Source of the DNA: Phaeosaccion multiseriatum
Taxonomy: Eukaryota; Protista; Ochrophyta, other classes
DNA length: 64,000 nt
NCBI GenBank assembly: GCA_965112735.1
Contig: OZ218964.1
Coordinates: forward strand, 1,364,001 to 1,428,000
Direction: 5' to 3'
Below, piece by piece: positions 1 to 64,000 of the stretch; position 1 is the stretch's first letter; every line of letters begins with the position of its first letter. The notes beneath the pieces were generated by a model. It saw nothing but the letters and a program-made list of their open reading frames with translations. It was not told the origin of the DNA and made no database searches. The translations under genes and the position numbers were made by a program.

Positions 1-1510
1 TCTTGCCTTCTTCTTGACAACGCCTCGCCACCATCATCACTGCTTCTTCTTGCCCCCCGCCTGCCCTCATCAATCCCTCCGCCACGCCGCCCTCCTTTCA
101 CGCCTCCTCCTGTTGCTGCTGCCTCACCAAACAACACCGGCGCAACTCCTTCTCCTTCGGCGGCGGCACCCATGTTAACGCCCATATACCCTTCTTGCTT
201 TTGCCTGGGCTGCACCTCCTCGTGTTGTGCTATCCGCTGCTGCTCTCCCAGTTGCAGCTGTATCACCAACTGCTGTTGTTGCTCCTGCTGCTCCTGGTCC
301 TGCTGCTGCTGATGGAGCGAAGGAAAGAAGCGCTGCCGAGCATCCGCAGCCGCCGCAGCAGTTGGTGATATAGCAGCAGCTGGTGGCAGGCCGACGCCAA
401 AAGCGGCGCCCCTCTTACCCTCAGGCCCACCCCCTGCTGATAATGTATCACCAACTGCTTCTGCTCCCTTACCCTCCCTGACCTCGGCCACAAAGCGCAG
501 AGTGTCAAAGTCGAGGTTGCCCAAACCCTGCTCATACATCTGACGAGTAAGCATCTCCAGAGACAGAGAGGAGGAAGAGGCTGCACACGCAGCAATGGCC
601 ATGTGGTAAGTCGTCTGTGGAGGAAGTCAGGCAGAGAGAATGGGGGGGGGGGGTCGGAGAGGGAGAGGGGGGGGTCAGACAGACAAGAGAGAGGGGGAGA
701 GAAAGAGGACTCAGAGAGAGAGGGGGGAGTTCATTGAGAAAGAGAGGGGGGGAGGCGGGGGGTCAGGGAGACAAGAGAGACAACAGAGAGAGGGAGAGAG
801 AGAGAAAGAAAGAGGGTTCAGAGAGCGTGGGGGAAGTGTTCAGAGAGAGAAAGAGGGAGGGGTCAGAGAGACGAGAAAGGGAGAGGGGGAGCGTCAGTCA
901 TGCCAATTCTTACCATATCCGGCGTGACGTCATCCTTTTCCATGACGTTTAAAAGATCAAGCGCCTTGGCCCGCTGCCCACACCTGCCTAGCGCTCCAAT
1001 GGCGGCGTTGTACGCACTCACTGCAGCCGGAGGGGGCACGCTACCTTCCCCTCGCATTGTGTCCAACACATCCAGAGCTGCCTCCCATTGCCCGCCCCTG
1101 CCGCACGCGTCGATGGCCGAGGTGTAGCAGTAGATGTTGGCAGGGACGTCGTCAACATGCATACTGGCATGGTGGGGGAGGGGGAGGAGGAGGAGGAGGA
1201 GGAGGAGGAGGAGGAGGAGGAGGAGGAGGAGGAGGAGGAGGAGGAGGAGGAGGAGGAGGAGGTGAGGTGAGGAAAGACAGGAGGGGGGGGGTGGGAAGAC
1301 AGAAGGAGAGGGGAGGTGAGCCGAAGAGAAGAGAAGAAGGAGGTGAGCCTCTAACAAGTCCTCAATTTATAAAGCATGCATTCAAACACCCCCCCCCCCC
1401 CCCACATACACACGCACACACACGCACACACACACACACGCACACACGCACACACACACACGCACACACACACACACCACACACACACACACCACACACA
1501 CACATATATT

Positions 1511-1563
<53 letters not shown>

Positions 1564-1802
1564 GCCCTCACATGTCGAGTAGGTGCAGGGCCTTGTCGGG
1601 ATTCCTTGCCCTTGCGCAGGCATCGATGGCGGCCCCGTACGTCTCTGTGGACATGGCTTTGGGCCAGCGGCGGCGACACTCGTCCAGGAGGGAGAGAGCT
1701 TGCTTGAAGCCTTCGCTGCGCCCGCATGCAGCAATGGCGCTGCTGTAGCAAAACTGCAGGCGCAGAAGCAGTTGAGAGAGAGAAAGAGAGAGAGAGAAAG
1801 AG

Positions 1803-1837
<35 letters not shown>

Positions 1838-4800
1838 GGAGAGGTGAGAGAGGAAGGGAGGGGTTGGGAGGCATCCGTTATACTCCGCCGGGCTCCACCC
1901 AACCAGCTCACTCCACTCACTCACGCACTCACTCACTCTATCCCGCTCCACTCACTCACCAACTCATTATTCCACTCACTCATTCACTCACTCCACTCAC
2001 CTGCGTGGGAGCAAGGTGTTCCTCCTCCTCCATCCTCCTGAGCAAGTCCACCGCCACCTTGCCCGACAGCGCCTCCCCCTGGCGGGCACTCTCCGCACAC
2101 GCAGCTATGGCACATGCGTAGCTCGCTTGCGTAGGTGACGGCATGTCTCTCGCATTCCTCCTCCGCCCCCTTCCACCACCGTGACCACTATCATCACTCC
2201 TATAAGTACTACTACTACTACTACTGCTGCCGCTGGTGGTGGTGGTGCTGCTGCTGCTGCTGTCAGCCTGTGAGTGGTGCATGGAGTCCAACAGGGCCAC
2301 CGCCTCGTCCCTCCTCCCTGCCTGTGCGCATGCCCAGATGGCGGTGTTGATGGCTACGGCGTCGGGGGAGGTGTTAGGGTGGCGCTGCATCTCTCGCAGG
2401 AGCCGCAGTGCCACCTTCCACTCCCGCGCCTCTGCGCAAACCTTTTGGGTTGGTTGGATTTGGTTTGTGGGCCAAAGAGGGAGAAGAGGATAAGAGGATA
2501 AGAGGAGGAGGAGGAGGAGGAGGAGGAGGAGGAGGATAGTGCGAAGGGTGAATGATAGGAGGTGAGAGTGGTGTCCCTAGCGGGCGCAACGTGTAAACGC
2601 TCTCTCTCTCTACTCAACCTCTCTGCTTCACCTCTCTGCTTCACCTCTCTGCTTCACCTCTCTGCTTCACCTCTCTGCTTCACCTCTCTGCTTGACCTCT
2701 CTGCTTGACCTCTCTGCTTCACCTCTCTGCTTGACCTCACTGCTTGACCTCTCTGCTTCACCTCTCTGCTTCACCTCTCTGCTTGACCTCTCTGTTTCAC
2801 CTCTCTGCTTCACCTCTCTGCTTCACCTCTCTGGTTGACCTCTCTGACCTCTCTGCTTGACCTCTCTGCTTGACCTCTCTGCTTGACCTCTCTGCTTCAC
2901 CTCGCTGCTTGACCTCACTACTCACTTTGATAGCATTGGTGAAGCACTCTCTATCCGGCTCTAGGCCCGCGTCCACCATCTGCCTCAGCAGCTTCAGCGC
3001 CGCGACGCTGTCCTTCCCCTGAGCCAAGATGGCGCAGCCGTAAGAAAATGCATCAACCCCCAGACCCTTGCGTCTGCGGAGGGAGAGAGAGAGAGAGAGG
3101 GAGGAAGGAAGGAAGGGAGGAAGGAAGGAAGGAAGGAAGGAAGGAAGGAAGGAAGGAAGGAAGGAAGGAAAGAAGGAAGGAAGGAAGGAAGGAAAGCAGG
3201 GCTGAGGGGGGGGGAGAGCCTGTAAGGGAGTTCGGACGCTCGCGGCGTGGAGAGCCGAGAAGGGAAAAGAGCAAAAGAGGGGCGGCAGCAACACAACTTC
3301 CTCGATCGTCACGGTCATGAAAGCCCTATCTTCTCTTTCTTCTCCTCTCCGTTCTCCCTTGGCGTCCTTCCTGCCTGCCGTCCTCCCTCTCTCCTGGTTC
3401 TGCTCCCGTGACCCACCCACCTCATCTCCTGCAGCAGATTGATCGCTTGGCTGGCGTCTCCTGCCTGGAGAATACATGAGCAGCAGCAGCAGCAGCAGTT
3501 GGTGATACAATAGCAGCAGGAAAGGGAAGCTTTTTACAAAATGGACAGACGACGAGGCAACGCGTGAAGAGAAAGGATGACGACACCCCCACCCTCACCA
3601 CACGCACCCACACACGCACGCACGCACCTTGGCACATGCGTCCACAGCCCCGTTGAAGCAGTAGATGCTCGGCGGTAGGCCCCTCTCGTCCTCCATCTCC
3701 CTGAGGAAGGAGAGGGCATCCCCCACCCTCCCGTCCTTGGCCACGGCTGTGATGACGCTGCTGTACACGTAGGAGTTTGGAGGCACACCAGAGCGCTTCA
3801 TGTCCTCCCACACCTGCAGGGCCAGGTCAGAGCGTCGAGCGTCTGTACGGTGTGTGTGTGTGTGTGTATGTGTGTGTGTGTGTATGTGTATGTGTGTGTG
3901 TATGTGTGTGTGTATGTGGATGTGTGTGTGTGTGTGTGTGGATGTGTGTGTGGTGGGTGGGCGTGTATGTATGTGTGTGTGTGTGCGTGTGTGTGTCGTT
4001 GTAGAGGATTGAGTGAGGGACAAGGGGGTGAGCTCAAGTGCAACCCGCCGACACGACATAAAAACGCAGCACCGAAAGAGAGAGAAGCAGTCAAAGTGAG
4101 CGGTGCTTGTGGTGTGATGGGGGTGGGTAAGTCTTATGTAAGTCTTACGTAAGTCTTACGTACAAGGCTTATCTCATCATCTCACAAGCCACCATCCTGC
4201 CCCCGTACCTGCCAGCGCTCCGAGTACGGTGGAGAAGGAAGCCACAGTGGGCGTCACCCCCGGGGGGCCCCCGCCTCCCACCCTCCCCTCCATCCTGCCT
4301 CTCCTGCTCCTGTCGCCGCCTCTGGCTCCTTGGGCTCCTCCCCCTCCTTCCTCTTCTTGCCGGTGTGGGGCAGCGCCCGTCATCTCCGACAGCAGTTTGA
4401 CCGCGACTTCCCACTGCCCGCCTTTCTTGCACGCAGCCAGGACCTGTCGTGAAACGGTCGGAATCAGCAGGTGGCGCTTGCTTGCAGAGAAGTGATGATG
4501 GAACACAGCGATGAGATCGAACACTCCTGAATCGATGCAAAGCTCGCAAGCCCGCCCTGTCTGCCTTCACCCCTGCGCTGTCCTGCCCTTTGTCCTGCTC
4601 GCCTCCTCGCTCTCTCCCCCTCCTTCCCTCCCTCCCTCCCTCCCTCCCTCTTCTGCTTCGCCTCCTCCACCCCCACCTGATCGTAGCTGAAGGCATTGGG
4701 CCAGAATGGTCCAGCCTTCATCTTTGCAAGCAGCTCGACGGCCCTCTCCCACAGACCTGCTCCCTTGTAGGCTCTTAGCGCTGTGGAAGAGACAAAGCGG

Positions 4801-5474
4801 AGGCCGGGGGGGGGGGGGGGGGGAGGAGGAGGAGGAGGAGGGAGGAGGGAGGACAGACTTTGAGCAACTGGTCTCCTCCTCCTCCTCCTCCTGCTCCTCC
4901 CCAGGACATGCACCAAAGAATCATGATAGCACAATCAACTTGGTGAAGACACGCAAATGGGCGCAGCGCAGGGCGGGATGGGTACTGCTCATCTCTCGGT
5001 CCATTGCGATACGATAAAAATCCTCTCCCTCTCTCCGGCACTGCCTTGGCACCACCTACCCGCGTTGCACGCGTACGTGGAGCCTCTCTCCCCCTTCTCT
5101 GGGAAGAACATGCCCCTCACGATGTCATCCACATCCCTCCAGCGGTGGCGTCTGCTGAGGTCTTCAATCTTGCTTTCCACTGAGGCAGGACGGGTGTTGG
5201 GCTGCTGCTGCCGCGGAAGAGGGCGCTTCTTCCCAGCCACGTCGCCAGTATAGGCACGCATAGACTCCGGCCGACTCCTCATGCCGCTGCTACTGCTGGT
5301 AGTGGCTGTCTGCCGCCGCTCGTGGCCGAGTGGGCTGCCGCATCCCTTCCAATAGCGCACTCCCTCTCGCTGCTGGTGTTGCCGCTTGCGGGCCGGGGCT
5401 GTCTGGAAGGCACAGACACGGCCACAACCACACAGGGCTGCCACCGCAACCCCTCTGGCTGCTCTTCCTTTCAT
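1..5474 (-). CDS. Multi-exon pentatricopeptide repeat (PPR) protein, probably plastid-targeted; 3' end runs off window start
   Basis: Spliced PPR motifs in exons ~5060-5474, 4678-4780 ([26 protein letters not shown]), 4208-4443, 3628-3843 ([28 protein letters not shown]), 2926-3073, ~2000-2440, 1571-1755, 914-1163 ([28 protein letters not shown]), ~482-614. N-terminus [27 protein letters not shown] resembles a signal peptide + AF motif. Alternative ATGs at 5525/5534. Confidence 0.88.
2617..2916. repeat. Intronic 13-bp minisatellite (CCTCTCTGCTTCA/GA)n
   Basis: About 22 tandem copies visible inside a PPR intron. Confidence 0.95.
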
Positions 5475-5785
5475 TTTCTTGCCGCTCACGGCTCTTGAAG
5501 CAGTCGCGATAGTCGCCCCAGCCATGGCCGGCATCAAGTGCCATCTGCCCCCCCCCCCCCCGATTGATTGATTCAAACTCGGACCAGAGTGGGGAGCGTT
5601 TATCAAAGGCAAAAAATGACCAACAAACGCGAAAAGGTGACATCGAAGACCTATAAGAGCCCCATCATTCAGCTGTGTCGAATGGATGTCAAGCGGAGGT
5701 GACAAGCGCCTGTCAGAGACTATCCAGCTTTTGAGATTTGAACCCCAATAGGTTGCCCTCCCCAGCCCACTCCAGCCCATTCTAG

Positions 5786-8700
5786 ATGACGAAGAAGCGC
5801 ACGAGGGTGGTGAAGGATGAGGACGTGGAGACTGAGGAGAAGACTGATGTGGAAGACGACTCCCCCCTCCTGAAACGGAAGCAAAGACGCACCAACGACG
5901 AAGAGGGGGAGGAGGAGTCAAAGGGGGGGGAGGATGATGAGTACGTTGGTGAAGAGCAGGAAGACGAAGACGATGATGAAAACGAGGTGGATATGATGAA
6001 AATGGAGCAGGAAGTCGTGGGAGACGATGAAGAAGAAGGAGAAGAAGAATATAGCGACAGTGATGGGGAGGACAGAAAGAGAGGTGAGTGGAGAGTCGAG
6101 TTTTCGCTTTGGTACAATGGCTCTGGCCGTCCCTAGTTTCCTTTCAATCTCCACATAGTCTCCCAGTCGCCCTTTTCTCGTGCCCCCCTCCCCCCTCCTC
6201 CTCTCCGTTTTCAAGGACGATGCCCCTTTTGGTCGTCCCCTGACTTCCCATCTGCTCTGCGATTGTGCTCGTTCTTCACGCCTACTACCTGGTCCTCCCC
6301 CTTGATATCTCCTCCGTTTCCCCTCCCCTTCTGGTCTTTTCTTTTCTCTCTCCCGCCCCTCTCCTGCCTTTCCACGCACCGGCGGACCCACGCCAAATGC
6401 CTCCCAACCCCCCTGCCTACCTGCCTGCCTACCTACCTGCAGGCTTTGGGGGAGAAGACAAGCAGACTGAGGCTGGCATAATTAGCAGCATCAACTGCAA
6501 GCACTTTATGTGTCACAAGAACCTGACTGTCAACCTGAACAGGTCAGTAGCAGCAGCTTTGGTCTCACGGCCGCCTCATTGCCCCGTCCCGTCGAGTGTC
6601 GGACGGCTTTTCTGCTTGACCTTTCGCTTCCACGAGCACCACTCCGGCCAGTGGCACTTCAACAGCCAGCACTCTCTTTGACGCCTTTTTATGCCCGACA
6701 AGCCCGTCTACACACAGTTCACGCTTTCCCCTCCCCCCCGCCCGCCCTGTCCTGTGTTTACACAACCATTGCCCTTGTCGTTTGGCCTCACTCCCCGGGC
6801 CTCCCCTCCCCACGGCGTGGCCAGGAACATCAACTTCATCAACGGTACCAACGGATCTGGCAAGAGCGCCATCCTCGCCGCGCTTCAGATCTGTCTCGGG
6901 GCACGAGCCAGTACCACGCACAGGGCCAAGAGCATGGAGGGTAAGTAAGCAGGGCACAGGCGTCATCACTTGGATGGGTGGGTGGGTGGGTGGGTGTATT
7001 TGGCCAGTCGCTCGCGGGGCTGTCTTTCGGGCTTTGTCTTTCCATTGAGAGGCTGTGCCTACCCATCTTCAACAGCAAGACAGTCTTCCCCCTCACGCAG
7101 CGTCTCTTCCCTCTCTCTCTCCCTCCGTCCGTCCTTCCCTCTCTCTTCCGGCCCTCCCCCCCCCTCCCTGTTCACCCCTCGCCTCCTTCTTCCTCCCCCC
7201 CCTCCCCCTCTCCCTCTTCCTCCCCCCTCCCTCCCCTCCCTCCCCTCCCTCCCACAACCAAAATCAAGGCTTGATTCGCAACGGTTACGCCGGCGACGCG
7301 GTGCTGGAGGTGACGCTCCTCAACGCGGAGGACGGCTTCCAATACAACGAGTACGGCGACACCATCACTGTCCGCAAGACCATCCGCCGAGGGGGAGGGG
7401 GCGCCTACGAGCTACTCGACTGTAACGGGCGAGTCGTGTCCAAGGAGCGCAAGGACCTTGACGCCATGCTGGACTACTTCAACATTCAGGTACTTCACTT
7501 TTATTGACTTACTTTAGGCATCACCTAAGAAACTGAATGATACTGTATGTATTGTACAATAATTCCTGCCCGTCGTGTTGTGGGGTTATTTCTTGCACAT
7601 TGCTCACTTTTGGTCGGGGTGGGGTTGGAGTTTGGGTGGGTTTTTGGGTTGGGCTGCACGAGAGGGAGAAGCGCCAAAGAATGTGTGTGTACATGTGTGT
7701 GTGTGTGTGCGTGCGTCTATGTGTGTATATCCATGTCTGTACATACTTGTTTTGTGTGTGTCCTCTCTTATCGCACACTGCATAACACGTAACGCTGCTT
7801 ACGTACGCATGCAAAAACGATATGGAATGCGTGATGGCACTATATACAATAACGATATGGAATATGGAATGCGTGATGGCACTATATAGGTGGAGAACCC
7901 GTGCTGCGTGCTCGACCAAGAGAGCTCAAAGAAGTTCCTCCAAGGTAGCGATAAAGACAAGTACTCCTTCTTCCTCAAGGTAGGCGGGGGGGGGGCGGGC
8001 ACAGGAGGGGAGGGGTGGGTACGGCCGGGGATAGAAGAGGGGAGGGGAGGGGAGGGGAGGGGAGGGGTGTTGATGAGGATGACGGTGGTGTTGATGGCAA
8101 TGACGATGCCGAATGACGAGTGGTGTTTGTTGCTTTGCCGCCCCACCCTCTCACTCACTCACTCACATCACAGGCGACGGAGCTGGAGCGCATCCACGCC
8201 GAGACCCTTGCGACCAACGTTTCCATCGCTCACAGCACCCAGGGGGCCAAGAACATTCAGACCAAGGTTCCTCTGGCCGCTGACTACATCACCGTCCTGC
8301 AGAGGGAGATGCACGAGCACGACCAGCTCGCCAAGAGAGAGACCAAACTCAGAGAGCATAAAGTCATGTGAGTGGAGAGGGGGAGAGAGAGAGAAAGAGA
8401 GAGAGCGAGGGGGGGGGGGGAGAGAGACAGTAGTGTATGAGAGGTAGAGAGAGACAGTAGTGTAGGAGAGATAGAGGGAGAGAGACAGAGAGAGTAGTGT
8501 GTGAGAGGTAGAGAGAGAGACAGTAGTGTGTGAGAGATATAGAGGAGAGACGGTAGTGTGTGAGAGATAGAGAGAGAGAGGGAGAGATAGAGATAGATAG
8601 AGAGAGACAGTAGTGTGTGAGAGATAGAGAGAGAGATAGAGAGAGATAGAGAGACGGTAGTGTGTGAGAGATAGAGAGAGATAGAGAGACGGTAGTGTGT

Positions 8701-10703
8701 GAGAGAGTAGTGTGTGTATGTGTTTTTAAGGGTGCGCACATGGGCAACGTATAAAGGAGTGTTGGGTGGGCAAGGGCGTGGGTGCTTCTTTTTCGTTGGC
8801 GCCTTCTTCTTTAAACGTCTCCTTCCTTCTCCTTCTCTCTCCTCCCGCGTGTACACACACACACACACACACACACACGCCTGCAAAGGTTCATGTGGCT
8901 GGACTATCGCATCGCTGTCGATAAAGTGGCGGTGGTGCAGAGGGAGATTTCTCGCTTCGGGGGCTTCCTCGAGAAGCTTGATAAGAGGCTTGAGGAATCC
9001 ACGGAGAAGAGCGCTGCGCACTCAAAGGAGGTTGCTGAGCTCAAGGAGAAGATGACCTCTCACGCAGGTACATTCATAGTGTTACGTAGTGCCTCCTCAA
9101 AACGCACAACATAAGCCTACGTACTGTTATTGTCTTGTCTTACTCATTGAATGATCTACTGCCATCACTCCCCTCACTCCCTGACACGCAGCGACCGTGC
9201 GCGAGCTGAAGGAGGAAGTGGGTGCGTGCGGCCAGGCGCTGGTTGCCGCTTCGAAGCCTGGCGAGGCGCTCACCAGTGACAAGGTGGGGAGGACAAGAGA
9301 GAGGGAGCGGGAGGGGAGGGAGGGAGGGAGGGAGGGAGGGCGGTGGGTGCTGAAAGGATCATCGTCGGCCTCCCTCCTCCTCCATCACTACGCCGCCCCC
9401 GCCGCCACCTGCTAACACTACCCAACGAAACCAACCGCCCAACCCCAATTCGATTTTGCATTCGACTCGACTCCCTCCTTGCAGGAAGACATCTTGGCGT
9501 CCATCGCAGAGCACAAGGCCGAGAAGCGAGGCTACAGGATCAAGATTGATGAGGCCAGGAGGGAGGCAATCCGCCGGGCCAAGAGCACAGAGCAGCAGCA
9601 GGTAAGTCGAGACTGTCTGTCATTGAAATGAGTTGACTTACTTGGGTCTCTTCTAGTTGACTTGGGTCTCTCTTCTAGTTCAGTTAATTTTGCTCCTAAA
9701 CTGAACAAGTGTAATCATTTGTTTGCCCAACCAACAGCTGGTGGCCAATCTGCAGCGTGTGGAGACGACTCTCCAGAACAACGCCGCCCAGCTGGCCAAG
9801 TGCGAGATGGAGCTCAACGCAGTGTCTGCCCACGGGCCCCAGCTACAGGAGCGCCTCAACGGGGTGGGGGGGCGGTACCAGCAGATGCAGAATGACCTCA
9901 AGGAGGAAGAGATGAGCCTCAAGTACATTAGGGAGGAGTTCGGCGGGGGCGGCAACGGGGGTTTGGCGGCGCTGGGGAAGGATTATCAGTCGCAGGTGAA
10001 CGCAGTGGGGCGCAATGCGAAGAGGTACGATCAAAGTATGACCCACACACACGGCACGGTGCTTGCAGGAAGAAGCGTGTGGTGGTGGTGGTGGTGGTGG
10101 TGGTGGTGGTGGTGGTTGTTGTTGTTGTTGTTGATGACGCGGTTGTCGATCGATGCTGCTGCGGCTGCTGCTGCTGGTGCTGCTGCTGCTGCTGTTGCCC
10201 TCATACCCATTGTGTGTATGCACATATCTCAGGTTTCAAAAGGTGCCCATCCCCGTCGGCCTGCGTGTGAAAGTAAACCCGCAGCACAAGGACTACGCGA
10301 GCTGTGCCGAGGGATGTATCGGCAACACCCTGCGCAGCTTCGTCGTCACCGACCACCGTGACAAGAACACCCTCATGGCCGTCCTTAGGGAGACCAAGTG
10401 CCCCGGTAAAGCCAATGTCTTTGTGCAGAGGGACCGACCCCGCTACCAAGTGGTGCAGATGCCCAGCGACCTTGTCACAACTGTCGCCGACGTGTTGGCC
10501 GTGGAGGACGATGTGGTGTACAACATGCTTGTGGATCAGAGCAAGATTGATATCACCGCTGTGTTCCCCTCCAAGCAGACGGCGATGGAGACACTCTTGC
10601 CCGGTCAGCAGTCGGGCAGATACAAGTTCTTGCATGGCGTTCTCACCGTCATCTACCCTACGGTTAGTCGGCATGCCTCATAAGTGCGTCCCCCTATTTG
10701 TGT

Positions 10704-10748
<45 letters not shown>

Positions 10749-13700
10749 TGTGTGTGAGTTGGGTGTTTGTGTGTGTATGTGTGTGTTTGTGTGTGTGTGT
10801 GTGTGAGTTGGGTGTTTGTCTCATTTCTTCCCCGTTCGGTCAACGGCGCCACCCACCACCACAACACACACGCATACACACACACGTATACACACACGCA
10901 CATACACACACTCACACACATACACACACGCGCACTCAGAATCGCAACTGCAACGTCTTCAAAGTGGTGAATGGGAATGCAAGCACCACCACGGGCATCC
11001 AGAAGGGGCGGCTGTGCCTCGGGATGGACTTGCGCACAATCATACAGCAGCGGGAGGCCAGAATCGCCGCGCTGAGGGAGGAGTTCGACCCAGTGCAGAA
11101 CGAGTATACGGAGGTATGTAACTGTGTGTAACTGTGTGTATCTGTGTGTAACTGTGTAACTGTGATGATAGTAAGTCGGTTACAGATTTTAGGTACTGTC
11201 TTGTCGTCCCTTCGCTTGCTTCACTTTTCACTTCCAGGGCTTGCTTTCAGGGCATGACGAGTAGGGAAGCCCATCACTAATTGACTGTCATCAAGCCCTT
11301 AAGTCGGAAGCCCGTCCCTAATTGACTGTCATCAATTGACCTTTTTTTTTGTCAATCACAGATTCAGCATCAGCTCGACTTCAGCAAGCGGCAGTACGAG
11401 GCCCTGCGGCGGGAGACGGGGCAGCTGCAATCCAACATGCGGCGCATGCACGACAAGAGAGAGGAGCTCGAGCGCAAGCAGGAGGTGAGTGAGTGAGTGA
11501 GTGTGTTGGGGGGGTGGGTGGGTGCCGGTGGTATGTATGGAGGAGGGGGCTTCCTTCCTTCCTTCCTTCCTTCCTTCCTTCCTTCCTTCCTTCCTTCCTT
11601 CCCTTCAGTAGTCTTTCTTTCATTCTTTCGTTTATTCCATCCTTTCCCTCATTCCTTCTTTCATTCTTTCGTTTATCCCTTCTCTCCTTCCTTCCCTCCA
11701 CCCCTTTTTTTCCTTGCTTCCTTCTTCCGACTGACCTGTGCCCCTCCCAACTATTCTGCTGTATCACCAACTGCTGTAGGACCTCCAAATGGAAGACAAC
11801 ATCATGGACACGACAGAGTTGGAGGAGCAGGAGCAAGCGGTCGAGAAGGAGATCTCAAAGCTGGAAGCCAGCCTGCAGGAGTGCAAGGACAAGATAGCTC
11901 AGCACAACGCCGACCTGGAGCCCCTCAGGCGCGCCAAGGACGCAGCCAAGCGCAAGTGGACCAAGGCGCGAGAGGGCAACCCCGACAACAATGAGTACCC
12001 TGCTCTGCTGCAAAAGATCAAGGAGGAGAAGCTCAAGGTGGCCAAGATTAAAGCCAGTCAGCAGGGGTGCAAGGAGAAGAATGCTGACAAGGAGAAGGAG
12101 CTTGTCCAGCTTCAAGCCAATGTGGAGGCGGAGCTCAAGACGTGTGGGGCGTATCAGGCCGCGACCTCAAAGGAGTGGGACGGACAGCCGGTGAGTGCGT
12201 GAGGGAGGGATGGAGTGAGTGAGTCTGTGAGTCCGTGAGGCTGTGAGTGCGCGAGTGCATCAGATCTTACCTGATCAGCAGAGAGACAGACATGAGAGAC
12301 CCACAGGCAGACACATACACACAGCACACTCTTCTCAGGCTTGTCCTTCTCTCCCCTTGCCACCCCCTCCCTCCCTCCTTCTCTGTATCACCAACAGGTG
12401 ATTGTGCCTAGCACGTGGACTTCAGAGAGCTTGCAGGATACGATTGACGAGATGGAGAAGGCAATCAAGAAGACCAAGAAGAAGCGCGGCCTGGGCAGCA
12501 AGACGAGGGAGCAGGTGGACCTCGAGCTCAAGAAGGCCGTTAGCGAGTACAAGAAGCTCAACTCGGGGCTCAAGAGATTCAAGTCGCTCATCGCACAATC
12601 GAGGTAAGTCAGAAAGCCGCACCACCGCCGCCCTCCCCGTCCATCTACTGCCATCCACTGCCATCCCCATCCACCCCACCCCCCCCCCATACACACACCT
12701 TCACACCCCTCCCCCTTTCTCTTCTTCCTTGATTTTATCCCCCTTCCCTGCCCTCCCTCCTCCCTCGTTCTCTCTCCTCTTCCCTCCCCTCCCCCCCATC
12801 CACACACCTTCACACCCCTCGCCCTTTCTCTTCTTCATTAAATTTATCCCCCTTCCCTGCCCTCCCTCCTCCCTCGTTCTCTCTCCTCTTCCCTCCCCTC
12901 CCCCCCATCCACACACCTTCACACCCCTCGCCCTTTCTCTTCTTCATTAAATTTATCCCCCTTCCCTGCCCTCCCTCCTCCCTCGTTCTCTCTCCTCTTC
13001 CCTCCCCTCCCTAACACAACCCAACCCAAACCCAACCCCAAACTCAACAGGGAGGCCATCAGTGAGAGATCCACCAAGTGGAAGGTTCTGAAACGCCACA
13101 TGATGCGCAACACAAGCTTCTTCTTCGACGAGTACCTGCAAAAGAAGGGCTCCTCGGGAGAGGTAAAGTTCGACTCCACCCACAAGGAGCTGAAGATCAT
13201 CGTCCAGAAGGATGCTAATAACGAGAGCACCAAGAACGACAATGTGCAGCAGCTGAGTGGAGGAGAGCGCTCATACTCAACCCTGGCGCTGTTGCTGGCC
13301 ATGGGGGCTCATCATGAGGCGCCCTTCCGCGTGATGGACGAGTTCGACGTGTTTATGGATGCCATGTCGAGGGGTGTGGCCATTGACCAGGTGAGAGAGT
13401 AGTGAAGCCAAAGAGACCAGCCCTCGTAGTAGTGTGCGGGGCAGGGATAAGAGAAAGCGCAAGCACGCGCACCCCACTCTCACCCTCACCCTCACCCTCA
13501 CTCCTAGCTTCACTCTCACCCTCACTCCTAGCTTCACTCTCACCCCTCACCCTCACTCCTAGCTTCACTCTCACCCTCACCCTCACCCTCACTCCTAGCT
13601 TCACTCTCACCCCTCACCCTCACTCCTAGCTTCACTCTCACCCTCACCCTCACTCCTAGCTTCACTCTCACCCTCACCCTCACTCCTAGCTTCACTCTCA

Positions 13701-14027
13701 CCCCTCACCCTCACTCCTAGCTTCACTCTCACCCTCACCCTCACTCCTAGCTTCACTCTCACCCTCACCCTCACTCCTAGCTTCACTCTCACCCGCACCC
13801 TCACCCCCACCCCTCACCCCTCACCCCTCACCCTCATTGACCCTCCTTGACCACTCATACAGGTGACTCAATTTGCGCGAGATGACAAGCACAAGCACCG
13901 CCAGTTCATCTTCATTACACCGGGCAACTTGGACAATGTGCGCACTGCCACAGACCTCAAGATTCATCGCATGTCCGACGCTCGCCCTGCAGGACAGAAG
14001 ACGCTCAACGAGGCGTGGCAGCGGTAG
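5786..14027 (+). CDS. SMC6: Structural maintenance of chromosomes protein 6 (SMC5/6 complex), multi-exon
   Basis: Exons give GIISSINCKHFMCHKNLTV, Walker A GTNGSGKSAILAALQICLG, YFNIQVENPCCVLDQESSKKFL, coiled coils, hinge (VPIPVGLRV...IGNTLRSFVVTDHRD), signature LSGGERSYST, Walker B PFRVMDEFDVFMD and last exon 13863-14027 RQFIFITP. Confidence 0.95.
8425..8715. repeat. Intronic degenerate GA-rich minisatellite (GAGAGAGACAGTAGTGTGTGAGAGATA)
   Basis: Core AC(A/G)GTAGTGTGTGAGAG recurs about 8 times in an SMC6 intron. Confidence 0.85.
12694..13012. repeat. Intronic 109-bp tandem repeat, ~3 copies
   Basis: CCTTCACACCCCTC recurs at 12698, 12807 and 12916 with conserved intervening sequence. Confidence 0.9.
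13475..13836. repeat. Intronic ~30-bp minisatellite built from CCCTCA hexamers (telomere-variant-like)
   Basis: (CACCCTCACCCTCACTCCTAGCTTCACTCT)n, about 10 copies, in the last SMC6 intron. Confidence 0.9.
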
Positions 14028-14913
14028 ATGGTAGCAGATGGTAGGGGGTATGGTAGGGTGGGGTGGGGTGGGGTGGGTCAGGGTTGGTGGGTGGGTGGGT
14101 GGGTGGGTGGAAGGGTGGGTGAGTGAGTGGGTGAGATTTGTAGGGGAGAGGGAGGGAAGAGAATGGAGGGAGGGCTTACTGCTTCATGCTGCTCCACTCG
14201 CGGGCACTCTTATCATGTGGTGCTTACTTACCATTATGTATTGTTAGTGTGCGTGGGTGAGAGCGCGGGGGCATCTTTAAACATCTGGATAACTTAGTTT
14301 GACAAGGGAAGAAAAGGAAGAGTCGGGTTATTGGTTTGAACGACCTGTTCTTCACTTGTCTCTTGCGGCCTCGCAAAGTTGTCGAGGCCGCTGCTGTGTG
14401 TCCGTCACTCTTTCAAGAATCAAAAATTAAAAATCAAGGGTGTCAAAAAAAGTCAATTTCATTATGATATGGTATGGTACTGTACCAATCACACGTTTTG
14501 ATGAGCGTAGTGTGGGCTGATTGACAGACATGTTGGACGATACACGAACGAATGCCGTTACGTGAAGCTACACATCAGATGGAGAGGCCATGCAGAGAGC
14601 AAACACAAGTAAAAGTTAGGTATGCACGCGTAGGTGGAGATGGAGTCGTCGGTGATGTGGATAAGGAATGGTCGATGGAATGTCGGTCATGTGGATAAGG
14701 AATGATGGTCGATGGAATGTGTACGCAGCGAGATATAGATGTGCTGTGCTTCTTTTGTAATCCTAAGTGGGCAAGCAGCAAGCGAGAGCAGTTTTTCAAA
14801 TCACCCCTCCTATTGTTGAAAAACTCTTTGTGCATCTCCCCAGCCAGGCCCGCCCAATACATCCACACGCACAATATCAGTGTTTCAGCGTTTCAGGTGT
14901 GTCAGTGTCGGTT

Positions 14914-17283
14914 TCAGTCATTTGTGCTGGAGATGATATCCGCCAGGGTCTCTAGCGAGTTGCTGCTCCTATGGCAATTGCCTCCCCTGTCGTGGCCTCC
15001 TCTTCTCTCCCCCCCCCCCCTCTGCTGCTGCTCCTCCTCCGTTCCGTCTCTCATCGCTTCCGTCGCCGCCGTCGGAGTGGGTGGAGGGGCGACAGAGGTG
15101 GCGGCGGCGGCGGCGCTTGTACCTGATGTAGGTACCGGTGAGGAAGAAGTAGGAGAGGAAGAGGAAGAAGAGGAAGAAGGAGAAGAGGACGGAGACGCCC
15201 CACGACCTGAGCCTGCACCCACTTCGCGAGCGCCGGGGGGTGACATACTGTTGCGGTTGCTGTTGCTGCTCTCACGGACGGACGTGTCCTTGTCGCTGCT
15301 CTTGTTCCTGTTCATGCCTTCACCGCCGGTGTTGCTGTTGCTGTTGTCGTCGCCATCCCGGGGGGGTTTGGTCGTCCCGCCGCCTTCGGAGCCGCCCCCT
15401 CCGCCCCCCCCTCCCCCCTCACAATGCATAGGCTCCACTCCTCTGCCTTGCCCCTGCCCTTGCCCCTGCCCCTGGCCACCGTACTGCCCCGACCCGATGC
15501 CGCCGTATTGGCCTGCCTGCTCTCGCAGGAGAGGGGTGAGGATCTGCTTAAAGTCCGCCTCTGTTAGAGAAGACATGTCCCTGACGTGTTTGTGCCCCTT
15601 GCGCTTCTTGGCGGGCTCGCCTCCCCCCACCCCTCCTCCTCCTCCTCCTCCTCCTCCTCCTCCTCCTCCTCCTCCTTCTCCTCCTCCTCCTCCTCCCCCC
15701 AGCCCGACCACCGCGTCCATTGCACCGGTATCGTTGATGGAAGGCATCCTGTGGTGACTGGGAAAGCCTCCTACCCCACCCACCCCCCCTCCCATTGTGC
15801 CGTATCGGTCATAGCGATGCGCAGGAGGTATGCGTGTATGCCCTTGCTCCTGCATGGACGACGCGTGCGCCTGCTGCCCGAAAGGTGGTGGAGAGGCCAT
15901 GTGTTTGTCATCTTCCGGCGGTTTGAACACTGTGCAGCTGCTGCTCAGGGGCGCTCGCTGGTCGGAGGAGGGGCCATTTGGAGGACCAGTTTGGTCCATG
16001 TCCATCCCACTGGGAAACGCCATGCCCCGGGGCCCCACCCCACCTTCCCGGAGCTGGTGCTGCTGACGCTGGTGCTGCTGGTGCTGGTGTTGAGACTCTT
16101 GCTCGTAGATATGCTGCTGATGTTGCTGATGCGGGTCGAGGTGATGGCTGTCGGTCGAGTACAGCTGTTTGCTATACTCTCCAGTACTCACATTGACGTC
16201 AGGGTCTGTCTTCATGTACTGACTGCTCTGCTTGTCGTTGCCCCTGCTGCCGCTGCTGTCACTGACACCACTGCCAACCCCGAGGTGGCCATCGCGTCTG
16301 TCCTCCTTCGGCTGTGGAAGGAGGTGATACGCCCCTCTCGGTCCTGGGACACTGCCTCTCGGCGAGTTGCTCATTGAGCTTAGTATCCTGCTTGCTGATC
16401 CAGACTGCCCCTCATAGGGGGAGGGATGGGCCCTCTTGTACCCCCTCCTCGCCGCCTCTGCTTCAAACTTCATCTCGTCTGCGGTTTGCCCCTGCCCTTG
16501 GTGCCCACTTGAGTGGTGCATGAGGCGGGGGTGCTGGGGGTGCTGGTGTGAGTGTTGGTGGTGCGGCTGCTGATGCGACTGATGCGGATGCTGCTGCGCG
16601 GGGTGGTACGGAAAGGCACTGTGAGAAATTGGCCCGTGTTGCGACGGCCCTTGCGAGCCTCCATACCCCTGCGGCGTGTGCTGCTGCGTGTGCTGCTGCT
16701 GTTGGTGTCGGTGCGACTGCGGCGGTGGCGACTGCTGGCCATACGGCATACTCACTGGCGGCATGGACCCGGTCATACTCGATCGCTGCGTTGACCTTTC
16801 CTGCTGCTGCGAGGACCTTTCCTGCGGCGGCTGCGAAGGCGAGGGCCTCTCCTGCTGTGAGGCCTGCTGGGAGGAGGAGGAGGCCCTGTCCTGTTGTTGT
16901 TGTTGTTGTTGTTGTTTTTGTTGTTGTTGCTGTTGCTGCTGCTTTTGCTGGGAGCTGACATGATGAAAGTCGTCTGGCACCGACGCGTGGCGCTTGCGAC
17001 ACTGCAAGATGGCGCTTACAGGCATACCCACGAGCTCCTGGTTCAGATATACCACCTTGGAGAATTGGCTAAGGCGGCCGCCGCTCGTTTTCTTGAACCC
17101 GTGATAGTTGAGCTGCCGCTGGAAGGACGCCCAGTTTCGATGGCGAAAGTGGCGACTGATGCAACTCTCCAGCTCCTCCAGACCGGCCTCGAAAGTCACG
17201 GCGCCATCGTTGTAGCACATAACCTTCCCGCCCTTATTCTCCTCGAGCATGGCCACTAGCTTGGAGGTGAATTGCGCCGTCAT
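14914..17283 (-). CDS. HSF-type DNA-binding domain transcription factor, intronless, Q/H/G-rich tail (789 aa)
   Basis: N-terminal FTSKLVAML...HFRHRNWASFQRQLNYHGFKK matches the HSF DNA-binding domain core; single long ORF. Confidence 0.9.
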   Translation of the reverse strand: MTAQFTSKLVAMLEENKGGKVMCYNDGAVTFEAGLEELESCISRHFRHRNWASFQRQLNYHGFKKTSGGRLSQFSKVVYLNQELVGMPVSAILQCRKRHASVPDDFHHVSSQQKQQQQQQQQKQQQQQQQQDRASSSSQQASQQERPSPSQPPQERSSQQQERSTQRSSMTGSMPPVSMPYGQQSPPPQSHRHQQQQHTQQHTPQGYGGSQGPSQHGPISHSAFPYHPAQQHPHQSHQQPHHQHSHQHPQHPRLMHHSSGHQGQGQTADEMKFEAEAARRGYKRAHPSPYEGQSGSASRILSSMSNSPRGSVPGPRGAYHLLPQPKEDRRDGHLGVGSGVSDSSGSRGNDKQSSQYMKTDPDVNVSTGEYSKQLYSTDSHHLDPHQQHQQHIYEQESQHQHQQHQRQQHQLREGGVGPRGMAFPSGMDMDQTGPPNGPSSDQRAPLSSSCTVFKPPEDDKHMASPPPFGQQAHASSMQEQGHTRIPPAHRYDRYGTMGGGVGGVGGFPSHHRMPSINDTGAMDAVVGLGGGGGGGEGGGGGGGGGGGGGGGVGGGEPAKKRKGHKHVRDMSSLTEADFKQILTPLLREQAGQYGGIGSGQYGGQGQGQGQGQGRGVEPMHCEGGGGGGGGGSEGGGTTKPPRDGDDNSNSNTGGEGMNRNKSSDKDTSVRESSNSNRNSMSPPGAREVGAGSGRGASPSSSPSSSSSSSSPTSSSPVPTSGTSAAAAATSVAPPPTPTAATEAMRDGTEEEQQQRGGGERRGGHDRGGNCHRSSNSLETLADIISSTND

Positions 17284-17879
17284 GATCTCACCTCTACAGC
17301 TGACTCCCAGCCGCGAGAGTCACACCCGCTCCTCACGGTTCTTGAGACACGCTTTATCTTCTCCCAAACAATCCCCCTCTACCTCCCATGTGTCATTTCC
17401 AGCGCTGAGCTCCGAGAATGGATCAGCTGGAGGCCCCAGAGTCCTGCAGCAGCACGCGCCTTAGGTGGAGGTAAAAAAAACAGGTCTCGCACCAGCAGAA
17501 GCCACACACACAGTCAAGTCCCTCGCTTCCCGCCTCCTCTGGGCTCAAACAAAGCACAGTTGGGCAGCGTCGAGAGTGTGAGACACGTCCTCGCGCGAAA
17601 TCCGTCCGGGCCTTCAACAAGGTCTCGAAAGAAATAAAGCGCTCCTCCCTTGCTTTTGGTGGTGGTCTCCTTCTCCTCCTCCTCCTCCTCCTGCTGCTGC
17701 TATCTGCTGCTTTAGACGACTGGGTCTATCCAATGCTGGGTCGATGGAGGAAATTCGGCACCAAATTCGGGGCCCCATCGAGGGTTCAGGCCTATATACC
17801 TCTAAATGTCCTGTCTTGTACACACCTCCAACCGTTTCACAAGTACGTTTTCTTTTTTTTTTGAACGGCTTAACTCTAT

Positions 17880-18120
17880 GGCTTATTTTCCTTCTTGGAG
17901 GGGTGGAGAAGGGGGTTGAAAGCGGCACGGCTCTCTTTGTGTTTTGTGCAGGGAGGGAGTTGCATTTTCGAAAGGCTTAACTCTATTTTTTGCCACCTTC
18001 GCATTTCATCAGGGGCTTATTCGTTCTTGGAGGGGGTGGAGAAGGGGGTTGAAAGCGGCACGGCTCTCTTTGTGTTTTGTGCTGGGAGGGAGTTGCGTTT
18101 TCGAAAGGCTTAACTCTATT
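17880..18120. repeat. ~105-bp imperfect direct repeat, 2 copies, upstream of the HSF gene
   Basis: GGCTTATT..TTCTTGGAGGGGTGGAGAAGGGGGTTGAAAGCGGCACGGCTCTCTTTGTGTTTTGTGC...TTTTCGAAAGGCTTAACTCTATT at ~17880-17987 and ~18015-18120. Confidence 0.92.
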
Positions 18121-18496
18121 CTTTGCCCCTTGAATTTAATCAAAAGAGTTAGCTATTTTAATATATTGATCTACTATTGAGATGGAGTGAAGAAGGCAAG
18201 GCGATGCAGCCCGAAACACCCAGTGGAGGCCCAACAACTTGGTCCTGCTGTTGAAGCATTTTTGATACCAACTCTAGGCAACTCTACCAACTCTACCAAC
18301 TCTAGGCGCCAGGGAGGCGGCCTGCAGTCCCCCTGAGGGCGGGGTAGACTAGCTGTGGCGCACAGCCAGCCGGCAGCCCCTTTGGGGTCAACAGTCCGCC
18401 ATTGGTTCAGGCCTGAACTGAGCCTGACACTCCTCGCACGGCCTGAGGGAGGGCCGAAGGGAGGGAGAGAGTGAAGAGAGTCTCCCCCCCATCTTC

Positions 18497-20029
18497 TCAG
18501 TAGAGAGGGGTGCGCATCATGGGGTCCTCCAAGTCGAACCAAGACATCTGCACCACCCCCACCAGCCGCTCGGGCAGCTCCTCGGCCGCAGTGCCCTCTA
18601 TGATGATGCCCACTTCGCAGTCGATGTTGCGGCTATAGCCCCGACAGCAGCTCACAATCTTGTCGGCCATTGGGGATACGCTGGGGTCGACAGAAACCTC
18701 CACCAGAAGGCCATCCGGGCTGCAGAAATACTTTTGCTCCACACGCTGGCCGAGCAGCACAGGCACCGTTCGGACAAGCTTCTTGACGAGGAAGGGCCCT
18801 TCCCGAATCCGCGTCACGAGCTTAAACCTTTGGTTGCGGAAGTCTGAGGCAGGGAGCACACCCCGTGCTGCTCCTCCTCCTCCCGCCTCTGCTGAGGCCT
18901 GAGCTGCGGCGTCTGCGGCGAGTCTCCGCTTGCCACGGGGAGATAGGGACAGAAACTTGCCCCTTAACTTGCCCCCGGGCGATCGCGACGGCGCACATGC
19001 AGGACCGGCAGCAGCAGCAGCAGCAGCACCAGCACCATCACCAGCAGCCTCAGGAGAAACGCCCACGGCCGCCTTAACAGCCACTGGCTCTGGCACGATG
19101 GCGAAGGTCCTCACCAACTTCAGCGCAGGATCATTCGGCGCCCGCGCGACCTCCTCCATGTCCATCCCAAAGTACCACACGAGCTTGACAGGAGGGGTGC
19201 CTGCCACTGAGATGCTCACCACAAAGATCAAGGCATCTTCGCCCACACTCTGCCGAAGGGCCGCGACCCTCTCTGCGCACTTGCCCTCTTTGGTGAGATT
19301 GTCGAAGGGTCTACTGCGCTCCTCTTCCCCACCACCCGTACTACTGCTGCTGCCGCTACTGCTGCTGCTGCTACTGCCGCTGCTGCTGATGCTAGCTTGG
19401 CCGCTGCCCGGAAGCTCAAAGGCATCCACGTGTAAGAGCCTGAACAACGGCTTCCCTCCGGCCATCTTCTTTCCATCTGTCAAATATCCCACATCTCTGA
19501 CTTCGAGCCCGTGGTCGCCGCTGCCGTCGCCCCAATACTCTGCTGGTGCACGTGGTGTGGCAGTGTTTCCCCCATGGGGCATCGATGTGGGCGTGCTTGA
19601 CGTCGACAAAACCAAAGTCACCTCCTCCTCTTCTTCAAGCGCCTGCTCTCACGTCATGGGAGGGGGGGGGAGGGGGGGCAATACAGTGACATTTGCAGCA
19701 ACACAAACGAGTCAGCGGATCGTGAGGGGCACGAAGATAGGGCAACACCAGAGCGTTTCCTTTCTGAGGCGCATGAGCTCGTATATGTAAGATCTGCTCT
19801 TCAGAGGGATGCAAACAAACTTTCAGCAGTGGAAAAACGGTCGCATCGCTAAATAGGAAGTATGCCTCTCACTCACCCCTGCTGCGTCTCTCTCTCCTTC
19901 TGTTGTTGTTGCTTCTGCATTTTCTGCTCCCCCTGCTGAGAGAAACAGCTTGTCCAAAACGAGAGGAGTACTTTCCCCCCCTTGTGTCCTGGGCTTCCCT
20001 GAATCCACGCTCGAGACTAGCTCCGCCAT
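18497..20029 (-). CDS. DUF1336 / EDR2 C-terminal domain protein (2 exons)
   Basis: EVRDVGYLTDGKKM...RNQRFKLVTRIREGPFLVKKLV..PVLLG...IIIEGTAAEELPERLVGVV is typical of DUF1336. Probable exon 1 at ~19877-20029 and exon 2 at 18497-~19642. Confidence 0.85.
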
Positions 20030-20363
20030 CACCAATCCCTATCGCGATATCATCCTTGCTGCGTGGGTGCACCCGGCTGATTCGGTGAGCGCGATTGCCT
20101 TCCTCGCGAAAAAAATCCTTCTTGTATCGTAGGCGGCCTCCGTGTTCGGTAGCAGTAGGGAACCAGATGTAGTTCTCACTCGCTATGCAAAGGAGACAAG
20201 AATAGCGCGTGCAAGCAGAGAAAAAGACCGGAGGGAGGAAGGAAGACAGAACAGCAGTTTCAATTTCAGTTCTGTAGCCTTGCTCTATTTATTATCGGCC
20301 ATCCCCAAACCTGTTTTGTTCTAAAATGTTTTGCTTTGCCACCCCTCCAGCCGGCGTGCTATC

Positions 20364-20433
20364 TGCTATCGGCTGGCGGCCGATAGTATGCCAGCCAGCC
20401 GATAGCATGCTATCGAGAATGTGGTCGATAGCA
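20364..20433. promoter_or_regulatory. Cluster of inverted CTATCG/CGATAG repeats (nested palindromes)
   Basis: TGCTATCGGCTGGC (20364-20377) is the exact reverse complement of 20394-20407; TGCTATCGA (20408-20416) pairs with 20425-20433. The regulatory role is an inference. Confidence 0.45.
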
Positions 20434-21159
20434 CGTCAGGGGTCGATGATTAGATTACGCGCCACTCCACTCTCTCTATCATTCGAAAGATCTTGTTCCC
20501 ATCAGCCCGTCGACACGCCGATCGCAGCGAGGCAGCCAGGCAGCGAGGTAGGAGGGCATCCGCTCGAGGTGCCACCCGACCAGGACCAAGCCAGGAGCAA
20601 GAGCGAAGGGAATGTGCGAGTCTCCTGGACCGAGAGCAGCAAAACCAAGCCCATCAGCGCGCAGGCTGCATGAGGGACTTGGGCCCATCGCCGCTGCTGT
20701 CGCTACCTTGCATGCCTACAGCTTGCTGGGCACGAGGACAAGCAGAGAAGAGTCGCCCTTGCCACGGCGACGCAAACGCCCCTGCTTGTGGGCCCCCTGG
20801 CCCTGCTGCTTTTGGTTGCGGCCCCTTCCCAAGAAGCTCAATGCCGGGCCCGAGAGGGAAACTGCAGCCAAGACTGACTGCCCGCAGATGCGTCCGTCTG
20901 TTCTTCGATGCAACAGTTGGAGCGAAGGACCAAAGAAGACCAGACAAAAAGTGCATACGGATCTCATGGATGTTCTTGTCGCCGGCCTTGGAAGCAGAAG
21001 CACCCCCCCAAGTGAGCCGAGTCTACGCTTCGGAATTCTCCTGTCTTCCACCAGCAGTACAGGGTAGTGGCAGGAGCCGCATTGTGGGGGCTTTTCGCGC
21101 CAGCGCCACATACTGTCGCACTCTGGGCGAGGGGCTTTGCTGCTCTTCTCCTCACAGGC

Positions 21160-21462
21160 TCATCCCGTCCGCCGATTTGCAACAGCTCTCACATGCTTGG
21201 CAGAATATGCTCCTCCTCCGCCTCCTCCGCCTTTGGCACGACCGCCAGGATTTTCATAGTCCAGGTAGTCGTCCTCAAAGTCAAACTGTGAGGAGTCCAC
21301 AGACTGAACCGATTCGCCCCTCTCCAGTTCTGGAGCTGGAAGTATTGGGGAGGGCTGCACCTGCTGCTGCAGCTGCTCCTGCTGCTTCTCCTGCTGTTGT
21401 TGCTGCTCCTTCAGCTGCATGCCTGCCTCTGTCGCTGCCTTTGCTCCAGATTCTCCACTCAT
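21160..21462 (-). CDS. Small acidic/Gly-rich hypothetical protein (100 aa)
   Basis: ATG after an AT-rich leader, divergent from SmF; protein-like composition (poly-Q, FDFEDDYLDY, GGGGGAYSAKHVRA). Confidence 0.55.
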   Translation of the reverse strand: MSGESGAKAATEAGMQLKEQQQQQEKQQEQLQQQVQPSPILPAPELERGESVQSVDSSQFDFEDDYLDYENPGGRAKGGGGGGGAYSAKHVRAVANRRTG

Positions 21463-21753
21463 TTTAGTTTACACTTTAAGGCAAGAGCTCCTGTGTCGTC
21501 TTGTTATCACTCTTCTTTTTCGACTGCTAATCTGCTAATGTCAATCTCGTCAAGGGAGGCTTTGTGTTGTGTGCATTACATTCGCGGATCGATCGCGCCC
21601 GTCCATTTGCTAAGAGAGTTGGTGCTCCGCTACGCCAGGAACCCCGGGGGCCCGCCCCAGCTGCCCTCGATTGCCCTCTTTGTACGATCAAGGCAAAGGG
21701 CATCACACTAGGGCAGTAGGATCCACGGTGAAACCCACAAAACTTCGGCAGAC

Positions 21754-22101
21754 ATGGCGACACCGGTGAATCCCAAGCCCTTCCTCACAGAACTTACGGG
21801 CAAGTCGGTGATAGTCAAGCTGAAGTGGGGAATGGAGTACAAGGGATACCTTGCCAGCGTAGACAGCTACATGAACTTGCAGCTCACGAGCACGGAGGAG
21901 TGGATGGACGGGAAGTATGCAGGCAACCTCGGGGAGGTGCTCATCCGATGTAATAACGTGCTGCATTTGAGAGGCTCGGAAGCCGCCGGCTCAGCCGGGG
22001 AGGAGAAGGTTAGCAGTCGAATGGACGACGAGGGAGTGGAGGAGGAGAAGGGGGGGGAGCAGAATGAGGATCGAAGTAATGAGGACGCCATGGAGACATG
22101 A
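21754..22101 (+). CDS. SNRPF: Small nuclear ribonucleoprotein F (SmF), intronless
   Basis: [47 protein letters not shown]...[14 protein letters not shown]. Confidence 0.97.
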
Positions 22102-22892
22102 TGATGCAGAGGAGCGAACGGACGAGACGAGAATCCATCTTCTGCTTTCTGCCCTCTTCTGCTGGATCTTCTCTGCCCTTACGACATTATATACATCATC
22201 GAGGGGCGAAAGGTGGGGATGGAGAGGGGCGCAATTGATGGAATTTGGGGAACGCTCGTAATATCTCTCGCTTCTTCAGGGGTGGTTGTCAGTGCTCTTC
22301 TGTGCAACCATGCGAAGAGCAAGTAGAACGGGGGATGAAGAGAAAATAGGCCAGGCAAACTGGCGAGAGTGCACCACCCACCTCCTCGTCGTGGAGGGAG
22401 AGTGGACAATCGAAGGCGCTGCTGACCACAGTTGTGGAGAGTGCACGCGATTTGGTGCCGTGTTGCTGAGATGTGGGGCTCAGCAGGACCGCAGCCGCAG
22501 CAAGGGCAGCGACAGCAGCGCAGCTCCAGCAGGGTTACCAGCAACCGCAGGGGGAGGGAACAGGTGCGAAGGGAGTAGTGGTGGCTGGAAGAGGCACATT
22601 GAAGACAGGGGGAACTGGCCAAAGCGAGGTTGCAGCAGCATAGATGGGGGGGGGGGGGGGGCTGCGAAATGCCGTTGTTCGGTTCCATCGACTTTTTTTG
22701 TAAGTCCACCTGTCGAGCGCCGCGCGTTGGTATGTAGCCTACAAACAAGTGCTTACCAGGAGAGCTGAGCTACTCTAAGCGAATAGACTTTGACGCATCT
22801 GCTTACACTCTTTCCTTCCATCCATTTGTATTGAAGCAAAGGGTTGTTTGCTTGTTTGGGCGATGGATGTATGCCGTCTGTTGTACTGCCAG

Positions 22893-23599
22893 TCATGCCC
22901 ATATACAAAGGCTCTTATCCCAAGAGCAACTGGCCACCACACCCGGCGAAAACAAGCTATAATCTATGCCGGACACGAATTCGGTGTGGTGGGTGCACTG
23001 CGTTTCTACAACGCCGCAGCTTGCGTTCGGACCCTCTCCTGCCCCTGCCGCTGCCGCTGCCTTGGCTGCTGCTGATGCTGCTTGGGGAGGGGAAGAGAGG
23101 GAAGGGGAGGAGGGCAGCGTGGAGCACCTCCACTGAGCCCAAGTCATGTCGTACGAGGCAGACGCCAGCACTCCTCCTCGGTGTGGGGAGCACGCAACCT
23201 TCTTGACAGCGTAGTCGTGGCCTGCGAGGATGAGCAGGGGAGCGCTTGGCATGCGCACATCCCACACACGCACAGACCTGTCGGCAGAGGAGGACACGAG
23301 TCGGTGCTGAGAGTACTTGTCCCAGTCAACCGACAGAACGTGTGCCTGGTGGGCGGAGATCTGCGAAGCAAACAATAGAGGGACGAGGGGGGAAGGGAAG
23401 AAGGGAGGGTAGGGCGCGAGTGTGACACATTAGCCCGCGCTCACACCTCGCTGACGCCTCACCCCCCCCTCCCCTATGTCCAACCTCTGCTGCTGCTGTT
23501 GCTGCTGCTACTACTACTACTGCGGCGCCACATATGAGGCTGAAGTTCATCTCGCAGTGGCGGTAAGTGCACAATGGTAACGACACTAAAGCCTGTTTG

Positions 23600-23643
<44 letters not shown>

Positions 23644-24573
23644 TACCCACTGTGCAGCCCCTCGCATACTCGTGTCGTAGATACGCACGCCCCCGTCTTC
23701 GGAGCAAGAGGCCACCGTCGATGCCGCATGCGGGGCCCAGCTGCAGGCGTACACACTTGCAGGCTCTGCGTACGTGCACAGACTCCGTGGGCAGGAGGGG
23801 TCCCAAAGCTTGAGCGTGCGGTCCCAAGAGGCCGTTGCGAAGGTCGCTTTGGAGGTCAAGTTCCACTCGACACACGCAGTCTCTGCACCACAAACGGAGG
23901 GGGAGAAGAGGTTCCGGGGGCGAGATGTGGTAGTGGTGGGGGGGGGGGTGGGGGTTTAGAGGCAGTGAGTGGTGATGAAAAAACACTCGAGCGTTGTCGA
24001 TCCAGGCCAGCAGGTAGGCGGCTTGAAGTCAGGACATTAGCGCAAATGGCACCAATAACAAAGAGGAGACAGGGGGGCGAGAAGTGCGCCACAGACAGCA
24101 GCGGAAGAGACAAAGCGTCAGTCGCCATTTGCAGGGACAACACTTTCACCCCCGGCTCGAGAGGGAAGAAAAGGGAAGAAAAATCAAAGACTAATCCCAA
24201 CCAGTCAAAGAAGCGTCGCACCTTGTGTGTGCTCGTGCCAAGTAGCTACCGGTAGGGCCTCTCCCACACCGAGGTCCCACATTCGCACAGCACCATCGGC
24301 ACTGACGCCCACCAGCTGGAGGTCGTTGAGCTCGTTCCAGGCACTATCGTACAGACCATGCTGCGTCTGAAATACTGCCACTTCGACCAAGCGCCGTCCT
24401 CCGTCCACCAAGTCCAGCACGTGTTGGCGGCCGTTACCGACAATGCCGAAGTACTGGCTCGTGGACACGGTGAGGCGCTCCGGTCGGAAGGGGCTCCACT
24501 GCACGGCTTGGCAGCTGAAGGGGGCCACGAAGGTGGCCAGTAGCCTGGGTGGCGCCTGTTCGGGCTGTTTCAT
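22893..24573 (-). CDS. PEX7: Peroxisomal targeting signal 2 receptor PEX7 (WD40), 3 exons
   Basis: VQWSPFRPERLTVSTSQYFGIVGNGRQHVL, GLYDSAWNE, ASWDRTLKLWD, VLSVDWDKY, GHDYAVKKV, SASYDMT, HHTEFVSGID, SCSWD. Exons 24222-24573, 23647-23882 and 22893-23360 join in frame. Confidence 0.95.
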
Positions 24574-24897
24574 TAAGGGCATTGAGAGCGTAAACTGCTC
24601 AAAGTCCGCTATATCTCACAGCTCAGTCGGTGCACTCTGAAGGAGAGGGGGGCGAAAGAGGGAAGGAAAGAGAGATCCACGGCGCCCAGAGCGAGCTGCG
24701 CCTGCCTCGTGAGGATTCATGGATACGCGACGACCCCTTAGTAGCCTCCCCTACCCGGGACCTCTTCTTCCTGGCCGGAAATAGAGATAAATACGGGAAG
24801 AAGCACCAATAGAAGAAGAGGGGGGGGGCGTGGTGGTTCTCCGCCGTGGACTCACAGCGGGGGTTCCCGGCGAGGCAGACTGCTTCCATTTTGCAAG

Positions 24898-26035
24898 ATG
24901 GGTGGTCTCCCTATGCTGCTCGGCTTGGATATAGGCCCGCTACTTGTAGTCATGCTCGTGTGCAGTGTAGTGGAGCTGTTCGCAGGGCTGGTGCACCTGC
25001 GGATTAACAGAAAGCCGGCCGACCATCAGGAGCTCTTGGACCAGGCGGCGTCGCTCAAGGCCGAGATCAGAAACGTAAGAGACCTTGGCAACCCCGTTTA
25101 TTTATTCTTCTGAAGCGCTGGATCAAGTTGTCCGTGCCGATCTGATGGCTAGGCCAGAAGCTCCTGGACAGGGGGGGGGGTGGAGTAGGCCCTTCATGTG
25201 GAGGGAAGGTTGCTCTCCCTCTTTGATGCTGCTCCTCTCTGCCTGGAGAGCGGGAGACTCCGGCTGCACGGAAAAGAAGGCATAGCGCTCGTGACTGGAA
25301 GACGAAGGAGATGAGAGCTGCTGATGTTGTGCAAGGATATTCTTTCCCCAATCGTTCGGCAAGCGCTGTGGGGGAATGTGCTGTATTTGGCTCTGCATTA
25401 CCGCTTACGCCTCCATCGCTCCTCCCCACTCTTTCGCCCATGCTACTTCCTTCCTCTCGCCTTGCTCAGACCCAATTTCCTGAGATGTTTGTGGTTAACT
25501 CCAAGCTGCAGCGGGAGTTGCTGAAGGTGGAGAAGAGCATGGACAAGAGGGCAGAGGTGGCCAAGGAAACATCCACAAGGGTAAGCAAAAGTAAAGGGGG
25601 TCTCTGTGTTGCTGTACTCGCTATGTGCTTTCATGCTTTCTCTGACTTGTCGTCGAGTGTGGACGGATGCCCCTTTTTCAAGGGTCGATAGCCAAGAGCC
25701 TGAGTCGGCAGGGCTTGAATCCGCCATTGCCACTTGTGTAGTCGCCAGCACCGTACTTACTCTACGCGCCCGACTTTGAACCCATCATTCTGCTCCTACC
25801 CCTGACCCTTTGCTCCCAGCTCTTAAAACATCTCAAACGGATCAAATTGGTGGCGTATGCTCTGCTGGTGGGCGTCTTTTGGGGTCGGTGTACCGTGTCC
25901 TTCAGCCCGGACTTTGTGTGGCCCTTCCCGTTCAACATGATGATGAGCAAGCTGTCCAGCTGCAGTAGGGGTGGGGTTAGCGCAATGGGTGTCGTCGCTC
26001 TGTTCCAGTTCGGGATAGCGAATCGATATCGATAA
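24898..26035 (+). CDS. GET1: GET1/WRB (CHD5-like) tail-anchored protein insertase subunit, 3 exons, ~167 aa
   Basis: Exons 24898-25074, 25470-25580 and 25820-26035 join in phase 0. Layout is N-terminal TM, coiled coil (SLKAEIRN..PEMFVVNSKLQRELLKVEK), then two more hydrophobic segments flanking VWPFP. Confidence 0.72.
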
Positions 26036-26580
26036 GAGAACCGCTGGACGAAGGAGGGAGCGCAAGGGAAGCTTCCCCGAGACGATGGGAATGCAGGCGC
26101 CCTCTCTCTCTCTTCCTCTGGCGGCTGGGCTGGTTCGAACAATGGCAGCAGCTGTTCTTATCTCGATCCACAGATCTGTCGTGTGGTCTTGTACAAATTA
26201 ATTTCATTCATACAAGCGAGTGGAAGTGAGTGGCATCCCCACCAAAGCGTGACCCCTCGGGCCTGACGCCTTGTGGCGTTAGTCCGCTGCTCCGCCCAAG
26301 AGTTGCTGTGGAGCAGACAGGCACAGTGGGTCCCAAAAGACGGCTTCCGCCAAGAAAACACTTCCTTCGTTATGATTATAGTAGGTAGATGCTGTACACG
26401 GGAAAAAATTATACTACGAAGTAAAAAAAACAAAACGGTGGTTGAAAATGGAGAAAGTGAGCCCCCCCCGTCACCGAGTTGGTGTGCGTCTTTCGAAAAA
26501 GAAAAATGCACACATCTTTGTGGTGTGATGCACAAGGCCCTCCGACACAAACAGGCAGGGTAGGTAGAGTATTGGCACTG

Positions 26581-28086
26581 TCAAGTGGGCAGTACTCCAC
26601 TCAGACTCCAATGTGTATTCGTGTGCGCCAAGACGACTCTCAGCCCCTGCACACCCGCTCCACCTTTGGTTTCTGTCCATGCCTCGTCGTCTATTGGGAT
26701 GGCCTCAAAGCAGATTTGTGCATGGGCCTTGGCGAAGAAAGTCACGCCTGCCCACATGCGTTGGGGAAGATCGTCGTCTCCCGAGGCAAAACCCGCCCCT
26801 TCCAGACACAGCACTAGCTGAGGCACGTCGGCGGGAGGCAGAGAGTACTTCTGCCCTGCGGTGAGCCGCACCTCCTCCATCTCAAAGTCTTCTATGGGTG
26901 GAGTGTAGCGTACCCGGGATGCGTCCATGGGAACTGGGGGCACCAGCGGTGGAGGGCCTGTCTTGTACGAGAGAATCTCGCACAGGAGGGGCACATCCCT
27001 GTACTTGGGGGTCAGGGCCACACGCACCACATTGTCGGACCTGGCCATCACCTCCAGCAAGTCCCCAGACAAATAGGCATGTGGCTCGTTGGCGGCCATG
27101 AAAAAAGACTCGCCGGGACTCATCCTCATGTAGTTGAGCAGCAGCGGCATCATGATGCCAATGTCCCCCGGGTACTCCTCATTGAGCCGCAGAATGAGAG
27201 TGCGCACATATGTGTCCTCTCTCTTGAACGCCGCCAACTTCTCCAGGCGCTTGGGATCATTCCTGCCAAAAATGTCCTCACTGAGCATGTCGTCGTCGTG
27301 CTCGTGCTCGTGGTCAGTTGTCTCCTCATCGGCGGACACGTCGTCTCCTCCGGCCCCCCGCACCTCCCCCTCCAGCTCCTCTGAGCCACTCGCGCTTACC
27401 CCACGCGCCCGTAATGCCTCGTCACGCAGCCTGCTGAGAAGGGCTTTGATTTGGTTCTGCACAGCGTTGGGCTTGGCCTTAATGTAGCTCCCAAAGAGCA
27501 GCCTCAGGGCCTGCATCTGCTCGTCCAAGCCCTTTGGGACGTCGCACACGCGCTTAACCGCAGACATGCTGACCAAACTTCGGAGCTCGGGGTACATGTG
27601 TAAGGCGTAGACAATTTCCTCAAAGGGTCTGAAGCCGCACAGACCCTCGAATTTCGTCAACGCCACGGCCATTTCGGGCTTGTGGTTGTCGTCCTTGTAC
27701 AAGTCAGGTCGCGTCGCGTACACCCGCTCTGCCGTGGCCTTGTCTGGGTGCGCCTGGATAGACAGGGCTTTGGCAATGCTCAGCACCTTGAACATGAAGG
27801 GCAAGTCCCCTTCCGGGCTGCCCGCCCTTCCCAGGTACTCGGGATGCGTCTCCAGCAGCTCAATCAAGAAAGGCCCCTTCCCCACTGCCCGAGGCGAGTT
27901 GGGGTTCTGCACCTTGAGCCGGCTGGGCCCGTTTGGGTGCGTGCCCATCCACAGCTCGGCATACTGCTGTTCGCCGTCAATCTCGAAGCGTCCTCTGCCC
28001 TCCGAGACCATGAGCTGCGCAACAGCACTCTCCTCGCCTGTCTTGCCCCAGGCATAATTCTGCGACGCGCAATCTAGCCTCCACAT
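26581..28086 (-). CDS. MPI: Mannose-6-phosphate isomerase (type I PMI), intronless
   Basis: QNYAWGK, YAELWMGTHPNGPS, LPFMFKVLSIAKALSIQAHPDK, YKDDNHKPEMAVALT.FEGLCGFRP, ANEPHAYLSGD, SDNVVR. Confidence 0.97.
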   Translation of the reverse strand: MWRLDCASQNYAWGKTGEESAVAQLMVSEGRGRFEIDGEQQYAELWMGTHPNGPSRLKVQNPNSPRAVGKGPFLIELLETHPEYLGRAGSPEGDLPFMFKVLSIAKALSIQAHPDKATAERVYATRPDLYKDDNHKPEMAVALTKFEGLCGFRPFEEIVYALHMYPELRSLVSMSAVKRVCDVPKGLDEQMQALRLLFGSYIKAKPNAVQNQIKALLSRLRDEALRARGVSASGSEELEGEVRGAGGDDVSADEETTDHEHEHDDDMLSEDIFGRNDPKRLEKLAAFKREDTYVRTLILRLNEEYPGDIGIMMPLLLNYMRMSPGESFFMAANEPHAYLSGDLLEVMARSDNVVRVALTPKYRDVPLLCEILSYKTGPPPLVPPVPMDASRVRYTPPIEDFEMEEVRLTAGQKYSLPPADVPQLVLCLEGAGFASGDDDLPQRMWAGVTFFAKAHAQICFEAIPIDDEAWTETKGGAGVQGLRVVLAHTNTHWSLSGVLPT

Positions 28087-28827
28087 GCCGCTGGTGCTCT
28101 ACTGCTGCCTATTTCCTACTTCCGCTTACACTGCTGCTTCCTCTTCCGCTCGTGCTGCCTTGCTGCTGCGTACTGCGTGTCCGTTCCCTCTTCCTGGCGC
28201 AATGTGCTGGCTTCGCTGCCAGCTCTGTGTACAAGAGAAAAAGGGCATGGAGCACCCACGTCTAGACTAGTCCATCGCTTTACGACGACGGAGCCAGGGA
28301 GCTGCTCCTCCTGCTGCCGCGCGTTCTTGCTGCGCTACGGGTTTCACCGTATCGTCGAGCTTCTTCTAGCAAGGGGAGCCTGGGCGGAATTTATAGACCC
28401 TCAGCCCCCTTCCTGCACAACGCGGGGCGCAAACACGAAGCCTCACGATCACCGCCTCAAGAATCTCCAGTGAGTGAGTCTTCTTCTCCTTCTCTTTCTG
28501 AACACTTGGTGTATCAAACTTTCACTCTGTGTGAGTTGGTCAAAACAAATTACGTAAGATCCATGTACCCCCCCTGGGAGACAGGGCTGAAACTGGAAAC
28601 TGTTTTGGGACCGGTCGGCGCCCATCTCACATTCTTACGTCCTCTTGAATACTTTGCGGCAGGTTTAAGCAAGAGAGAAGAGCGTTCTTGTTATCTATAT
28701 TCATTACTTGTCCATCATGCTTTGTCACTACTAAGACGCCGGGGTCGAGGGAGCTGCGGAGCTTTTCCTGTCTCAAAAAGACGGGCGTTCTTCCTTTTCC
28801 CACAACCCCAGCCACCACCTTAAACCA

Positions 28828-30198
28828 ATGAGGAGAAGCGTGAGGAGAAGCGCAGAGGCAGCAGCAGAGCACCAGCGGGGGATGCTGGTCGGTAATTCAG
28901 GAGATGCAAAGCCGCTTGTGCTTGAGTTGGACGGGGAGCTTTCGGACGCCCAGTGTCAGTCCCCGTCGTCGGTCTGCTCAGAAGACGAGCCTTTTCGCTA
29001 CACTCCTACGCTAAGGAGTGTAGCTTATCCCTCAAGCGGGCCTTCGCTGCAGGAGGTTCCCACGTTCCAGAAGCCGGAGCCGACTCACAGCGGCGATGTC
29101 GATAAGGAGGAGAAGTGGCCGCATCCCTTTGCTGATGCGGAGAAAACAGCCCCTCCCGCCGATTCTTCGGAGTCGCGCCGGCTGCCGCCCCGGCCGTGCC
29201 AGTTCTACCACTTTGAGGCGACCACGCTGCGGACGGAAAGGCTAGACGCGCTTGAGCTGCTCAACGCTGTGCTGAAGAAGGACAAGCGCATCTCGATTGA
29301 CTTGTCCGCAATGTGTTCCAGCTTTAAGCTGAAGTGCTGCCTGTACACCACGAATCACGACATGCTGACCTTCACTGCGAAGCTGCACAGCAGCCCGGCG
29401 AGCAAACAGGGGGGGCGCCAACCGCATCTGGGTCGCGTCAAGGGCAGCGGGCCGTTCCTGCTGGAATTCCAGCGCCACGGAGGCTGCTGCATGGCCTGGC
29501 GGTTCGTTTTTCACGCTCTGGAGCGGGCTTTTCTGCAAGCGGAGGCCGGGGGCGAGCTGCGGGAGAGCGAGGACGGCGATGATGCCGCCGCGCGCTTTCT
29601 GGGAGAGTCCGATTTCTCGCTGTGTGCGGCAGCGGAAGCCTTAATGGCGTCCTACAAGGCAGCGGGGGGGTTGGCAGCAGGATTGCCACCGCCACCACCA
29701 CCACCACCAGTAGTCGAAGCAGCAGGAGAGGCAGCAGCGCCAGAGCGAGATCAAGCCGCCGAAACGAACGCTTGTCTGGAGCGGATGCTTTCCTCCTGCT
29801 TTTTGGACTCGCAGACGCAGAGCCTGCGGGTGCTGGCCAACATGTCCGCCAAGGGAGTGGTGACCATGCTGCAGTGCCCCCGCATCTCCGAGCGGCTCCG
29901 CGTGCTGGCTCAGAGCGACGAGGAGGAGATCTGCACGCTCGCACTGTCCACCATCGCCCACCTGTGTGAGTCTTTTGAGCGGCTGCAGGAGGCACAGAGG
30001 GCGTTTTTGTCTTCGTGCGTGCCTCTTCTCGAGCAGCAGAGCTATGGACAGGCGGGGAGCGGGGCAGGAGGGGAGGATTATGGGGAGGAGCGAGGGTCGC
30101 CGTGCGGCTATCACGCGATGAACGAGGCAACCCGAGGTCAGTTATATCCGCCCCCTGCTGGCAGTCATGTGCATTCATTCCGAGGGAAAATCGTATGA
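28828..30198 (+). CDS. Hypothetical protein with KA1-like domain and C-terminal ARM-like helices (456 aa), intronless
   Basis: Long ORF with coding-like codon use. FKLKCCLY...FLLEFQRHGGCCMAWRFVF resembles KA1 (VEFQRxxGD); SLRVLANMS / LALSTIAHLC is ARM-like. Confidence 0.7.
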   Translation: MRRSVRRSAEAAAEHQRGMLVGNSGDAKPLVLELDGELSDAQCQSPSSVCSEDEPFRYTPTLRSVAYPSSGPSLQEVPTFQKPEPTHSGDVDKEEKWPHPFADAEKTAPPADSSESRRLPPRPCQFYHFEATTLRTERLDALELLNAVLKKDKRISIDLSAMCSSFKLKCCLYTTNHDMLTFTAKLHSSPASKQGGRQPHLGRVKGSGPFLLEFQRHGGCCMAWRFVFHALERAFLQAEAGGELRESEDGDDAAARFLGESDFSLCAAAEALMASYKAAGGLAAGLPPPPPPPPVVEAAGEAAAPERDQAAETNACLERMLSSCFLDSQTQSLRVLANMSAKGVVTMLQCPRISERLRVLAQSDEEEICTLALSTIAHLCESFERLQEAQRAFLSSCVPLLEQQSYGQAGSGAGGEDYGEERGSPCGYHAMNEATRGQLYPPPAGSHVHSFRGKIV

Positions 30199-31114
30199 GG
30201 ACGATGCGTCACCTCTTGTCGTCTCTTTAGTGCCAGAGAGAATGAAGCATTGACGACGTCCTTTCCCCCTCCCTTCCTCTTACTCCTCTTGTGTGTACTT
30301 TGCTGCTCCAGCTCTCTACAGTCTCGGCCAGCATCGCGCCCTCTGTTAAAAGAGTGTTTAGTTTGTGGGCGGGGAGTTGGCGGTGCTAGTGCCGAGGGCC
30401 AAGGGACAAGTAGAGGAAGTCTCAGGGTAGGGGGGGGGGGGAGGGGGGGAGGGGATGGCAGGGGATGGCAGGGGATGGCAGGGGATGGCAGAACAGCGAA
30501 CCTTTTGGTGGGTAGGGGTCGGTCCAGAACGGCGAGCGAACTTGTGAATATACGAATGTAGGCAGCACAAATTGGAGGATAGGATAGTGTAAATACACGC
30601 CTTGTATCCCACACAAAACGACATACCGCCAGCAGTCCACTGCAGCAGAATCATCACTGTAGTTCCATGTAGGTGCTACCGTGACTTCCATGTAGGTGCT
30701 ACCGTGACCTCCACGCGCCGCGGTCTCGAGGGGAGAGACGATTTTTTTTCATCGTTCGACACGTGTCGAACGTGCTGTGGCCGGTGTCAGCTCTGGCCTG
30801 CTATCAGTGTCAGTCACAACCGGTGTGTGTGTGTGTGTGCGCGCGGTCCGCGGAGGAAAGACAGTGCCGCATCTCCTTTTTTTTGTTCGGAAGTTGACTT
30901 CCCGTATTCCGACTTGGGCTTCAGTACTGTAAACAGTTGTGTGATACATGACGCCGTGCTACGACGAAGTAGAGAGGGAAACCGATCAATAAATAGCACA
31001 GTCCGCACCCACCCACCGGTGGGCCCTATCGGGTCTGAATGGAGTACCACAGGACAAATCGGGGCGGCTGCGCGTGTGTGCGTGGGTATGCGTGGGTGGG
31101 TGGGTGAGGGTGTG

Positions 31115-31155
<41 letters not shown>

Positions 31156-31779
31156 GTGTGTGTGTGCAGACTGGCACTGAGTTAAGAGCGAGGAAAGCCG
31201 ATGCGAGGGCTCGCTCCACGAGCAGATTCGGTCGCTGGGTAAGTAGGAAGGTAGGAAGGTGGAAAAGACAGGGGAAAGGAATAAAAGCGAAATAGGAGGG
31301 GCAAAGGAAAATAGCACCGCGTTGCGTCTTTGGTGACTTGCCTTCCAGCGAGGTGGATTCTCGCTCTGATTCGAGCGAACGACGACAATGAACCAGGCTC
31401 AAATTCCATGTACTGTACGCAGAGAACTTCCCCTCCTTCGACAAAAAGGAGGGACAGCTGGCTCCGCTCTTCCCCCTTGAGGTGCCTTGCTTTCAAATGA
31501 CGAGGAAGAAACAGCTATTCCTCCCTCTCTCTACTAGGTGCTCAGCCCGTTCCACCTCACCACTTGCTTTCTCTGCGTCCTCTGTCTCTCTCTCTCTCTC
31601 TCTGTTCTCTCACGTATGCGCCCCCTCGCCCCCTCTTCTCTTCGTCTCGCCCCCCCCGCGCCACCGGTCCCTTCCAAAGCACCTTTCCAACCCCCGCCTC
31701 CCCTGCCAGGCAAGTGCGGCCACCGAAAGTACACACGCGACACACCTACTTGTAGTATCAAGCGGTTTCGCCCCGAGAG

Positions 31780-32084
31780 CAGCTCTTCAGCGTGTTGTAC
31801 AGACAGCCTTGCCTTGTCTCAGCTTCACTATCGCCCAAGGGCCCAGCCAACCCAGCTCTTCAGCGTGTTGTACAGACAGCCTTGCCTTGTCTCAGCTTCA
31901 CTATCGCCCAAGGGCCCAACCAACCCAGCTCTTCAGCGTGTTGTACAGACAGCCTTGCCTTGTCTCAGCTTCACTATCGCCCAAGGGCCCAACCAACCCA
32001 GCTCTTCAGCGTGTTGTACAGACAGCCTTGCCTTGTCTCAGCTTCACTATCGCCCAAGGGCCCAGCCAACCCAGCTCTTCAGCG
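31780..32084. repeat. 73-bp tandem repeat x4 overlapping the SRP68 stop codon
   Basis: AGCTCTTCAGCG recurs at 31781, 31854, 31927, 32000 and 32073; units differ at one position. Confidence 0.97.
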
Positions 32085-34251
32085 AACCGCCTGCAGCCCC
32101 TGCCCCCTTCGGTGCCTGCCCCGCCTTCTCTCGGAGATCTGGGTACGCAATGTGGTTGTACGCCAGGTCCAGCAGCACTGGCTTGAACGGTATTGGGCTG
32201 GGGAGAGGAGGAACATTGGCAATGTGGAGATTTCCGTCTGCCCCTGGATTCTCCAGCACACCTTGCTCGATCCTCTCCAACAGCGCCAGCTGCGGTGCTT
32301 TCTCCACTCCCTCTCCGCCCCCACCGCCGCTGTTGCCACTGCTGCTGCTGCTGCTGCTGCTGCTGCCGCCCTTGTCCCCACCCCTGCCCTTGCCCTTCTT
32401 CCCCTTCCCAGTGGTGGTGACCGGCGTGTTGTTGTTGCTGCTGCTACTGCTGCCGGCGGTGGTGGCGGAGGGGTTGCTGGTCTTCCCCGCTGCCCTGCCT
32501 CTAATCTTGACCAACAGCGCCTGCGCCTGTGCCCTGCACAGCCCTCCCTCCACCCTTGCACTCAGTGCCTCTAGCTCCTGTCCCTGCTGCTGCTGATGCT
32601 CCTGCCCTCCGCCTTCCTCCTCCTCCTCCTCCTCGCCCCCGTCCAGTATTGCAAACAGCGCAGCAGCCTCCGCGCAGAGACCCTTGGCCCTTTCGTACAA
32701 GGCCGTAGCCTCTGCCCACTTGCCTTGCTGCTCGTAGGCAAGCGCCACGAAGGAGCACCGGGCGGCTCGGTAGCGCGCCGCATCCGCCTGGAGCCGCTCA
32801 ATCATGTCGTCATGTCCATCATCCTCGTCAAGATGGTCATGGTCGTCTTGGTCATTGTCATCACCGTCCCGACCCGTGCTCACAGCGACCCTCATGTCCC
32901 TTACGCCTTGCAGCAGGGCGTCGTAGATGTGAACAATGTCCGCCGCAGGCACCACCGCCCCTCCTGCCGCTGCTCCCACTCCTGCTGCTGCTGCTGCTGC
33001 TGCTGCTCCATCTCCTCCCTGCTCCCCTTGTCCCTGACCGCCCCCCTGAAACTCCACCACAAGCCCCTCGTTTCTCTCCCGCATCAAGGTGAGCTTTGTG
33101 TAGCTGGCGTAGGCTGTCAACAAGCGCAGCTCTTCTCGGAGCCCTTCCATCTTAGCGCCCCCACCCCCCTTGCCTTGGAGCTTAGCCAGCTCCTTGCCCA
33201 GAGTCACCAGCGCGTCATCGAAGGAGGCAAAGGTCTTGAGGTAGAGAGCCTCTCTCTCTTGTCGACTGCCTCGCAGCTCCTCGGCCGCTGATTCCGCCGT
33301 CGCGAGTTTCTTCTGTAACGCAGTACTTCTCACTGCAACTTTCTTTCCCCTCCAGTTTACATCGGGCAATGCCGAGGTCGAATCCAGAGCCATTGCCGAT
33401 TCGTTGTCCTTGCTGATGGCCGACCGGGCCTCCGCGTCCGCCAGCACAGCGTCCAGCTTGGACGCAATTAGAGCACTATCGACGACGCTACTGCCGCTGT
33501 CTTCGGCTTGCTGCTGATCTTGGCCACTAAGCTCAAGGTTACGGGCGCAAAAGCGCAGGATTGGCTTCAGCTCAACAGCGCGCTGCGTAAACACATCTTG
33601 CTCTTCGATGCTCCCCACCGTCCCAAGCTTCTCGCAGACATCACTCGCCACTGTAAAGCTCCCCAAAGCCTTACCCCACTCCATCTTTTCCATCATGAGC
33701 GTGCCAGAGAGCCACGCAGCGTATGCGTGGGCCTCTACAATTGTGCGATCGTTGGCAACATCCACACACAGCTCCTCCAACTTCCGCGCCCAGCTGCACG
33801 CCTTGGCAAGTCGACGGAGGAAATGGTGGTGCAGCGAAGCCTTCAAAGCACGCCCACCCTCCTCCCCTGTGTTCCCCCCTTCATCACCCACTTGCTGCTT
33901 GATCTCCATGCCATGACTCCAAGCCCTCTCGGCAAGGAATAGCGGGATCAACAAGTACTTTGATGAAGAGGATCCCGATGCGGTTGCCGCCTCTGCAGTG
34001 AGTTCTCGGGGCTGAAAGGCCCTCCCCTTCCCGTAGGTGTGTCGGATTCCCTTGCGAGTCCTCACTCTCCTCAGGCGCCTGGAGCAATATCGGTGGTAGC
34101 TTTCATGGCTGCCCTGACGAAGGCCGTTCTGGCCTTGTGCGAGCATGATAGTCTCGTGAATCTTCAGGCTCAGCAGGGGCCTGTTCTCCGCCTCTTCCTC
34201 CTCCCCAGCCCCCATGATTTCTCCTTGCGTCTCTCCTTTGCTTTCCTCCAT
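32047..34251 (-). CDS. SRP68: Signal recognition particle subunit SRP68, intronless (734 aa)
   Basis: AQGQNGLRQGSHESYHRYCSRRLRRVR, LLIPLFLAERAWSHGMEIK, HFLRRLAKA, VEAHAYAAWL.G, PIPFKPVLLDLAYNHIAYPDL, C-terminal SWVGW. Confidence 0.95.
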   Translation of the reverse strand: MEESKGETQGEIMGAGEEEEAENRPLLSLKIHETIMLAQGQNGLRQGSHESYHRYCSRRLRRVRTRKGIRHTYGKGRAFQPRELTAEAATASGSSSSKYLLIPLFLAERAWSHGMEIKQQVGDEGGNTGEEGGRALKASLHHHFLRRLAKACSWARKLEELCVDVANDRTIVEAHAYAAWLSGTLMMEKMEWGKALGSFTVASDVCEKLGTVGSIEEQDVFTQRAVELKPILRFCARNLELSGQDQQQAEDSGSSVVDSALIASKLDAVLADAEARSAISKDNESAMALDSTSALPDVNWRGKKVAVRSTALQKKLATAESAAEELRGSRQEREALYLKTFASFDDALVTLGKELAKLQGKGGGGAKMEGLREELRLLTAYASYTKLTLMRERNEGLVVEFQGGGQGQGEQGGDGAAAAAAAAGVGAAAGGAVVPAADIVHIYDALLQGVRDMRVAVSTGRDGDDNDQDDHDHLDEDDGHDDMIERLQADAARYRAARCSFVALAYEQQGKWAEATALYERAKGLCAEAAALFAILDGGEEEEEEEGGGQEHQQQQGQELEALSARVEGGLCRAQAQALLVKIRGRAAGKTSNPSATTAGSSSSSNNNTPVTTTGKGKKGKGRGGDKGGSSSSSSSSSGNSGGGGGEGVEKAPQLALLERIEQGVLENPGADGNLHIANVPPLPSPIPFKPVLLDLAYNHIAYPDLREKAGQAPKGAGAAGGSLKSWVGWALGR

Positions 34252-34868
34252 GATGTTGTAAATCCGTGTGGGGGTGTGGCGGGGAGGAAACCAGTTTCAG
34301 TTTCAATTGGGGAATACCGCCCGGCTACATGTACGACCCCCCCTTTCCCCTTTCTTCCTTTCCATTGCTTCTTTTTTCCCTTGCGTATTTATTATCTATT
34401 TTAATTTTTTAACTTCTTCTCACCGATTAACTATACCAGTCATCGAATTAGTAACAATACGTGTCGTCATCATCATTTTCCGTTCCAAACATGTGCAGAC
34501 TGCAGATGCAGACTGCCTGCACCGTCATACGCAGCCCAAGCCCCAACCCCCTGCAACAAGAAAGGACGGGGAGAAGGAGCGGCGGGGGTGCGGGGTGCGG
34601 GGAGGAGGGGAAGAGGGGAAGAGGGGAGGAGGGGAAGAGGGGAAGAGGGGAAGAGGGGAGGAGGGGGAGAGGGGAAGAGGGGAAGAGGGGAGGAGGGGAG
34701 GAGGGGAAGAGGGGAAGAGGGGAAGAGGGGAAGAGGGGAAGAGGTTGCTCTATAGCGCGCATCGCGCTCTCCATCCCCAGTCGGTCGGTCGGTCCAGTGT
34801 GTCTGTGAGTCGGTCGGTCCAGTGTGTCTGTGGGTATGGGGGGGACGGGCTGGGTGTGTGTGTGGCGC

Positions 34869-35097
34869 TCAGAAGAGTCCGAAGAGCTTCTTCTTCCCCT
34901 CCTCCTTATCAATCCCTTTCTCGTACTGTCCGTATTGGGTCTCGTAAACGGTGTCGTACTGGTTGAGTTTCACCTGTGGGGAGTCAGGAGGACAGTCCGT
35001 CGGGTGTAGGGGGAGCAAGTAGGGAAACGGGGAGAGCGTAGGAGCTAAGACCTCTCGCTTGCAATGACTGCCAACAGCAACCAACAACAACAACACC

Positions 35098-35134
<37 letters not shown>

Positions 35135-35835
35135 TCAACCACACATCCGTTTGCACCATTCGTCCCCGCACCTTAAGGCCAGGGCCGGTCGGGAAGGTCT
35201 GGCAGGTGAGGGTGTAGCCTGCTTCTCTCTGGGGCTGCCCCAGTCCGTGCACGGCCAGCGTGTAGTTCTCGCCTGTGGTAGACGGTAGATTCAGACACGA
35301 AGGGGGGCAGAGGAGAGAGACACAGAGAGATGCAGAGAGAGGCCAGAGATATATGAATTAAATAAAAAAACAGAGAGAGAGGGTAACACGGTAGTAGTGA
35401 GTCGCCAGTCCGCGAGGGGTGGTCCGGTCAAGGCCACGAATGTGGGGAGGAGGGAGATGCCGGCAAAGCGTCTGTACGTGAGGGTGTGAGGAGGCACACA
35501 CACACACCATCTACACTCACACATACTCGCACGCACACACGCGCGCACACACACACGCACACACAGACACACACACGCACACACCTTCATTGCCTGCCTC
35601 AATATACCCCGCGCAGGTGGTGCACACGCCGTTGCGGCACGAGTGGGGAGGATCGTCCCAAACGAGCTCAGCGCTCTCTAGCACGGAGGTGCCTTCGGGA
35701 ACGGTGATGGTCTGCAGGGGGGGGATACGGTGGTGGGAAGGGGGGGCTTAGGGGAGGGGTGTATAGTGCGGATCATTCAAAGAGGAGGAGAGAGGAGGAG
35801 GACAGGGGTAGGGGTGGGGGTGGGGCTGGTTCTAC

Positions 35836-35874
<39 letters not shown>

Positions 35875-35880
35875 TACACA

Positions 35881-35922
<42 letters not shown>

Positions 35923-36602
35923 TACACACACATTTGTTACATTTGTTTGGTAGACGGATAGGGGTGAAGTGTGCCCCCTACTTGGTACAGAAGAATGGTG
36001 AGATGGGCGAGAGAAGGAGAGGGGGCAGAGCGTTCACGCGTCCGCCACGAACAGGCTGTACAAACTGCACGATAAGTACATCAGCAATAAATCGTCGCAC
36101 CTTGGTCTCTCCGTTAAGCTCCAGCTCCACCTCCCACGACTTGCTGGGGTCGAGCTTTCCCTCCAGCTCCAGAGGGATTGCTCGGAGAGCAGTGGCGCTG
36201 CTGGGTGAGCTACTGCTTGTTAACGTCGGGAAGAGCAAAATCCCGAGAGAGAGGGAGAGAGAGAGAGGGAGAGAGAGAAGCGATTAGTCATTTTAAGAAG
36301 CGCTGCATGAGAAATGAATGCGTGGGAGTGGAAGGTAGGAGTCTTGAGGTCTCTCTCCCCTCAGAATTTGTCCCTCCCTCCCTCATCCTTTCACATGGTT
36401 TTGAGTCCCAAGACCAATGCTAATCAGACATGCGGCGCGGCTTCCCCTCTCACCATCTGTCTACTGTTCCTCTGTTTATCTTGTGGTCGCGTTGGGAGAA
36501 GGCTGCCCCTCCTACTGGCGAGACCACGAAGGCGTCTGCGCAACCAGACAAGCAGCACGCCAGCCCCACTGACGCGGCTGCTACCGCAGTGCTCGGCTTC
36601 AT
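34869..36602 (-). CDS. Plastid-targeted [2Fe-2S] ferredoxin-like protein with C-terminal extension (FdC-like), 5 exons
   Basis: MKPSTAVAAASVGLACCLSGCADAF signal; spliced TITVPEGTSVLESAE..PPHSCRNGVCTTCAG...GYTLTCQTFP (Cx4Cx2C...C); tail QYDTVYETQYGQYE. Confidence 0.88.
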
Positions 36603-37121
36603 CCCTCTTCTCGTCGAGCCTGTACGTTACGAGGGGGGGTAGAAGTGGCAGCACCAGAAGAGGAGCAAAGGAAGGGGGGAAAGGGGGAAGAAAGAGATTT
36701 GAGATTTGGTTCATGTTGGCTCATGTAAGGAGGCGCACTGGTAGGAGGCGCGCATCACGTCCCACCAAAGACAATTCCAAGTTACCTTCATCCTGCCCTA
36801 CACACCTGCAGCTGCTGTTCCTTTTGCGTTCGTTTTTATCTGTATTACTTGATGCCTCTTCAATTGCCGTCTGCCCAAAAAAGTCGAGCCCTGGCCGCCT
36901 GGGGATTCAAAAGTCGCTCGATTTGTTAATTTTGGAGAAAAACAAAAAGACGAGGGCGAGGCCACAAGCGTCGTCAGACGGGCGACAAGGTGAGGCGCTT
37001 AGCTGTCTCTCCCTGCGTGCTTCCGTCGCACCTCTCGTCCTGTCTTGGTCTCATGTCCCTTTCCATGTGTTGTGTTGTGATCACCTCTGTTTCGGCTGCC
37101 CCTCGTCTGTCCTTTTCAGGC

Positions 37122-37947
37122 ATGGATCAGCCAAACGACGAAGACAACGGCGCGAGGATGGAAACAAAGGAGAATGGGGGGGAGGAGGGGGGTCAGGGAG
37201 GTGTTCCAGAGAAGATCGCGTACATCGGTCCAGGAGAAGGTGTGGGAGGAGGGGGGAGGGAGGCGGCGCTGGGGCAAGCTCCTCCTCCACCGAGCGTCGA
37301 AGATCCTGGAAAGGGACAAGGCACAGGTGGAATGGAGACCCCGATGGAGACAGCAGGCGATGGGGGGCTCGGGGTTCAGGGTGGAAATGGGGAGAAGGAG
37401 GGCCAAGCTGGCGAGGAGGACGCCAAAGCAGCAGGAGATGCTCCCGGCGCAGGGACTCCAGGCATCGGTAATACTGACAACGCTAATCCCACTGTCAGCG
37501 AGGAGGTGCCCAATAAGAAGAAGCGGAAGTTGCCTGCGACGGTGCCCAGTGTCCCGGTGGTCATCAGCGCCAACAGCCTCAAGTCTCGCCATGCCATTCT
37601 GGAGCAGAAGAAGGCGGACGAGCAGGCCAGACGGGACGAGGTGAGGCCGGCTATCGGGGGGGAGGGGTTGGGGTGGGTAACGCACTTCGCACTCTCTCCT
37701 AAGTTCGGCCTCGTCAGCCGCAGAGCGGACAAGCACTTGCACACTGCGTCTCCGCACGGGTCAGCAGGAACAGCGAATTGAAGGCAGAGGGGGGGGGGGG
37801 TTGTGATGATGATGTCTCTCTTTCTCATTCGTGCCGCTGCTCTCCCGCTCTTCTTCCCCTTCCCCCTTCCACCCTACATCGAGTTGCTACTTCCTTACTG
37901 ACTATCTAACTAACTACGCTACCGCTACCAACACCCGCAAAACACAC

Positions 37948-37993
<46 letters not shown>

Positions 37994-39433
37994 GGAGCTC
38001 CGAATAGAGCAAGAAAAAGAGGTCCTCCGCAAGGCCAAGATGGAGCAAAAGAGGGCCGAGAAGCGCCGCCTTGCCGCAGAGGAGAAGAGGAAGGTCGAGG
38101 CGGAGAAGAAGCGCCTGAAGAGGGACCGCCTCAACGGAGTGGTGGTGGAGGGCGATGCCACCGATGCCTTGCTCGGCCTTGGCTTGACGGAACTGGGTAG
38201 CGGAACTGCTACCAAGTACCTCGAGGGGCTTAAGGTACGTGTATATTACCAACATGTGAACACACACACACCTATGCGTGCACACCCATCCCCACCGGGC
38301 CCTGTGATTGCTCATTGTGCGTGTGCGTGTGCGTGCGTGTGCGTGCGTGCGCGTGTGTGTGTGTGCGTGTGTGTGCGCGCGCGTGCATAGCAATGTGTCT
38401 TTTGTCTTTCTTCTTTTCTCCCGTCCATCTGCCGTCACGTCACACACCCCACTCTCGCTTTGTTCTCATCCCCGTCTTTGGTGTAACCCCCCCCCCTCCT
38501 CCCCTTCTTTCCCCCACCCACCCACCCACCCGACCCCCGAACACTCCAGAACAAGGACCGGCCAAGCGGTGGAATTGTTGAGTCTCTCATCAGCGGCCGG
38601 CCCATCTCCAAGGGACCAGACGGCAGGTTTAAGATCACCAAGCAACAGAAGAAGGACATCGAAGGGATGAAGCCCAAGATACAGGGCATGCTGGCCAGGC
38701 AGAAGGAGGAGGGGGACCGAATAAAAAAGGATCACGAGAAGCTCATGACCGCCAAGAGGAGACTCAAGAGAGAGCTGGTGAGGGGGGGGGGACGGAGGGA
38801 GGGAGGAGGAGGAGGGGGGAGGAGGAGGACGAGGACGAGGAGGACGAGGAGGAGGAAGAGGAGGACGAGGAGGACGAGGAGGAGGAGGAGGAGGAGGAAG
38901 GAAGAGGATGAAACAAGCCATCTCGTGTGGGGTTAAGTGTGATGCTTCATTTTACGGACATAAACTTACTATGCGGTCCATGCCCATGTTCATCCATCCA
39001 TTGCCATCCATCCATCCATCCATCCGTGCACGTACTTCACAGGAGAAGGCGGCGACTCGCAAGCAGTTTGAGGGCACAACAAGGTTTCCCATCGACGACA
39101 AGGATCTCGACAAAGAGGTACGTACGATGGGCAGCCAATCCACCAGTCAATCTCCCAATCAGTCAATCGGCCAGTACTTGGGTGTCAGCCAGCCATGCAG
39201 GCAGGCAAGAGGGAGGATTGTTGCCGAGTCTTTCGACCCTAAGGACAGGAGAGAGCCTGCCTACGTTTCTTGCTACCCACGTGCCTTATGCCTTTGTTTG
39301 TCTCATCAAATCGTCTCTCCCCTCTCGTAGTCTCCTCCCCCCTCTTCCGTATCCTTCTCCACCGCCTCCCGCCCCGCCCCTTAATTCCCTCCCCATCCAG
39401 CCGCAACAAAACGGTACTAAGCAAACACACACA

Positions 39434-39488
<55 letters not shown>

Positions 39489-40170
39489 CCCTCCTTGAAC
39501 CCCGCCCGTTGCATGTAACCGTTACCCACCCATCAAACACAACAACCAGGGCCCTCCGAGCCCCCCCCTCCCTGAGCGGCCGTTACTGGTCAAGAAGCTC
39601 GACGCCGCCCAGCACGTGCAAGGCTCTCTGCTACGCGTGTGGGACTTCCTGCGGTCCTTCTCGCTGCAGTTGAGTCTGTCCGACTTCTCGGTGGACGCCT
39701 TTGTGGACGCGCTGCACAGGCGAGACGACTTCCCCTTGCTGCTGACGGAGATTCACGTTCGGCTGCTGCATCTGCTGCTGAGGTACGTGGGTAGGTAGGT
39801 AGTACTTAGTACTAAGTATGTGTTATATGATGTTGTGGTGCGTTCTGCTGTGTATCTGTATGTATGCCTGCGTCTGCGGCCTGCAGCTGCGAAGTTGGTT
39901 GTAGTGTTCTGTGACCTACCTACATGTGTTGGTGGTTCAGCTTTTGCTGCTGCTGCTCTCCTGAGAGAGAGAGAGAGAGTTGGGGCTGTTCGCTCTTGTT
40001 GTTTAACGCGTGCGTGTGCGTTTGATAGCCCGGTCGATGTGTGTTCTAAATCTTTTAACCCGCCCCCCCCCCCGCCCTCCCTGCTGGGGTACCCTTCTCT
40101 TTACTCTCAATTGCCACCATCACCATCACGGGTGCTGCTGCGACTACTACCACTACTACTGCTACTACTG

Positions 40171-40205
<35 letters not shown>

Positions 40206-41062
40206 GCTACTACTGCTACTACTACTGCTACTACTGCTACTACTACTACTACTACTGCTACTACTACTACTACTACTACTGCTACTACTACCACTACTAC
40301 TACTACTACTTCTACTACTACTGCTACTACTACTACTACTGCTACTACTGCTACTACTACGACTGCTGCTACTACTCCTACTTCTACTACTACTACTACT
40401 ACTACTACTGCTGCTGCTACTACTCCTCCTCCTCCTCCTACTGCTACTACTACTTCTACTACTACTACTACTACTACTACTGCTGCTACTGCTACTACCA
40501 CTACTTCTACTACCACTACCACTCCTACACTATTACTACTACTACTACTATTTCTACTACTGCTGCTACTACCACAACTGCTACTGTTACCACTACTACT
40601 ACTACTACTACATACCCAGAGACGGCAAGGGCATGCGTCTGATGCAGGAGGCGTTGGCGGGGGAGCCCATCAGCTGGCACATCCCTCAATCATACACCGC
40701 CAAGCAACACTCGGTAAGCAAGCAAGCCGCCCATTCACACAGAAGTTGAGGAGGAGGAGGAGGAGGAGGAGGAGGAGGAGGAGGAGGAGGAGGAGGAGGA
40801 GGAGGGGGAGGAGGAGGAGGAGGAGGAGGAGGTGTCTGAGGGCCGGGGAGGAGGCTTACGAATTGCACAGTGTATGTAGCGTACGTATACTTTACTTTAC
40901 TTCTACCCTCTCTCCTACTCTTTTGAAGAATAGAGAGTGGCAGATCGGTCGTGCTCTATTTATGTCTCCACCCTGCGTCTACAGCAAGCCATCGACTGAC
41001 ATATACAAAAATCCCTGCCTCTATACAACTACTACTTCAACTACAACAACAACAACAACAAC

Positions 41063-41134
<72 letters not shown>

Positions 41135-41693
41135 TCATCATCATCAAAATCATTATCGTCAACAGCAGCAGCAACAGCAGCAGCAGCAGCAGCGAATCGG
41201 CCTTCCCTCCCCCAAGAAGGTGCACCGCAAGACGCACTCGACCGCCGCCGACCACCACCGCCGCTCCGATGGCAGTGGAGGGACAGGCTCGGCAGACGAC
41301 ACCCACAGCGCAACCGCCCGCTTCACCTGGAAAGAAGACTTGGCCCTCATACCGAAACCCGCAGTTGGCGACGGCGCTCACAAGGACCCTAGCATGTTGC
41401 TCAACCCGCACACCTGGCAGCTGGTGGCCAGGCTGTTGCTGCCCCGCCTCCCTGCTTTTGAGGCGAGGGTGGTGCGTGCAGCGGACGGAAGGGGGGATCC
41501 AAAGGAGATTGGCCAGCTTGAGGACTTGTTGCTGCATCTCGGGACGATGGAGCACTATCGCATGTCCATTGATGAGAAGGTGTGTGTATGGTGAGAGAGA
41601 GAGAGACAGAAAGAGAGGGAGAGAGCGAGAGAAAGAGAGAGAGAGAAAGAGAGAGAGAGAAAGAGAGGGAGAGAGAGAGAGAGAAAGAGAGAC

Positions 41694-41745
<52 letters not shown>

Positions 41746-41770
41746 GGAGAGAGAGAGAAAGAGAGGGAGG

Positions 41771-41801
<31 letters not shown>

Positions 41802-42699
41802 GGAGGGAGAGAGAGAGAGAAAGAGAGAGAGGTCGTGGGAAGGGGATGGGGGTGGGTGGGTGGGAGGGGGGCATGCTGGAGCGTGTGTGCGTGAGTGCGT
41901 GAGTGTGGGAGTGCGTGAATGCGCGTCTCTCTTGTCTCATGACGCAGCCAAACCCGTGCACTTGGCTTGACATCCACTGCCATCCACCTGCCATCCACTG
42001 CCATCCACCTACCTCTCCAGGTGACTCTGCTGGAGGTACTTGTGGACGCGGCGTACGAGACGAAGCGCATCCGCAACCTCCTGTCCAGCAACATGGAGGG
42101 GCGGCTATCGCTGGAGACCAAGAGGAGGGAAGAGATCATTCAGTACAACAGGTTGGTGATACGGGGGAGGGAGGGAGGGAGGGAGGGAGAGGGGGAGGGA
42201 AGGAAGGAGGGTGGGAGGGAGGGAGGGAGGGAGGGAGGGAGGGAGGGAGGGAGCGAGGGAGAGAGGGGGGGAAGGGAGGGAGAGAGGGAGGGAGGGAGGG
42301 AGGAGGGGGAGAGGATAGGTATATGTGAATGGGTGGGTGGATGGATGAGCCTTCAACCACAAGACGAGGATGGTGGCTCGTATTTTCTTACCTATCACCA
42401 CCATTGGCTGCTATTCCACCACCATCAGGGAACGAAAGGTAGCGGCAGCGGAGGTGAGGGAGAGGGCATTCCAGCTCCTAAGGGAGAAGAACAAGGAGGA
42501 CTGGGAGAACAAACACGGGATCGTGCTGCCCAAAGACGACAAGGAGGGTGGAGGGGAGGGCGGGGGAGAGGAGGGCGGGAGAGGAGGAGGAGGAGAGGGC
42601 AGCAACAGCAATCAGTCTCAAGCAAGTACCGGAGCTAAAGGCGGATCTTCGAAGAAGGGCAAGAAGGGCGGTACGTGTTGTGTTGGTTGGTTTTGTTTG

Positions 42700-42741
<42 letters not shown>

Positions 42742-43249
42742 CGTGCGTCTGTGTGTGCGTGTGTGTGAGGCTGTGCCCGTCCCCGCCCCCTGGCCAGCCT
42801 TCTCACGCTGTCTCTCCCACCCTTCTCTTCCGGCCTACCTCTAACTGCGAAAACTGAAACTGTCGAAACGGTTCGATCGACAGCAGCCGCCCCCGGAGAG
42901 CCTCCGTCTTTCGAACCGACGTACTGGGGCCTGATTAACAGCACCATCGCAGAGCTGCAGGAGCAAGACATGTGTGGGGGGCCCTTCTACATTGTTGAGC
43001 CTTTCCAGGACGAGGACAACAACGGGGAGGGGGGTGACGGGGAGGGGGAGGGGGGCGGGGAGGAGGACGAGGAGGACGAGGAGGCGATAATGGCGAGACT
43101 ATCTCGGCAGGAGATGATAAAGCGAAGAAGAGATAAGGAAGTGAAGGTACGACGGGGAGGGGGAGAGAAGGAGGGGGGGGGTTCTGTGAGTCGAGGAGGG
43201 GCCTCGGGTGGGTTATGGAAGTGTACTCACACCTTTGCTTCTGCTTCTC

Positions 43250-43295
<46 letters not shown>

Positions 43296-43474
43296 ACTGC
43301 TACTACTGCCTGTCTGGTGCTGTGTTGTGTACGGCCAGGCCCGTGCGAAGGCCGAAAGGCTGCAGCGAAGCAAGCTGGAGAAGGCCGAGAAGTCGCAGCG
43401 GCTTCAAGCAAGGAAGGTGAGAACCACAGAAACAGAAGCGGAACCGAACAGAACCGAACAGAGAAGGACAATCC

Positions 43475-43531
<57 letters not shown>

Positions 43532-46500
43532 GGTTGACCACCCCACCCCACCCTCTGTCCTGACACCTGCTCTACCCACAGGACCTGAAAGCTGCTTTGG
43601 ACAAGTCTCCTCTCGAGTTCCAATCCCTGAATGAGGCCATCAAAAACGCCGCTGCCGCCATGCTGGAGGGGGAGGATGCAGACGGGAAGAGGTGGATGTG
43701 CCAGGAGCTCAGGGACGCTTATGTGGCGCTTGGTAACCTCTCGCAAAGGAGGGCTAAGGCAGCCATCATCAGGTTGGTATGGAGGGGAGGGGAATGGAGG
43801 GGGTGGGGTGGGGGGGGGGGGGGGAGGGAGGGAGGAACGCCGAAGTAGAGGACGTAGGCCTTGTTACTCGAAACCTTTGTTATTCTCCCCGACACGCCAT
43901 ATCTTGCAAGTAAAATCCCTTCCGCTTCTATACATACTCATTCCTCTCTCTCTCTCTCTCTCTCTTAACTCTATGCTCTTTGCTCCAATTTGTTTCTTTT
44001 CTTTTCTTCTCCTTTTCTCAGCAAGTTTGCGAGGCTGCTTGGAGAGAAGTTCGTCCGCACTGAGCCCATCGGCACAGACAGGGACTACCGCCGCTACTGG
44101 TGCCTCGCTGACGATAATCGCATCTACGTGGAGGAGGTGAGAGGGGAGGGAAGGAAGGGGAGGGGGGCGTGGGGGTGGGGGGGTAGGAGGGAGGGAAGAG
44201 AGGGAGCGAGGGAGCGAGGGGGGGGGGTGGGGGGGAGGGATGGCAGTGGATGGGAAGGGTGATATGTGTACGAGCAAGAGGATGGAGCACGGATCGCGCC
44301 AAGAAAGGAGGAAGAAGAAGAAGTTGTGGGCAGAGAGAGTGGTGTTCCCTGGTGTTCCGTGGTGTTCCGGAGTGTTACGCATCTCAAGTGCCATGACCAT
44401 ACGCCTGTTCTCGCCCCGCCTCTCCCGCTTGCTTGCGCTCCCTCTCTCTCGTCAACGCGTCCCCCCCCCCCTTACAGCTCCATAGGCGGAGCGACGCCCC
44501 TCCTTTATTGCCGTATGGTGGAGAGGGCAAGAAGCAGATGAGCGGCCTGCTTCAAGGGTATATGGGGAACAGCGGCGGTGGGGGGCAGAAGCAGTACGGA
44601 GAGCAGCAGCAGATGATGGTACATCAACAACAGCAGCAGCAGCAGCAGCAGGAGGAGGAGCGGCAGCAGCAGTTGATGCTACAGCAGCAGCGACTGGAGC
44701 AATACTCGCCCCACATGTTCGAGACGACTTGGCGCTTTTACGACTCGGAGGAGGAGGTGCGCAGGCTTATTCTCAGCCTCGATGACAGAGGCATAAGGGA
44801 GAGAGCCCTCAAGGAGGCCTTACAGGAGAGGTTTGACGTGAAGGAGTTAGGGACGGCAGGAGGAGGAGGGGCAGGAGCAGATGTGATGAGCGAGTGGAAA
44901 GAGACAGGCAACCCACTCATTGGGAAGCGGGTGGCGCGTTCGTTTGGCCGCCATACCAATGCCTGCGGTACGATTGTTATGTGGCTTCCTGGAGAGGACA
45001 ATGAGGGTCTGGCGCTGTGGCATGTCAAGCACGACGATGGAGACTCAGAGGATCTTGAGGAGAAGGAGGCGCTCGCGGCGGTGCAGCTCTGGGAGGAGGA
45101 GGAGAGCGAACAGGGCAAGAAGGCACGGGGCGAAGGGGGTGCAGCAGCAGTTGGTGATACAGCAGCAGGCCGAGGAGGAGAGGCGATGGATGTGAGCGCA
45201 GACGGTGCCACAACCACCACCACGGAGGAGCAGCAGCAGCAGCAGGAGCAGCGAAGACTGGTGCCTCGAGAGGCCTATGTCAACAAGCTGGACAGGTCGG
45301 TGCTGGTGGCGGCGAAGGGGGGCTTGGGACTGCCGGCGTTGCAGTTGGAACTTCTGCACCGAGAGGCGGCCATGCTTCCCGACCTGAGGGACAGAGTCAA
45401 GGGCTACTGTAGAGGAGCCAACAACCCACGGGCGCTGTGGACCACAAGGTTGAAGGATGCCGTGAGTGCTGGAGACATTGGCGCTGCTTTGCTCGAGTTG
45501 GAAGAGACGGTACACAGTACACAAAGTGCCGAGGATGTGATTGAAGATGTGCGTATGGGGATGGAGGCTGAGGGGTGGAAGTTCAGCACCGAGGGAATGA
45601 CCGAGGGAATGGCCGAGGTGGCTCCGGCGGTGGGCAAGAGAGTGAGGAGGTTTTGGAAGGACGACGGAGTGGACAAGGTGAGTTGGAGTTTGGAGGAGTG
45701 GGGTGGGGTTGGGTGGGGTTATATATATATAATATATATATATGTATATATAGGTGAACTTAAAACGGAATATGATGGGTAGGGGTAGAATAGAGTTTGG
45801 GTGCGGCGCAGTGGAGTCGGTGCAGTGCAGTGGAGTGGAGTGGAGTGGACTTTTTCTTAATCTACTTACATCTTGTTGCCCTCTCGCCGCTGACCTCCGT
45901 GTCCTCACCCCCCCCCCCCCCCCCCCCTCCTCCTCCCCCCTCTCTCCCCTTTCGGTATCTATTTGTTGCGTCCGTGGTGATGCTTGCTTGCTCTGCTTGT
46001 GGCTGCAGGAGGCACCCCCTACGGGCTTAATTCTCTCCGACGGCGTCGTCATGGCCTACCTCCCGGCGGAGAAAGAGAGGAAACAGCAGCAGGAGGAGGA
46101 GGCGGGGGGCAGTGACAAGAGCAAGGCTGACCAGAAGAAGAGGAAGAAGGAGGAGAAGAAGAAGAGGAAGAAGGAGGGCATGAAGGGCCCCAAGAGGGCA
46201 GTCTGGTACATAGTGCATGACAACGGGGTGGAGGAGGATCTCAACCAGAAAGAGGCCCTCAAGGCTGCCAGAGACTTTGAGCAGCAGCGGACCAAGGAGG
46301 AGGAGGAGGAGGAAGATGAGGAAGAGGAGGAGGAAGAGGAGGAGGAAGAGGAAGAGGAGGAGGAAGACGAGGAAGAGACGGATGACTCGGAGTCCGAGGA
46401 GGAGGGGGTGGCAGGCAGCAGCAGCGGCAGCAAGAAAAAGCAAGCCAAGCGCGACCGCGAGGAGGAGTCAGAAGAGGAGGTGAGGGAGGAGGTTCTGGTG

Positions 46501-46945
46501 TGTGCCTTGTGTGTGTGCTCTAGATAGCGCTGTGTACCTACCCACCTGCCTGCCTGCCTACCTACCTTCCTACCTACCTACCTGCCTACCTACCTGCCTA
46601 CCTGCCTACAAGCCTACCCACCTACCTTCCTACCTTCCTACCTACCTACCTACCTACCTACCTACCTACCTACCTATGTGCCTCCCTATGTGCCTACCTG
46701 CCTACTACCTTCCTACCTACCTACCTACCTACCCACCTACCTACCTACCTACCTGCCTGCCTACCTGTGTTAGCGTTTGTAGTGCCCTGCCTCTGCTTGT
46801 GAGGCTGCGTGTTGAGTTTTTGTGTCGAAGCGTGTTGACTTCTGACACTCAACGATAAGGCGAAAGATACCCTCACACATCACACGGAGGTCAGCTTTCC
46901 CTTTCCTCACCTCAAACTTTCTTTTGTCGCCCCTGTACCCCCTTC

Positions 46946-46991
<46 letters not shown>

Positions 46992-48006
46992 CTTTTTTTT
47001 TCTTTTTTTTTTGTCTCCCTCCCTCGCCCTCGCCCACCCCCCCTCCTCTCTTCCTTTCTCTCCCTCTCATCCGCCCACATGTCACTCACACACACACACA
47101 ACACACACACGCAGTACATGGATGGCAGCGACAGCGAGACAGAGGTGATTCCGCACACCGGCGCAAACCGCCCGACCTTGTGGCCCAACTGGGGCGCGAG
47201 GCAGGGCTGGACACGAGCAGTGAAGGCCGCCACCACCACTGCCGAGCTCTATATGGCCATGGTGTCGCTTGTGGAGAGCTGCATTGCCTTCGGTGAGGAG
47301 AGAGGAGAGTGGGGGGGGAGGGGGGGGGGGGTTGAGAGGAAGGGTAGGAGGGAGGGTGTAAGAGAAGAGAGGGTCGCAGGGGGGGTGGGTAAGAGAAGAG
47401 GATGAGAGAGGTGGGCTAAGAGAGAAGAGGATGAGAGGAGTGGGCTAAGAGAGAAGAGGATGAGAGGAGTGGGCTAAGAGAGAAGAGGGTGAGAGGAGTG
47501 GGGTAAGGGAGAGGCGGGTCACAGGGGAGGGTTACAGAGGGACACATCGTACGTCCAAGTTCTTTTGTAGATGGGTGAACGACCGACGAACTTCAAGACA
47601 CGTACCCTCCTTCCCTCCTTCCTGACTACTTTGTTGTTTTCTCTCTCTCCCACTCTCTGTTCCTCCCTCCCTTCCTTTCTCTCTCTCGCTGTCTCTCCCA
47701 CTCCCTCGTACTCCCCTTTCCTTGGTGGTGGTTGGGTACCTTCGTGGTGATGCTTGGGTCTCGTTTGGTCCGGTACGGCACTTCACAGGCATCAAGACAG
47801 AGTCTGTCCTTGTCAAGGGCCGCCCCCCTCGCTCCAGCAACGCCTGGCAGAGCGGAGGGAGGCGCCCCTCACAGGGGAGAGCAGCGGCGGCGGCAGGCAG
47901 GGCTCGGCTTCAGGCGGCAGCGCAGGCAACGGCAGATGAGGAGGCGGCGGATGCACGGGCCTCGAAACAAAAGAAGAAGGGAAGGGGGCCCCCTAGGGTG
48001 AGGTAG
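37122..48006 (+). CDS. DDT-domain chromatin protein (ACF1/BAZ/WSTF-like ISWI partner) with WHIM1-3 and two Tudor-like domains, ~17 exons
   Basis: DDT: [48 protein letters not shown]1: [22 protein letters not shown]2: [19 protein letters not shown]3: [27 protein letters not shown]. Tudor-like: [35 protein letters not shown] (x2). The 3' end is approximate. Confidence 0.88.
40140..40611. repeat. Intronic (CTA/CTG)n trinucleotide tract, ~470 bp
   Basis: Directly visible; ends just before the acceptor at ~40619. Confidence 0.95.
46535..46766. repeat. Intronic (CCTA/CCTG)n tetranucleotide tract
   Basis: Directly visible. Confidence 0.9.
47390..47506. repeat. Intronic 29-bp minisatellite x4
   Basis: TAAGAGAGAAGAGGATGAGAGGAGTGGGC units. 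Confidence 0.88.
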
Positions 48007-49419
48007 TGAGTGGTGTTGGGTAGTGAGGGGTATTGGGTAGTGAGTGGTGTTGGGTCGTCTGAGGTGTGACGGGCTGTGCTGCTGCTGCTGTAGTGCTGGT
48101 GCTGGTGGTGGTGGTGGTGGTGGTGTGGCTGCTGCTACCTGCCTGTGAAGGAGCGGGTTTCGGGTAAGGGTGCGGCCTTTTAAAAGCACTGACGCAAAAT
48201 AGCGGAGAGGAGGAGGAGGAGGAGGAGGAGGAGGGGGAAGGGGGAGGGAGGAGGGGGTGGAATTACTGATGGACCAGCCTCAGGGGTGAAGGGCTAAGCC
48301 ATGAGAGAGAGGGAAATGATCAGCAGTGGACAGTGATGGATGAGTTGCTAAGGGAGGAAACAAGGACCCTCCACAGAGACAGATACAGAGGAGGAGGAGG
48401 AGGAGGAGGAGGAGGAGGAGGAGGAGGAGGAGGAGGAGGAGGAGGAGGAGGAGGAGGAGAAGGAGGCATGAGAGCATGAGAGCATGAGAGCATGAGGGGT
48501 GCGTGGTGTCTCTCTTTCGGTCAGACGAACAGGAGGGTGGAAGGCAAGGACGATGATGGGAGGTGATGGGAGGTGATGGGAGGTAGCGAAGGGAGAGGGG
48601 AGAGGGGGACGCCGAGGTGAGAAACAAGGAAGGGGGGGGGGGGCGGGGCTTTTGCTGACGTACTGGATGCGTGACAAAGCAGCCCGGCCCAAATTGGAAG
48701 ATGTCCGCTGTGCACCCTGAGGGGTTGACTCTTCTTAACTAATCTTAACTATGCCAAGTCTTTGGTGTGTGTGTGTGAGTGTGCGTGTCGCGCTCTCCTA
48801 GGAAGAGGCCAAGGCAGAGGGCTTGATACCCCGGCTTTCTGCTTTCCGGCCCACCATTTTTGAATCTTACATTGTATTGACATACTATGGCGCTCCACTC
48901 ACTGCTCTCGCACTCTCCTCTCTGGGTGGCGTGTGAGGCAAGAGAAAGGAATGTCTTTATCTCAAACATCGACCCTCCCGCCCCCCCACTCAGTGTGGTA
49001 AGTGATCACTCACACCCACATTGGAGAAGCGCACGAGCATACTGCATTGTTTATAGCGCCCCTCACCCCCCCCTCCTCCTCCTCCTCCTCCTCCTCCTCT
49101 TTCCCCCTCTCCCTCACAACAAACACCGACAACAACAACAAAACACAGTGCCCATCCGCACAAAGAAACATGCAAACGAAGGGACGGAGGGAGGGCCTTG
49201 CCTCACGCCTCTCTTCGCTTTCTCCAATTCCGAGTTCGAGATTCCAAGTGCGAGCGAAGCATCGAAGCTGCCTCCCATTCTGCACTGGTGATCCCTCCCA
49301 TCTACTTACTACGTGAATACTACGTGGGGTCTCAAACCTAACCCCTGCGGTCTAATGAGTCCCTTTCCTCGTCCTCCCTCCCCCTCCCCTCCTCTCCCTC
49401 CTCCTCTTACACAAACCGC

Positions 49420-49452
<33 letters not shown>

Positions 49453-49783
49453 CAGAGAGAAGAATGCTTTTGGCCAAAGACAAAAGACAAAACATAAAAT
49501 CTCTGTAGTCCTCCGACACGCGCGAGCCTCATATAGGTCACACCCACGGCAGCACCAGTCACAGCACAGTGACAAACACCACAGCCTGGAGTCCCTCTGC
49601 TCTAAATTCGGGGCGCGTTACCGTGTGCGTATACGCGAGGGATGGCTCACCGCACATACGCCATCGACTGCCATCTGTGGCCATGTGGATGATCAACTGT
49701 TGCTCTAAACTCTTCCATGACGGAGGAGATGGAGATGGGGAAGTGTGTGGATGGTAGCGGATGGTCTGTCCTGGCTCGCCCTC

Positions 49784-50061
49784 TTACAGCTCGTCACAAT
49801 CGATGTCCTTGTAGAGGCCGAAGCCGCAAAAACGACAGTTGGGCACACCTGTTTCATATAGGAAGAGCCGGGGACGGAGGTCAGGGGCGAAGGGGCAGAG
49901 GGAAGCAAGGAGAGGAGGGAAGGTCCTCACGCACACGCATATATTTAGACACACGTACATACAAGAAATAGCAAGCACACACACGCACACACACGCACAC
50001 ACATGCACACATACACACACACACATGCACACATGCACACACACACACACACACACACGCG

Positions 50062-50092
<31 letters not shown>

Positions 50093-50384
50093 AAACGCAC
50101 CTCCAACTCCGCAGCCCAGGCCCGACAAAACGCCGTTTCTGTCTTCCACGCACGACGTGCTGTTGAAGCACGGTCTGTTGTTGGAGCACGAGGCCGCGCA
50201 GAACAGCCCCTCAGGGTTCTTTGTGTCGTCTTTTATCGAGCAGTCGAACTCCTTGTACAGCCCAAAGCCACAGAACCGGCAGTCGAGGATGCCTGCCAGA
50301 CGGGGAGGGGAGCACAGAGGCGGGAGGGAGGAGGAGGACTTGTGAGCTGGTGTTTTCCCTATACATACACCACCGTCTACACAC

Positions 50385-50441
<57 letters not shown>

Positions 50442-52308
50442 CTGCAACTCCGCAGCCCAATCCCGGGCAGCCCGAAACGCTCGTAACGCACGGGTAACGG
50501 GCGCTGCACTTGTCCGAGCAAAACTCCACCTCTTCCTCCCCACCCTCCTCCTCCTTGTCCTCCTCCTCCTCCTGCGGGGTGGAGGTGGGGATGGTGATGG
50601 GTGCGAGGCTGGGCGCTACTGTGGGCGCTAGAGAGGGCCCTACGGTGGGCGCTGGCCTTGGTCTCAAGGTCGTTGACTCCGCAGTGGGAGTGGCGGTGGG
50701 TGGGGTGGTGGGTAGTGTGGTGGGTAGTGCAGTGGGTACATCGGTAGGTGGGTCGGTAGGTGGGTTGGTTGGTGGGTCGGTAGGTGGGTTGGTTGGTGGG
50801 TCGGTAGGTGGGTCGGTTGGTGGGTCGGTAGGTGGGTCGGTTGGTGGGTCGGTAGGTCGGGGCCGCCTTGTCGGCGTCGCGGTGGGCGCAGCTGTGGGTG
50901 CAGCTGTGGGTGCGGATGTGGGTGCGGCTGTGGGTGCGGCTGTGGGTCTTGCTGAGGGCTTTGAGAGAGGGAGAGAGAGGATGGGAGGGAAGGGGAGGGG
51001 AGGGAGGAAGGGGCTTAGAAACACTGCGAACGAGTTGGCACTACGCAATCGCCAAAAACGTGCACGTCACAACCTAACCCAGTCCAATCGAGGAGAGGGG
51101 AGTGAGGGAGGGGAAAGGGGTTTCAGTTTATTGGACCCTGTCCACCACAAATTCAGGAGAGAGAGGGCAGAGGAGAGAGAGGACAGAGAGAAGAGGGGGG
51201 GAGAGGGGAGAGAGGGGAGAGAAAGCGGAGACGAGAGAGAAGAGGGGGAGAGGGGAGAGAGAGAGGAGTAGAGAGAGAGAAGAGGGAAAGAGGGAGGGAG
51301 TGAGGGAGAGGAGTAGAGAGAGAGGAGTACCTGTGAAGAGTCACTCTCGCTGGGTGGAACCCTCGGGGCCCCTGGTGTGCCATTCGGCGCTGAGGTGGCT
51401 GATGGCGTGGAAGAGGGTGTGGCATGCTCGCCAGTGACGAGGTCGACACACTCACTGCCCTCGTCAGTGGACACGTCGTAACCCAGGGCGGAGAGGAGGT
51501 TCCTGGTCAGGGGCCCAACGCATCGAATGGACTCTGCCATACCCAGGAAGGGGGACAGGAGGGAGTCAAAGTCTCCGGGGGGGAAGGTGTCCTCATCGAA
51601 GTGACTGAGGCTCGCGCCTGCAGAGAAGATGGAAGGGGCGTATATTCTGGAGCACACGTCGGCTGCAGGGAGGAGAGAAGGTTGGGAGGGGAGGGGAGGG
51701 GAGAAGAGGGGGCGGGTATAGGGAGGAGAGGGGCAGGGTGGGAGGGAGAGAGAGAGAGAGAAGAGAGAGAGAAGAGAGGTTTCGTTAGAGGCGGTCGAGA
51801 GAGAAGCAGGAGAAGGAAGAGCGGCAGCAGTTGTTGGTACAGCAGCAGAAGCAGCAGCAGACCGGGCCCATTCCTCAGCCCCCTTCCTTCTCCTCCTCCT
51901 CCTCCTCCTCCTCCTCCTCCTCTTCCTCCCCCTCCCCCTCCTCCTCCTCCTCCTCCCTCCTTCCTTCTCCTCCTTCTCATCCTCCTCCTCCCCCCCCCAC
52001 CTCCTCCCTTACTTGGTGAGTGGTACGCGCACACGTCCCCCTCCCCCCCAGTCATGGCGCTGACTTGTTCCTCCGGTGTAGGGAACTCTATTTCATCAAG
52101 CTTACGTAACTCCGCCCCCGGGGTGGCGCGCCCCCCTGTCCCTGGGGGAGTGACGTGGAGCAGCTTCTGGAAGGACGTTTTGACCCCCCCCGGGCGGAAC
52201 TGGGGGAGGGAGTTTCCGAGCGTGTAATCGAGAGTCTTGGTGACGCCCAGGTTGTGCACGATTTCATGCAGCACCACCGTCACCTGTTTGTGTTGATTTA
52301 TCATGAGG

Positions 52309-52364
<56 letters not shown>

Positions 52365-53851
52365 ACATATATACAGGTACGTCCAATGGGTTAGGTGTGT
52401 AAATGGGGTTAAGGAGGGAGGGGGGGGTGGCGGGGAGGGTTGTGCCCACACCGTTTGGTCCGTACGAAGAAAGAGCATTCATTCCTCCTTACACTCACTT
52501 ACGCACTCACTCCTCCCTGACTGCCTCACTGCCTTACGGCCCCATTGCCACACTCACGTAATCGTATTGTGTGCTGCTCATTGATACACCATCCAGGGCA
52601 AAGGACCTGTCAGAAAGGAGAGGGGAGGAGAGGGGAGGGGAGGGGACGGGAGGGGAGGGGAGTGAGAGGAGGGGGGAGTGTTGCGCATCATGTACAGAGG
52701 GGGGTCACATACACTCTCTCACTCAACTCTCGCACTATCACCACTCAGACACACACACACACACACACTCACCCACCTACCCACACCCACACACACACAC
52801 TCTCTCACACTCACTCACCAATCGATTCCCTCGTCGGAGTTTACGGCCACAGTGATGTCAGCCCCGAAACCGTCACCAATGTCTCCTGTATAGAGCCTCC
52901 CGTATCTAACCTGGGCAGCCGAGTAGATGGTCTCAACGTCCCCATCGAGGTTGAGCTTGGTGCTGGAGGCAGTGGCCAGCACACTTCCGTCTCGAAAGTC
53001 CTCGGGAGGTGCAACGGGCGTAAAGTCAACGGTGATGGGGAAGAGGGGGGGCAGGAACGTGTGCGCAACGATGCAAAAACTCTCCATGGCTGCGTCCAGT
53101 ATGGCCTGCCAGGTAGGTGGGTGGGTGAGAGGAGGGGGAGGGAGGGGGGGTGGGGGATGTTGAGAGGAAGGCGAGAGGGGGAAAGCACGGCAGGTGTAGT
53201 GCGAGCTCCACCCCCTTCCCGGCAGAAACTCTTCCTCACCTCATCGAACTTGCCCAGCCAGTTCCAGTTGATATAAAAGTACTGGGCCAGCATGTCGGGC
53301 GAGCACTCATGCGCCAGCTTCCTCCTCCTCCTCCTCCCCCTTGACTTATTCCCAGCCCCAGCGTCAGCCTCTGCCTCCCCGTCCCGATGCGCCTCATACA
53401 CCTCCTTCTCTCCCATGAACCGCTGCTCCTCCGTACGGGATGCCAGTAGCACGTCAGGCTCATACTCCATCACTTTTGAAACGACGGGCGAGTAGATACC
53501 GGCTACGCTTTCCTGCAGCTCTCTTCCTCCCTCCGCACCATCTGTTCGGAGTTTTTGCCCCCACCCGCCGTTCTGACCGCTTGCAGTTGCGGCTGTGCCC
53601 TCCTCCCCCCTGATCGGTCCCTGCTCCCCAGGCAAAGTGGCCCTTCCTTCCGGACCAGCATTGCCACTCTCAACTAAGAGCGCGCAGCTGACGGTAGTTA
53701 GACCCAGAAGGAATAGGAGCGCCACACTGGCAAGTTGAGCAAACGCGCGCCTGTCCCTGCTCCTGCCCTCGTCCCCCTCCAACAGCGCCCCGCTCGCGCC
53801 TTCCTCGCAGCGGTGCTGCTCCCCCTGGTCGACCTGCCCCGGCAACTGCAT
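49784..53851 (-). CDS. Membrane-anchored zincin-type metalloprotease with PT-rich stalk and two Cys-rich C-terminal repeats, ~8 exons
   Basis: TM segment [21 protein letters not shown]; spliced QYDY|[13 protein letters not shown] (HExxH); [36 protein letters not shown]; (PTAA)/(PTDP)n stalk; 2x GLGCGVx[13 protein letters not shown]. Start may be further upstream (~53965). Confidence 0.8.
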
Positions 53852-54617
53852 ACATTTCTCGCCAGTGCCACCTCTGCTGCTGTCCTGACACACGGCGGCT
53901 GGCCGAGAGTGCGCCGAGAGAAAGCTGGGGTCGTCGGCTTCATACCTGTCCGTTGCACCTCTCATACTTTCCCCCGCGCTCCTCTCTCTCTTTCTCGCTC
54001 GCTCTCCCTTCCGGCGTTGAGCAGCAGGGACGTTTGCTCTGTGTTGCACAGGGGGAGACGATCGGCTGACCATTTGTTGTGCCAAAAATTATTTTTCCAC
54101 ACCCGTCGTTTGTTGTTCAAAAAGAGGTGATTCGGAAAGTATCCATTTTTGGGTACCCCCCAATTCAAACAATCACACCGCCACCCCCTCGGGCCAAAAC
54201 TTTCTATTCTATACGCACACACGTGCCTGATGACGATGCTGCTGCATGAAGGCTCTCGCTAGTGCTGTCGGGATTGCTGATTGCTGGGCTGTCTCGCCCT
54301 TGCGTGTAGGTTGCGGGCTGGAGCTTTGCTAGGCTTGCACGCTTGCACTTGGGTTTTTGGCTTCTGCGTGGCGCCCGGGCGCAAAATCCCCCTCGCCTGT
54401 TGGAACCTGGAACCTTGAACGAACGACCCACCAAGCCCGAGCAGCTCGTCAAAAGGGGCAATAGAAAGAAAAATAAGGCAATAGTGCGTATATCTCATCA
54501 CTCAGAGGTATCTCTCTCGAGATATTCTCAATTCTCGAGTACCTTGACCCTTGGAAGAGAAATACAAACCCCATGGTTTATATTTCATGTATTTATTATT
54601 TATATAAAAAAGCATCT

Positions 54618-59506
<4,889 letters not shown>

Positions 59507-59682
59507 AGTAGTAGATGCAGTGAGGGAAAGGAGGAGAGAGAGAAGAGGGAAGGGGAAGGACGAAGGGCGGAAGAAGATGGCACCAGATGGAAGAAAATAT
59601 CAGCTGGAAAATCTATTCACCGAATCACCCCCCCCACCTTTCTCCTTCTCTCTTATACGCCCACCTTCTTATACTTTAGAGC

Positions 59683-60412
59683 ATGATGAGAGGGGAGAGG
59701 AGAGGATGTATACTGGTGGGCCTGTGTGTGCTCACCTTAGGAGCGCAACACGTGACGGCCTTCGTATCAGTGCCTTCGAGGGCCTGCCCTGCTCATCGCT
59801 TCAGCCCCCCCCCTCTCCAGAGAAGCACCCCTCTTCACGCAGAAGCTACTGGTAAGACGACGCAAGAAGCTCTGACTACCATTCAGGAGGGCGTCAGCAC
59901 AAGAAAGGTGAGTCAAGTGCAACCAGCACACTCCTTCCTTCTTTCTCTCCTCCCTCTCCCTCCTCCCTCTCCCTCGTCTCTCTCTCTATACCTCGTCTCT
60001 CTCTCCTCCCTCGCCCTCTTCCTAATATATATATATATAAATATCTCTCTCTCTCTGTCTCTGTCTCTTCTTCGTGTGTATATATACCCGATTTATACCC
60101 ACATCCACCTCTACTCCACCTCGCCTCTCTCGTACCCTACGCCTGCTCAGGTCCCTGTGGGCCCCATGGTGGAGGCTTTGGATGTATTGCAGCAGCACGC
60201 AGAGGCCTCAGCCCTTAGCGTCGACGCTCAGAGCGTGGAAGGAGACTGGGAGCTCATCTTCTCCACACAACTCAAGAAGGTCAGCACTCAGTTGCAAGTC
60301 TGTGTGGCTATTCGTGTGCGCGATTCTGCCCGGCCGTTGATGATTAGGGGAAGTGCTGGTGCTCTGAATACAAATACATACACACACCTCTGAGTGCCAT
60401 CTATGCTGTTTA

Positions 60413-60443
<31 letters not shown>

Positions 60444-61048
60444 GCACCTTTGACCGCCATGCACCCACCATCACCATGCCCCCAACCAAACTAACCACTC
60501 ACACCAACCAACTCAAAAACGGCCCCACCCCACAGGGCTACATGCCTGTGTGCGAAATTATCGGATTCTACCCGTCCAAAGAGGAAATGTCCATCAACAC
60601 CACTGCCTTTGGCGGCTTTCTGTCGCTGGGAGGCATTGAGGGAGAGTGCCAATGGAACGACGGGCAGAACAAACTAGACTTCTCTCTTGGTAAGTACATA
60701 GTACACACACAACACGAACACACACTCAGTCTCTCTCTCTTTATCTCTCTCCCTCTCTCTCTCTCTCGCTCTCTCTCCCTCTCTCTCTTTCTCTCATTCT
60801 TTTATCTCTCTCTCCCTCTCTCTCTCTCTCTCTCCCCTCACCCCCCCTGCCCCCCCTCCTCTCCCTCTTCCTCTTCCCATTCTCGCCCAGACAAAGTGAA
60901 GATAGGCCCATTTAGCTTCAACAAGAAGGCCAAGGGCAAGGCGGAGCAGAAGAGTTACACCTTCTTCCACACCGAGCCCGGTCTGTTGTGCGCCAAAAGC
61001 TCTGCGGGATCCGTCTCCGTCCTCGCTAAGGAGGATCGAGCGGACTGA
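59683..61048 (+). CDS. Plastid-targeted PAP/fibrillin-like protein, 4 exons
   Basis: Signal CILVGLCVLTLGAQHVTAF-V; VEGDWELIFST; exons 59683-59907, 60151-60279, 60536-60689 and 60891-61048 ending SYTFFHTEPGLLCAKSSAGSVSVL. Confidence 0.7.
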
Positions 61049-61230
61049 CTGACTGACTGACTGACTGACTGCCTTGACTGACTGAGTGATCCGACTGAAG
61101 TGACTGACCGACTGACGGGCTGACCGACTGACTGACTGACTGACTGACTGCTTGATTGACTGACTGACTGACTGACTGACTGACTGACTGACTGACTGAC
61201 TGGCTGATTGCCTCACTGACTGACTGATTG
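61044..61230. repeat. (GACT)n tetranucleotide tract that supplies the stop codon of the fibrillin-like gene
   Basis: GAC TGA CTG ACT... begins at the last codon. Confidence 0.92.
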
Positions 61231-61601
61231 AACCTTCACAGCCACACTGTACATAGGGAAAGGAAGGGAAAGGGGGGAGGGAGGGAGGCAGGGATGGAAA
61301 GGGAGGGAGGCAGGCAGGGAGGGACGGAAAGGGAGAGAGGGGGGGAGGGAGGGAGCGGAAGGAGTTGATTTCCAGGGTCGATGAGCATCTAGTCTATCCT
61401 TCCAATTCGAACATCAGGAGGGACTTAGTGCTCATGTGTGTGTATACAGCGACTTTCCTTTCTTTCCTTTTGGTATTTACTACTCAATTCGATAAGAGCT
61501 TTTCTTCGCTAACTTCTCTTTTTGCTGACTTTTCTTCTGTGGGCCAGTGAGTGACCATGGAACGAACGTTCTGATGAGGAGGGCATCGCTCTGTCTACTG
61601 T

Positions 61602-62159
61602 GTGTGGAGTGGCGAAGGAGTGTCGAGTCAAGTGGATGAAAGAGGGCGTAAGAAGGGAGAAGGAGGAGGAAGAGGAAGAGGAGGAAGAGGAGGAAGAGGA
61701 GGAGGAGGAGGAGGAGGAGGAGGAGGAGGAGGAGGAGGAGGAGGCGGGGGTGCGGATGAAGTGGAGGCGGCGGGATACGAAGTGCTCGCTTTAGTGACGC
61801 CTCAGCGCTTGGCCAACGTCCTCAGCCAGCACGGGCGCCTCGACCCCGCCGATCCTGTCGCTTGTCGCGCAGTTCTCGCCGCCCTGCGCGATGACGTCCT
61901 CGCCGAATTAGACCTCGAGACTCGCAGCCTTGTGCTCGGCTCTTGTGTTGGCTACCGATGCGTTGACGCTGGCGAAGGTGGTGCAGGGAAAACAAAGCTT
62001 TTTCGCGTCGTGAACCGCGTCGGCAAGGAATTGATAGTCGAGCATGCGAGGGTGGATGCAAAGCTGGCCCGTGGAGCGCTGGCACCATCGACACCGACAG
62101 CACTGCGCCCGTTTACACCGCCTGCTCCGCCGCCTACTTTTGAGAAAACAGCTGAGTGA
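61602..62159 (+). pseudogene. ATG-less ORF fragment resembling the C-terminal domain of Rnl2-family RNA ligases
   Basis: EVLALVTPQRLANVLSQHGRLDP...AVLAALRDDVLAELD resembles the Rnl2 'YVTxNRLxNVxSKIG...DxxEE' helices (from memory). In-frame TGA at 61575 and no ATG; no KxxG motif seen. Confidence 0.4.
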
Positions 62160-62312
62160 AGAGAGGAAGGCCGGGCAGCCTTCGCCGTCAGCCGTGTTGA
62201 CGTCACACGGGCAGAGAACGTCACGTCAGGCCGAAGCTGCTGACACGTAAAAAGACAAAAGAACAAGAAAAAAATGTACATTGTGTGTGTGGCGAGGGGC
62301 TTGTCTCCACTT

Positions 62313-64000
62313 CTACTTCGTACCAGCGACTCGCATCACCACTCTCCCGGGGTGGTGTTTGTCTTCCCACACTTCGACTCCTGCTCTCTCCTGCAAGTAG
62401 GCCAGCACCACAGGCAGCTTTCCTCTACCTGTGAGGACGTTGATCACACTCTCCACCTTCGCTTCTGAGAGCACGTGACGAAGCGCTGCCTTGCCCGTTC
62501 CCTTGCCAACCCGTGTCAAGTCCATAAGCCTCCCCGGTACCACCCAGTGTTTGAACATCCCCCACGACACGGCCTCTGCGTACACCTCGTCAGCAGCCTC
62601 CTCGTCGCCGCCTTCCTGTAAAGCGTCAATAGTGGCGCTGTAGGTGAGTGTGTTGGGAACGAGTCCTTCAGCCTTCATTTCCCTGAAGAGCCCCAACGCC
62701 TCCACGTGTTGGCCGGCCTTGGCGCATGCATCAATGGCGGTGTTGAAGGTCCATACACCCGGAGGGGGTCCTTCGTCCTTCATCTCCCTCAACAAACCCA
62801 ATGCCTGTACGTGTTTACCAGCCTTGGCGCATGCATCAACGGCGGTGGTGTAGGTCCATACATCCGGAGCGGGTCCTCCTTCCTTCATCTCCCTCAACAA
62901 ACCCAACGCCTCCACGTGTTGACCAGCCTTGGCGCATGCGTTCATAGCAGCGTTGTAGCTCTTTACATCCGGAGCGGGTCCTCCTTCCTTCATCTCCCTC
63001 AACAAACCCAATGCATCCACGTGTTGGCCGGCCTTGGCGCATGCGTGCATAGCAGCGTTGTAGGTCCATACATCCGGAGCGGGTCCTTCGTCCTTCATCT
63101 CCCTCAACAACCCCAACGCCTCCACGCGTTCACCAGCCTTGGCGCATGCATCAATGGCGGTGGTGTAGGTCCATACATCCGGAGCGAGTCCTTCTTCCTT
63201 CATCTCCCTCAACAAACTCAACGCCTCCACGTGTTGACCAGCCTTGGCGCATGCATTAATAGCAGTGTTGTAGCTCCTTACATCCGGAGCGGGTTCTTCT
63301 TCCTTCATCTCCCTCAACAAACCCAACGCCTTCACGTGTTGACCAGCCTTGGCGCATGCGTGAATAGCAGCGTTGTAGCTCCTTACATCCGGAGCGGGTC
63401 CTCCTTCCTTCATCTCCCTCAACAAACCCAACGCCTCCACGTGTTGACCAGCCTTGGCGCATGCGTTAATAGCAGCGTTGTAGCTCCTTACATTCGGAGC
63501 GGGTCCTCCTTCCTTCATCTCCCTCAACAAACCCAACGCCTGTACGTGTTTACCAGCCTTGGCGCATGCATCAACGGCGGCGGTGTAGGTCCTTACACCC
63601 GGAGCGGGTCCTTCGTCCTTCATCTCCCTCAACAAACCCAACGCCTGTACGTGTTTACCAGCCTTGGCGCATGCATCAATGGCGGCGGTGTAGCTCCATA
63701 CACCCGGAGCGGGTCCTCCTTCCTTCATCTCCCTCAGCAAACCCAACGCCTCCACGTGTTGGCCGGCCTTGGCGCATGCATCAATGGCGGTGTTGTAGCT
63801 CCATACATCCGGAGCGGGTCCTCCTTCCTTCATCTCCCTCAACAAGCCCAATGCATCCACGTGTTGACCAGCCTTGGCGCATGCGTTCATAGCAGCGCTG
63901 TAGCTCCTTACATCCGGAGCGGGTCCTCCTTCCTTCATCTCCCTCAACAAACCCAACGCCTGTACGTGTTGGCCGGCCTTGGCGCATGCATCAATGGCGG
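62313..64000 (-). CDS. Intronless PPR-Smr protein with a highly homogeneous PPR array; 5' end beyond window
   Basis: At least 12 full 35-aa units (VxSYNAAIxACAKAGQHVEALGLLREMKEGGPAPD) plus a partial unit at the edge and a degenerate last unit; C-terminal MDLT..KAALRHVL..INVLTGRG..HPGRVVM is Smr-like; frame open to 64000. Confidence 0.93.
   Translation of the reverse strand, partial: AIDACAKAGQHVQALGLLREMKEGGPAPDVRSYSAAMNACAKAGQHVDALGLLREMKEGGPAPDVWSYNTAIDACAKAGQHVEALGLLREMKEGGPAPGVWSYTAAIDACAKAGKHVQALGLLREMKDEGPAPGVRTYTAAVDACAKAGKHVQALGLLREMKEGGPAPNVRSYNAAINACAKAGQHVEALGLLREMKEGGPAPDVRSYNAAIHACAKAGQHVKALGLLREMKEEEPAPDVRSYNTAINACAKAGQHVEALSLLREMKEEGLAPDVWTYTTAIDACAKAGERVEALGLLREMKDEGPAPDVWTYNAAMHACAKAGQHVDALGLLREMKEGGPAPDVKSYNAAMNACAKAGQHVEALGLLREMKEGGPAPDVWTYTTAVDACAKAGKHVQALGLLREMKDEGPPPGVWTFNTAIDACAKAGQHVEALGLFREMKAEGLVPNTLTYSATIDALQEGGDEEAADEVYAEAVSWGMFKHWVVPGRLMDLTRVGKGTGKAALRHVLSEAKVESVINVLTGRGKLPVVLAYLQERAGVEVWEDKHHPGRVVMRVAGTK
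62630..64000. repeat. 105-bp coding tandem repeat (PPR units), ~13 copies
   Basis: CATCCGGAGCGGGTCCTCCTTCCTTCATCTCCCTCAACAA recurs with 105-bp period (e.g. 63806, 63911). Confidence 0.97.

Follow-up and report, generated by a model that had tools for sequence, protein, structure and literature searches.

At the right end of the window analysed here (64,000 nucleotides of the Phaeosaccion multiseriatum genome, positions 1,364,001 to 1,428,000 of contig OZ218964.1), the minus strand carries a gene composed mostly of very similar 35-residue units. What kind of protein does it encode, and how did its repeats come to be so alike? The initial annotation had described a TALE-like, recombining PPR array fused to an Smr-like domain, and had seen in it a candidate reprogrammable RNA-targeting protein. 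The gene and its array were confirmed as real, and the claimed anatomy, a uniform and mosaic PPR array joined to an Smr-like domain, was right, the tail part depending on predicted models. The locus probably corresponds to the C-terminal 561 residues of a nuclear P-class PPR protein, single-exon as far as visible, which ends in a divergent Smr-fold tail and belongs to a multi-copy family; the functional part of this reading is a proposal. The host DNA is GC-rich (about 57%) and that of an intron-bearing eukaryote.

The open reading frame on the minus strand has 562 codons and runs in frame from position 63998 to a TAG codon at 62313–62315. The gene is cut by the window edge, its N-terminal part lying beyond position 64000, and the term "intronless" applies to the portion within the window (62313–64000). 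A 105-bp tandem array was detected by TRF at 62672–64000, with 12.7 copies, 88% matches, 0% indels and a score of 1944. Searching the ORF translation against Pfam returned PPR_2 (PF13041, E = 1e-141, 13 stretches) and PPR (PF01535, E = 7e-117). Together with the 105-bp period, these profile matches correspond to the tandem 35-residue helical-hairpin repeats of P-class PPR proteins, and a helix-turn-helix pattern was present in the predicted model. With each unit numbered canonically (V1 to D35), the gene is organized as follows, from the window edge to the stop codon and then by motif.

63912–64000, minus strand: partial PPR unit, positions 7–35 (in-frame translation from 63998).
62652–63911, minus strand: twelve full 35-residue P-type PPR units of 105 bp each, xACAK type (TRF, Pfam, unit table).
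62547–62651, minus strand: degenerate terminal PPR-like unit 13, forming a helical cap before the tail (helices H36–48 and H52–64 in the model).
62316–62546, minus strand: C-terminal 77-residue domain with a predicted divergent Smr fold (predicted structure, motif register).
62313–62315, minus strand: stop codon TAG (end of the ORF).
62514–62525, minus strand: MDLT, in place of LDXH (tail translation).
62421–62432, minus strand: TGRG, corresponding to the TGXG motif (directly after predicted strand 2).

The units showed a mean nucleotide identity of 87.4% (range 74–98%). They had been called near-identical down to their synonymous sites; they are indeed alike, but the synonymous sites are not identical, with variants in 13 codons and a pS of 0.201. 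Identity of 87% and a pS of 0.20 agree with the proposed recent amplification or homogenisation of the units. The overall pN among units was 0.105, giving a dN/dS of about 0.5. This deficit of pN relative to pS and the lack of indels in the array point to constraint on the scaffold, which would be under purifying selection.

The stretch is represented in five sequencing runs that come from two studies, all of them lacking an RNA label. On the 2.7 kb examined, 365–417 Logan contigs per run of sample S1 and 121 in X5 aligned at 97% likeness or more. Word depth was 49–490 in the unique flanks, and from position 62301 onward the summed word depth, which is not a copy number, was mostly several-fold to tens-fold higher. 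Downstream of the stop, at 62311–62372, the contigs branched into four or more different sequences. The tail is thus found in several genomic contexts, and the PPR-Smr gene is multi-copy. This is the outcome, from short-read contigs, of the search for paralogous copies that the initial annotation had suggested. Within the array the Logan contigs measured 60–140 bp and none spanned it, so the order of the units rests on the assembly alone.

These data bear on the possibility that the array has no specific function, being either a very recent expansion by slippage or unequal crossing-over, or an artifact of the assembly of a multi-copy sequence, in a copy which is decaying or unexpressed. The length of the ORF says little here, because one open unit makes all near-identical units open; the array is bridged by no contig, many paralogous contigs map onto it, and an RNA run is missing from the five runs. 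Against this stand a scaffold pN below pS, zero indels across 12.7 copies, and a cap unit and tail intact to a clean stop. Furthermore, unit-specific contigs from the two studies agreed fully with the window at many points. We consider an array devoid of function quite improbable.

The relationships among the units were those of a mosaic. Units 1, 5, 6, 7, 9 and 10 formed a type A (2–13 differences) and units 3, 4, 8 and 11 a type B (5–11 differences), whereas unit 2 was intermediate between the two and unit 12 was divergent. The sub-unit variants previously listed were all recovered, namely KHVQ in units 3, 4 and 11, HVD in units 1 and 9, KDEG in units 3, 8 and 11, and a terminal PG in units 2, 3 and 11. 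The four-gamete test found incompatibility in 78 of the 136 pairs of informative biallelic sites, and a PHI-type test on the units gave 0.390, the permutations averaging 0.486 (p = 0.01), in support of the proposed reassortment of unit segments. The distances between units were alike for neighbours and for distant units. Owing to this lack of an adjacency effect, tandem duplication of adjoining units is ruled out as the only process. The mosaicism fits an exchange of segments via gene conversion or unequal crossing-over.

The best matches of the whole protein were about 41% identical and belonged to dinoflagellates (Polarella, Symbiodiniaceae) and ochrophytes (Laminaria, Scytosiphon, Ectocarpus, Heterococcus), the top match, from Polarella, containing seven SACEK units. 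In PMC12787238 (citing Safonov and Berdieva 2025), the SACEK motif is attributed to P-class PPRs, including PPR-SMRs, from dinoflagellates, heterokonts and certain further CASH lineages, and the xACxK class is said to include proteins with many consecutive repeats of this kind. Positions 9–13 read [D/N/H]-A-C-A-K in every unit of the present array, a variant of SACEK; the differences from this description are that position 9 is not Ser, position 12 is Ala and a His stands in place of the downstream Trp. The present repeats are also far more uniform than those of these relatives. The amino-acid identity of adjacent units was 0.84 here, 0.58 at most in the relatives (the Polarella protein) and about 0.51 in three metagenomic relatives, with a median of 0.20. 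Repeat homogenisation is thus graded within the xACxK class, with the present gene at the extreme.

One of the relatives, P0004, contains a 105-bp DNA repeat (3.3 copies, 79%) and belongs to a tandem PPR cluster. It is located on a JGI metagenome contig, L001, where three or four PPR genes follow each other on the same strand (75–5667, plus strand), and it possesses xACSK units and an Smr-like tail with LDFH and ITGHA. The cluster indicates that clustered PPR-Smr genes exist outside the present genome.

The pairs of residues at positions 5 and 35 were, for units 1 to 12, exactly as first read: SD, NG, TG, TN, ND, ND, ND, TD, ND, ND, TG and NN. Variation had been described as limited to a set of positions including 2, 5 and 35. 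The enrichment at these three sites held up and the confinement did not, since 18 of the 35 positions vary. A pairwise amino-acid diversity of at least 0.5 was observed at 11 positions (2, 3, 5, 6, 8, 9, 16, 19, 29, 30 and 35). All three code positions are among them, and a mean diversity as high as theirs is attained by only 0.64% of the possible position triples (exact test, p = 0.0064). Eight non-code positions were as variable as the code positions. With three of the 11 strongly variable positions being code sites, the code sites are enriched but variation confined to 2, 5 and 35 is ruled out. The pN was 0.26 at the code positions, where pS was 0.12, and 0.088 elsewhere.

Could the specificity residues be driven by an arms race? 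In multi-copy P-class PPR clusters of the RFL type, as in the present family, code residues have increased variability and copies recombine with each other. Positive selection of this kind was reportedly described in angiosperm RFL clusters by Fujii and colleagues in 2011. By analogy, positive selection would track fast-changing or selfish organellar transcripts, as for restorers of fertility, and the shuffling of units would be adaptive and not a by-product. The pN at the code positions, three times that of the rest and above the local pS, and the significance of the enrichment are what such selection would leave, and the multi-copy nature of the family and the position of P0004 in a tandem PPR gene cluster go in the same direction. 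However, the signal is carried by three codons only, the eight non-code positions vary equally, and the comparison is made among units of one protein and not among orthologues or alleles. There are also differences from the RFL clusters, whose repeats are degenerate in DNA, unlike the present units, and whose proteins are not known to carry an Smr tail. We regard an arms race as unlikely; a by-product of recombination both within and between members of the family, by unequal crossing-over and gene conversion, would account for the uniformity of the repeats.

The same distribution of variable sites limits the comparison with TALE effectors. Both systems consist of almost identical units in tandem which recombination reshuffles, and in both the variable sites include the specificity residues. 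In contrast, the fold, the ligand (RNA here, DNA for TALE) and the type of organism differ, and the present units are less uniform. TALE-type variation is found essentially only at specificity residues, and here these make up three of 11 strongly variable sites. "TALE-like" therefore holds as an analogy for uniform, shuffled units, and fails on the eight equally variable non-code sites and the dN/dS of about 0.5. A resemblance was also found with the consensus or designer proteins cPPR and dPPR. They were the top structural matches of the PPR model (31–43% identity; Foldseek, VIA-align), natural PPRs being matched as well, and they are likewise made of uniform 35-residue units which differ mainly at the specificity residues. 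The present protein differs from them in being natural, in its Smr tail, and in varying at eight non-code positions too.

The code pairs allow a prediction of the RNA target. The first prediction left the TG and NG positions blank; its pairs were read correctly, and these positions can now be assigned from designer-PPR tests, in which TG recognises A, and NG either C or U (PMC6468296). With this code, derived from land-plant designer scaffolds, we infer that the twelve visible units read approximately G-Y-A-A-U-U-U-G-U-U-A-Y. The array would bind single-stranded RNA with one unit per base, its N- to C-terminal direction following the RNA from 5' to 3'.

The tail was much harder to place by sequence. 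A Pfam search with the tail alone, at E-values up to 10, gave no match to Smr (PF01713). PDB sequence searches with the tail or a two-sequence profile gave chance matches only, the word-index homologue search limited to the tail found none, the ESM Atlas feature search with the tail had no usable match, and neither of two metagenome scans, run with the tail profile and with the whole protein respectively, detected a relative. Exhaustive phmmer comparison of the tail with 1.84 billion representatives gave a single match (E = 2.5e-6), P0068, a short PPR protein sharing the tail pattern HW..PG..MDL...KAA.RH...LTG.G; a word-index search with the P0068 tail returned only P0068 itself. An alignment (A4) of seven tails, taken from relatives, showed the usual pattern of Smr subfamily 2, LD[FL]H ... 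IITGHA ... NKGR, with LD[FL]H present in P0004, P0013, P0015, P0017 and P0030. The tail of P0030 matched the Pfam Smr model at E = 1.2e-4, below the cut-off. Compared to the PDB, the A4 profile had only two matches, both to the Smr domain of NEDD4BP2 (E = 0.32 and 1.1) with the motifs in register, and the TGRG of the present tail was in register with ITGRG of NEDD4BP2.

Predicted structure did point to Smr, from tail models built on a two-sequence alignment and having a tail pLDDT of 55–80. Residues 75–145 of the model aligned to the Smr domain of Thermus MutS2 (2zqe) with a Z of 10.0 and an rmsd of 1.8 Å over 71 of 80 residues, and to that of Deinococcus MutS2 (4och) with a Z of 9.6 (both by VIA-align). 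By the same method, pTAC2/PAP2 chains from structures of the plastid RNA polymerase aligned over PPR and tail together (133–143 residues, Z 10.3–11.5). A tail-only model (pLDDT 66) was matched by Foldseek to 3fau, 2zqe, 2d9i and 4och with probabilities of 0.99–1.00 and TM-scores of 0.63–0.69, the E-values being only 0.07–0.11. Its best ESM Atlas match was a cluster annotated 100% as PF01713 (TM 0.73). From the predicted fold and the motif register, we classified the tail, as modelled, as a divergent Smr domain. The fusion of an Smr-like domain to the PPR array was thus upheld by the predicted fold, with TGRG and MDLT in register, and without a sequence-profile match.

The two motifs differ in their conservation. 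TGRG, directly after predicted strand 2, has the form of the TGXG of subfamily 2, whereas LDXH is replaced by MDLT, in which the Asp is kept and the His lost; neither motif of the tail contains a His. The replacement of DLH by DLT had been correctly noticed, and catalysis had for this reason been called uncertain. In SOT1 the motifs are LDVR and TGTG, TGXG being needed for RNA cleavage and LDXH for DNA cleavage (PMC6662315), and LDXH is kept in only two of the eight PPR-SMR proteins that Arabidopsis has (PMC3858433). Since SOT1 itself lacks this His and cuts RNA via TGXG, the loss of the His alone is no argument against RNA cleavage. The change of motif stands, and the statement that DLT makes RNA cleavage unlikely is ruled out on the same ground (PMC6662315).

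PPR-SMR proteins are known in heterokonts (PMC3858433). The present protein shares with those of plants (SOT1/PPR53, GUN1, pTAC2/PAP2, SVR7/ATP4) a P-class PPR tract that leads into an Smr domain at the C-terminus. It resembles pTAC2/PAP2 in that the predicted model aligns over both PPR and tail, and SOT1 (LDVR) in having a TGXG motif without the His of LDXH. In contrast to the plant proteins, its tail has diverged too far for the Pfam Smr model to match, its repeats are about 87% identical in DNA where those of plants are degenerate, and its genome contains many copies, compared with eight PPR-SMR proteins in all in Arabidopsis (PMC3858433).

The most likely reading is that of a predicted PPR-SMR-type protein which would bind specific RNA sequences in an organelle and comes from a multi-copy family whose repeats are kept alike by recombination. 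We propose that the protein acts in the mitochondrion or the plastid as a sequence-specific factor for RNA stabilisation or processing. As in plant SOT1, the Smr tail may cleave RNA close to where the array is bound, and it could equally serve as a docking module only, as in pTAC2/PAP2. Exchange of units together with changes at positions 2, 5 and 35 would generate paralogues with different target sequences. In the boldest extension of this model, the family would consist of sequence-specific RNA endonucleases reprogrammed by recombination, the exchange of units creating new specificities on a fixed Smr cutter, for use in nuclear-organelle conflict or against foreign RNA. This extension appears improbable to us.

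A dedicated role in defence or surveillance, with diversifying, sequence-programmed RNA endonucleases directed against viral or other foreign RNA, was the boldest reading of the initial annotation. The one point in its favour is that a modular RNA reader, a nuclease-type fold containing TGXG and numerous shuffled copies occur together. Nothing shows the protein to be a retargetable nuclease, nothing links the gene to defence, the catalytic His is absent, and the characterised PPR-SMR proteins all act in organelle gene expression (PMC3858433, PMC6662315). The neighbours, whose exact sequences are absent from a collection of 15 billion proteins, are of the housekeeping type:

32050–34251, minus strand: SRP68, single-exon (E = 2e-100).
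26584–28086, minus strand: phosphomannose isomerase, single-exon.
14917–17283, minus strand: HSF-type DNA-binding protein, single-exon.

With these points taken together, a defence function seems most improbable, and the organellar RNA-binding protein described above is the reading that we retain.

To direct proteins to RNAs of choice, engineers construct uniform PPR arrays. A family found in nature, with shuffled repeats about 87% identical in DNA and joined to an Smr domain, would show evolution retargeting PPR proteins, and could offer RNA tools both scaffolds and a compact Smr module. The gain from this single locus is small, as the gene is truncated at the window edge and is one further copy of the family.

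Other elements of the window were noted. A second PPR gene is present at 1034–3765 on the minus strand. Its units are degenerate, 40–50% identical to the uniform unit, and distributed over three frames, which fits introns or frameshifts; a search for the Smr-like tail in this gene gave no match. On the other side of the PPR-Smr stop codon, an ORF at 61602–62159 (plus strand) is convergent with the PPR-Smr gene, the two stops being 153 bp apart. It gave a weak match to the C-terminal domain of T4 RNA ligase 2 (PF18043, E = 7.6e-6, 26.6 bits for a cut-off of 27). The proximity of an RNA-ligase-like gene to a PPR gene of the nuclease type may be due to chance. The ORFs at 59683–61045, upstream of the ligase-like ORF, had no Pfam match.

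Three microsatellites, intergenic or intronic, were visible upstream of the neighbour gene: TC x53 at 60730–60834, GACT x46 at 61043–61231 and GGA x30 at 61656–61744. The contigs of all four runs break at 61651–61759. In the unique flank, single-base differences from the assembly were observed at 61511, 61865 and 61868 in X5 (second study) and at 61827, 61865 and 61868 in X1 (first study), X2 and X3 having no contig at the latter three sites. They may come from distinct strains or alleles, or be departures from the assembly.
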